A stretch of DNA of 38,174 nucleotides from a virus (Duplodnaviria > Caudoviricetes): positions 1-38,174 of the IMG/VR virus record IMGVR_UViG_3300031716_000027. One strand, 5' to 3'. A model generated the notes under the pieces. The model searched no databases. It saw nothing but the letters and a program-made list of their open reading frames with translations, and was not told where the DNA came from. Numbering within the stretch: the first letter of the stretch is position 1; every line of letters begins with the position of its first letter. Shown in pieces: positions 1 through 38,174 of the stretch. Both the position numbers and the translations under genes were made by a program.

Positions 1-127
1 AAAATGGAGAGCAATATTTGTACATTTTGAACTGGGCAAAACACCAGAAAATTGACAAGTCACTTGAGAGGTTAAAAGCGCCACCCCTTGATTTAATTAA
101 AGATTTCATTTCAAATTCGACGAGCAT
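1..127. repeat. Terminal direct repeat, left copy (circular-assembly overlap)
   Basis: 1-127 is identical to 38048-38174. 127 is a common maximum assembler k-mer, and the repeat falls mid-gene. Confidence 0.95.
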
Positions 128-563
128 TCGACGAACGTTCGACGAGCATTCGACGAGCGCTCGCGACGGAATAGGAATAGGAATAGGAATAGGAATAGGA
201 GAGAAGACAGATTCTAACGAATCTTTGTCCGATTCGCATCGGACATCTCGCCTGCTTAAAGAAAAATCAACCGAACAAGCTATCGAGGTTCTGAATTTTC
301 TTAACGAGAAAGCGGAAAAATTTTATCGACCGGTTGAAGTCAATTTGAAATTAATCAATCGTTGCTTGTCCAATGGAATGTCTGTGGAGGATTTGAAATG
401 TATCATTGCAAAAAAATGTCGTGAATGGAAAGGCAATCCAACAATGGATTATTGCCTTAGACCCAAAACATTGTTCAGCAAAGAAAATTGCGAGCAATAT
501 TATGGGCAATTAAATTTAAAACTAGAACAGGAAGTTGAAAATGAAGAAATGCCCAGAATGTGA
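1..563 (+). CDS. Phage replication initiator / replisome organiser, 3' part (continues from 37804; about 268 aa in total)
   Basis: In frame with the 37804 ATG across the junction. The C-terminus EVLNFLNEKA..YRP..W...TM.YCLRPKTLF resembles the conserved phage C-terminal domain (Phg_2220_C). Confidence 0.85.
   Translation, partial: NGEQYLYILNWAKHQKIDKSLERLKAPPLDLIKDFISNSTSIRRTFDEHSTSARDGIGIGIGIGIGEKTDSNESLSDSHRTSRLLKEKSTEQAIEVLNFLNEKAEKFYRPVEVNLKLINRCLSNGMSVEDLKCIIAKKCREWKGNPTMDYCLRPKTLFSKENCEQYYGQLNLKLEQEVENEEMPRM
116..170 (+). repeat. Iteron-like 11-bp tandem repeats (TTCGACGAGCA), candidate replication origin
   Basis: Copies at 116, 127, 138 and 149, plus a degenerate copy at 160. They lie inside the initiator gene, next to an AT-rich stretch. 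Confidence 0.7.
168..200 (+). repeat. (GGAATA)5 hexamer repeat encoding a GIGIGIGIGIG linker
   Basis: Directly visible tandem repeat. Confidence 0.9.
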
Positions 564-1047
564 AAGACCTTTTCAGGGCCATGACTGCAAGTGTGGTTAT
601 TCAGAAAAATCAAATGACTCAAAAACAAAACGCTCATCACGCGATGAGTGGATTTTAAAACAGCGTCAGGAATTAAATTCATTGCAATGTCAATATGCAA
701 GGATGAAAGAATACGAAGAAACGGCAATAGGCGAAGAAACAAAACAAGCGTGTAAGTTTTTAAAAGAAACAGCAGCGTTAAAATTAAGCGAGTTAAAAAT
801 TACATGTCAAAATTACTGGAGTGAAATTTGTGAGTTACCGAGCGAATCAAAATGCCACGGGTTTGATTCAGGCAGTCGGTCGAGTTGTACAAAATTTGGT
901 CTGATAGCTCACTTGGGTAGCGATTCTTGGTTTTGCTTCTCCCACTTCGATGGCGGCTCGTTGAACCCTAGGCCTGTAGGTATGCCAAGGCCTGTTGGAG
1001 ATGTCTTACCCTACCCCCATAGGATTGGAAAAATCGACATAGGTTAA
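541..1047 (+). CDS. Cys-rich (Zn-binding) hypothetical protein downstream of the initiator
   Basis: CPEC...CKCG at the N-terminus and C..C..CxxH near the C-terminus. Overlaps the initiator stop; ATG at 541. Confidence 0.65.
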   Translation: MKKCPECERPFQGHDCKCGYSEKSNDSKTKRSSRDEWILKQRQELNSLQCQYARMKEYEETAIGEETKQACKFLKETAALKLSELKITCQNYWSEICELPSESKCHGFDSGSRSSCTKFGLIAHLGSDSWFCFSHFDGGSLNPRPVGMPRPVGDVLPYPHRIGKIDIG

Positions 1048-1431
1048 GGGTAGTTTTAGGTAGTTATCAATTATTTCTTTGCAAGACTCGAAACCTAGGC
1101 CAAATTCTGCACAGTAACCAATTCCCGACAAACGTGCTAAAAGTTGTATTTGTCGGGAGAGATGGGCAGACGCCTTTAATGTGCCGTTCTTATTATATAC
1201 CTCTTTCATTGAGCGTTTAATCTCAATACATAAGCCATGAAATTCACCTCGCGGCTCTAAAATTATCAGGTCGGGTATACCTGCTTCGCTACGTTGATTT
1301 TTGATGCGTTTTGCTTGTCCAATTGTGGTTTTAATGCCACCACTTTCAGATGTAAATATGACTTTTGGATATCTCCATTTTATGTACTGACATATCGCTG
1401 TATGTATGTCAGATTCTTTTAAAGTTTTCAT
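1006..1431 (-). CDS. VRR-NUC domain nuclease (Holliday junction resolvase-like)
   Basis: ESDIH..I, AGIPDLIIL, GLCIEIK, Q...L..L...GY motifs of the PD-(D/E)xK VRR-NUC family. Confidence 0.85.
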   Translation of the reverse strand: MKTLKESDIHTAICQYIKWRYPKVIFTSESGGIKTTIGQAKRIKNQRSEAGIPDLIILEPRGEFHGLCIEIKRSMKEVYNKNGTLKASAHLSRQIQLLARLSGIGYCAEFGLGFESCKEIIDNYLKLPLTYVDFSNPMGVG

Positions 1432-1439
1432 TATTTATC

Positions 1440-1467
1440 TTTACTTTTAGAAGAAAAATGTTAAACT
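1440..1467 (+). promoter_or_regulatory. Putative sigma70 promoter, antisense to the leftward operon
   Basis: TTTACT (1440-1445), 16-bp spacer, extended -10 TGtTAAACT (1459-1467). Confidence 0.45.
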
Positions 1468-1472
1468 AATTT

Positions 1473-1537
1473 AGTCGCAGTTTGTTCCTTTCTGCGACTT
1501 TTTGCCCCTAGTAGCTCGCAACCCTAGGGGCTTTTTT
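1473..1537 (+). ncRNA. Candidate ~65-nt two-hairpin small RNA
   Basis: Hairpin AGTCGCAG-TTTGTTCCTTT-CTGCGACT followed by a terminator hairpin, immediately downstream of the putative promoter. Confidence 0.45.
1504..1537 (+). terminator. Rho-independent terminator
   Basis: GCCCCTAG...CTAGGGGC stem followed by a T run. Confidence 0.75.
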
Positions 1538-1745
1538 ATAATGGCTTAATTTTATTGGAATTAAGCTCTGAACTAACATTGATTATAAGCCTTATTTTAT
1601 TTAAAATATCTGACTCCACTTCTTCCGAAAGCTTTTCAGCAAAAGAATTTTTAAAAGTAATTCCCTCGCCATAAGCTATGGCAACGATTACTCTTTCTAG
1701 CTCTCGCAATATTTGTTGCCTCGCCATCTGAATATCGTAACGCAT
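1536..1745 (-). CDS. Hypothetical protein
   Basis: ORF coupled to the upstream gene in the tightly packed leftward operon. Confidence 0.6.
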   Translation of the reverse strand: MRYDIQMARQQILRELERVIVAIAYGEGITFKNSFAEKLSEEVESDILNKIRLIINVSSELNSNKIKPL

Positions 1746-1978
1746 TATAATTTTCCTTGTATCATCTTAATTTCAATTCCACGATAACTAAAGCCCTCTA
1801 TCATTTGCATTGACATGTCAGTTGGTAATTCTTCAAGTATCTTCATGTAAGCTTCTTTTGATAAATGCGTTTTTTGTACATTTAGCATTTTTAGCTTGTC
1901 AAGTGTGGCGAAAGTTTCTTTTATTTTCTTATCGCATTTTATCTGCCAAAGATATTTGCTTTTTTCTAAGTCTATCAT
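1745..1978 (-). CDS. Hypothetical protein
   Basis: ORF with an AGGGGG RBS, in operon. Confidence 0.65.
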   Translation of the reverse strand: MIDLEKSKYLWQIKCDKKIKETFATLDKLKMLNVQKTHLSKEAYMKILEELPTDMSMQMIEGFSYRGIEIKMIQGKL

Positions 1979-2009
1979 TTTTCCCCCTAATTTTCAAGGG
2001 GAAATTATA

Positions 2010-2111
2010 TCACTGATGAATGTACTTGGACAAGAATATCGTGGCGAGAATGACTATAACCATGAACGTAACTATAATTCCATTACATATTTTTAATTTT
2101 GATATTAACAA
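2010..2111 (-). CDS. Possible 33-aa single-TM peptide (not in ORF track)
   Basis: TTG start overlapping the previous stop. Contains the hydrophobic stretch IIVTFMVIVILATIFL and fills the operon gap. Confidence 0.3.
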   Translation of the reverse strand: MLISKLKICNGIIVTFMVIVILATIFLSKYIHQ

Positions 2112-2323
2112 TTCATTGTCGAATAATGTATGAATAGCTGCTTCTGACGAAGATTTGTAAGCGGCGGCTGCCATGTCAAGTTTTCTGCTGTTTGAAAATT
2201 CTCTAATCGAGTGACATAAGTTTCGTTAATGAACAAAAGTTTATTCATATTTTCATTCAGACGTATTATTTCTTCCTGTTGTTCTTTTATTACTAAAGCC
2301 ATCTCTTCATTTGTTTGGGTCAT
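2105..2323 (-). CDS. Hypothetical coiled-coil protein
   Basis: AGGAG RBS; heptad-like N-terminal half. Confidence 0.65.
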   Translation of the reverse strand: MTQTNEEMALVIKEQQEEIIRLNENMNKLLFINETYVTRLENFQTAENLTWQPPLTNLRQKQLFIHYSTMNC

Positions 2324-2345
2324 TATCTTCTCCTTTCGTCAATAT

Positions 2346-2582
2346 TTATGATTTTGTAGGTTTAGGTAAGTAATGCTTTATAGGCGTTTTAAAAATGATA
2401 TCCTGACCAATCTTGTAATATTCTACATGTGACATTTTAGACTCGCATTTTTTGCAGGAAGGATAAAAGGTAAGAGGACGCTCAGTTATGTATTGAGAAC
2501 TGCATTTTTCACAACTTAATATTAAATAGTCTTCTATATCAGTATCGTGATGGTATTGGCATGTTTTACAGTACTCTATCAT
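2346..2582 (-). CDS. Small Cys-rich zinc-ribbon protein
   Basis: Three CxxC motifs; ATGA overlap with the upstream gene. Confidence 0.65.
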   Translation of the reverse strand: MIEYCKTCQYHHDTDIEDYLILSCEKCSSQYITERPLTFYPSCKKCESKMSHVEYYKIGQDIIFKTPIKHYLPKPTKS

Positions 2583-2890
2583 TTCAAAGTATCCGTGTTA
2601 AAGTTTTTGCATTTTTCTATTATATCTAGCCATTGGTTCATACATACATAACCTATTACATCGTAATCGCTATCAACCACTTTTTTTGTTATGAAGTTAC
2701 CTTCAAACAAAATAGCCACCTCAGCATCTTTAGATGCTGATTGTTTATCGGGTACGTTACGCCTAAGTCGATTAATAATGTGCTCCATGCTTTCTCTATT
2801 TTCACAATAATTCATATGTCCAAACTGGGTCGACAAGCAAAGCCCGTTTTCAAAATCTAAGAAAAAACCATGAGGAGCGGAAGTGAACAT
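2579..2890 (-). CDS. Conserved phage hypothetical protein
   Basis: GF..FENG..LS.QFG..NYC...AEVAI...DVIGY pattern, which I recall from other phage unknowns; AAGGA RBS. Confidence 0.7.
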   Translation of the reverse strand: MFTSAPHGFFLDFENGLCLSTQFGHMNYCENRESMEHIINRLRRNVPDKQSASKDAEVAILFEGNFITKKVVDSDYDVIGYVCMNQWLDIIEKCKNFNTDTLK

Positions 2891-2895
2891 TTTTT

Positions 2896-3174
2896 TTATT
2901 CCTTTTCGTCTGTTAAATAAAGATTATCGAGATTGGCATATAATATTTTAGCAAATTCAGCAGGAAGCTTCTCTTGCGAGTCCGATAGCTTTTTAAAGAA
3001 ACTATTGAGTTCTTTTTGAGCGTCATCAAGAATCACTGCGTTTTCTTTGTCCTCTTCGTATTCGTCCTCATCCCAGTCACGTGGCTGTGGGTGGTCGCCA
3101 TCGTCCTGGGGGTCTGGCATGCATTGTTGGCCGTAGCCATAGAATTCAGGGATTAAGCTCATTTTATGTCGCAT
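2896..3174 (-). CDS. Acidic hypothetical protein
   Basis: In-operon ORF with an acidic tract DWDEDEYEED. Confidence 0.6.
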   Translation of the reverse strand: MRHKMSLIPEFYGYGQQCMPDPQDDGDHPQPRDWDEDEYEEDKENAVILDDAQKELNSFFKKLSDSQEKLPAEFAKILYANLDNLYLTDEKE

Positions 3175-3478
3175 CCTCTTCTATAATAAAATTAAGGGTG
3201 TTATTTTCAATAATTGTCCATGAAGAGCGAAGGGGTTTGAATGTTGCATTAAAGTCAGATATAAACGATTTTATAAAATCTATATTGCCAATTACAACGT
3301 TATGCGGCCTAATTATTTTCTTTCCATCTGTGCTTATTTTTGCATTACATACGTGAATGGTTCGAGTGCTTATATCAGATATTATTATTGCTAATAAGTT
3401 TTCTTTGTTTATTTCTCCTGGGTTATTGATCATAACCCATTCTAAATATGTCCTTACTGGTGTATAAATAATTTTCAT
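3164..3478 (-). CDS. Hypothetical protein
   Basis: AGGAG RBS, in operon. Confidence 0.65.
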   Translation of the reverse strand: MKIIYTPVRTYLEWVMINNPGEINKENLLAIIISDISTRTIHVCNAKISTDGKKIIRPHNVVIGNIDFIKSFISDFNATFKPLRSSWTIIENNTLNFIIEEDAT

Positions 3479-3479
3479 T

Positions 3480-3698
3480 TTAATTTATCTCCTTTTTGTC
3501 TTTTGGTTCCGATATATCAATTATAATTGAATATAGTTTCATATTTTGCAAAAACCACTCTATAGCCAATTCAGACACATGAGTGTTATGCGCCTGTTCA
3601 GATTCTTTTCCGTATTGTTTTTCAATTGTTTTTTTACCTTCTTTAATGTCATCAACTATCTTGTCCATATCGTTTGTTTTTATGCAAATATATCTCAT
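3480..3698 (-). CDS. Hypothetical protein
   Basis: Abuts both neighbours in the operon. Confidence 0.65.
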   Translation of the reverse strand: MRYICIKTNDMDKIVDDIKEGKKTIEKQYGKESEQAHNTHVSELAIEWFLQNMKLYSIIIDISEPKDKKEIN

Positions 3699-3887
3699 TT
3701 AAATGTCTACTTCTTTTGAGTTTTCAATTATTGCTTCGTACATAATCTTAGCTGTTTCAAGCGCTGTGCTTGATATTGTTGTGCTTAGCCAATTTTGGGC
3801 GCCCAAAGTTTCTTGCGATTTATGCTCTGCTGTAAATTCGCTTAACATTATGTCGAGTAAAGGTGCTGGGACGATGTATATTTTCAT
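3699..3887 (-). CDS. Hypothetical protein
   Basis: AAGGA RBS, in operon. Confidence 0.6.
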   Translation of the reverse strand: MKIYIVPAPLLDIMLSEFTAEHKSQETLGAQNWLSTTISSTALETAKIMYEAIIENSKEVDI

Positions 3888-3964
3888 GTTAATTTAATCC
3901 TTAAAAATAATAATTGTTGATATAGTCATTAAGCCTGAGACTAATAACCAACTATATAACGGTG

Positions 3965-4180
3965 TTAAGCTCCACATGATTTATCTTCCTCTTTCTTTAT
4001 TTTTGATTCAACGATATAAATTTCAACCTGATTTGTGTGTATGTCAGCCCATGTGCTCATGTGCATAGACTCGATAGCATGCTGTGAGTTAATGACAATG
4101 TCTGGATTTTCCTCATTTGTCATATACTTTAAGTAATTTATTGAGTTTTGTAATTGCTCAATCAGTTTTTTTGCTTTCAT
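3965..4180 (-). CDS. Hypothetical protein
   Basis: AGGAG RBS; MKAKKLIEQL N-terminus typical of small phage early proteins. Confidence 0.65.
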   Translation of the reverse strand: MKAKKLIEQLQNSINYLKYMTNEENPDIVINSQHAIESMHMSTWADIHTNQVEIYIVESKIKKEEDKSCGA

Positions 4181-4340
4181 TTTCGATTACTCCTTTTATT
4201 TCGATTGCTATTCGTGCGATAGATAATTTCCTATCGCGGTGGATGGTACTGACCTCACTTAACGCATCTGCAGTAATATTTGATATCACATCATTTATTA
4301 TTGCAATAATCCATTTCCTTGTATGTGTGTCGAGTTGCAT
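4158..4340 (-). CDS. Hypothetical protein
   Basis: GAGGTG RBS, in operon. Confidence 0.6.
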   Translation of the reverse strand: MQLDTHTRKWIIAIINDVISNITADALSEVSTIHRDRKLSIARIAIEIKGVIENESKKTD

Positions 4341-4349
4341 TTTATCACC

Positions 4350-4625
4350 TCAGTGCAAATTTTTGTCGGTTGAGTTGAGCGAATTTAATAATGATTCCAA
4401 TTCGCCTCTTGGAAATGCTCCTTTAAGCTGCTCAATCATTTTTTCAGCGGCTGGGCTGAATCTGAAATCAATGATAACCACTTGTTCGTTAGTTTCCGAA
4501 TTTCTCAGCAAATCAGCTTCTTTTAAATAAATTTGCTGACTTAAAAGCCTGAAGTAGATAGGGGCGTCTTTTTCGGCATGCGATTTTATGTCATTTAGGT
4601 GCTTTATTAGTTCGTCAATTGTCAT
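4350..4625 (-). CDS. Hypothetical protein, paralogue of 4641-4961
   Basis: MTIDELIKHLNDIK...DKNLH versus MKLSELIDALNRIK...DKNIH. Confidence 0.7.
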   Translation of the reverse strand: MTIDELIKHLNDIKSHAEKDAPIYFRLLSQQIYLKEADLLRNSETNEQVVIIDFRFSPAAEKMIEQLKGAFPRGELESLLNSLNSTDKNLH

Positions 4626-4640
4626 TTGGGTTATTCCTTT

Positions 4641-4961
4641 TTAGTGGATATTTTTATCTTTCCAATTATCTAGCTCTTCATTTAACTTGTGAATTTCTTG
4701 AGCCATTTTTAAGACCTCCTCGGGAGAGGTGCCAGGGAAACAGGTCATTGCCGCTAAAATAGTCATTAATGGTTCGTCGATGCCTACATCAAATACAACC
4801 ACTTCTTTTGCACTTGCTTCGGTTTTGCCAGCTTCGCCCAAAGAAACGCAGCGAAATTGCAAGGGGTGCTGAATGTTGTTAATTGTTAAAAATACCGATG
4901 GGTCTTTATCTGTTTTATTTTTTATACGGTTTAATGCGTCTATGAGTTCAGATAATTTCAT
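4641..4961 (-). CDS. Hypothetical protein, paralogue of 4350-4625
   Basis: GAGGA RBS; similarity to the neighbouring ORF. Confidence 0.7.
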   Translation of the reverse strand: MKLSELIDALNRIKNKTDKDPSVFLTINNIQHPLQFRCVSLGEAGKTEASAKEVVVFDVGIDEPLMTILAAMTCFPGTSPEEVLKMAQEIHKLNEELDNWKDKNIH

Positions 4962-4964
4962 TTT

Positions 4965-5240
4965 TTAAATTTCCTCTTCTTCTTTATATGTTTTATACGC
5001 TTTACAAAAAGCTTTCTGCAGTTCGTAATCCTCAAGCGTGCAAGCGTAGCCAAATTTATTAAAATACTCTTCAGCATCAGTTTTGTCTTGAAGAGCGTTC
5101 TGCAGGATATTGTCTAAAATATCGAAAGGAGAGCCTATTAAAATATCATCTGGGTTTCTTCCCTCCCAATGCAGCACCAGCTTTACATCTGCATCTAGTA
5201 TAAGTAGCTCTGAGATATCGTCGTATGATAATGTGTTCAT
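4965..5240 (-). CDS. Acidic hypothetical protein, first gene of leftward operon 1
   Basis: GGAG RBS, directly downstream of a strong promoter. Confidence 0.7.
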   Translation of the reverse strand: MNTLSYDDISELLILDADVKLVLHWEGRNPDDILIGSPFDILDNILQNALQDKTDAEEYFNKFGYACTLEDYELQKAFCKAYKTYKEEEEI

Positions 5241-5295
5241 TTTTTAAGCTCCATTTGTGTAAGGTGTTTATCAGTCGTTTTGACATGATGATTGC

Positions 5296-5324
5296 AGTAT
5301 AGTGTTTTAAAACTTAAATGTCAA
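5296..5324 (-). promoter_or_regulatory. Strong sigma70 promoter for leftward operon 1
   Basis: TTGACA (5324-5319), 17 bp, TATACT (5301-5296), with an AT-rich upstream region. Confidence 0.85.
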
Positions 5325-5444
5325 GTTAAAATAACTTAAAACTTTAAATATTTTCCAGTACGTTAAAAGATAAAATTAAAAGCTAGTATTTATGCGGGTT
5401 GTGGCGTATTTTTATTTTTTATGTGAGATATTACTTACAACAAG

Positions 5445-5480
5445 TAGAGAAATTTCTTACAAAATTTTGAGAAATTTCTT
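5445..5480. promoter_or_regulatory. Paired palindromic operator-like sites AGAAATTTCT
   Basis: Copies at 5448-5457 and 5470-5479, 22 bp apart. The 19-mer at 5445-5463 recurs at 37548-37566. Confidence 0.6.
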
Positions 5481-5524
5481 GAATGTGTTAAGCTATTTTA
5501 AGTTTATTTTAAGGGGGCTTGGGA

Positions 5525-5779
5525 ATGAATATAATAGACTGTAGGTGCAGCTATTGCAGTAACGGCGAAGTGCAGCAGGTACTGGGAGGTTTTACTAGCA
5601 CCCATACGTGCGCAGTGTGCGGAGGGTCTGGCATGCGGGAGGTATCTATAAAAACGATGTCACTCGGCGAGATTAAGGTTGATGTACCCGCAAAAGATAT
5701 CGATACGCTTGATGTGCCAGCAAAACGAAAATATACAAAAAAAACTCAAACTGAGGTGGTAGAAAATGGCTGGCGGTAG
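5525..5779 (+). CDS. Small DnaJ-type zinc-finger protein with a basic tail
   Basis: CSYCSNG...CAVCGGSG and KRKYTKK; first gene of the packaging operon. Confidence 0.65.
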   Translation: MNIIDCRCSYCSNGEVQQVLGGFTSTHTCAVCGGSGMREVSIKTMSLGEIKVDVPAKDIDTLDVPAKRKYTKKTQTEVVENGWR

Positions 5780-6200
5780 ACCGACTAAGTATAGTAAAGA
5801 ACTGGCGGATGAAATATGCGCAGTAGTTTCAAAAAACTTTGATTCTTTAATGCGCATTTGCGCGGAAAGGCCTCACTTTCCCACGAAGGAAACCGTGCTT
5901 GAATGGAGACGAATTAATAAAGAGTTTTCTGCCGCATATGATGTAGCAAAAAGAACACAAGCAGAGCTAACAAGCGAGAAACTGAAAGAAGTTAATAATA
6001 AAGTTTATGAATACACGTATATTGACCAGCACGGCAACAAAAAAATTGACCCGGGCGCTGTAGCCGCAGCGAAACTTGAAAGCGATAATGTTCGATTTAT
6101 TGGTATAAAATTAGCACAGCATCTGTACGGTGATAAAACAGAAACGGTCGTGACATTAAAGTATGAAGATGTGCTAAGGCAACTTAAGAATGATAAATAA
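5766..6200 (+). CDS. terS: Terminase small subunit (Sf6/P22-like)
   Basis: GRPTKY..ELADEIC...P...TV.EW.....EF...Y..A and YGDK motifs; upstream of TerL. Confidence 0.85.
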   Translation: MAGGRPTKYSKELADEICAVVSKNFDSLMRICAERPHFPTKETVLEWRRINKEFSAAYDVAKRTQAELTSEKLKEVNNKVYEYTYIDQHGNKKIDPGAVAAAKLESDNVRFIGIKLAQHLYGDKTETVVTLKYEDVLRQLKNDK

Positions 6201-6396
6201 ATACACAAGACGGCTCATAAAGGGGATGATAAATAAATCGTTTGGCGAGCTTGGCTCACGCTCCTTAGATGAAAGCAAGCATATTTTTGCGGTTATTCTC
6301 AAAAATTACATCGAAGACGAATCTGACGTTGATACTGTGCTTGATATAATCAAAGAACTGCAATCAGAGAACGAAAGCAATGCAACCGTTAATTAG
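6190..6396 (+). CDS. Hypothetical protein between terS and terL
   Basis: Overlaps both neighbours on the same strand. Confidence 0.55.
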   Translation: MINKYTRRLIKGMINKSFGELGSRSLDESKHIFAVILKNYIEDESDVDTVLDIIKELQSENESNATVN

Positions 6397-7954
6397 TGAT
6401 GAAGCTAAAAATTTAGTAAAAGACATTATCTCCGACTACCCTTTTTACGCCTCTCGATGCCTTAAGATTCGCACAAAAGAAGGCTCCCTTGAGCCTTTTG
6501 TTTTAAATAAAGCCCAAAAATACTTTCATGCGCGTGTTGAAGAGCAAAAGAAACAGACCGGGCGTGTGCGTGTTATTATTCTAAAAGGTAGGCAGCAAGG
6601 GTGCTCTACGTACATTGAGGGTCGTGGTTACTGGCTTGTTACACAAAGCTTTGGTATGCGTGCCTTTATCCTTACGCATGAAGAAGAAGCCACCAATAAC
6701 CTATTTGATATGGCAAAACGCTTTCATGAGAATTGCCCGGCTATTTTAAGGCCATCCACGCAAGCATCTAACTCCAAAGAATTGATTTTTGGCGAGCTTG
6801 ATAGCGGATACAAGCTAGGTACGGCAGGTAACAAATCAACTGGGCGCTCACAGACCGTTCAGTTTTTGCATGCATCTGAAGCGGCCTTCTACAAGCACGC
6901 ATCTGAGCACGCTAAAGGTATACTTCAAACTGTGCCGCTTACTGATAATACCGAGATTTTTATCGAGTCAACTGCTAATGGCGTTGGTAATTGGTTCCAT
7001 CAGCTTTGGCAAGCGGCTGAGGCTGGTTTATCTGATTATATACCGGTGTTCTTGCCGTGGTTTTGGCAGGATGAATATGCTATTGATGCGCCATCAGACT
7101 TTAAAACAACGTCAGAAGAAGACGAATTAAAAGCTCTTTATTATTTGACGAATAATCAGTTGGCATGGAGACGATTAAAGATACAAGAGCTGTCTGTTGA
7201 TGGTGTGGACGGCGTAAAATCGTTCAAGCAAGAATATCCAAACAATCCAGCAGAGGCATTTCAAATGTCTGGGGAGGACTCTTTTATTAGCCCCGAACTT
7301 GTCATGTCAGCGCGCAGGAATATTGATGCAAACCCATATGGGCCATTGTTAATTGGCGCCGACATCGCCCGTTTTGGCGATGATAGAACAGCTATCGCGA
7401 GACGTCAGGGGCGTGTAGTGACGAAGATAGATACGTATGTTAAAAAAGACACAATGGAAATAGCGGGTATTTTGCACAACATTATCATTAATGAGCAGCC
7501 TACGAAAGTTTTTGTAGACGTAGGCGGCTTGGGGGCTAGTGTGGTTGACAGGCTTTACGAGCTTGGGCATCGAGATATAGTAGCTTCAGTTAATTCTGCT
7601 ACGCGCGCTTTAGATGCCGAACGGTTTGCGAATAAACGAGCGGAAATGTGGGCGCTTGGGCGTGAATGGCTACAAGATGAACCGGTGAGGTTGCCCGACC
7701 TAAATAGCTTGCATTCTGACTTATGCAGCACTAAATACAAAGTTGATTCAAAGGGTAGATTATTGATTGAAGCTAAAGCAGATATGAAATCAAGGGGGGT
7801 GCGCTCAAGCGATGAAGCAGATGCGGTGTTGTTAACTTTCGCTCTCCCCGTAAGTGCTTATGAGAAAAAGAAAACTGACCACGAGGCCACATCGAAAACA
7901 ATCATGTCTACGCTGACGCGGGTAAATAAACTTAAAAAAGCACGTTATCAATAG
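6380..7954 (+). CDS. terL: Terminase large subunit
   Basis: Walker A-like ILKGRQQGCST, Walker B FLHASEAAF, coupling motif ESTANG, RNase H-like IGADIARFGDDRT and SSDEADA. Confidence 0.95.
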   Translation: MQPLISDEAKNLVKDIISDYPFYASRCLKIRTKEGSLEPFVLNKAQKYFHARVEEQKKQTGRVRVIILKGRQQGCSTYIEGRGYWLVTQSFGMRAFILTHEEEATNNLFDMAKRFHENCPAILRPSTQASNSKELIFGELDSGYKLGTAGNKSTGRSQTVQFLHASEAAFYKHASEHAKGILQTVPLTDNTEIFIESTANGVGNWFHQLWQAAEAGLSDYIPVFLPWFWQDEYAIDAPSDFKTTSEEDELKALYYLTNNQLAWRRLKIQELSVDGVDGVKSFKQEYPNNPAEAFQMSGEDSFISPELVMSARRNIDANPYGPLLIGADIARFGDDRTAIARRQGRVVTKIDTYVKKDTMEIAGILHNIIINEQPTKVFVDVGGLGASVVDRLYELGHRDIVASVNSATRALDAERFANKRAEMWALGREWLQDEPVRLPDLNSLHSDLCSTKYKVDSKGRLLIEAKADMKSRGVRSSDEADAVLLTFALPVSAYEKKKTDHEATSKTIMSTLTRVNKLKKARYQ

Positions 7955-8009
7955 TAATGTATTTTTTATTATTCATGTTATTATTTGTTCATATTACGGA
8001 GTTTATCAA

Positions 8010-10163
8010 ATGGTACAGAAAAAATACAAAAGTGAGCTTAAGACCCTTAAGCGACTCGTTGAAGCATCGTGCGATTATTTCAAGGCCAATAATCAGCGAT
8101 TCCACGCGTTCCAGCGCTTTACATTTCAATCTGCTTTAAATACACCAGACGTTGACACGTTACAAGCGCTTCAAAAGCCTGTCATTGAATTCAATATTGT
8201 TAATGCGCCAGTCGATAGATTATGCGGTGAATGGAGCAAACAGCAGCCATCAATATATGTTAGCGCTGAGGATGGCAAGCAGCTTGACCCGCAGATGCTC
8301 GGGGTGCTGGATGGTCATATAAGGCATATTATTTACAATCTTAATAAAGATAATACGCAGTACGGCGTATATCGTGACCAATTATCCGGCGGCTTTAGCA
8401 TGTATAAATGCTACGCTAAATACAAAAATGAAATGAGCTTTGAACAAGATTTAATTGTTGAGCGTATATTTGAACCCACGCTTGCCGGTTTTGACCCAAT
8501 GTCGCGTAAAGTGACTAAAAGCGATGCTGATTATTACTTTGAAATCTTCCCGATGCCAGAAGAAGAGTTCAAGATTGAATATCCAGGTCAAAAAACCGAA
8601 AATATGAGCTTCATTAAGCTAGATGGCCAATCTATTTCGTGGTCATATACTGATGGTAAGAATAAACGATTTGTAGTTGTCTGCGATATATACAAGAAAA
8701 AGCGCACAGAAATGACTATATTGAAACTTGCTGACGGACGAACAGTTACACAAGATGCGTATAACGAGGAAATGGAAAAATGGGATTCGATTGCGCAGCC
8801 ACCTGAAATTGTAAATACTCGAAAATCGATGATGACAAAAATTTGCAGATATCGAATCAATGAAATTGATGTACTAGATTACGAGGAAACCCCGTATAGA
8901 AACAATAATATTATATTCGTTGATGGTAATTCTGTAACAATAAAAGACGAAGGCAATGGCAACTTTAAGCAGTTTACCAAGCCGTATATTTATCACGCCA
9001 AAGGCTTGCAGCAGCTTACCAATTTAGCTGGACAAATGATTGGTAATGATTTTGAAAACATGGTTATGCACAAATTTATGGTAGCTAAAGAGGCTATACC
9101 GCAGGAAGAGGAATACAAAGAAGCTCTTATAAATCCTCAAGTATCGCAAGTGCTGGTTTACAACGCCTTCATGGATAATGACCCCGATAAACCCGAATTG
9201 CCACCCATTCAGCCTGTGCAGCGCGTACCATTACCTAACGAGGTCACTAATGTATTTAACAACTGCATGCAAATGCTTCAAAATATACTGGGAAGCTATG
9301 ATGCACAGTTAGGTATTCAGCAAACACAATTATCAGGGGTTGCTATCACGGAGGGCGCTACACAGTCTAATGCAGCGGCAATGCCATATGTAGTAAATTA
9401 CATGCATGCATTAAACGATGTAGCGCAATGGTGCCTTGACATGATACCAAAGATATACAAAACGCCCCGCACTATTCCGATTGTTACTAAAGACGGCCAA
9501 TCTGCATTTGTCGAAATTAACGGGGAAAATGGCCCCAAGATTGATTATGACTCATGTGATTTAAATGTTCGCGTTGAGGCGGGTGTAAGCTTTTCGGTTG
9601 CCAAGAATCGAGCTATACAGCAAATTACTGCTTTAATGAGTGTGTCACAAGAATTTGCTGCATTTATGAACAGCGTGGGCTTGCCTGTCTTGTTAGATAA
9701 TCTCGAATTCCGGGGCGTTGACATACTAAAAGATATGGCGCAAAAGTGGATGGAGCAACAACAACAAAACCAACAGCCAAGCCCTGAAGAGCTTAACGCA
9801 CAGGCAGCCAATACCCGTGCGCAAGCAACTATGGTGGATGCGCAAACAAACGCGGCTTTGGCTCAAAGCAAAATACAAGAAAGCTCTTACAACACCGCAA
9901 TAAAAGCAAAGCAGCAAGAAACAGCCCAGCAAGACGCCGATACAGACCGCTTGAAAGTATTGGCAGCTATTGGAGAAAATAGAAACAAATTACTGCTTGA
10001 CGCATCAAAAGTACAAGCGGAGGAAGGCCGTACAAAAGTGGAGATGGCATCGATAGTGCATGAATCAATGCTCAATCAACAAGACCAAGAGCACCGACAT
10101 TTAAAAGATATTATCGAGATGGCTCAGCCCTCACAAGATGAGGCGCAGGAAAATTTAAGTTAA
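8010..10163 (+). CDS. Portal protein (P22-like)
   Basis: 717 aa directly after TerL, with QLSGVAI and a long Q/A-rich C-terminal coiled-coil barrel like the P22 portal. Confidence 0.85.
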   Translation: MVQKKYKSELKTLKRLVEASCDYFKANNQRFHAFQRFTFQSALNTPDVDTLQALQKPVIEFNIVNAPVDRLCGEWSKQQPSIYVSAEDGKQLDPQMLGVLDGHIRHIIYNLNKDNTQYGVYRDQLSGGFSMYKCYAKYKNEMSFEQDLIVERIFEPTLAGFDPMSRKVTKSDADYYFEIFPMPEEEFKIEYPGQKTENMSFIKLDGQSISWSYTDGKNKRFVVVCDIYKKKRTEMTILKLADGRTVTQDAYNEEMEKWDSIAQPPEIVNTRKSMMTKICRYRINEIDVLDYEETPYRNNNIIFVDGNSVTIKDEGNGNFKQFTKPYIYHAKGLQQLTNLAGQMIGNDFENMVMHKFMVAKEAIPQEEEYKEALINPQVSQVLVYNAFMDNDPDKPELPPIQPVQRVPLPNEVTNVFNNCMQMLQNILGSYDAQLGIQQTQLSGVAITEGATQSNAAAMPYVVNYMHALNDVAQWCLDMIPKIYKTPRTIPIVTKDGQSAFVEINGENGPKIDYDSCDLNVRVEAGVSFSVAKNRAIQQITALMSVSQEFAAFMNSVGLPVLLDNLEFRGVDILKDMAQKWMEQQQQNQQPSPEELNAQAANTRAQATMVDAQTNAALAQSKIQESSYNTAIKAKQQETAQQDADTDRLKVLAAIGENRNKLLLDASKVQAEEGRTKVEMASIVHESMLNQQDQEHRHLKDIIEMAQPSQDEAQENLS

Positions 10164-10213
10164 AATAAATAAATAGTTGATTTATTTAAAATATGCATAT
10201 AATATATCAACAT

Positions 10214-10311
10214 ATAGCAACTATGCTCTAAATAGGATTACCGAGTCATCGGGTTAATAATGGCACAACTTGTGTAACAAGGCATTACCGTAGCGGGGAA
10301 ATAGCTGGAGG
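10214..10311 (+). promoter_or_regulatory. Structured 5' leader of the scaffold gene (tandem mini-pseudoknots)
   Basis: Four consecutive short hairpins whose loops can pair with downstream bases, ending at the GGAGG RBS. Confidence 0.4.
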
Positions 10312-10317
10312 TTTCGA

Positions 10318-11040
10318 ATGACAGATTTAAATAATGATGTAACATCGGATTCAATAGACGCTTTTCAAGCAGATGATGCAAGTGTAAGCACTGAATCAAC
10401 GAATGAAGCGGCGGTAACTGAAAGCGCCCCGGTGACTGAGAAATTAATTCCACAGTCGCAAGTTAATAGAATTGTAAGCGCGAGACTCAAAGAGCAAGCG
10501 GCACAGCAAGAGAGATTAAAAGCTCAAGCCCAGCAAGCTACTCCACAGCCTCTATCTTACGAGCAGCAAACCGGACAAGCAGGCTTAAGTGAAGCGCAGC
10601 TCAGACAAATTATTCAGCAAGAAGCAGCTAAATTAGCTCATATTGATAAAGCTAATTCAATTGCCAAAAGCTACACAGGCAAAATCAATGAAGCAATGAA
10701 TAGTGACCCTGAATTTGCCGAGTTATACAGTGATTTAAATATCGAGGAACACCCTGAGCTAGTACTTTTAGTCAATGAACTGGATAATACGGCAGCAGTT
10801 ATTAAAGATATCGCCAAAAATCCAGCTAAGTTCTCTAATGTACTTATGCTTGCTAGTGCCGGTAAGATTGGGTTAGCCAAAAAAGCCTTGAGCGGCTTAT
10901 CTAATTCAATCAAAACTAATGAAGCGGCGAAAAAGCAAGAGATAGCCCCAGCCCCTCTAAGTCAAATGAAACCATCACACTTAAGCGCGGGTGATGGCAG
11001 AATGACTGTAAGAGATTTTAAGAGCCAATTTAGAGGCTAA
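10318..11040 (+). CDS. Capsid scaffolding protein
   Basis: Between portal and coat. Acidic disordered N-terminus, helical A/Q/E-rich body and a short C-terminal helix. Confidence 0.75.
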   Translation: MTDLNNDVTSDSIDAFQADDASVSTESTNEAAVTESAPVTEKLIPQSQVNRIVSARLKEQAAQQERLKAQAQQATPQPLSYEQQTGQAGLSEAQLRQIIQQEAAKLAHIDKANSIAKSYTGKINEAMNSDPEFAELYSDLNIEEHPELVLLVNELDNTAAVIKDIAKNPAKFSNVLMLASAGKIGLAKKALSGLSNSIKTNEAAKKQEIAPAPLSQMKPSHLSAGDGRMTVRDFKSQFRG

Positions 11041-11098
11041 TTTTCTTTCGGATACAGCCATTACCTAGATTAAATTTTATTTATCTACGGAGTTTATT

Positions 11099-12412
11099 AT
11101 GGCTAGTATCCCGAGCAATATTCTACAGAATGTACAAACATTCCAAATGGCAGAGTTGGCATTTTTGCAAAACTCGTTTGCCGCTATCGCGTTATCGAAC
11201 AAAAAGTTTAAAGATTTTAATAACTTAACTGCAAATCTGGGTGACACTGTAACATTTGACTTGGCGCCTCGCTTCACAAGCCGTCCTGGTCTTGTTATTA
11301 CTCAACAACCATCCGTGCAACGTCCACAAACGTTAGTTTGTTCGCAAGCTGAAAACGTTTCAAGCGCGTACACCGACCAACAATTTATCTTCAATGTTGA
11401 AGATTATATGAGCCGTTTCGGCATGTCTGCTGTAAAAGAATTGGGCACGAAAATTGAAGCTGATATCTTAAAAAGCGTTATTTCTGAATTACGCGTAAAT
11501 GACCCCGAGGCAAATAATTTCGGCTCTTTGATTCAAAACACTGGCCCATTCCGCTTTTTCGGGAATGGCATTACTCAAATTAACAGCTTTTCACAATTAG
11601 CGCAGGCGCTGGCTAATTTCCGTGCATACGGTGCGGACATGGGCATGACGCGAGCCATTTTACCAATGGAAGTTATCCCAGCGATTGTGAATACCGGCCT
11701 TAATCAATTTGCCATGAGTCGTAACAACGAATTGGCAAACAGTTGGGAATTAGGCAAGTTTAGCAATTGTGATTGGTATCAATCCAATTTATTACCTGTC
11801 CATATCTCTGGCACGATTGGTGATGCTGCGGCACCTAATAATGTTGTTACCGTCGTTTCAACAAATGACCCAACCGGCAATAACATTACCGCTATTACAT
11901 TCACTGAGCCTACAAGTAGCTCCAGTGCTACGGCTTTTCGCGCTGGTGATATGCTGCAGTTTGACGATCCAACCTTTAAATTATTAACTTTTATTGGCCA
12001 TATTCAGACATCCTTGCCAGTGCAATTAGTGGTTACTCAAGATGCCATTAGTACAGCCGGTACGGTTACGGTTAATGTGCGCACTGTTACTAACATTGGT
12101 TTGGTTTCTGCACCAACGCAAAATCAAAATATTAACAAGGCGATTACTGCTGGCATGACCGCAACTGTGGTGCCAAGCCACCGAGCTGGTGTCATCTGGT
12201 CGGGTGACACTTGGTACTTAGCTATGCCAAAACTGCCGGATTATGAACCTTATCCGTCTGTGCAAACGGTTGACCCTGATTCAGGCGTCACAGTTCGGCA
12301 CTATTGGGGTTCGCTCTTCGGTCAAAACGTACGCTCTTATGTTCGTGACAATATTTGGGGCTCGACGTTAGTACCTGAAAACTGTATGCGCCTCATATTC
12401 CCTTTAACTTAG
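11099..12412 (+). CDS. Major capsid (coat) protein, P22-like
   Basis: 437 aa; NLGDTVTFDLAPRF motif and an insertion domain (FRAGDMLQF) as in the P22 coat family; followed by a terminator. Confidence 0.88.
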   Translation: MASIPSNILQNVQTFQMAELAFLQNSFAAIALSNKKFKDFNNLTANLGDTVTFDLAPRFTSRPGLVITQQPSVQRPQTLVCSQAENVSSAYTDQQFIFNVEDYMSRFGMSAVKELGTKIEADILKSVISELRVNDPEANNFGSLIQNTGPFRFFGNGITQINSFSQLAQALANFRAYGADMGMTRAILPMEVIPAIVNTGLNQFAMSRNNELANSWELGKFSNCDWYQSNLLPVHISGTIGDAAAPNNVVTVVSTNDPTGNNITAITFTEPTSSSSATAFRAGDMLQFDDPTFKLLTFIGHIQTSLPVQLVVTQDAISTAGTVTVNVRTVTNIGLVSAPTQNQNINKAITAGMTATVVPSHRAGVIWSGDTWYLAMPKLPDYEPYPSVQTVDPDSGVTVRHYWGSLFGQNVRSYVRDNIWGSTLVPENCMRLIFPLT

Positions 12413-12421
12413 ACTGAGACC

Positions 12422-12447
12422 AAAGGAGCCTTAATTGGCTCCTTTTT
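12422..12447 (+). terminator. Rho-independent terminator after the coat gene
   Basis: AAAGGAGCC-TTAATT-GGCTCCTTTTT. Confidence 0.75.
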
Positions 12448-12473
12448 AAATCACTTACACAGGAATTACAAAG

Positions 12474-13280
12474 ATGACTAACGAAACTTATGTGCCGATT
12501 ATCAATGCAACTTACTTAAACGCAAACGGTTTGTTAATTTCTAACAATGCAACCACCCCTAATACCAAGCTAGATATTACGGCTGGTTTGGCTCGCGACC
12601 AAACAAATACTTATGACATCAACTTAGGTAATTTTTTGGGCGCAAATCCAGGCTTACCGGCTGATGTGACAACTACTGTTAATGCTGCAGTTGTTGGCGC
12701 GGGCGGTATCGATGTGGGTACATTGGGCAACAATAAAGTGTATTATGTTTACATTTTATTAGCGGCTGATTACACCACCTCTGCAATGATTTCTTTAGCA
12801 GCGCCCTCTGCTGGCCCCGTAATGCCCTACAACTATTTAGCCTATAGACATATTGGCTTCATTGTAACCAACTCATCAGCGCAATTTTTGCCTGCTTACT
12901 GGTCAGGTAACCGCAATAGCCGTAACATGTCATTTGATGCGCCACAAGCAACTGCGGTTAGTGCAGGCAATGCAACCAGTTACACTAATGTCAATTTAAC
13001 GAACTGGGTACCATTAATCAATAATACGCCTGTTTCGATTTATTCAGCATTTACCCCAGGTGCGGCAAGTAGAACCTTGAATTTGTCTCCTGCTGGTGCA
13101 ACAGGTAACGCTATTCAAATTACAGGCCAAGTTACATCGGTTGTAGTTACTTCAGTTGACACGGTTTTAGCACGAAATGCGACCATTTCATCTGTGTTAT
13201 CACCTGCGATTGAATATAAAGTTGCTAATTCAGGTGACGCAGTCGCGTTATATGTGGGTGGCTTCCAGTACGATATCTAA
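12474..13280 (+). CDS. Virion structural protein (possible head decoration or fibre)
   Basis: Beta-rich, T/N/A/V-rich protein right after the coat gene. Confidence 0.55.
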   Translation: MTNETYVPIINATYLNANGLLISNNATTPNTKLDITAGLARDQTNTYDINLGNFLGANPGLPADVTTTVNAAVVGAGGIDVGTLGNNKVYYVYILLAADYTTSAMISLAAPSAGPVMPYNYLAYRHIGFIVTNSSAQFLPAYWSGNRNSRNMSFDAPQATAVSAGNATSYTNVNLTNWVPLINNTPVSIYSAFTPGAASRTLNLSPAGATGNAIQITGQVTSVVVTSVDTVLARNATISSVLSPAIEYKVANSGDAVALYVGGFQYDI

Positions 13281-13289
13281 GAGGTTGTA

Positions 13290-13994
13290 ATGGCTTATTC
13301 AGCAACGCTTTTAATAACAAGGGCATATTACTTATCGGGCGTCGTTGCCCGAGAGTTTCAAACGGTCTCAGGCTCGCAAATAGCCGATGGATTGTTCTTG
13401 TTAAATGCGTTGCTGGATTTTAAAGCAACTCAAACAACGCTTATACCGTACTTTAAACGAACAGAATTCCCACTTGTCTATGGACAAGAAGAATATTTTA
13501 TTGAAAATTTATATCAAATTGAAAATTTGACATTCAATATGGGCGTTGTTCGATATCCTATGAATGAAGTATCCCGCAATCAATATTTTGGGTTTGGTCG
13601 TGTAGACAACATCACGTCACTGCCATTTAGCTGGCACACAGAAAGAGAAAAAGGCGGCATACGCATCTATGTTTATTTTTTGCCGGACTCTAATTACATT
13701 GCAAAGCTGTCCGGTAAATATGCCTTAACTGACGTCACTTTAACCACTGATTTAAGTACGGCGTATGATGGTTTTTATATAGAATATTTACGTTATGCAT
13801 TAGCAAGATATATAGCACAAGAATTTAACGTGCAATTTTCACCTGACAAAGAAAAAATGATCCAAGTAATGGAGAAAAATTTAACATGGGTTTCACCGCC
13901 CGACTTAACCACCAAAAAGGCCAGCTTAATCAGTAATAAGAACTCGATAAATTGGCAGCAAATTAACCTTGGTAAAGGATGGGTGCCATTCTGA
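13290..13994 (+). CDS. Head-tail adaptor (P22 gp4-like position)
   Basis: LITRAY..SGV...DGL..LN.LL and YLRYALARYIA helices typical of adaptors; synteny. Confidence 0.65.
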   Translation: MAYSATLLITRAYYLSGVVAREFQTVSGSQIADGLFLLNALLDFKATQTTLIPYFKRTEFPLVYGQEEYFIENLYQIENLTFNMGVVRYPMNEVSRNQYFGFGRVDNITSLPFSWHTEREKGGIRIYVYFLPDSNYIAKLSGKYALTDVTLTTDLSTAYDGFYIEYLRYALARYIAQEFNVQFSPDKEKMIQVMEKNLTWVSPPDLTTKKASLISNKNSINWQQINLGKGWVPF

Positions 13995-15460
13995 TGTCAA
14001 CTAAAACAGGTGGAATAAAATACCAAGACATTCCTTTGGAGATTGTCGGAAGCACTAAATTTGGACGATTTCCCAAGATGTCGTCTGAACAAACGTTTAA
14101 TATGATTATATCTGATGATTGGCTTGTGCCATTTGGCGGCTATCAAATGATAAACAAAATTAGTCCACAAGGTCAGGGGCGCGGAATATTAACCAGCACG
14201 AAATTTAACAAAATCTATATGGTCATCGATAATGATGCTTATTCTTACGACTCATCAGGCTCACGCAATATTATTGGAACGTTGCAAACATTTGTTGGCG
14301 ATGTTTATATTGCAGAAAACAATATTGACCAAGTGATTTTTAGCGATAGTGAAAATTTATATTGTTACAATACTATTACAAATGACTTTGATACTATAAC
14401 AGCTACCACGCTTGGATTTACACCAGGATATATCACCTTTCAAAATGGTCGATTTATCACTGGCGATATAAAAACAAATGCATGGCGTTTATCACTTGAT
14501 ACTGACGGTAAGATATGGCCATTTGACGCGCAGCATGTTGGCGCAATCGAAACGAAACCAACCCTATTTAAGGGCGTCCTTCGCTTCCCTGGGAAGGGAA
14601 ATATGCTGCTGGTATTTGGCGAAACTGTCAGCGAGTTATTCCAAGATACGGGCGCGACGCTCTTTCCTTATCAGCGAAACCAATCAGTTAACATCGATTA
14701 TGGCTTGATTAATCCAGCTACATTAGCAGGTATTCAAGATTTCGTATGCTGGGTAGGTATTAATGAACAGGCAGGCCCAGCGATTATGTTTACTGGTGGC
14801 TCTGGCGTAGACAAAATATCAACTGATGGCATTGATTATAAACTGGCTGAGCTAACGGAGCCAACGAATTGCTATGCATTCATGGTAAGATTGAGCGGTC
14901 ATTTATGTTACATCGTGACATGGGTTGCTGATAATTTAACCTATTTATACGATTTTAATACAAAGAGATTTTTTACTTTATGCGATGAAAACATGAATGC
15001 ATTCATTGTTAAGCGTGTAGCGTTTTTCAATGATCAATATTATTTTGTTAGTTTGCGTGACGGAAACCTTTATCAGTTAAAAAGTAATTACTTTAATTAT
15101 GATTATGGTGATGGAGATATTAAAGAAATTCCTATGATTAGGATTTTGCCAAATATCCAATTTCCAGACCAATCAAGATTCGTCGTAGGGTACAGTGGCT
15201 TTACCATTCAATCAGGCTCTTTCCCTTATACGCTGCCTGCAAATGACAACATTCCTCGCGTTGATTTGTCGCTATCAACTGATGGCGGCGTAAATTATGG
15301 CAGTAACGTGGCGCAAAGAATGCGACCTCAAGGTTTGCGTAGAAATCGTTTAATGTGGTACTCGCTAGGCTCAATGAATGATTTGGTGCATCAATATCGA
15401 TTTCATGGTCTAAATGGTCCTTTTGTTTGTTCAAATGGCGTGGCGGGGGTATATCAATGA
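13994..15460 (+). CDS. Tail hub / packaged-DNA stabilisation protein (P22 gp10-like)
   Basis: Beta-propeller-like composition; LS.S.DGG.NYG...W..LG motif near the C-terminus; TGATG coupling at 13994. Confidence 0.75.
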   Translation: MSTKTGGIKYQDIPLEIVGSTKFGRFPKMSSEQTFNMIISDDWLVPFGGYQMINKISPQGQGRGILTSTKFNKIYMVIDNDAYSYDSSGSRNIIGTLQTFVGDVYIAENNIDQVIFSDSENLYCYNTITNDFDTITATTLGFTPGYITFQNGRFITGDIKTNAWRLSLDTDGKIWPFDAQHVGAIETKPTLFKGVLRFPGKGNMLLVFGETVSELFQDTGATLFPYQRNQSVNIDYGLINPATLAGIQDFVCWVGINEQAGPAIMFTGGSGVDKISTDGIDYKLAELTEPTNCYAFMVRLSGHLCYIVTWVADNLTYLYDFNTKRFFTLCDENMNAFIVKRVAFFNDQYYFVSLRDGNLYQLKSNYFNYDYGDGDIKEIPMIRILPNIQFPDQSRFVVGYSGFTIQSGSFPYTLPANDNIPRVDLSLSTDGGVNYGSNVAQRMRPQGLRRNRLMWYSLGSMNDLVHQYRFHGLNGPFVCSNGVAGVYQ

Positions 15461-15762
15461 ATATTGTTTTGCTTCCTATTGAGCCACCTGTTGATAAAGA
15501 TACGGGAGAATGGACTGATACATGGGCGAATTACTTTCAACAGCAGCAAATATTAATGCAGCAAGCTTTAAGCGATGAAGGGTTCGTTGTTCCTTCTCAA
15601 GATACAGCGAATATTGCCATCTTGCAAAATAGTCCAAAAATTCCCGCGGGAACATTGATTTTTGACTCAAGCGCAGTTAATGGCGGGAGCTCTGGCGCCC
15701 CAAATGGTCAGCTTTTTATTAAATTACAAGATGGTATTTTTCATGCCATACCCAATTTATAG
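15457..15762 (+). CDS. Small tail-associated protein
   Basis: ATGA overlap; P.VDK.TG..T..W..YF motif, in the slot after gp10-like genes. Confidence 0.6.
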   Translation: MNIVLLPIEPPVDKDTGEWTDTWANYFQQQQILMQQALSDEGFVVPSQDTANIAILQNSPKIPAGTLIFDSSAVNGGSSGAPNGQLFIKLQDGIFHAIPNL

Positions 15763-15771
15763 GAGAATGAA

Positions 15772-16386
15772 ATGGCATTTTACAGCAACCCATCGAATTC
15801 AGCTCAAAAATATGTAAGTCAGATACCTGGTCAAGTAACGCCTGTATTACAGCCTTATGTCACGGCGGGTCAAAAATCATTAGGAGCCTTAAATAATCAA
15901 TATGCCGGATTATTGAGCAATTATGGGCAGCTTCAAGACCAATATAACAGCCTAATTACAAACCCCGCTGGCGTGATGAATCAAATTGGCGCAGGCTATC
16001 AAGAAAGCCCAGGCTATCAATTTCAGGTTGAGCAAAGCGAAGGGGCTGAAGCTAATCGAGCCGATGCGGGTGGTTATGCTGGCACGCCACAAGATGAACA
16101 GCAATCTGCTTACATAGCAAACCAGTTAGCTAATCAAGATTTCTACAATTATTTAAATCACGCATTAAAACTGTTTGGCGGTGGTGTAAAAGGTGCTCAA
16201 GGGTTGTATAATGAAGGTCTCCATGGTGTGGAAGATGTTGCACATATGGGGCAGACTTCAGCGAGTGATTTGGCTAGTGTTTTGGCTCAAACATTAATGG
16301 CTCAAGCTAATTTAGCGTATGCAGGTCAAGCGAATCAAAATCAGCATAATGGCGGCATTGTGGGTGGCATATTGGGGTTATTATAA
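15772..16386 (+). CDS. Ejection (DNA transfer) protein, gp7-like
   Basis: LQPY..AG...L and ESPGYQFQ motifs; G/A/Q-rich with a hydrophobic Gly-rich tail. Confidence 0.7.
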   Translation: MAFYSNPSNSAQKYVSQIPGQVTPVLQPYVTAGQKSLGALNNQYAGLLSNYGQLQDQYNSLITNPAGVMNQIGAGYQESPGYQFQVEQSEGAEANRADAGGYAGTPQDEQQSAYIANQLANQDFYNYLNHALKLFGGGVKGAQGLYNEGLHGVEDVAHMGQTSASDLASVLAQTLMAQANLAYAGQANQNQHNGGIVGGILGLL

Positions 16387-17499
16387 ATGGCAATTGATAT
16401 AGGGCAAGGAAACTTTCCAATATTAAATCAATCTCAGGCTAACCCAACGCTTGCGGGATTGGCGAATGGTATTGCTATGCATTTACAAATGCAGGCTGCT
16501 AGAGCAAATAAGGCTAGATTACCCTATGTTGGTCCACAAGCCGCAGCGCAACTACAACAAGCGCAGTTAGCGAATCAACGCTCACAGGCAACGTTGCCCT
16601 ATGCGGGTCCACAAGCAGCGGCTGATTTACAGCGTAGTAATTTAGCAAATGAATGGTTTGCGCCAGAAGCCAAAGCACAAATAGCACAGCAAAATGCCTC
16701 GACACAGAATATGATTCAAAATGCTTTAGCACAAAAAATACTTAATCAATTCTTACCTCAGCAGCAGCAAGCAGATATTGCGCAAAAAGGCGCAATGAGC
16801 AATTATTATCAAAGCGGCGGAGCGAATAAAGGTGTTGACGCTCAGCGATTTAACATGCTTAAGCAGCAAATTATTGCCGAACACCCTGAGTGGGCAAATG
16901 ACCCATCAAAGATTGTTCAAGCAACCAACGCTTATTTGGGTGGTTCGACAACATTGCCGGATGGTAGCCAACTGCCGCAACCCAGCAAAGCAATTACCGA
17001 TATGGCTGACATTATTAACTTGCATACGAACACATCGCAAGGCGCTAATCAGCAACGTTATGCCGCCACACTTGATACAGCATTTAACAGTGCTGACAAA
17101 TTAGTGCCATCGGCATTTAAATATGCTGGCGTAGGGGGTCAAGCAAAATTGCAGGCTGATAAAGCAGCCGCGGCAGCGGGTACGGTCAGTCCTGATTATC
17201 AGGCATATTTACAATTTACACGTCAAACTATCCCCGCTTTGGCAAGTGAAATATTACGTACCGGTGGCGCTAACTCGACTGACCAGCAAAAAATCATGGC
17301 CATTCAGCAGCTTAATCCTATTGCGTATGATAGTAATCCGACACTGGCTAAACAACAATTTCAGTACTTGGAAAATCTATATAAAGATATCGGCAAAACT
17401 ATTTCTCAATCGGTTACTCAAACACAAGCGCAATTGCAAGGGGGTCGTAATTCTGCCTCCAGCAAGAGCACTTCAAATGACCCATTAGGAATGCTGTAA
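16387..17499 (+). CDS. Ejection protein, gp20-like position
   Basis: Q/A-rich and helical, with internal repeat LPY(V/A)GPQAAA.LQ...LAN; ends DPLGML. Confidence 0.65.
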   Translation: MAIDIGQGNFPILNQSQANPTLAGLANGIAMHLQMQAARANKARLPYVGPQAAAQLQQAQLANQRSQATLPYAGPQAAADLQRSNLANEWFAPEAKAQIAQQNASTQNMIQNALAQKILNQFLPQQQQADIAQKGAMSNYYQSGGANKGVDAQRFNMLKQQIIAEHPEWANDPSKIVQATNAYLGGSTTLPDGSQLPQPSKAITDMADIINLHTNTSQGANQQRYAATLDTAFNSADKLVPSAFKYAGVGGQAKLQADKAAAAAGTVSPDYQAYLQFTRQTIPALASEILRTGGANSTDQQKIMAIQQLNPIAYDSNPTLAKQQFQYLENLYKDIGKTISQSVTQTQAQLQGGRNSASSKSTSNDPLGML

Positions 17500-19520
17500 T
17501 GAATATACAAGAATTTAAACAGCAGTATCCAGCCTATAAAGATATACCAGATGATGTGCTGGCGGATAAGCTGTACAATAAATTCTATTCTACGGCGATG
17601 AGTCGAGAAGATTTTAATAAAAAATTGGGGATGCAGACGCAGGTGTCTACACAGCCTCAAAACGGCATAGTTAATCAAATAGGCCAAGGTATTGGGAATA
17701 CGGCTCAAGACTTAATCGGTATGGGCGCTGGCGCAATTAATGCTATTGTTCATCCTGTTGATACAGCTAAATCAACGGCGCAAGCTTTATCACATCCCGT
17801 TGATTTAGCAAGAGACGTCACACAAGGCGCGCTTCAAGGTACAATTAATTTAGGGGCGCTCCTGAATAAGGGTTTGACGGCTGGCGTTAATAAAGCGCTT
17901 GGCACCCAACTTGCCGCCCCTGATGTATCCAATTTTGCCGCCCCAGTGGGCTCTGGCAAGTCCGGTCTTTCCAATCAAATAGCGCGCGGTTTTGGTTCAT
18001 TTGCTCCGTTGGCTCTTACTGGAGGTGAATCTATTTTAGGTCAATTGTTAGCTGCTTCTTTGTCAAGCGCGGCAAATGCCCCGAAAGGTAATGAGGTATC
18101 AGGCTTAACGGAGGGCTTGTTAACTAGCGCATTACCATTAAGCGTTTTAAAAGGCGCTGAAGCTTTAAGACCAAGCTCTATATTTAGAGGTAATTTATCA
18201 CCAGAGCAATTAAGCTCAAATTTGCAACAAACTGCTGGTACCACAACGGGGCTTGGTGATGTTATTCACAATAAATTCCTAAAAGATACAATGGAAAACA
18301 CGCTTCCATCTTTGCCATTTTCTAATGCAAATGAAACTATGCAGAAAACAGCGCAGCAAGTTAATGATAAAGGCGCTGATTTACTTAAAAAAATGTTGGG
18401 AGATACCCAACAACCTGAAGACATCCCCGCAACATTACAAAGCGCATTAGGGACCGCCTTAAAATCAGTTCAACAACAAAAACGGCAAAAATATAATGAA
18501 CTTAACACGGAAGCTGAAAAAAGTGGCTTAACTATTAGTAATAATAATCTACAGCAAACTGCCGCCGATAGGTTAACTGAAATTCAAAGCGATCCAGATT
18601 TAGCCCGAAAGGTTTCGCCTGCAATTTTAGCCGATTTGCAACATTATGCTGCTGGAAATGCCGATAAAAAGACGTTAAAAAATGCCGATATTCTTCGAGG
18701 GATGATGGGCGATAGTGCGCAATCCGCTTTTGAAAATGGCAATAATTATGAGTACGGGATTCATAAAGATTTGCAAGGCGCAATACAATCGGACATAAAC
18801 GAATCAATAAATAATTCCGGTAATGATAAATTAAAGCAATTAAGAGATTCTGCGCACAAATTCTATGCAACAAGCGTAGCTCCGTTTGAAACGGCTGAAA
18901 TAATGAAATACACCCGTCAAGGTGGCGATCCAGATTTATTATTAAATAGTTTTATAAAAACTACTTCCGTTTCTGACAGAGGTAGGCTACTAAAACAATT
19001 AATGGAAAAACTGCCAGAAAATCAATCACGTGTTGTTCCATTCGCGTATTACTCCAGGGCGGTTAAAAACGGGGAATTCAATCCCCAAAAATTTGCATCT
19101 TTACATAACGCTTTAGGTGAAGAGCAAAAAAGGGTTTTAGTATCAGATGATAATTTAAGAAAGTCAATAGATAACTATAGTGGATTGGTGCAAAAAAACA
19201 AAGAACCCTTAAATGCCATGTTCAACCCTCCTACCGGAGCTCGTAATAAATTTTTGGCGCCACTTTCTTTAATGTCAAGCGGGGCAAGTATTGGCTCAGC
19301 AATAGGCGGCATCCCAGGCGCTATATTGGGGGCAACGACTGGCCTAATAGCTCCAGGACTTGCTTCACGGCCAATAGCTAAAGCACTTACGTCAGAAAAA
19401 ATAAGAAATAATTTAGTTAATGCAATGGTACAAAATAAGGTTAAAATTAACACACCAAGGAATAGGATGTTGGCAAATACTTTAATGCAAGCATTAACCA
19501 ATCAACCAGGAGCACGATAA
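17499..19520 (+). CDS. Large ejection protein, gp16-like position
   Basis: EF..QYP.Y.D..D..LAD..Y.KFY N-terminal motif; Gly/Ala-rich putative membrane segments. Confidence 0.65.
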   Translation: MNIQEFKQQYPAYKDIPDDVLADKLYNKFYSTAMSREDFNKKLGMQTQVSTQPQNGIVNQIGQGIGNTAQDLIGMGAGAINAIVHPVDTAKSTAQALSHPVDLARDVTQGALQGTINLGALLNKGLTAGVNKALGTQLAAPDVSNFAAPVGSGKSGLSNQIARGFGSFAPLALTGGESILGQLLAASLSSAANAPKGNEVSGLTEGLLTSALPLSVLKGAEALRPSSIFRGNLSPEQLSSNLQQTAGTTTGLGDVIHNKFLKDTMENTLPSLPFSNANETMQKTAQQVNDKGADLLKKMLGDTQQPEDIPATLQSALGTALKSVQQQKRQKYNELNTEAEKSGLTISNNNLQQTAADRLTEIQSDPDLARKVSPAILADLQHYAAGNADKKTLKNADILRGMMGDSAQSAFENGNNYEYGIHKDLQGAIQSDINESINNSGNDKLKQLRDSAHKFYATSVAPFETAEIMKYTRQGGDPDLLLNSFIKTTSVSDRGRLLKQLMEKLPENQSRVVPFAYYSRAVKNGEFNPQKFASLHNALGEEQKRVLVSDDNLRKSIDNYSGLVQKNKEPLNAMFNPPTGARNKFLAPLSLMSSGASIGSAIGGIPGAILGATTGLIAPGLASRPIAKALTSEKIRNNLVNAMVQNKVKINTPRNRMLANTLMQALTNQPGAR

Positions 19521-21958
19521 TGACACTAGACCCGCGATTTATAGTCACAAGCGATTTGGAAAGTTATTTTGTAGATAAGGACAGTGGGGCGCCATTAGCT
19601 GCTGGTATTGTAACGTTTTATTCAGATATCAACAGAATTACAAAAAAACCTGTTTATCAGCTTACAGGTTCACCACCTAATTATACCTATTCAGCACTTC
19701 CCAATCCTTCTATATTATCTGGTGTGGGTACCTTTCAAGACGAAAGTGGCAACAACATTGTTCCTTATTATTTCCCATATCAAGGCACCCCTGATGATAG
19801 TGACGGCACCATTGAACTATATTATATTACCGTTCAAAATATGGACGAAGTGGATCAATTTACACGCGAAGGGTGGCCCAATGTTACATCTAGCGGCAAC
19901 TTAGATAATGAAGGCTTTAGAAACTTTATTCCCAATGGTCAATTTATTACGCATACTGACTCACCCCCTGTAATAGAAGATACCGCGACGAATACAGATA
20001 TTTATTATTATGCTCAAGGTGGCTTTTCGTTTAGGCGTACGCACGGTGGGGCGTCCGTTTTTGATAATACATTTACGCGAATTACTGGCGGTGTATCTGG
20101 CCTTGATGATTTTCCTCGCTATGCCTTTAATTTTAATTGCATATCGTTTAGTTCAAGCGATCAAGTACGCGACATCATGTGGCAATGGCCTGGCATTAAT
20201 CAATTTTCCAGTGGTAATCCGCCAGGCTCTCAAGCTTATACATTTACGGTTTCTGCACAAAGTAATGATTCAAATACGTATACTTTTGATGTAAGGTTAA
20301 TTAGAAATTATGGTACGGGTGGTTCTCCCTCTTCGCAAGTTGACACCAGCATCGGTACGTTCGTAATAACTCCGGCTTATGCAGTCTATTCATTAAACAT
20401 AGGTTCAATTCCTGTTGCAGCTGGAAACTTGGGAACAAACAATGATGATTATGTTGGGATTGCCTTAAGAGGTCCAGCAGGTAGCTTTAATATTCAAACA
20501 ACAGACTATTCACAGCTTATTGGCACTGTACAGCCTGATTTCTTTCCGGTTCAAACTGATGCCGACATGAAGGCACGTGGCGTCGCTGGATGGATGCCAA
20601 TTCCTAACCCTGATGGGTCTGATTTATATTTACCGTTGGTATTGACACCAAAAGGAATGCAGTTCGATCATTCGCAAATCGGTGAGATTACACCTATTGT
20701 GAATTATATTGCTGATTTTACTGATGAAATGGGCGCTTTCACTCCCATAAGTACCACAGGAAATAGCTTGACCTGTACCGGCGATTCTTATCCAACTGCG
20801 GCTTATTCACCATTAGGTATTCCTTACGCACGACTTCAAGCTAAGTTGTTTAATGAAGCTACGGGCGAATGCGTTACCGGAACAGGTCCAGATTTTGTAA
20901 TGAGTTATTTATATGCCGGAGTTACAAATGCATTAAGAATTACGACAAATGTACCTGGAGCGCAAACGGTGAGTGCAAACGGAGTTATTTCGCCTACATT
21001 TACTATTACGACGCTTTTTACAGGGTCAACGGCTTATGAAGCATTTGCATACGTTATAAAAAATGCGCACACACTTTATGTAATAAGTAGCCCATCAGGA
21101 GTGGCTACGGCTGCTAATGCAGGAACATCCGGATTTATTGTTGCTCAACTATTAAATGCTCCTTCTATTCGCTCTATGTTTAGCGTGGATGTTAATGCTT
21201 TACCAGCTGCCGGCACTTATTTCACCTTTGACATTCCAACAATTGGTAGTTTTTATGTCTGGTTTACCGTGAATGGCGTTGGAGCCAACCCAACGCCAGG
21301 TGGTACAGGAATTTTGGTACCTATTTTATCTTCCTATACTACACAGGATGTAACTAACTTAATAAGGGAAGCTATTGCAGGCTTTCAAACTACAAATATT
21401 GTGACGGTGGCTGCATCTTCTATTCCTGCGGGAGCCTACTTTACATTTAATACCTATCCAAGTTATCAATGGACGGTATGGTATGAAGTAGGCGGGAGTG
21501 GTTCTTCTCCAGTAGTAGACTTTGATATAAAAGTGACATTATCAGGCACAGAAACAGCGGCTCAAGTTGCACAGGCCACTCGATTGGCTATCAATCGTCA
21601 TGTATTTGCAACGCCTAATTTAACAGCAGCAACCTTGCGCGGATGGAACAACGGAGCGGCTGGCCTCCCAGACGACCCAGGCACTCTTGAGCGCTTTGGC
21701 TTAACTGATAATGCTCCTTTTAGTACCAGCACATTGGCGTCTTATCAATATTATCAAATGCAACAACATTTTCATATGTATGACAAATCGGATTCACCTA
21801 TAACTAATTTTATTAGTGCAGGCCCAGTTGAATCTGTGCCTGTAGAATCGAATAGTGGTCTGCCAGTTATTAACTTTACCGAAACCAATACTACTTATTC
21901 GGGCGGAAATGAAACAAGACCATTTAATTATTCAGTATTATTCACAATAAAATATTAA
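19520..21958 (+). CDS. Tail fibre with N-terminal virion-binding domain and collar-type C-terminus
   Basis: D..G.PLA.G.V.FY N-terminal motif; PNL....LRGW, QHFH and GGNETRP.N.SV.F.IKY C-terminal motifs. Confidence 0.8.
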   Translation: MTLDPRFIVTSDLESYFVDKDSGAPLAAGIVTFYSDINRITKKPVYQLTGSPPNYTYSALPNPSILSGVGTFQDESGNNIVPYYFPYQGTPDDSDGTIELYYITVQNMDEVDQFTREGWPNVTSSGNLDNEGFRNFIPNGQFITHTDSPPVIEDTATNTDIYYYAQGGFSFRRTHGGASVFDNTFTRITGGVSGLDDFPRYAFNFNCISFSSSDQVRDIMWQWPGINQFSSGNPPGSQAYTFTVSAQSNDSNTYTFDVRLIRNYGTGGSPSSQVDTSIGTFVITPAYAVYSLNIGSIPVAAGNLGTNNDDYVGIALRGPAGSFNIQTTDYSQLIGTVQPDFFPVQTDADMKARGVAGWMPIPNPDGSDLYLPLVLTPKGMQFDHSQIGEITPIVNYIADFTDEMGAFTPISTTGNSLTCTGDSYPTAAYSPLGIPYARLQAKLFNEATGECVTGTGPDFVMSYLYAGVTNALRITTNVPGAQTVSANGVISPTFTITTLFTGSTAYEAFAYVIKNAHTLYVISSPSGVATAANAGTSGFIVAQLLNAPSIRSMFSVDVNALPAAGTYFTFDIPTIGSFYVWFTVNGVGANPTPGGTGILVPILSSYTTQDVTNLIREAIAGFQTTNIVTVAASSIPAGAYFTFNTYPSYQWTVWYEVGGSGSSPVVDFDIKVTLSGTETAAQVAQATRLAINRHVFATPNLTAATLRGWNNGAAGLPDDPGTLERFGLTDNAPFSTSTLASYQYYQMQQHFHMYDKSDSPITNFISAGPVESVPVESNSGLPVINFTETNTTYSGGNETRPFNYSVLFTIKY

Positions 21959-21970
21959 CAGGGGTATAAA

Positions 21971-22330
21971 ATGACAACAACAATATTCAACATGACAAGA
22001 GATGTAGCCGGTAATAATGGCTTTGGCGTTATGCCATCTACTGTAAAATATGGTGCATTATTAACACAAAATGTTGCGCAAACCGTCACAGTTCCGAGTG
22101 ATTATAGCAATTACATTGCTATTTTTACTTACACTCCTGGCGCGCATGTGTTTGTTGCCTATGATGATACGGCGACAGCTTTTAGTGGCACTATGAGCGC
22201 AGTAGATTCAGAGCTTAACCCGATTGGTCGTCAACTCAAAGCTGGTCAAGTCATTAGCTTATTAACCCCTGATACTAATGGGGCTTATGTTGGGGTAGTG
22301 TTTTACGTCATATTGCCTTTTGGGAATTAA
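21971..22330 (+). CDS. Small beta-rich tail-associated protein
   Basis: GGGG RBS; located between fibre genes. Confidence 0.6.
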   Translation: MTTTIFNMTRDVAGNNGFGVMPSTVKYGALLTQNVAQTVTVPSDYSNYIAIFTYTPGAHVFVAYDDTATAFSGTMSAVDSELNPIGRQLKAGQVISLLTPDTNGAYVGVVFYVILPFGN

Positions 22331-22332
22331 TC

Positions 22333-22512
22333 ATGATTACAAAACCATTTGGTGATAAAGTAACAATTAATCCATTGACGGTTAATTCATTTAATCAAAC
22401 AAACAGCCCTACAACAGCAGATGTGCCAATTCAGGATGACTTTTTATTACTGAGCGGCGATAACTTTCTTTTGCTAAACGGCGATCAATTTGACCTACTA
22501 GGAGTTAATTAA
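22333..22512 (+). CDS. 59-aa tail-fibre adaptor-like peptide (not in ORF track)
   Basis: MITKPF...FLLLSGDNFLLLNGDQFDLLGVN; exactly fills the gap between two + strand genes. Confidence 0.6.
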   Translation: MITKPFGDKVTINPLTVNSFNQTNSPTTADVPIQDDFLLLSGDNFLLLNGDQFDLLGVN

Positions 22513-22514
22513 AG

Positions 22515-25337
22515 ATGGGTACTAATATAAACCAGATTCCAACACAAGCAACTACCATTGAATCAACAGATAAATTGTATCTTGGTCGCTTGCCATATGG
22601 GGCAACTGATGATAGATATTTTTTTGGGGGTGCTGTTTTATTAAATTCTGCTACAGCTAGCCCGACTCCTGGAATGGTTCCTTTTTGCCAAGGCGGAGCA
22701 AACAACCAAAGGCAATTATATGACGCCAATTTTGTATATGATAATATAAAAAGCTTTCTAACGGTTGGCGGTCTTGGATTTAGCGATACAACCCAAGCTG
22801 GCCTAGAGTTACAAAGTTTAACTCAAACGCAGATTGATGCATTAGGCACTCCTTTTCAAGGTGATTTAGTAGCGAATACAACTACAGCGCGACCCAATTA
22901 TTATGATGGAAGCGCTATGCAAGAAATTGCTTATACAGCTGACTTACCATTAATAAGCGGCGTAAATGTAGGTACATCAGCACAATATACCTCTTTTGGA
23001 GAAGCTTTTTCTTCTGTTATAACATCTAATGGGTTTTATCAGTTTAATGAAATATCAGATGTAACAGAGGTACAAAATTACACATTTACATTTGATAATG
23101 CAGTGATGTTAATTTTAAAGCCAGAATATAGCTTAAATATTGGTGATTATAGTATATTTAATTATGGTACGACCAATACTACATTTTTGATTAATGGCAA
23201 TCTTTCTACCATCAATTATGCCAGAACAACAGATAGCCCATTGTTTGATGCTGTGGCGTCCACCACCCCTGGTTTAATAATCAATAATTTACAGGTAAAT
23301 GATTCTACGAGTGCAGATGTTGATTCCTATATGGTATATGCGACTTCTCCAAGTCAAAATGTAAATATTTCAAATTTAAATTATTCATTGCCAAATACAA
23401 ACAAGTCCGGCATTTATGTTTCAACAATGCAAGGCTCGAATATTACCTTTATTGGTAATGGCACAAGTTGTGGAAATGCATTAACCAGCACATCTGCTGC
23501 ATTATTGAGCAGGATTGTAATGGTAGGAACTTATGATACTTCAGTTCCCCAGATTAGTTTAAGCGCTGGTTTATTAGGTAATGTGATATGTGTGGCCAAT
23601 AATGATATTAATATTTCATTGGGCAACCTTTCACGCTTTGAAAATGGGTTTGCTTATTTATCAGGTTTTAATGTTACAGCCCTTGAAAATGCTGAAATTG
23701 ATATAAATAATGTAGGTTCATTAGCTTTGATACTTCAAGACAACACTATGGCAAGTCTCGATCAATGCCATATCAAATCGATTGATGATAGCGCTGCTAC
23801 TGCAACAAGATTAATAACATTTAATAGTTGTGAATTTACTGCCCCCATTACCTTAGGAACGGGAACAAACGCCCCTGTTTATTCCATTATCGGTGGTGCG
23901 TTACCCACGGCAATTAATATTGATTCAGGTGATTGTATTATAAATGCCGCTAGTGGAGATGCTGGCCTTACTACCATAACTGTGGGCGCTTCGGCAGGTG
24001 TAGTAACTATAAGTAACTGTACGAATGTTACTATCATTGATAATAGTGGCCATGCTCAAATTATTGGTAATACCCCCTCAAACTTAACGGATGGTCAAGT
24101 ACTTGGTGGCGTAACTGGCTCTGTACCTAAGCCAATGAGTTTTGTCGCTGGCACAAATATGACATCCATTGACTATGATGAACCAACCTCAACTTTAACT
24201 TTTAATGCTGATTCAGGTGGCGGAGCAAGCTGGTTTACGGCAACGATTGGAACTGGGGGCGATTATTTAACGGTCGCTTCCGCTTTGACTGCTCTCATTA
24301 CTACTACGACAAATATTAATGTTAGACTTGTATTTTTGACGTCTATTACAGAGGTATCGAGCTTTACGTGGCCTACTGGCTCAAATTATAATGCATCGGT
24401 TTACATTTATATTCCTCATTCGTTCCAATGGGAAACCGATAATTACAATATCTTTACGATAGATAACTCATTGACATTAAGCGTAACCATCGAATCTCCT
24501 TTTGCTTATTTATATTACAATTTCACCTCTAATAACAGTTGGTTTAAAAATAACAGCTCAACTGGCGCGCCTTCACTGACATTTATAGGGCAGATAAATA
24601 TTGTAAATCAAAGCACAGTCGGGGTTAACTCTTATTTATACAAAGATGGTGGAACAAATGCATCTATCATAAGATTTATAGGAAACCATGCCTGGACGAC
24701 AAGAAATAATATAGCATCTGGTATTTATGGAAACCAATGCAGCGTATATGTGAATGGAGCATTAAATATTACAGGGGGTGGCTCATCGTGTGCATTTGTT
24801 ATTATTAGCGGATTAATAAATGCTGATAAATTACAAGCACAAGGTACATTTGACTCATCTACCCCTACAATTGCTGCTGAATTAATTGAAATTAATTCTT
24901 TAAATTTAACAACTGATTTATATATGAGCGTTATTCAAAAAGTAATTATATCATCTGGGCTTAATAGTAGCGGTGGGTGTGGATTGGATATAGCAAATAA
25001 TGCTATCGTTATTCTAAATGACTTAACAAATATTAATATTATAAGCACAGGCACTAATGTGGCTATTATTTCGACAGACTGTGGCTTTAGTGTTTATGAT
25101 TTTGCGTTAACGGGGGCTTCTCGGCTGACAAATGCTCTCTTTAACAATATCGATATTAGCATCAACACTAATAATTCTGTATTGATTGGGTGTGGTCTTA
25201 TAAATGGCACATTAACACTTGAACCAGGTGTCCAAAATAATCAAATTGGATTTTTCCACTCTACGAATGGTGGAGTTGATATTGTCGATAATAGTGGGAA
25301 TGCCAGCAATTTACAGTCGGTAATTTCTTCTTTTTAG
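22515..25337 (+). CDS. Tailspike / receptor-binding protein with two beta-helix-like modules
   Basis: 940 aa, N/I/T/S-rich, with two homologous segments each starting G....Y.(S/T)...A. Confidence 0.7.
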   Translation: MGTNINQIPTQATTIESTDKLYLGRLPYGATDDRYFFGGAVLLNSATASPTPGMVPFCQGGANNQRQLYDANFVYDNIKSFLTVGGLGFSDTTQAGLELQSLTQTQIDALGTPFQGDLVANTTTARPNYYDGSAMQEIAYTADLPLISGVNVGTSAQYTSFGEAFSSVITSNGFYQFNEISDVTEVQNYTFTFDNAVMLILKPEYSLNIGDYSIFNYGTTNTTFLINGNLSTINYARTTDSPLFDAVASTTPGLIINNLQVNDSTSADVDSYMVYATSPSQNVNISNLNYSLPNTNKSGIYVSTMQGSNITFIGNGTSCGNALTSTSAALLSRIVMVGTYDTSVPQISLSAGLLGNVICVANNDINISLGNLSRFENGFAYLSGFNVTALENAEIDINNVGSLALILQDNTMASLDQCHIKSIDDSAATATRLITFNSCEFTAPITLGTGTNAPVYSIIGGALPTAINIDSGDCIINAASGDAGLTTITVGASAGVVTISNCTNVTIIDNSGHAQIIGNTPSNLTDGQVLGGVTGSVPKPMSFVAGTNMTSIDYDEPTSTLTFNADSGGGASWFTATIGTGGDYLTVASALTALITTTTNINVRLVFLTSITEVSSFTWPTGSNYNASVYIYIPHSFQWETDNYNIFTIDNSLTLSVTIESPFAYLYYNFTSNNSWFKNNSSTGAPSLTFIGQINIVNQSTVGVNSYLYKDGGTNASIIRFIGNHAWTTRNNIASGIYGNQCSVYVNGALNITGGGSSCAFVIISGLINADKLQAQGTFDSSTPTIAAELIEINSLNLTTDLYMSVIQKVIISSGLNSSGGCGLDIANNAIVILNDLTNINIISTGTNVAIISTDCGFSVYDFALTGASRLTNALFNNIDISINTNNSVLIGCGLINGTLTLEPGVQNNQIGFFHSTNGGVDIVDNSGNASNLQSVISSF

Positions 25338-25361
25338 GTAAATTTCCTTAAGGTGTCTTAG

Positions 25362-25646
25362 ATGTCAAGTGGATGTAAAAATAAAAGTAAATTTGCAAAA
25401 AAATGGTTTAAAGAAGCATTAGCAATTTTCATTATTATTATGTGCTTTTTATCATTTGGTATGTATGTGCTATTTGCTCACGACATTGATGCAACCACAA
25501 GGCCGAGCGTTGATATGCTAATGGATACATTAATTAGTTGGGTATCATTTGTCATGGGTCACTTTTTTGGCGGCGCGGAAGCTCGCTTTACAAAAGAGCC
25601 TAATCTAATAAAAACAGATAAAAATGACAAGGGTTTAAATAATTAA
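25362..25646 (+). CDS. Putative holin (2 TM segments)
   Basis: Basic N-terminus, two hydrophobic segments, V.GHFFGG motif and a charged C-terminus. Confidence 0.55.
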   Translation: MSSGCKNKSKFAKKWFKEALAIFIIIMCFLSFGMYVLFAHDIDATTRPSVDMLMDTLISWVSFVMGHFFGGAEARFTKEPNLIKTDKNDKGLNN

Positions 25647-25716
25647 TTTATTAATTAAAATTGATTTGAGTGTTTCTTTGTGTAAAAATGTAATAAATTA
25701 TTAGGAGTTTATTAAA

Positions 25717-26781
25717 ATGACAAGTTACTTTAATATTGGGTTTACCGGTCAGGTTGGCGTTAAACCACAACGAATTCAAATCGTTACTAGTGACGCCTTG
25801 AACGTAGTGACGGCTGCCGGATGGTTAAATAATCAGCCCTTAACAACAAAGCCAACCCCTACCGATATTGTAGACATGCTTTATAGCTTTAATGCGGCTA
25901 CCGGCGTAGGTACTTATGGGGAATTTCTAGTGACGTCTTCTGCTGGCATACTGACATTGGTTCAATACGTCAGCCCAGGCGATGTAACTTTACCTGTGAC
26001 AAATAACTACTTTGCGGTATTTGACGGAACCACGGGCAAAATTAAGCAAAATGCTGGTACGTCCATAAATGCTGGCTCTATTCAAGCAGGCTTAAGTGGC
26101 ACGGCGGGCGGTTTCTATTCCTATCCCGCAACTGCAGATACGGGCTTTATTAATATACAAGCTATCGCAAATGCTGGCAATTATGGAATTACTCTTAATA
26201 ACATTTCGTTTGGCCAAGCAACTACCTTAACGATTCCCGACCCAGGTGCTTCAGCTGCTCGTTTCATTTTGTCAAACAGTACTGGCGTTCAAGTAATCAA
26301 TGGTGGAGGATTCCAAATTGCGGTAGGGCATATAACCACTGGAAATATCGCTGGTGGCTGGCAAGGTGGCATGATTGCTTATCCGGTAACTGCTTCAAAA
26401 GGTAGCTTACAAGTATTGGCCACTCCTAATATCGGCAATACCAACACTGTAGTGACAAATGCGGCAATGGGTCAAGCTAGCACGATTACTATTCCAGACC
26501 CAGGCGTGGCATCTGCAGCTTTTGTTCTTGCTCCTGGCGCATCAAATGCCAAACTTTATTTCGGACGCACTCCTTTATGGGCGGGTGGTTCGACCCTTAA
26601 TACGTATTCTGTCCCGGCGGTAAGACCTGACTCAACCATTCTTGTTCATCAATTTTCAAGTAGCAACCCAGTTAGCACATCAAATGCGGCTTGCACGGTT
26701 GCTGGCACCCTGACAGTAACATTTACTGGCGACCCTGGCGCAGATACCGAGTTATCATATATAATTATCAATCCTTCATAA
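25717..26781 (+). CDS. Fibre-like structural protein with an internal repeat
   Basis: AGGAG RBS; duplicated G...YP.TA..G....GQA.T.TIPDPG...A.F.L unit. Confidence 0.65.
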   Translation: MTSYFNIGFTGQVGVKPQRIQIVTSDALNVVTAAGWLNNQPLTTKPTPTDIVDMLYSFNAATGVGTYGEFLVTSSAGILTLVQYVSPGDVTLPVTNNYFAVFDGTTGKIKQNAGTSINAGSIQAGLSGTAGGFYSYPATADTGFINIQAIANAGNYGITLNNISFGQATTLTIPDPGASAARFILSNSTGVQVINGGGFQIAVGHITTGNIAGGWQGGMIAYPVTASKGSLQVLATPNIGNTNTVVTNAAMGQASTITIPDPGVASAAFVLAPGASNAKLYFGRTPLWAGGSTLNTYSVPAVRPDSTILVHQFSSSNPVSTSNAACTVAGTLTVTFTGDPGADTELSYIIINPS

Positions 26782-26798
26782 GAGAGAGATACAGCAGA

Positions 26799-26981
26799 AT
26801 GATTGAAATAATGACAAAAAGGTTAGAAGAATTGAGAAATGCATTTGATGTGCAGAACAACTGCCTGCAGCAAAATTTATCTAACCTCAATATGATTAAA
26901 GGTGCCATTCAAGAAGTTGAATCTTTACTGAAGTGTCTTCAAGAGAGAAATTATCCTGAACTCCCCATAGTAAATAATTAA
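26799..26981 (+). CDS. Small coiled-coil protein (possible fibre chaperone)
   Basis: ATG at 26799; heptad pattern with L..IKGAIQE.E.L. Confidence 0.55.
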   Translation: MIEIMTKRLEELRNAFDVQNNCLQQNLSNLNMIKGAIQEVESLLKCLQERNYPELPIVNN

Positions 26982-26989
26982 GGGTTGAA

Positions 26990-27154
26990 ATGAAAGCAAA
27001 AAAAGGTATGGGTTTTAAAACTGCACAAAAATCAATTGCCGAAAAAGAACACATACCCATGAAAAACGCAGGTGCCATACTGGCATCTGCGAGTCGGAAT
27101 GCTAGTGCAGGCGCTAAGAAAAAGAATCCTAATTTAAAAAAAGTTAAGGGTTAA
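26990..27154 (+). CDS. 54-aa highly basic protein (not in ORF track)
   Basis: MKAKKGMGFKTAQKSIAEKEHIPMKNAGAILASASRNASAGAKKKNPNLKKVKG; AAGGG RBS. Confidence 0.7.
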   Translation: MKAKKGMGFKTAQKSIAEKEHIPMKNAGAILASASRNASAGAKKKNPNLKKVKG

Positions 27155-27189
27155 TCACCTTTAATATAAAGGTACGCTATTAATAAAGA

Positions 27190-27266
27190 TGGTCGGAGCA
27201 GAAGGATTTGAACCTTCGACCAATCGCTTCCAAAGCGAGTACGCTACCCGGCTGCGCTATGCTCCG
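27190..27266 (-). tRNA. tRNA-Pro(UGG), 77 nt, CCA encoded
   Basis: Cloverleaf CGGAGCA/TGCTCCG, D arm GCGC/GCGT, anticodon loop TTTGGAA, T arm GAAGG-TTCAAAT-CCTTC, ACCA end; C1-G72 and A73. Confidence 0.93.
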
Positions 27267-27477
27267 ATATTGCACACTTTAACCTATCAAATTTACTAGA
27301 TAAATCAGCCATTATCGTGTCGCCATATGCTTCTCTGCACTCCTGCAAGGTCAATCCTTTGGAGTTCTCGATGGCTGCTTTTGAATAATTATTACATTTC
27401 TTGCAAGTAAGGATTATAGCATAATAAAGTATGTCATATCGTTTGCCCATGCTTTCTTCTAGCTCTAAATCATGCAT
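27244..27477 (-). CDS. Small Zn-binding protein (H..CxxC..C), paralogue 3
   Basis: GAGGA RBS; IILTCKKC; 3' end overlaps the tRNA 5' end. Confidence 0.6.
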   Translation of the reverse strand: MHDLELEESMGKRYDILYYAIILTCKKCNNYSKAAIENSKGLTLQECREAYGDTIMADLSSKFDRLKCAISEHSAAG

Positions 27478-27670
27478 TGTCTATATCCTCGCATGGTTGT
27501 TTCTTAAATCTGTCAATAATGTCTCTTTCTACTGTATAATTCATTATATTGCTTAATGAATGACTTTCACTTTTCCCACATTTATTACAAGAAAGGTTAA
27601 GAACATAGATTCCTATTCCGGTATTTTTATCTAAATTATAAAATTCTTCATTAATAATAGTATTATGCAT
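27470..27670 (-). CDS. Small Zn-binding protein (H..CxxC..C), paralogue 2
   Basis: LNLSCNKC and a C-terminal Cys. Confidence 0.6.
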   Translation of the reverse strand: MHNTIINEEFYNLDKNTGIGIYVLNLSCNKCGKSESHSLSNIMNYTVERDIIDRFKKQPCEDIDNA

Positions 27671-27693
27671 TATATATCATCTTTATAAGTTAT

Positions 27694-27966
27694 TCATAAT
27701 AAACGAAACTGATGCTGATAAATTTTACATTCAATATTAGAAATTTCTTTAATTAGTTCTTCACGATATTTATCAAACAAATCCCACCTTTCATCCTTTG
27801 TCGCATCTAAAGGAACAGTGAAGCTGCGTCTAATCTGATGCATACACCTCGTGCAAGCAACAGTATAATCATAGAGCAAACCTTCATCGTAATACAAGGA
27901 ATTGCCAGATAAGCATCTGGCGCCATGAGATAAATCGTGAACACGGCGGATTGTGTTTTCTGTCAT
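27694..27966 (-). CDS. Small Zn-binding protein (H..CxxC..C), paralogue 1
   Basis: HDL...YTVACTRC...IEC; first gene after the leftward promoter. Confidence 0.6.
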   Translation of the reverse strand: MTENTIRRVHDLSHGARCLSGNSLYYDEGLLYDYTVACTRCMHQIRRSFTVPLDATKDERWDLFDKYREELIKEISNIECKIYQHQFRLL

Positions 27967-27996
27967 TTTATGAACTCTTCTCCGCTATTGCAATTA

Positions 27997-28047
27997 ATAG
28001 ATTATAATCTATGTTAAATTAACATTCAAGCTAAATTTTGCTATAAT
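27997..28047. promoter_or_regulatory. Overlapping divergent sigma70 promoters with palindromes
   Basis: Minus: TTGAAT (28029-28024)-17-TATAAT (28006-28001). Plus: TTAACA (28019-28024)-17-TATAAT (28042-28047) with TG extension. Perfect palindrome ATAGATTATAATCTAT at 27997-28012. Confidence 0.7.
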
Positions 28048-28072
28048 AGATAACTAGCCGCTGGAGATAATC

Positions 28073-28348
28073 ATGATAACAGCAGAACAAGCTTATATGA
28101 AAACAAAAGAGCAGATAAAAAAAATAAAAGTAAGCGATAATGTGGCCGAATTAATTAATGACGCAATTGATAACGGCTCATTTTGCGCGGGAACGACAAG
28201 CGATAAGATTGCCGATGATGATATAAGGATTTTACGGGCTAAAGGGTATATAGTTAATATATATTTAGACCCGAGCCGATACGAGCGGCCAAACAACATA
28301 AGTATACGTTGGGGAATAGCTAAAGATGATAACAATCAACCAATTTAA
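28073..28348 (+). CDS. Hypothetical protein
   Basis: GGAG RBS; MITAEQA...I..A...G...LR.KGY.V...ISIRW pattern common in phage unknowns. Confidence 0.7.
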   Translation: MITAEQAYMKTKEQIKKIKVSDNVAELINDAIDNGSFCAGTTSDKIADDDIRILRAKGYIVNIYLDPSRYERPNNISIRWGIAKDDNNQPI

Positions 28349-28979
28349 AGAACTGTTTCCTCACTCCCATTTTAAAAATGCTGAATTAAACGAGCATTTT
28401 AATGGCTTAACCGCCGGTATGTTTCAATATGAAATAATTGGAATGGACAGAGAATGTATGTTTTTAGCTCAATGCGCTCATGAGTCAATGGGATTTGCTA
28501 GAATAGAAGAGAATCTAAATTATAGTGAAGCTGGGCTATTACGGACTTTCCCTCGATATTTTAAATCTGAGGAAGAGGCTAAAAAATACGCCAACAACCC
28601 AGAACTAATTGCGAATAAGCTCTATGCCAATAGAATGGGCAATTGTAACGAAGCCTCAGGGGATGGATGGTTACATCGTGGAATGGGGGTGTTGCAGATT
28701 ACTGGCGCTGACAATCAGAATGAATTTATTCACAAAGAACCACGACTGATGGGAAAGACATTCGATAAAGATGCCAATATACTTTTAACTCCCTATTGGT
28801 CAGCTTATTCAGCCGCATGGTTTTGGCACAAAATAAACGGCAATGGATTGGCTGATAAAGATGATCTTATGGGCATTACAGCACGTATAAATGGAACGAC
28901 TGACCCTATTAGGAGCAACCTTAGGTGCCGCGAGGACTGGTTAAAGAAAATTAAAAAGGTGCTTTTTAGTGAAGATTAG
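28326..28979 (+). CDS. Endolysin, glycoside hydrolase family 19
   Basis: FLAQCAHES, EENLNYS, YANRMGN, GDGW.HRG.G..QITG..N, SAAWFW, IT.RING motifs. Confidence 0.92.
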   Translation: MITINQFKELFPHSHFKNAELNEHFNGLTAGMFQYEIIGMDRECMFLAQCAHESMGFARIEENLNYSEAGLLRTFPRYFKSEEEAKKYANNPELIANKLYANRMGNCNEASGDGWLHRGMGVLQITGADNQNEFIHKEPRLMGKTFDKDANILLTPYWSAYSAAWFWHKINGNGLADKDDLMGITARINGTTDPIRSNLRCREDWLKKIKKVLFSED

Positions 28980-29242
28980 AGAAAAAATTAAACAAAAAAA
29001 GCGCTTTTATAGCATTCGGAAAGTTTATAATGCCACAGAGCGCTCGTCACGGATGTGGATATCGCATGGTTTTATTCAAACGCTAAGAATTTCCAGAAAA
29101 ATAGGGGAGCGGGAAGGAGGGCTTTAAACTATATTTTTTATTTTTAAAGTGTCACAAGGGAAAAGATTTATTTGATATTTGCCTAAGTTAAGATTAGGCG
29201 CTAAAGCTTTACTTAACGCCTCCCTAAGTTAAACTTAGACAT

Positions 29243-29422
29243 TTAAGCTTTATATAGCAATAATTCTTCTAATTTCTTAAATACGTCGCTGGCGCTGTCG
29301 TCGATATAAATAATTTCCAACTGCTTCCCGTCAACGGTATCAATAAGGATTTTATTACCTTCTAAAAACACACGAGTAATATTTGAGCAGTTTATAAGGA
29401 CATTGTCATTTTTAATAAACAT
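29243..29422 (-). CDS. 59-aa hypothetical protein (not in ORF track), last gene of leftward operon 2
   Basis: GGAGAGG RBS; MFIKNDNVLINCSNITRVF... Confidence 0.6.
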   Translation of the reverse strand: MFIKNDNVLINCSNITRVFLEGNKILIDTVDGKQLEIIYIDDSASDVFKKLEELLLYKA

Positions 29423-29520
29423 ATTTTTTCCTCTCCGTTACTGGAATAGCACATCTTTGAATTAAAAGCGTTTAATTAATTGTAAGGTAAATTACAACTC
29501 ATTTCAATAACTCCAATTTT

Positions 29521-29841
29521 TTATAATTTTTCTAAAAAAGTCATTGCTTCATAACTATATTTAGGTTTGAAATTAACCATATAGACATCAATGCTAGAAT
29601 TTAAAACAATTTTATATCCCATGATTGTGCAATCAGCCCTTTCCTTATGTGCAGATGGTTGAAAGCTAAACGCTGATTCAACATAAAGTTCAAATCGCCC
29701 AAATTCTATAGCTGGAACAGAGATACTGTCTACGTATTGTTCCATGCTTTCTTCTCTTAATTTTATGTAAATTGCATTTATTTTATCAATAAAGCTTTGT
29801 CTATAGATAGGAATGCTTTTCATTTGGTTGTCGTCCTTCAT
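29521..29841 (-). CDS. Hypothetical protein
   Basis: ATGA overlap with the YopX gene. Confidence 0.6.
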   Translation of the reverse strand: MKDDNQMKSIPIYRQSFIDKINAIYIKLREESMEQYVDSISVPAIEFGRFELYVESAFSFQPSAHKERADCTIMGYKIVLNSSIDVYMVNFKPKYSYEAMTFLEKL

Positions 29842-30254
29842 CCCAATAACTCCGGATTTTCGTGGGCGTTTCCAATAATACTTAAATTGCTACTGTGATA
29901 AATCAAATCCTCTTCATGGTGGTACGCATATTCCATTGTTTTATTTTGTATGGATTCAAAATTTAATTTAAAATTTAATCGAATTGGATTCCATATAGCT
30001 AATCCGTGTAGTTTAGATGTGAATAGTTCAACAATGTCATTTTCGTAAATTTCATCATTATTTGAATCAAACCGGCCAATCCACCTATCTGGCTGATTTC
30101 CTGATTCAAGCCAGTCAACAACCTTTATATCAGCCTCTCTGTAGCATATATCATCAGCCGACCTACACGCAATATCGATTAATTTAATTAAATCAAAGTA
30201 ATAAAATTTACCGTCTATGTATGCGCGAAATTTAATCATTTTTTTCATCTCCAT
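29838..30254 (-). CDS. YopX family protein
   Basis: IKFRAY, G..D.N..EIYENDIV and IIGN.HENPELL motifs. Confidence 0.88.
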   Translation of the reverse strand: MEMKKMIKFRAYIDGKFYYFDLIKLIDIACRSADDICYREADIKVVDWLESGNQPDRWIGRFDSNNDEIYENDIVELFTSKLHGLAIWNPIRLNFKLNFESIQNKTMEYAYHHEEDLIYHSSNLSIIGNAHENPELLG

Positions 30255-30519
30255 AAATAAACCAATCCCCGTTTAGCTCTTCGTCTGTAAGAAAAACAGA
30301 AATCATTTCAGGATTGTATTTAAGCGTAAGCTCTTTATCAGCATATTGTATCTTCCCGTCTATTACCTTATAGGTATGATGGGGGCATAAAGAAGTTATC
30401 GTCTTTCCTTTTGATAAAGCTTCCATAGCGCCAAAGAAATCAACTTTTTTGTCTAGCATCCCTGGCTCTCCGATTGTTTGTGCATATATCAACTTACCTG
30501 GTTCAACTTTAATAACCAT
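30232..30519 (-). CDS. DUF2829/Tad2-like domain protein
   Basis: DF..AM.AL..GK.I at the start and L.GDW.I at the end. Confidence 0.5.
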   Translation of the reverse strand: MVIKVEPGKLIYAQTIGEPGMLDKKVDFFGAMEALSKGKTITSLCPHHTYKVIDGKIQYADKELTLKYNPEMISVFLTDEELNGDWFIYGDEKND

Positions 30520-30537
30520 TTTTCTCTCCTTTATTTA

Positions 30538-30622
30538 AATTTAGCGCCAGTTCTATCGCCCAGCACTGGCAAGCTGGTAAAATCGCATCGCGCTTGACGA
30601 TTTAAGCGCTAGCGAAGCGATT
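30538..30622 (-). ncRNA. Candidate structured RNA element (hairpin + H-type pseudoknot), copy A
   Basis: CCAGC/GCTGG stem; loop TGCCAGT pairs with downstream ACTGGCG; preceded by a GCGCTT/AAGCGC hairpin. Confidence 0.45.
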
Positions 30623-30628
30623 CGGTTA

Positions 30629-30910
30629 TTAGTTATCATCCTCTTGCATCGCATTCCCAATCACCTGTGACGCTACCCCATAAGGATGATTAATCGCATC
30701 CTCGGGATAATAAGTACCTTTTATCTTTATATAGCAACCCCCTCCCCACCAAGAATAACGACTCTCAGTTTGCATGGCTTTTCCTTTTTGGTAACAGCTA
30801 TACTTTGATATTTCATATGAAATAATCCCTAAAGATAAAAAAACAATTGCCACCAAGCTGGCAACCGCAATAAATGCCAAGAAATTAGCTATTGCATCAT
30901 CCGTATCCAT
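30629..30910 (-). CDS. Single-TM membrane protein
   Basis: N-terminal hydrophobic helix followed by a small domain with two Cys. Confidence 0.7.
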   Translation of the reverse strand: MDTDDAIANFLAFIAVASLVAIVFLSLGIISYEISKYSCYQKGKAMQTESRYSWWGGGCYIKIKGTYYPEDAINHPYGVASQVIGNAMQEDDN

Positions 30911-31335
30911 TACTTCACCCCATTAGAAATATTTAATTCGTTAAATTTTTCCCGTGCTTCTTCATACCATAAAGACTGATGATATTTTTTATCGATTAAA
31001 TCCAAAATATCAAGCCATTGCAGAAAAAGTCGATTGTTATCAATATATTTTTTGAATTGACTCGCCATAGTTTCCTTTTTACAATAACTACCATCCATAT
31101 TATTTTTTTTATCGACATTATCATCGAATGTTAATCCATATTTATCGCCATTTGAACAAAAAAGGCTTGGGATGTGATAATGGAAGCCCAATTCTTTAAT
31201 ATCGGATACAACCCCATGTAGAGTATCACAGATATTTTTTTGCTTATTCCTAATAATAAAATAATCACTTTCATTGTCTTTATAATATGCTTCATACTCA
31301 GTATCAATATCATTAAAAAAATAAGCGCCCATCAC
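30910..31335 (-). CDS. Hypothetical protein
   Basis: GGGGTGGAG RBS, in operon. Confidence 0.65.
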   Translation of the reverse strand: MMGAYFFNDIDTEYEAYYKDNESDYFIIRNKQKNICDTLHGVVSDIKELGFHYHIPSLFCSNGDKYGLTFDDNVDKKNNMDGSYCKKETMASQFKKYIDNNRLFLQWLDILDLIDKKYHQSLWYEEAREKFNELNISNGVK

Positions 31336-31621
31336 TCCACCCCCTGAAATATTGACATTACTTTATCAAATTTATAATAACAGTTAATCACTTTAGTTTA
31401 TCTCCCAGTTGAAAGCAACATTTCCCATCCTGAACAGGTTCATATGCATTTAAAATAATAAACTCTGGTGAAATAGAGTTTATGTTAAAATGTCCATTAA
31501 AATAATCGCTCCCTGGCTCAGGATAAAGAAAAGGAATAGAAATAACAGCGTCAGATTCTGGATTAGCTTTTTCAAGCTGTTTTAAGATGTCTCTTACTTT
31601 CAATTACTCCACCCCCTGAAA
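31334..31621. repeat. 16-bp direct repeat ACTCCACCCCCTGAAA at 31334-31349 and 31606-31621
   Basis: Identical copies flank the 71-aa gene. Confidence 0.75.
31388..31603 (-). CDS. Hypothetical protein
   Basis: TTG start after GGAG; MKVRDILKQLEKANPESDAVI is a typical small phage protein N-terminus. Confidence 0.6.
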   Translation of the reverse strand: MKVRDILKQLEKANPESDAVISIPFLYPEPGSDYFNGHFNINSISPEFIILNAYEPVQDGKCCFQLGDKLK

Positions 31622-32569
31622 CGTTTTAAACATGTGAATTAAGTTTTCTTCACCGATGTCGGAGATTGCTTTTTTAGCATCTTCGTCAGAAGAGAAAAGT
31701 GAGCTTAATAATTGAAGCTTGTTTCTCACTATACACCAAGCCTCTAAAACAATCTTGTCATCCTTCAAAAGGATAACTGATTGCGATTCATTCTCAACCG
31801 GCTTTTTCGCCAACGGGTGCGATTTAAGGGAAAAAAATGTTTTTATCGCGTCTGCCCACGCTCTTGCCTTTTGCGCGTCTTGTACAGGGTGATAAAGGCA
31901 AACTTTTAATCGTATTTGGGAAAGGCCAAGTTGATTTTCTTGCGGTTCATTTTTTTCAGGATTTTCGACTTTTTCCCAATCAGATTCTAAATATTCGTTA
32001 AATCTTGAATTATCTTTGACCCACTCATTAGCCATATAATAATAAATGCCATCATTTTTAAGTTTATGAACTAACGGCTTTATATCAGGCGTTACCTGAA
32101 TACAATAATTGCCGTCTTCCATCCACTTTAACGCTTCCGCGAATGTCATTTTCTCTTTTGTTTCTTGCATTGTTTTTTCCTCATGTTGAGTGTCTTTCTT
32201 ATCTAGCCGCTTTCCGTTTATATCAACTTGGTACCATTTTCTAGGGTCATCCACACAAGGACGCTCTATGGGGTTGCTACCGAAGAGAAGATGGAGGTTC
32301 CATGTCCATATGTTACTATTATAAGTGTAATACCCACCCCGCGGGCCCCCTTCATAAGCCCAATAAGTTCCCTCAACAACCATTTCTGGGTTGATGACTT
32401 CGCGCCAGTCTGCACAATAATATATCGAACTAATTTCCATGGTTTTGCACCAGCCCTTTTCCGGGTGTTCTTTATCAAAGGAAAAGGTGACCCCTTCTTT
32501 TATCTTATAAGTAAGCCTCCCACCTCCCCATGTATAAAATTTACCTTCTTCAAGCTTCATTGGTTGCAT
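31604..32569 (-). CDS. Multi-domain hypothetical protein with DUF2829/Tad2-like module(s)
   Basis: MTFAEALKWMEDGNY...LESDWEKVE, plus two degenerate upstream modules. Confidence 0.6.
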   Translation of the reverse strand: MQPMKLEEGKFYTWGGGRLTYKIKEGVTFSFDKEHPEKGWCKTMEISSIYYCADWREVINPEMVVEGTYWAYEGGPRGGYYTYNSNIWTWNLHLLFGSNPIERPCVDDPRKWYQVDINGKRLDKKDTQHEEKTMQETKEKMTFAEALKWMEDGNYCIQVTPDIKPLVHKLKNDGIYYYMANEWVKDNSRFNEYLESDWEKVENPEKNEPQENQLGLSQIRLKVCLYHPVQDAQKARAWADAIKTFFSLKSHPLAKKPVENESQSVILLKDDKIVLEAWCIVRNKLQLLSSLFSSDEDAKKAISDIGEENLIHMFKTFQGVE

Positions 32570-33122
32570 CCTCTTTTAATTTTTTAAGAATTAAATTGAC
32601 TTGGTACTCTATTTCTTCGTCATAAACGCAAGTATGAAAAGCAGCGCGAACTGCAGAAGCAGCTGTTAAATAGACGCCCCATTTATTAGCATGAGCTATA
32701 AAAAAGGCTGCATGAGCGGCACTATCGCTAGCATAAACAACGCTCAACTCACTGCGAAGGTGGCTAGCCCAAGTGGAGGCATTATGAGCACCCACTGCAG
32801 CAATTTCCGCAGCTTCTTTATCCCCACTTCGAGCCGCTTCTATCGCCTTCCTTGGTCGATCGTCATCGGGATATTTAGCCTCAAAAATGGGTAGGACATG
32901 TTCAGCGAAATCGCATACTAATTCAGATTGCCGTTCTATAGTCAAAAAATTATGAAAAAGCACCCACTGCTTATCATACCAACTAATTTTATCTAACTGA
33001 CAAAACTCCTCTATACTGCCGCTCCAATCTGCGTAATACGTTAAGTAGTTTTCCCATCTGTCGTCGCATGGCTCCAGCGATGCTAGGAACTCTCTATTTA
33101 TAATGGTGTTAATATTGTTCAT
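32550..33122 (-). CDS. Imm5-like domain protein
   Basis: CDFAEHVLPIFE..YP.D.RPRKAIEAAR followed by Ala-rich helices. Confidence 0.75.
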   Translation of the reverse strand: MNNINTIINREFLASLEPCDDRWENYLTYYADWSGSIEEFCQLDKISWYDKQWVLFHNFLTIERQSELVCDFAEHVLPIFEAKYPDDDRPRKAIEAARSGDKEAAEIAAVGAHNASTWASHLRSELSVVYASDSAAHAAFFIAHANKWGVYLTAASAVRAAFHTCVYDEEIEYQVNLILKKLKEDATNEA

Positions 33123-33126
33123 GCCT

Positions 33127-33450
33127 TTATTCCTTTATGAAAGTTTCATAAAAGTCCTTATGCGTCTGATTCGAAGGCGGAAAATTTGTAAAATATATTT
33201 TTAATATACCAGCCTCTATTTTATTCAATTTAACTTTACTTTTTTGCCTAAGGATTGATTGAAAGCACATCGTTAAAGCCAACCATGCTTGGCTAGAACG
33301 CTTGTTACTTTCAATCATTTGATTTTTGTAATAGTCAATCAAAAATTCCTGAATATGATTAAGAAATTCCGGTTCGTTTTCCACTTGACGGTGCATTAGC
33401 TCTAATAAGGTGCGTTTATCTATATCCCAGTCTTTATTGTTCATTTTCAC
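33127..33450 (-). CDS. Hypothetical protein
   Basis: Abuts both neighbours in the operon. Confidence 0.6.
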   Translation of the reverse strand: MKMNNKDWDIDKRTLLELMHRQVENEPEFLNHIQEFLIDYYKNQMIESNKRSSQAWLALTMCFQSILRQKSKVKLNKIEAGILKIYFTNFPPSNQTHKDFYETFIKE

Positions 33451-33678
33451 TCACCTTCTCATGGCTTGGATACGTGTTATTTTCCCATCTTTCTTTGCTA
33501 GGCTTTTAATATTTTTTAATTCATTTTTCGCTTCTTCCAGTGTTATCCCTCCTAAGCGCACGCGCTTCATTAAATCCAGTCTAACGGCATGTGAGTCCGC
33601 CACATTACCTAAGCTTTCTTGGCGCCCTAACCCTTCTTTTTGAAGCTTATGTTTAATGAGTCTATCCAAACTTTCCAT
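33451..33678 (-). CDS. Basic hypothetical protein
   Basis: GAGGTG RBS, in operon. Confidence 0.65.
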   Translation of the reverse strand: MESLDRLIKHKLQKEGLGRQESLGNVADSHAVRLDLMKRVRLGGITLEEAKNELKNIKSLAKKDGKITRIQAMRR

Positions 33679-33679
33679 T

Positions 33680-34423
33680 TTAATTCACCTCATATTTTAA
33701 AGTTACAAACGCCGCCACATTAGACAGCTTGCCTTCTTCCCATACCTTGTCATCTGTGACACCATCGCAAGAATTGTTCTCGCCGTACTTTGCTTCGCCT
33801 AAACTGGTATATTGCAGACGCGCTCCTAGAGCTATTGAGTTTGTTACATGATAATCAACACCCAGCACTACATCCCAAGCAAATTGGCTTGCTTCGATGT
33901 CTGCGCTATTTGGCACGCTATCAGGATTGCCGCCATCATTCCAATACTCTTTGCCATTATTAAAGGCCACACCAAGACCGCCACCAATATAAGGAGTAAT
34001 GACACTACGTGGCAGTACATCCCAGTACATGTTAACCAAAAGCGCTTGCGATGTTAAAGAATACTTTCGATCAAGCGACACTGGATGTGTTGACTTATCT
34101 GGGTAAGTAACAATTTCAGATGTCATTGCTGACTTATCTATATCGCCAAAATCATAATAACCAATACCAAGCTTAATCGGGATGCGACTTTTATTAAACA
34201 GGTCGTAACCAATCTCATCATAAGCAGCAAAGCCTATATCATGTAAATTAACATTATTAGATAAATTGAAGTTAGGTGACCCCGGAGCTTCATTGTCAAT
34301 GACATTTGACATAGATGCGGCTCCGACACCAATTTGTTCATAAGTGCCAATAGCATCGTTTTTAATAGACGCGTGAGCCGATAGGGATACAGAAACCAAC
34401 ATAGATATGATTAACTTTTTCAT
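33680..34423 (-). CDS. Outer-membrane beta-barrel protein (Opa/LomR/OMP_b-brl-like), 247 aa
   Basis: Signal peptide MKKLIISMLVSVSLSAHA; LLVNMYWD, TPYIGGGLGVA, FAW....GVDY.VT....L...Y..LG motifs. True start is 34423, after an AAGGA RBS. Confidence 0.85.
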   Translation of the reverse strand: MKKLIISMLVSVSLSAHASIKNDAIGTYEQIGVGAASMSNVIDNEAPGSPNFNLSNNVNLHDIGFAAYDEIGYDLFNKSRIPIKLGIGYYDFGDIDKSAMTSEIVTYPDKSTHPVSLDRKYSLTSQALLVNMYWDVLPRSVITPYIGGGLGVAFNNGKEYWNDGGNPDSVPNSADIEASQFAWDVVLGVDYHVTNSIALGARLQYTSLGEAKYGENNSCDGVTDDKVWEEGKLSNVAAFVTLKYEVN

Positions 34424-34448
34424 TCCTTTATTCCTTTTTAAAAAAAAT

Positions 34449-34859
34449 TTAGCCGTTGCCATCAACATCGTCACAGCCAGAGCCAGAGCCATCATCCCAG
34501 CCCTCACCATCACCCAAGCCAGAGCCATCGCCAGAGCCATCATCCCAGCCCTCACCATCACCCGAGCCATAGCCATGGCCATAGCCAGAGCCATAGCCAG
34601 AGCCATAGCGATAGCCATAATCCCAGCCCTGACCATCACCCGAGCCATGGCCAGAGCCCGAGCCATAGCCATGGCCAGAGCCCGAGCCATAGCCAGAGCC
34701 ATAGCGATAGCCATAATCCCAGCCCTGACCATCACCCGAGCCATGGCCAGAGCCCGAGCCAGAGCCATGGCCAGAGCCCGAGCCCGAGCCATAGCCATCA
34801 CCATAGGCCCGGCTACGCACGGAGCCATATAATTTATTTAAATTTTTTTGATAAATCAT
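34449..34859 (-). CDS. Gly-X repeat protein (GSGYGDG-type)
   Basis: Starts 5 bp after the DUF6948-like gene stop; about 115 aa of G-X dipeptides. Confidence 0.7.
   Translation of the reverse strand: MIYQKNLNKLYGSVRSRAYGDGYGSGSGSGHGSGSGSGHGSGDGQGWDYGYRYGSGYGSGSGHGYGSGSGHGSGDGQGWDYGYRYGSGYGSGYGHGYGSGDGEGWDDGSGDGSGLGDGEGWDDGSGSGCDDVDGNG
34475..34806. repeat. Hexamer-periodic low-complexity repeat with a 78-bp exact duplication (34588-34665 and 34684-34761)
   Basis: AGAGCC/ATAGCC/CGAGCC units; 96-bp higher-order period. Confidence 0.85.
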
Positions 34860-34864
34860 ATGAA

Positions 34865-35260
34865 TTATCCATTATGAATTTTGAAATTTTTTAAATTATC
34901 TATCGCTATTGAAGAGCAGGGAATAATTTCACAGACTTGAGATAGCAATATATAGTTGACAGTCTCAGAAATTTTACCATCTTTAATACCGTTATTAGCG
35001 ATAGCAGATAATGTAAACGCACCTTCCCAATACCATAGGCGCCGCGAATCTGATAATTGAATGCAAAGATTTTTTTCGTCGAAATCTTTTACGACACCAA
35101 AATGTACGCCAGCTGCATACGTTCGTATAATGCAATATTTTCCAATAAAATATTCATACATTGGTGAATTTGTAGATTTATCAATTTTATTGCCATGGCC
35201 ATCTAATGCCTCTACAATATTCAGCAGCTCCAATAGTCCTTCTATTTTCGATTTAACCAT
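34865..35260 (-). CDS. DUF6948-like protein
   Basis: IIRTY.AGVHFG, L..SRRLWYW.GA.TLS..A..G, EIIPC motifs. Confidence 0.8.
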   Translation of the reverse strand: MVKSKIEGLLELLNIVEALDGHGNKIDKSTNSPMYEYFIGKYCIIRTYAAGVHFGVVKDFDEKNLCIQLSDSRRLWYWEGAFTLSAIANNGIKDGKISETVNYILLSQVCEIIPCSSIAIDNLKNFKIHNG

Positions 35261-35289
35261 TTATCTCTCCAAGTTTAATTTTAAAAAAT

Positions 35290-35434
35290 CAGCTTCAGAG
35301 GCAAGCAGCACGATTATTCGTTTTCTTACCTGCCCCATCCACCTCCTAACGCTTTCCCGCACGACCCGAAATCAAATTAGTGCCAGTTTTCACCTTAGCC
35401 AGACTGGCAGCCGACTTGCGCTATCCTGCGCCGC
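35290..35434 (-). ncRNA. Candidate structured RNA element (hairpin + pseudoknot, copy B, plus a further long hairpin)
   Basis: AGTCGG/CTGGCT stem; loop TGCCAGT pairs with ACTGGCA; downstream GGGGCAGGTA/TGCTTGCCTC hairpin; GC-rich island in an intergenic gap. Confidence 0.45.
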
Positions 35435-35489
35435 TATGAAGATGATTAAAACAGTTTTTATACCCATAACAGCCTATAGTATTTTAAAA

Positions 35490-35951
35490 TCACCACGGTA
35501 TATCATCAGAAAATTCGTCAGCCGGGGGCGCCTGAAAATCACCACTTAATTTTTCTGTGTCGGTAGCTGCATCCGGCGCCGCTGGAACGTAATTGATATT
35601 AAGAAAAAGCTTGTCAGTTTCTTTATCTTTTTTATAAACCAGCATAGCTTTACCGCATTTCCCAACATATTTATACAAGTCAAAGTCACCGTCGACATCA
35701 TCACCGTGACCGATAGACTCTAACAAATCGTTAATTTTCCATTTCATTTTAGCCGTCATAAAGTCAGTGGCTTTGCCGGACTTATCCTTGCAATCCCATA
35801 TGCGCATTTCTACAACAAGCATATCATTGCCGCTACGGCGAGAAACGCCTTGCGTGGTGGATAATATTTCAAAATCTGCAAGTCCTTCATTAAAAAACTT
35901 GCCGCGATTTTCTTTTTCTTCAGGTGTCATTGTTTCGTATTTAAATCCCAT
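35490..35951 (-). CDS. Single-stranded DNA-binding protein (DUF669-like)
   Basis: EG...FEI.....SRRSGNDML motif, acidic tail ending DDIPW, adjacent to a Sak4-like gene. Confidence 0.75.
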   Translation of the reverse strand: MGFKYETMTPEEKENRGKFFNEGLADFEILSTTQGVSRRSGNDMLVVEMRIWDCKDKSGKATDFMTAKMKWKINDLLESIGHGDDVDGDFDLYKYVGKCGKAMLVYKKDKETDKLFLNINYVPAAPDAATDTEKLSGDFQAPPADEFSDDIPW

Positions 35952-35956
35952 TTTAT

Positions 35957-36826
35957 TTACCCCTTGTTATCGATTTTACTTCGTAATGCAGTAATTTTAT
36001 CTTGAACACACGCTCTATTCACTTCTTCAATTGATTCGCTTTTGTTAGCCTCTAACCAATCTTTAACTTTTTTATCATCAATTTTTAACAATTCGATTAA
36101 TCTTTTAAGCTCCGCCACTTCCCCAGGCACTGCGCATTCAAATTGATTTACATCTTTATATAAAACATCATGTCCATATTTTTCGGCAAAATTTGCAAAA
36201 GACCAATCAAATCTATCTGATTGTGGCATCGACTTTATTCTGGATTTGTAAATGATTGCTTTTCGGGAAGTTCCATGCATTACAATATTTAAGCACAAAT
36301 CAAGGTCATGATTTATTTTATCCCACGCATCAAATATTATTCCTGCTTGTTCACCATTCTCCCATACGGATTTTTCATGACAAATTAAAACGACATTCAT
36401 ATCAATTTTTTCAACCCAATTAATTAATTGCCGCGTTAATTTTATTGCATCTTTTTTAGACGCACCATAAACATCTTTATCCCCTAAAATTTCTGCTGAC
36501 TTTTGTATTTCGTTATTATAGAGTTTTGATAAAGAATCAATGACTACTGTTTTATAATTATGCTTTTCAGTGGCTAATGCTTTAATTTGCTCGATAACTT
36601 CAACAAAACTATTAGCTCCTTGAGCTTGACCTAAATACACGCCATTCGATTTTTTTAACTTATCCGTATAATGTTCTAAAGTGGCGCCCCCCTCTGCATC
36701 GATATAATAGACATTTGGAAAATCTAAGGATGCCCATGTTTTACCAACCCCAGCCTTACCAAACAATACAATCTTAGGCTTTTTAGGCTCTGCCATTTTG
36801 GGGTCAATTGCCTTTAATTTGCTCAT
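35957..36826 (-). CDS. AAA_24 / Sak4-like ssDNA-annealing ATPase
   Basis: GKAGVGKT, IDAEGG, YKTVVIDSL and VVLICHEK motifs. Confidence 0.85.
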   Translation of the reverse strand: MSKLKAIDPKMAEPKKPKIVLFGKAGVGKTWASLDFPNVYYIDAEGGATLEHYTDKLKKSNGVYLGQAQGANSFVEVIEQIKALATEKHNYKTVVIDSLSKLYNNEIQKSAEILGDKDVYGASKKDAIKLTRQLINWVEKIDMNVVLICHEKSVWENGEQAGIIFDAWDKINHDLDLCLNIVMHGTSRKAIIYKSRIKSMPQSDRFDWSFANFAEKYGHDVLYKDVNQFECAVPGEVAELKRLIELLKIDDKKVKDWLEANKSESIEEVNRACVQDKITALRSKIDNKG

Positions 36827-36880
36827 TGCGCTTATCTCCGTATTAAGTAAGTGCGCAACTATTTACACACTTGTAAATGC

Positions 36881-36909
36881 AGTATAAATCATTAAACTTG
36901 AAATGTCAA
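36881..36909 (-). promoter_or_regulatory. Strong sigma70 promoter for leftward operon 2
   Basis: TTGACA (36909-36904), 17 bp, TATACT (36886-36881); homologous to the 5296-5324 promoter. Confidence 0.85.
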
Positions 36910-36920
36910 GCTAAAATAAA

Positions 36921-37412
36921 TTAAAACTTCAAATTAAATTCATTCATCACCTGAACCCAGTATTCAAGCGTGCTATCAAAGAATGAATGCAACAAAGGCA
37001 AGTCAGTCTCTTTGATAGTATTGCTATCAATAATTGCTTGTACGCGGGGGTGGACATATGAGGTGTAATACTCATCTACTGAAATACCCAGTATTTCAGC
37101 TTTAGATTGAAGATGATTGTTTTTAATGAAGTCTTTTAAACTTTCCACTCCATTAACCAGTGACGCCGTAGTTTCATTAATTAATGATAAAGAAATACGC
37201 CCCCTTGAGAGCTTCTCCATGATTTTAATGTATTTTTGAGAGGGTCGGTAAAAGCCATGATACCAATTCCATGCACTGGTACTTGACACCCCCATAGCAA
37301 TCGCACCAGCCCGAATACTCGGATACTCATCAAAAAATCGTTGTATTTCTTTCACTACAAAAAATGGGATTTTTTGAGCTTTTGGGCGCCCTTTGAATGT
37401 ATTTTTTTTCAT
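36921..37412 (-). CDS. HTH transcriptional regulator (Cro/YdaS-like N-terminal HTH)
   Basis: A.AMGVS..S..NW..G...PS......E.LS.G.I pattern; divergent from the replication operon; no S24 peptidase domain seen. Confidence 0.7.
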   Translation of the reverse strand: MKKNTFKGRPKAQKIPFFVVKEIQRFFDEYPSIRAGAIAMGVSSTSAWNWYHGFYRPSQKYIKIMEKLSRGRISLSLINETTASLVNGVESLKDFIKNNHLQSKAEILGISVDEYYTSYVHPRVQAIIDSNTIKETDLPLLHSFFDSTLEYWVQVMNEFNLKF

Positions 37413-37490
37413 TTTTTTATCCTTGTTAATTATGTAAACCTATTTTAAGTTAAAATTTAAATTTAATCAAATTATATTTGCAAATTACTG

Positions 37491-37566
37491 TTGACATTCC
37501 ATTACATTACCATTAACTTAAATTGCTTTCTTAACAATTACTTAAGTTAGAGAAATTTCTTACAAA
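37491..37566 (+). promoter_or_regulatory. Putative rightward promoter with a downstream AGAAATTTCT operator-like site
   Basis: TTGACA (37491-37496)-17-TAACTT (37514-37519); palindrome at 37551-37560. Confidence 0.5.
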
Positions 37567-37583
37567 CAACATGAATGGAGATA

Positions 37584-37811
37584 ATGATGATTGAGAAAAA
37601 AGCCCGAGAAATTGCCCTCGAAAATGGTCATGCAAGTTACATGTCAGATAAACCATGTATAAACGGTCACCTTTCAAAAAGAAGCACTGTTTATGGAAAT
37701 TGTTACAAATGTATTATCGAAGCGCAAAAACGAAATATCGTGAAACGAAAAGAGTTGCTCGAGATTGGCAGACAAAAGCAAATTGAAAAGGAATTGAACA
37801 AAAATGGCTAG
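37584..37811 (+). CDS. Small Zn-finger protein (KPC.NGH...R.....C..C)
   Basis: Motif usually seen N-terminal to phage HNH nucleases, here stand-alone; GGAG RBS before the ATGs at 37584/37587. Confidence 0.7.
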   Translation: MMIEKKAREIALENGHASYMSDKPCINGHLSKRSTVYGNCYKCIIEAQKRNIVKRKELLEIGRQKQIEKELNKNG

Positions 37812-38174
37812 AATAAGGACAATTAAACCCAGTTTTTGGGTATCTGAACAAGTGATGAGTTGTTCGATTGATGCGAGGCTATTTTTCATCGGATTATGGA
37901 CTTTTGCAGATGATAGCGGAGTTATAAAAAACTCGCCAATGAGCTTAAAAGCTCAAATCTTCCCGGGTGATAACATGAATTCGACGAGCATTCGACGAAT
38001 AGTCGACGAATTGTATACGAATAAATTATTAATGCCCTTTTCTGATGAAAATGGAGAGCAATATTTGTACATTTTGAACTGGGCAAAACACCAGAAAATT
38101 GACAAGTCACTTGAGAGGTTAAAAGCGCCACCCCTTGATTTAATTAAAGATTTCATTTCAAATTCGACGAGCAT
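37804..38174 (+). CDS. Phage replication initiator, 5' part (continues through the junction to 563)
   Basis: MARIRTIKPSFW.SE......ARL.FIGLW.FADD.G, the N-terminus of phage replication organisers; no stop before the contig end. Confidence 0.88.
   Translation, partial: MARIRTIKPSFWVSEQVMSCSIDARLFFIGLWTFADDSGVIKNSPMSLKAQIFPGDNMNSTSIRRIVDELYTNKLLMPFSDENGEQYLYILNWAKHQKIDKSLERLKAPPLDLIKDFISNSTS
37980..38012 (+). repeat. Second cluster of 11-bp iteron-like repeats
   Basis: TTCGACGAGCA, TTCGACGAATA, GTCGACGAATT. Confidence 0.65.
38048..38174. repeat. Terminal direct repeat, right copy
   Basis: Identical to 1-127. Confidence 0.95.

What the first reader, a model, noticed from the sequence alone, without database searches (positions are those of the whole stretch)
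1440..1537. Candidate sRNA whose loop is complementary to the RBS of several phage early genes
Seen: an extended -10 promoter, then hairpin AGUCGCAG[UUUGUUCCUUU]CUGCGACU, then an intrinsic terminator, all antisense to the leftward operon. The 11-nt loop pairs, with one G-U, to AAAGGAAUAAA. That sequence lies just upstream of the starts at 2890, 33122 and 34423 (the OMP); a 10-nt match AAAGGAAUAA precedes 4625. Inference: a trans-acting anti-Shine-Dalgarno sRNA that could silence a subset of phage or host genes, conceptually like P22 sar or lambda OOP but multi-target. Caveat: A-rich SD-like sequences are common in this AT-rich genome.
Basis: partly seen in the sequence, partly recalled or inferred. 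Interest (0 to 1): 0.7.

Follow-up and report, generated by a model that had tools for sequence, protein, structure and literature searches.

The report
Phage double-hairpin anti-ribosome-site small RNA
An uncultured soil phage carries a 65-base double-hairpin unit, between a promoter-like sequence and a terminator-like end, whose open loop is complementary to the ribosome-binding sites of four of its own leftward (likely early) genes, so it is likely a small RNA that would damp their translation; no transcript, homologue or effect has been seen.

Summary
The window is a complete P22-like podophage genome, possibly of Legionellales. At 1473-1537 (+), antisense inside a leftward operon, lie an 8-bp hairpin with an open 11-nt loop, a second 8-bp hairpin and U6, behind an in-register extended -10. 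The loop pairs over 11 nt (one G-U) with three start regions (2890, 33122, 34423) and over 10 nt with a fourth (4625). These are all the other 11-nt complements in the genome. The fit exceeds chance: 0.25% of random loops with the same core reach it; the loop pairs over 11 nt with 2 of 1738 start regions in other records; no hairpin loop in 43 related records reaches more than two starts. Against: no orthologue, so no covariation test; no expression data; duplexes of only about -10 kcal/mol; two target sites look structured; relative G016 shares such ribosome sites without a hairpin. Best reading (about 0.6): a trans-acting anti-Shine-Dalgarno sRNA built like Burkholderia double-hairpin RNAs, also fully antisense to its own operon. 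It fails every Rfam threshold. This scan has noted the same kind of element in 29 findings on other genomes (unchecked AI notes).

The parts
1440..1445 (+). -35-like hexamer TTTACT (4 of 6), 16-nt spacer to the -10
   Evidence: sequence; scored
1459..1467 (+). extended -10-like TG-n-TAAACT; predicted +1 at A1473 or G1474, the first base of hairpin 1
   Evidence: as good a promoter in this register in 1.5% of 100,000 shuffles of the upstream 41 nt and at 0.5% of genome positions; not listed by the generic scan
1473..1537 (+). predicted 65-nt double-hairpin sRNA
   Evidence: fold -25.6 kcal/mol; z -2.2 for 1440-1545, 4 of 200 shuffles as stable; only one of 23 promoter-terminator units in 44 records with significant trans start-region matches
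1473..1499 (+). hairpin 1, perfect 8-bp stem; followed by a short U run, so it could also act as a weak terminator
   Evidence: one of 6 perfect stems of at least 8 bp with at least 4 G-C in the genome
1481..1491 (+). open loop UUUGUUCCUUU, the predicted seed
   Evidence: opening cost 0.1 kcal/mol; pairing statistics
1504..1537 (+). hairpin 2 (8 bp, 12-nt loop) plus U6: intrinsic-terminator-like end, overlapping the stop codon of the leftward gene 1536-1745
2895..2905 (-). predicted target 1: AAAGGAAUAAA before the start at 2890 (103-aa protein of an unnamed viral family); contains the upstream stop codon
   Evidence: opening cost 4.5 kcal/mol
4631..4640 (-). predicted target 2: AAAGGAAUAA before the start at 4625 (91-aa orphan protein)
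   Evidence: second best after accessibility
33126..33136 (-). predicted target 3: AAAGGAAUAAA before the start at 33122 (190 aa, Imm5-like domain); contains the upstream stop codon
   Evidence: not among the best 12 after accessibility
34427..34437 (-). predicted target 4: AAAGGAAUAAA before the start at 34423 (247-aa outer-membrane beta-barrel, PagN/Hra-like by model features)
   Evidence: best after accessibility
37787..37794 (+). possible weak target: 8-nt complement before the replication-initiator start at 37804
1006..1431 (-). last gene of the leftward operon (phrog_824; weak VRR-NUC match), lying just downstream of the cis-antisense stretch on the leftward mRNA; no Shine-Dalgarno-like sequence before its start
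1536..1745 (-). 69-aa orphan gene whose stop codon abuts the U tail
5296..5324 (-). TTGACA-17-TATACT promoter-like site ahead of the leftward operon holding targets 1, 2 and the element
36881..36909 (-). TTGACA-17-TATACT promoter-like site ahead of the leftward operon holding targets 3 and 4
1387..1412 (+). weak terminator-like hairpin upstream of the promoter, inside the antisense strand of gene 1006-1431

Best explanation
The unit at 1473-1537 is likely a 65-nt phage small RNA whose open first loop is predicted to pair with the Shine-Dalgarno region of four leftward, likely early, phage mRNAs and would block ribosome loading there. Shown in sequence: two stable hairpins, a U tail, a promoter-like element in register, and 10-11-nt complementarity to four start regions spread over both leftward operons. 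Inferred: transcription from the extended -10, or release from the 3' end of the rightward replication-operon transcript (37575 through 1047, reading on antisense through 1006-1431); stabilisation through the U tail by host Hfq; repression of the outer-membrane barrel, the Imm5-like protein and two small proteins once the early phase ends. Because it lies antisense inside the 5240-1006 operon, the RNA would also pair over its whole length with that mRNA just upstream of gene 1006-1431. The mRNA would soak up the RNA while early transcription is strong, and the RNA would win when it falls: a threshold switch (inferred).
For: All 3 other 11-nt complements in 38 kb are at starts; of 7 complements of at least 10 nt, 4 are at starts, 1 is the element's own strand and 2 are elsewhere. 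Nulls: 0.25% of core-matched random loops, 2 of 495 permutations. Of 103 hairpin loops genome-wide (nested variants counted) only the two variants of this one reach 4 starts; 6 reach one, 95 none. The 10-mer shared by most start regions of this genome is exactly the one the loop complements, and no loop in 43 related records reaches more than 2 starts (the 34423 start was added by hand). Cross-genome control: at least 10 nt with 15 of 1738 and 11 nt with 2 of 1738 foreign start regions, against 3 and 2 of 57 own with the same automatic caller; Fisher p 0.018 and 0.006, or 0.003 and 0.0003 with the missed 34423 start added. Promoter in register p about 0.015. The same size and layout as validated sRNAs: Burkholderia double-hairpin RNAs of 57-67 nt with CU-rich segments complementary to ribosome sites (PMC5688073, passages); sub-threshold Rfam alignments to TarA, anti-hemB, LhrC and RF02278. 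Hfq is present in 3 of 3 Legionellales genomes that carry a related capsid gene.
Against: No orthologue was found, so conservation and covariation are untested. Loop-target duplexes are only -9.7 to -10.7 kcal/mol; after target opening costs, 33122 falls out of the best 12, 2890 drops to -6.2, and a late gene (19520, 7-nt match) ranks third. The loop has G where all four targets would prefer A. TAA in two sites is explained by an upstream stop codon. G016 has 3 AAAGGAAYAA starts and another 10-mer shared by 4 starts, without any matching hairpin. The window's loop also pairs over 11 nt with a start in the unrelated phage G250. Restriction to leftward genes is not significant (4 of 35 against 0 of 24, p 0.12). 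Two look-alike elements in unrelated phages show no special fit to their own genomes (G248: no start at 9 nt or more; G250: 2 of 30, not top-ranked). Foreign start regions in the control are not independent of each other.
Confidence: 0.6

Rival explanations
1. The two hairpins are tandem intrinsic terminators that stop rightward transcription from the replication operon before it runs into the leftward genes. The loop match is incidental, for instance a leftover ribosome site of a lost leftward gene seen from the other strand.
For: The rightward operon ends at 1047 overlapping gene 1006-1431, so 1432-1535 is the first intergenic space; both hairpins have U runs on the plus strand only. AAAGGAAYAA is this phage's commonest extended ribosome site and all 5 copies are on the minus strand. 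Antisense-facing terminators occur in several relatives without a seed that fits own starts.
Against: It needs the ribosome-site mirror to fill exactly the loop of a perfect 8-bp stem and a promoter to fall in register by chance. No ATG, GTG or TTG follows the minus-strand copy. Termination and sRNA function are compatible.
Confidence: 0.2
2. An OOP-like cis-antisense RNA: its job is full-length pairing with the leftward mRNA between genes 1536-1745 and 1006-1431, triggering double-strand cleavage and lowering the last gene; trans matches are secondary.
For: Antisense position inside an operon with own promoter and terminator, as described for OOP (PMC12197685, part 2). The only perfect complement of the loop is the leftward mRNA itself. 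Relatives G008/G009 and G004 carry antisense promoter-terminator units next to a probable replication-initiator start.
Against: The RNA covers neither the start nor the coding region of 1006-1431 (41 nt away). Cis action puts no constraint on loop sequence and so does not explain the fit to four distant starts.
Confidence: 0.1
3. The functional strand is the minus strand: the hairpins are mRNA elements of the leftward operon, with AAGGA displayed in a loop as a site for CsrA or a phage RNA-binding protein that also binds the four AAGGA ribosome sites, or acting as processing or stability signals.
For: All five copies of the motif read in the sense of the leftward mRNAs. CsrA is present in 3 of 3 candidate host-like genomes. 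Hairpin 2 gains extra G-U pairs only on the minus strand.
Against: CsrA reads a short ANGGA motif, usually in a small loop (recalled), which would not explain 10-11 nt of identity. The next start (1431) has no GGA for a second site. U tails and the promoter are on the plus strand.
Confidence: 0.1

Closest known systems
Burkholderia double-hairpin RNAs ncS03/ncS05/ncS27/ncS62 (Rfam RF02278, 'toxic small RNA'); PMC5688073, passages read
   Same: About 60-65 nt, almost entirely two hairpins, CU-rich unpaired segment complementary to ribosome-binding sites, several predicted targets.
   Different: Chromosomal, 3-5 copies per genome, metabolic targets; here single-copy, phage-borne, aimed at own genes. 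Score 14.3 bits against a threshold of 50.
Vibrio TarA (Rfam RF02537); PMC5225090, passages read
   Same: Best Rfam alignment (31.8 bits, E 0.0006): the 3' domain has a similar stem, a U/C-rich loop, a UUUUGCCCC terminator start and a U tail. TarA is an Hfq-dependent repressor pairing with the 5' region of ptsG mRNA.
   Different: Below the threshold of 80; TarA's 5' hairpin has no real counterpart (that stretch is the promoter here); ToxT control and ptsG target not applicable.
c4 antisense RNA of phages P1/P7; PMC12197685, passage read
   Same: Phage RNA that uses looped sequences to bind around a ribosome site of the phage's own mRNA and block translation.
   Different: c4 controls one antirepressor operon and sets immunity; no Rfam C4 match here; targets here are four scattered genes and the seed mirrors the Shine-Dalgarno itself.
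lambda OOP and P22 sar; PMC12197685, part 2 read
   Same: Short antisense unit with own promoter and terminator inside a phage operon.
   Different: They act in cis on the overlapped gene (cII, ant); here no start or coding region is overlapped beyond a stop codon.
Listeria LhrC and Rli47 (CU-rich loop sRNAs); Rli47 from PMC12596718, passages read. Enterobacterial CyaR-ompX is recalled only
   Same: A hairpin loop pairs with the Shine-Dalgarno of target mRNAs; the hairpin-1 loop aligns to the LhrC 3' loop at 17.5 bits.
   Different: Host chromosomal regulators of other phyla; far below threshold (110). The passages found for CyaR only cite the papers and do not confirm the loop mechanism.

Membership tests
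RF02278 double-hairpin (toxic) sRNAs | Score at or above the Rfam gathering threshold (50 bits) | tested here: not met
   14.3 bits, E 1.5; no hit at threshold
RF02278 double-hairpin (toxic) sRNAs | About 60 nt, two hairpins, unpaired CU-rich stretch complementary to ribosome sites | tested here: met
RF02278 double-hairpin (toxic) sRNAs | Expressed as a discrete RNA; inhibits growth when overexpressed | not testable with these tools
   needs RNA data or a bench test
TarA (RF02537) | Score at or above 80 bits, including the 5' hairpin | tested here: not met
   31.8 bits; similarity confined to the 3' two hairpins
C4 antisense RNA (P1/P7) | Match to the Rfam C4 model | tested here: not met
   no match at threshold or at E up to 10
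C4 antisense RNA (P1/P7) | Targets an antirepressor operon | tested here: not met
   none of the four predicted target proteins matches an antirepressor family
OOP/sar-type cis-antisense RNA | Own promoter and terminator antisense to a phage operon | tested here: met
   (predicted from sequence only)
OOP/sar-type cis-antisense RNA | Overlaps the start region or coding part of the regulated gene | tested here: not met
   ends at the stop of 1536-1745 and begins 41 nt from the start at 1431
Trans-acting loop-seeded anti-Shine-Dalgarno sRNA (functional class) | Accessible loop complementary to several start regions beyond chance | tested here: met
Trans-acting loop-seeded anti-Shine-Dalgarno sRNA (functional class) | Seed conserved, and covarying with targets, across homologues | tested here: inconclusive
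   no homologue found; no variation in the one independent contig covering it (X2)
Trans-acting loop-seeded anti-Shine-Dalgarno sRNA (functional class) | Transcript exists and represses targets by pairing | not testable with these tools
   needs RNA data or a bench test
16S rRNA 3'-tail mimic | Loop identical to the host anti-Shine-Dalgarno (CACCUCCUUA) | tested here: not met
   tail read from G229 (1 of 3 genomes matched); only UCCUU is shared, and the host is not established

The most novel reading that the evidence does not exclude
The phage runs an RNA-only early-to-middle switch. It has tuned the ribosome sites of a chosen set of early genes in two distant operons, including a surface beta-barrel that could remodel or shield the host envelope, to one shared 10-11-nt address. 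A minimal double-hairpin RNA made at the end of the replication operon reads that address, is titrated by its own antisense operon mRNA, and may also feed back on the replication initiator. Such address-coded translational shut-off would be a recurring, undescribed layer of phage gene control, with look-alike units in unrelated phages (L282, where loop C faces target G as loop G faces target U here).
Probability: 0.3. Interest if true: 0.75.

Novelty: new variant of a known kind. Interest (0 to 1): 0.48.

Why it matters
Known phage sRNAs that control the phage's own genes mostly act on one neighbouring target (OOP, sar, aQ, c4; PMC12197685). A 65-nt RNA that reads a shared extended Shine-Dalgarno on four genes in two operons would be a compact way to time a phage programme without a protein repressor, and it gives a cheap, sharp test (one loop, four sites, one compensatory base). 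Searches of the held library found no paper describing a phage anti-Shine-Dalgarno loop RNA aimed at its own early genes, but the library lacks most subscription journals. The mechanism class itself is known from bacterial sRNAs, and this instance has no comparative support yet.

Tried and rejected
Homologue searches. Exact hairpin pattern: 0 in viral contigs. Looser pattern in metagenomes: 26 loci, 1 the window's own record, 25 without the flanking stem or terminator. Upstream regions of 15 VRR-NUC-like homologues: no such unit. BLAST of 1430-1545 against 42 related records: only 14-22-nt pieces. Annotated phages: 93 weak terminator-sized hits, none covering 80%. One-sequence covariance model over 99 sources: the best foreign hits were loci chosen for sharing the terminator, which is circular; 0 of 150 Legionellales genomes, an empty answer that the tool says shows nothing. 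No look-alike in the scan's notes by place or sequence.

G008/G009 analogue (16 loci): its segment UUCCCUUUAUCC pairs over 11 nt with the major-capsid ribosome site in both genomes. Rejected as support, because the -10 (GATACT) puts the UUCCC core ahead of the predicted start of transcription, and it was 1 of 7 foreign seeds tried. G004 and G002 units: their anti-SD words are reverse complements of ribosome sites of short opposite-strand frames or lack own targets. G022: cis ribosome site of the adjacent gene. Architecture pattern: 25 loci in 18 groups, 2 groups with a GC stem and UUCCUUU loop; G248 has no own target, G250 is only suggestive.

Expression: no RNA holder listed among 3 runs, which is no evidence either way. 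DNA contigs of X1-X3 show no differences at the element. Loop 2 as a second seed: only bulged or 6-nt matches. Protein searches: OMP, 69-aa and 91-aa proteins have only self hits. Papers: searches returned none; TRIC-seq preprint passages were irrelevant. No supplements were opened; the table of 38 uncharacterised phage sRNAs in PMC12197685 might bear on novelty.

Full report
Setting. The window is a whole virus record with a 127-nt terminal repeat and 38.8% G+C. It encodes P22-like terminase, portal, capsid, head-closure and ejection proteins on the plus strand, a replication initiator crossing the ends, and two leftward operons of mostly unknown small genes behind near-consensus promoters at 5324 and 36909. 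Calling these operons early is inferred from those promoters and from a Sak4-like recombinase at the head of one. No integrase was detected. Three soil metagenome runs hold the phage. The capsid has relatives in a Legionella maceachernii record (L123, 48%; 1 of 6 loci, the other five being metagenome bins of unrelated taxa) and in 3 of 203 scored genomes of that order (49-65%), so a Legionellales-like host is possible but not shown.

The observation. Every part is present. The predicted RNA 1473-1537 folds into two 8-bp hairpins at -25.6 kcal/mol with both loops open. The two stems are 2 of only 6 perfect stems of that strength in the genome. The generic scan misses promoter and terminators because of its thresholds. 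With a score that credits the TG extension, an equal promoter in register with the first hairpin arises in 1.5% of shuffles and at 0.5% of genome positions; that score was set after seeing the site.

Is the loop match more than chance? Among 59 hand-set start regions, 3 pair over all 11 nt and 4 over at least 10; the next best is 8 nt, at the replication initiator. Genome-wide, the three 11-nt complements other than the element's own strand are all at starts. Nulls: 2 of 495 letter permutations, 0.25% of random 11-mers that already hold the core TCCTTT, 13 of 76,328 genome 11-mers. Of 103 hairpin loops only this one reaches four starts. In 43 related records or loci no loop reaches more than two. 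The loop fits its own genome better than others: 3 of 57 against 15 of 1738 at 10 nt, 2 of 57 against 2 of 1738 at 11 nt with one automatic caller that missed the 34423 start; p 0.018 and 0.006. In a survey of 23 promoter-terminator units in 44 records, this one alone had a significant number of trans matches (2 of 300 shuffles).

What weakens it. The duplexes are short and A-U rich (-9.7 to -10.7 kcal/mol). With target opening costs 34423 and 4625 stay on top, 2890 drops to fifth, 33122 leaves the best 12 and a late gene ranks third. In two sites TAA is the upstream stop codon. G016 shares the same ribosome site at three starts with no hairpin, so shared sites need no RNA to explain them. The bias to leftward genes is not significant (p 0.12). 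All five motif copies lie on the minus strand, so a relic ribosome site or a protein-binding site remains possible, though no start codon follows the copy in the loop.

Comparative evidence. None of the pattern, BLAST or model searches found an orthologue; the early region of this phage has almost no relatives. A promising analogue in G008/G009 was dropped because its seed core lies before the predicted transcription start. A pattern for the layout found two look-alike groups among 18. L282 (G250, lambdoid) sits as here, antisense inside the leftward operon right behind a stop codon, with a TG-n-TACGAT element upstream and loop UUUUCUUCCUUUU; three leftward starts carry AAGGAAG (9-10 nt pairing with up to two G-U), so loop C faces target G where here loop G faces target U. 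This is post hoc, one case, and G250 does not rank first for its own loop. L265/L283 (G248) has no own target. Covariation is therefore untested.

Mechanism. Most likely the RNA is made from the extended -10, or from the end of the rightward replication-operon transcript; a weak hairpin at 1387-1412 might stop part of that read-through. Its loop would seed on AAAGGAAUAA(A), cover the Shine-Dalgarno and spacer up to 3-5 nt before the AUG, and block 30S binding of an outer-membrane barrel (PagN/Hra-like by model features; PF13505), an Imm5-like protein and two small proteins. Hfq is available in the candidate host group. Complementarity to its own operon would let early mRNA titrate it. All functional steps are inferred.

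Comparison with known systems. No Rfam family is matched at threshold. Below threshold, TarA aligns best, then anti-hemB, LhrC and RF02278. It works like the Burkholderia double-hairpin RNAs (PMC5688073, passages) and, among phage RNAs, like c4 (PMC12197685, passage), but is a member of neither. It shares only the antisense layout with OOP and sar (PMC12197685, parts 1-2 of 6). The loop is not a copy of the 16S tail read from G229. TarA was read as passages of PMC5225090, Rli47 as passages of PMC12596718; PMC8294330 and the TRIC-seq preprint were seen as passages without bearing; the other papers only as listings. The CsrA motif and the CyaR loop mechanism are recalled.

Verdict. A real, well-formed element with a statistically solid fit to four of the phage's own start regions; probably a small RNA of a known mechanistic kind in an undescribed role; unsupported by conservation or expression. 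The scan has logged 29 similar findings elsewhere, unchecked here. Interest 0.48.

Noticed in passing
window 5446-5463 and 37549-37566 (+): An identical 18-mer, AGAGAAATTTCTTACAAA, with the palindrome AGAAATTTCT, lies ahead of both rightward operons (late genes; replication genes); 0.12 expected by chance at 3 mismatches. Candidate regulator site or phage promoter.
   Followed up: partly
window 5296-5350 and 36881-36935 (-): The two leftward promoter-like sites are both TTGACA-17-TATACT and share upstream sequence (AAGTTTTAA-n-TTATTTTA-n-C), suggesting a common operator.
   Followed up: no
window 33680-34423 (-): Phage-encoded outer-membrane beta-barrel with signal-peptide-like start, PagN/Hra-like by model features, with only a self hit in the protein database.
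   Followed up: partly
window 34449-35260 (-); L165 about 10426-10747: A Gly/Ser/Tyr/His-rich repeat frame follows a DUF6948 gene; relative G016 has a DUF6948-like gene and a similar repeat stretch.
   Followed up: no
window 35261-35489: A G-rich intergenic region folds strongly on the minus strand (-60 kcal/mol), with a hairpin whose loop shows AAGGUG; on the plus strand that loop reads UUUCACCUUAG, a second anti-Shine-Dalgarno-like loop without a terminator. A short frame with an AGGAGG site lies in it.
   Followed up: no
window 27193-27266 (-): A tRNA gene (Rfam), read by eye as tRNA-Pro(TGG), ends the second leftward operon; no integrase was detected.
   Followed up: no
L152 about 12030-12112 (+); L153 about 18680-18769 (+); L177-L192: A conserved antisense promoter-terminator unit of about 56 nt just upstream of a probable replication-initiator start in G008/G009 and 16 loci; promoter hexamers are kept while the spacer varies. 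OOP-like.
   Followed up: partly
L144 6960-7062 (+) (G004): A strong promoter and a 64-nt unit antisense to a string of ribosome sites and very short frames ahead of a 315-aa gene.
   Followed up: partly
L282 1340-1429 (+); L265 and L283 about 9990-10045 (+): Double-hairpin units of the same layout in unrelated phages, with loops UUUUCUUCCUUUU and UUUUGGUUCCUUU.
   Followed up: partly
L194, L200, L203, L211, L214 (upstream of the matched terminator): Unrelated phages carry CCUCC words 10-19 nt before a GCCCCUAG terminator with no opposite-strand gene using them; no Rfam match in the 9 loci scanned, L211 not among them.
   Followed up: partly
window 1979-1997: The ribosome site GGGGG of the gene starting at 1978 is buried in a minus-strand hairpin, a possible translational control element.
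   Followed up: no
window 12422-12445 (+): The terminator-like hairpin after the capsid gene has a Shine-Dalgarno word (AAAGGAG) paired in its stem.
   Followed up: no
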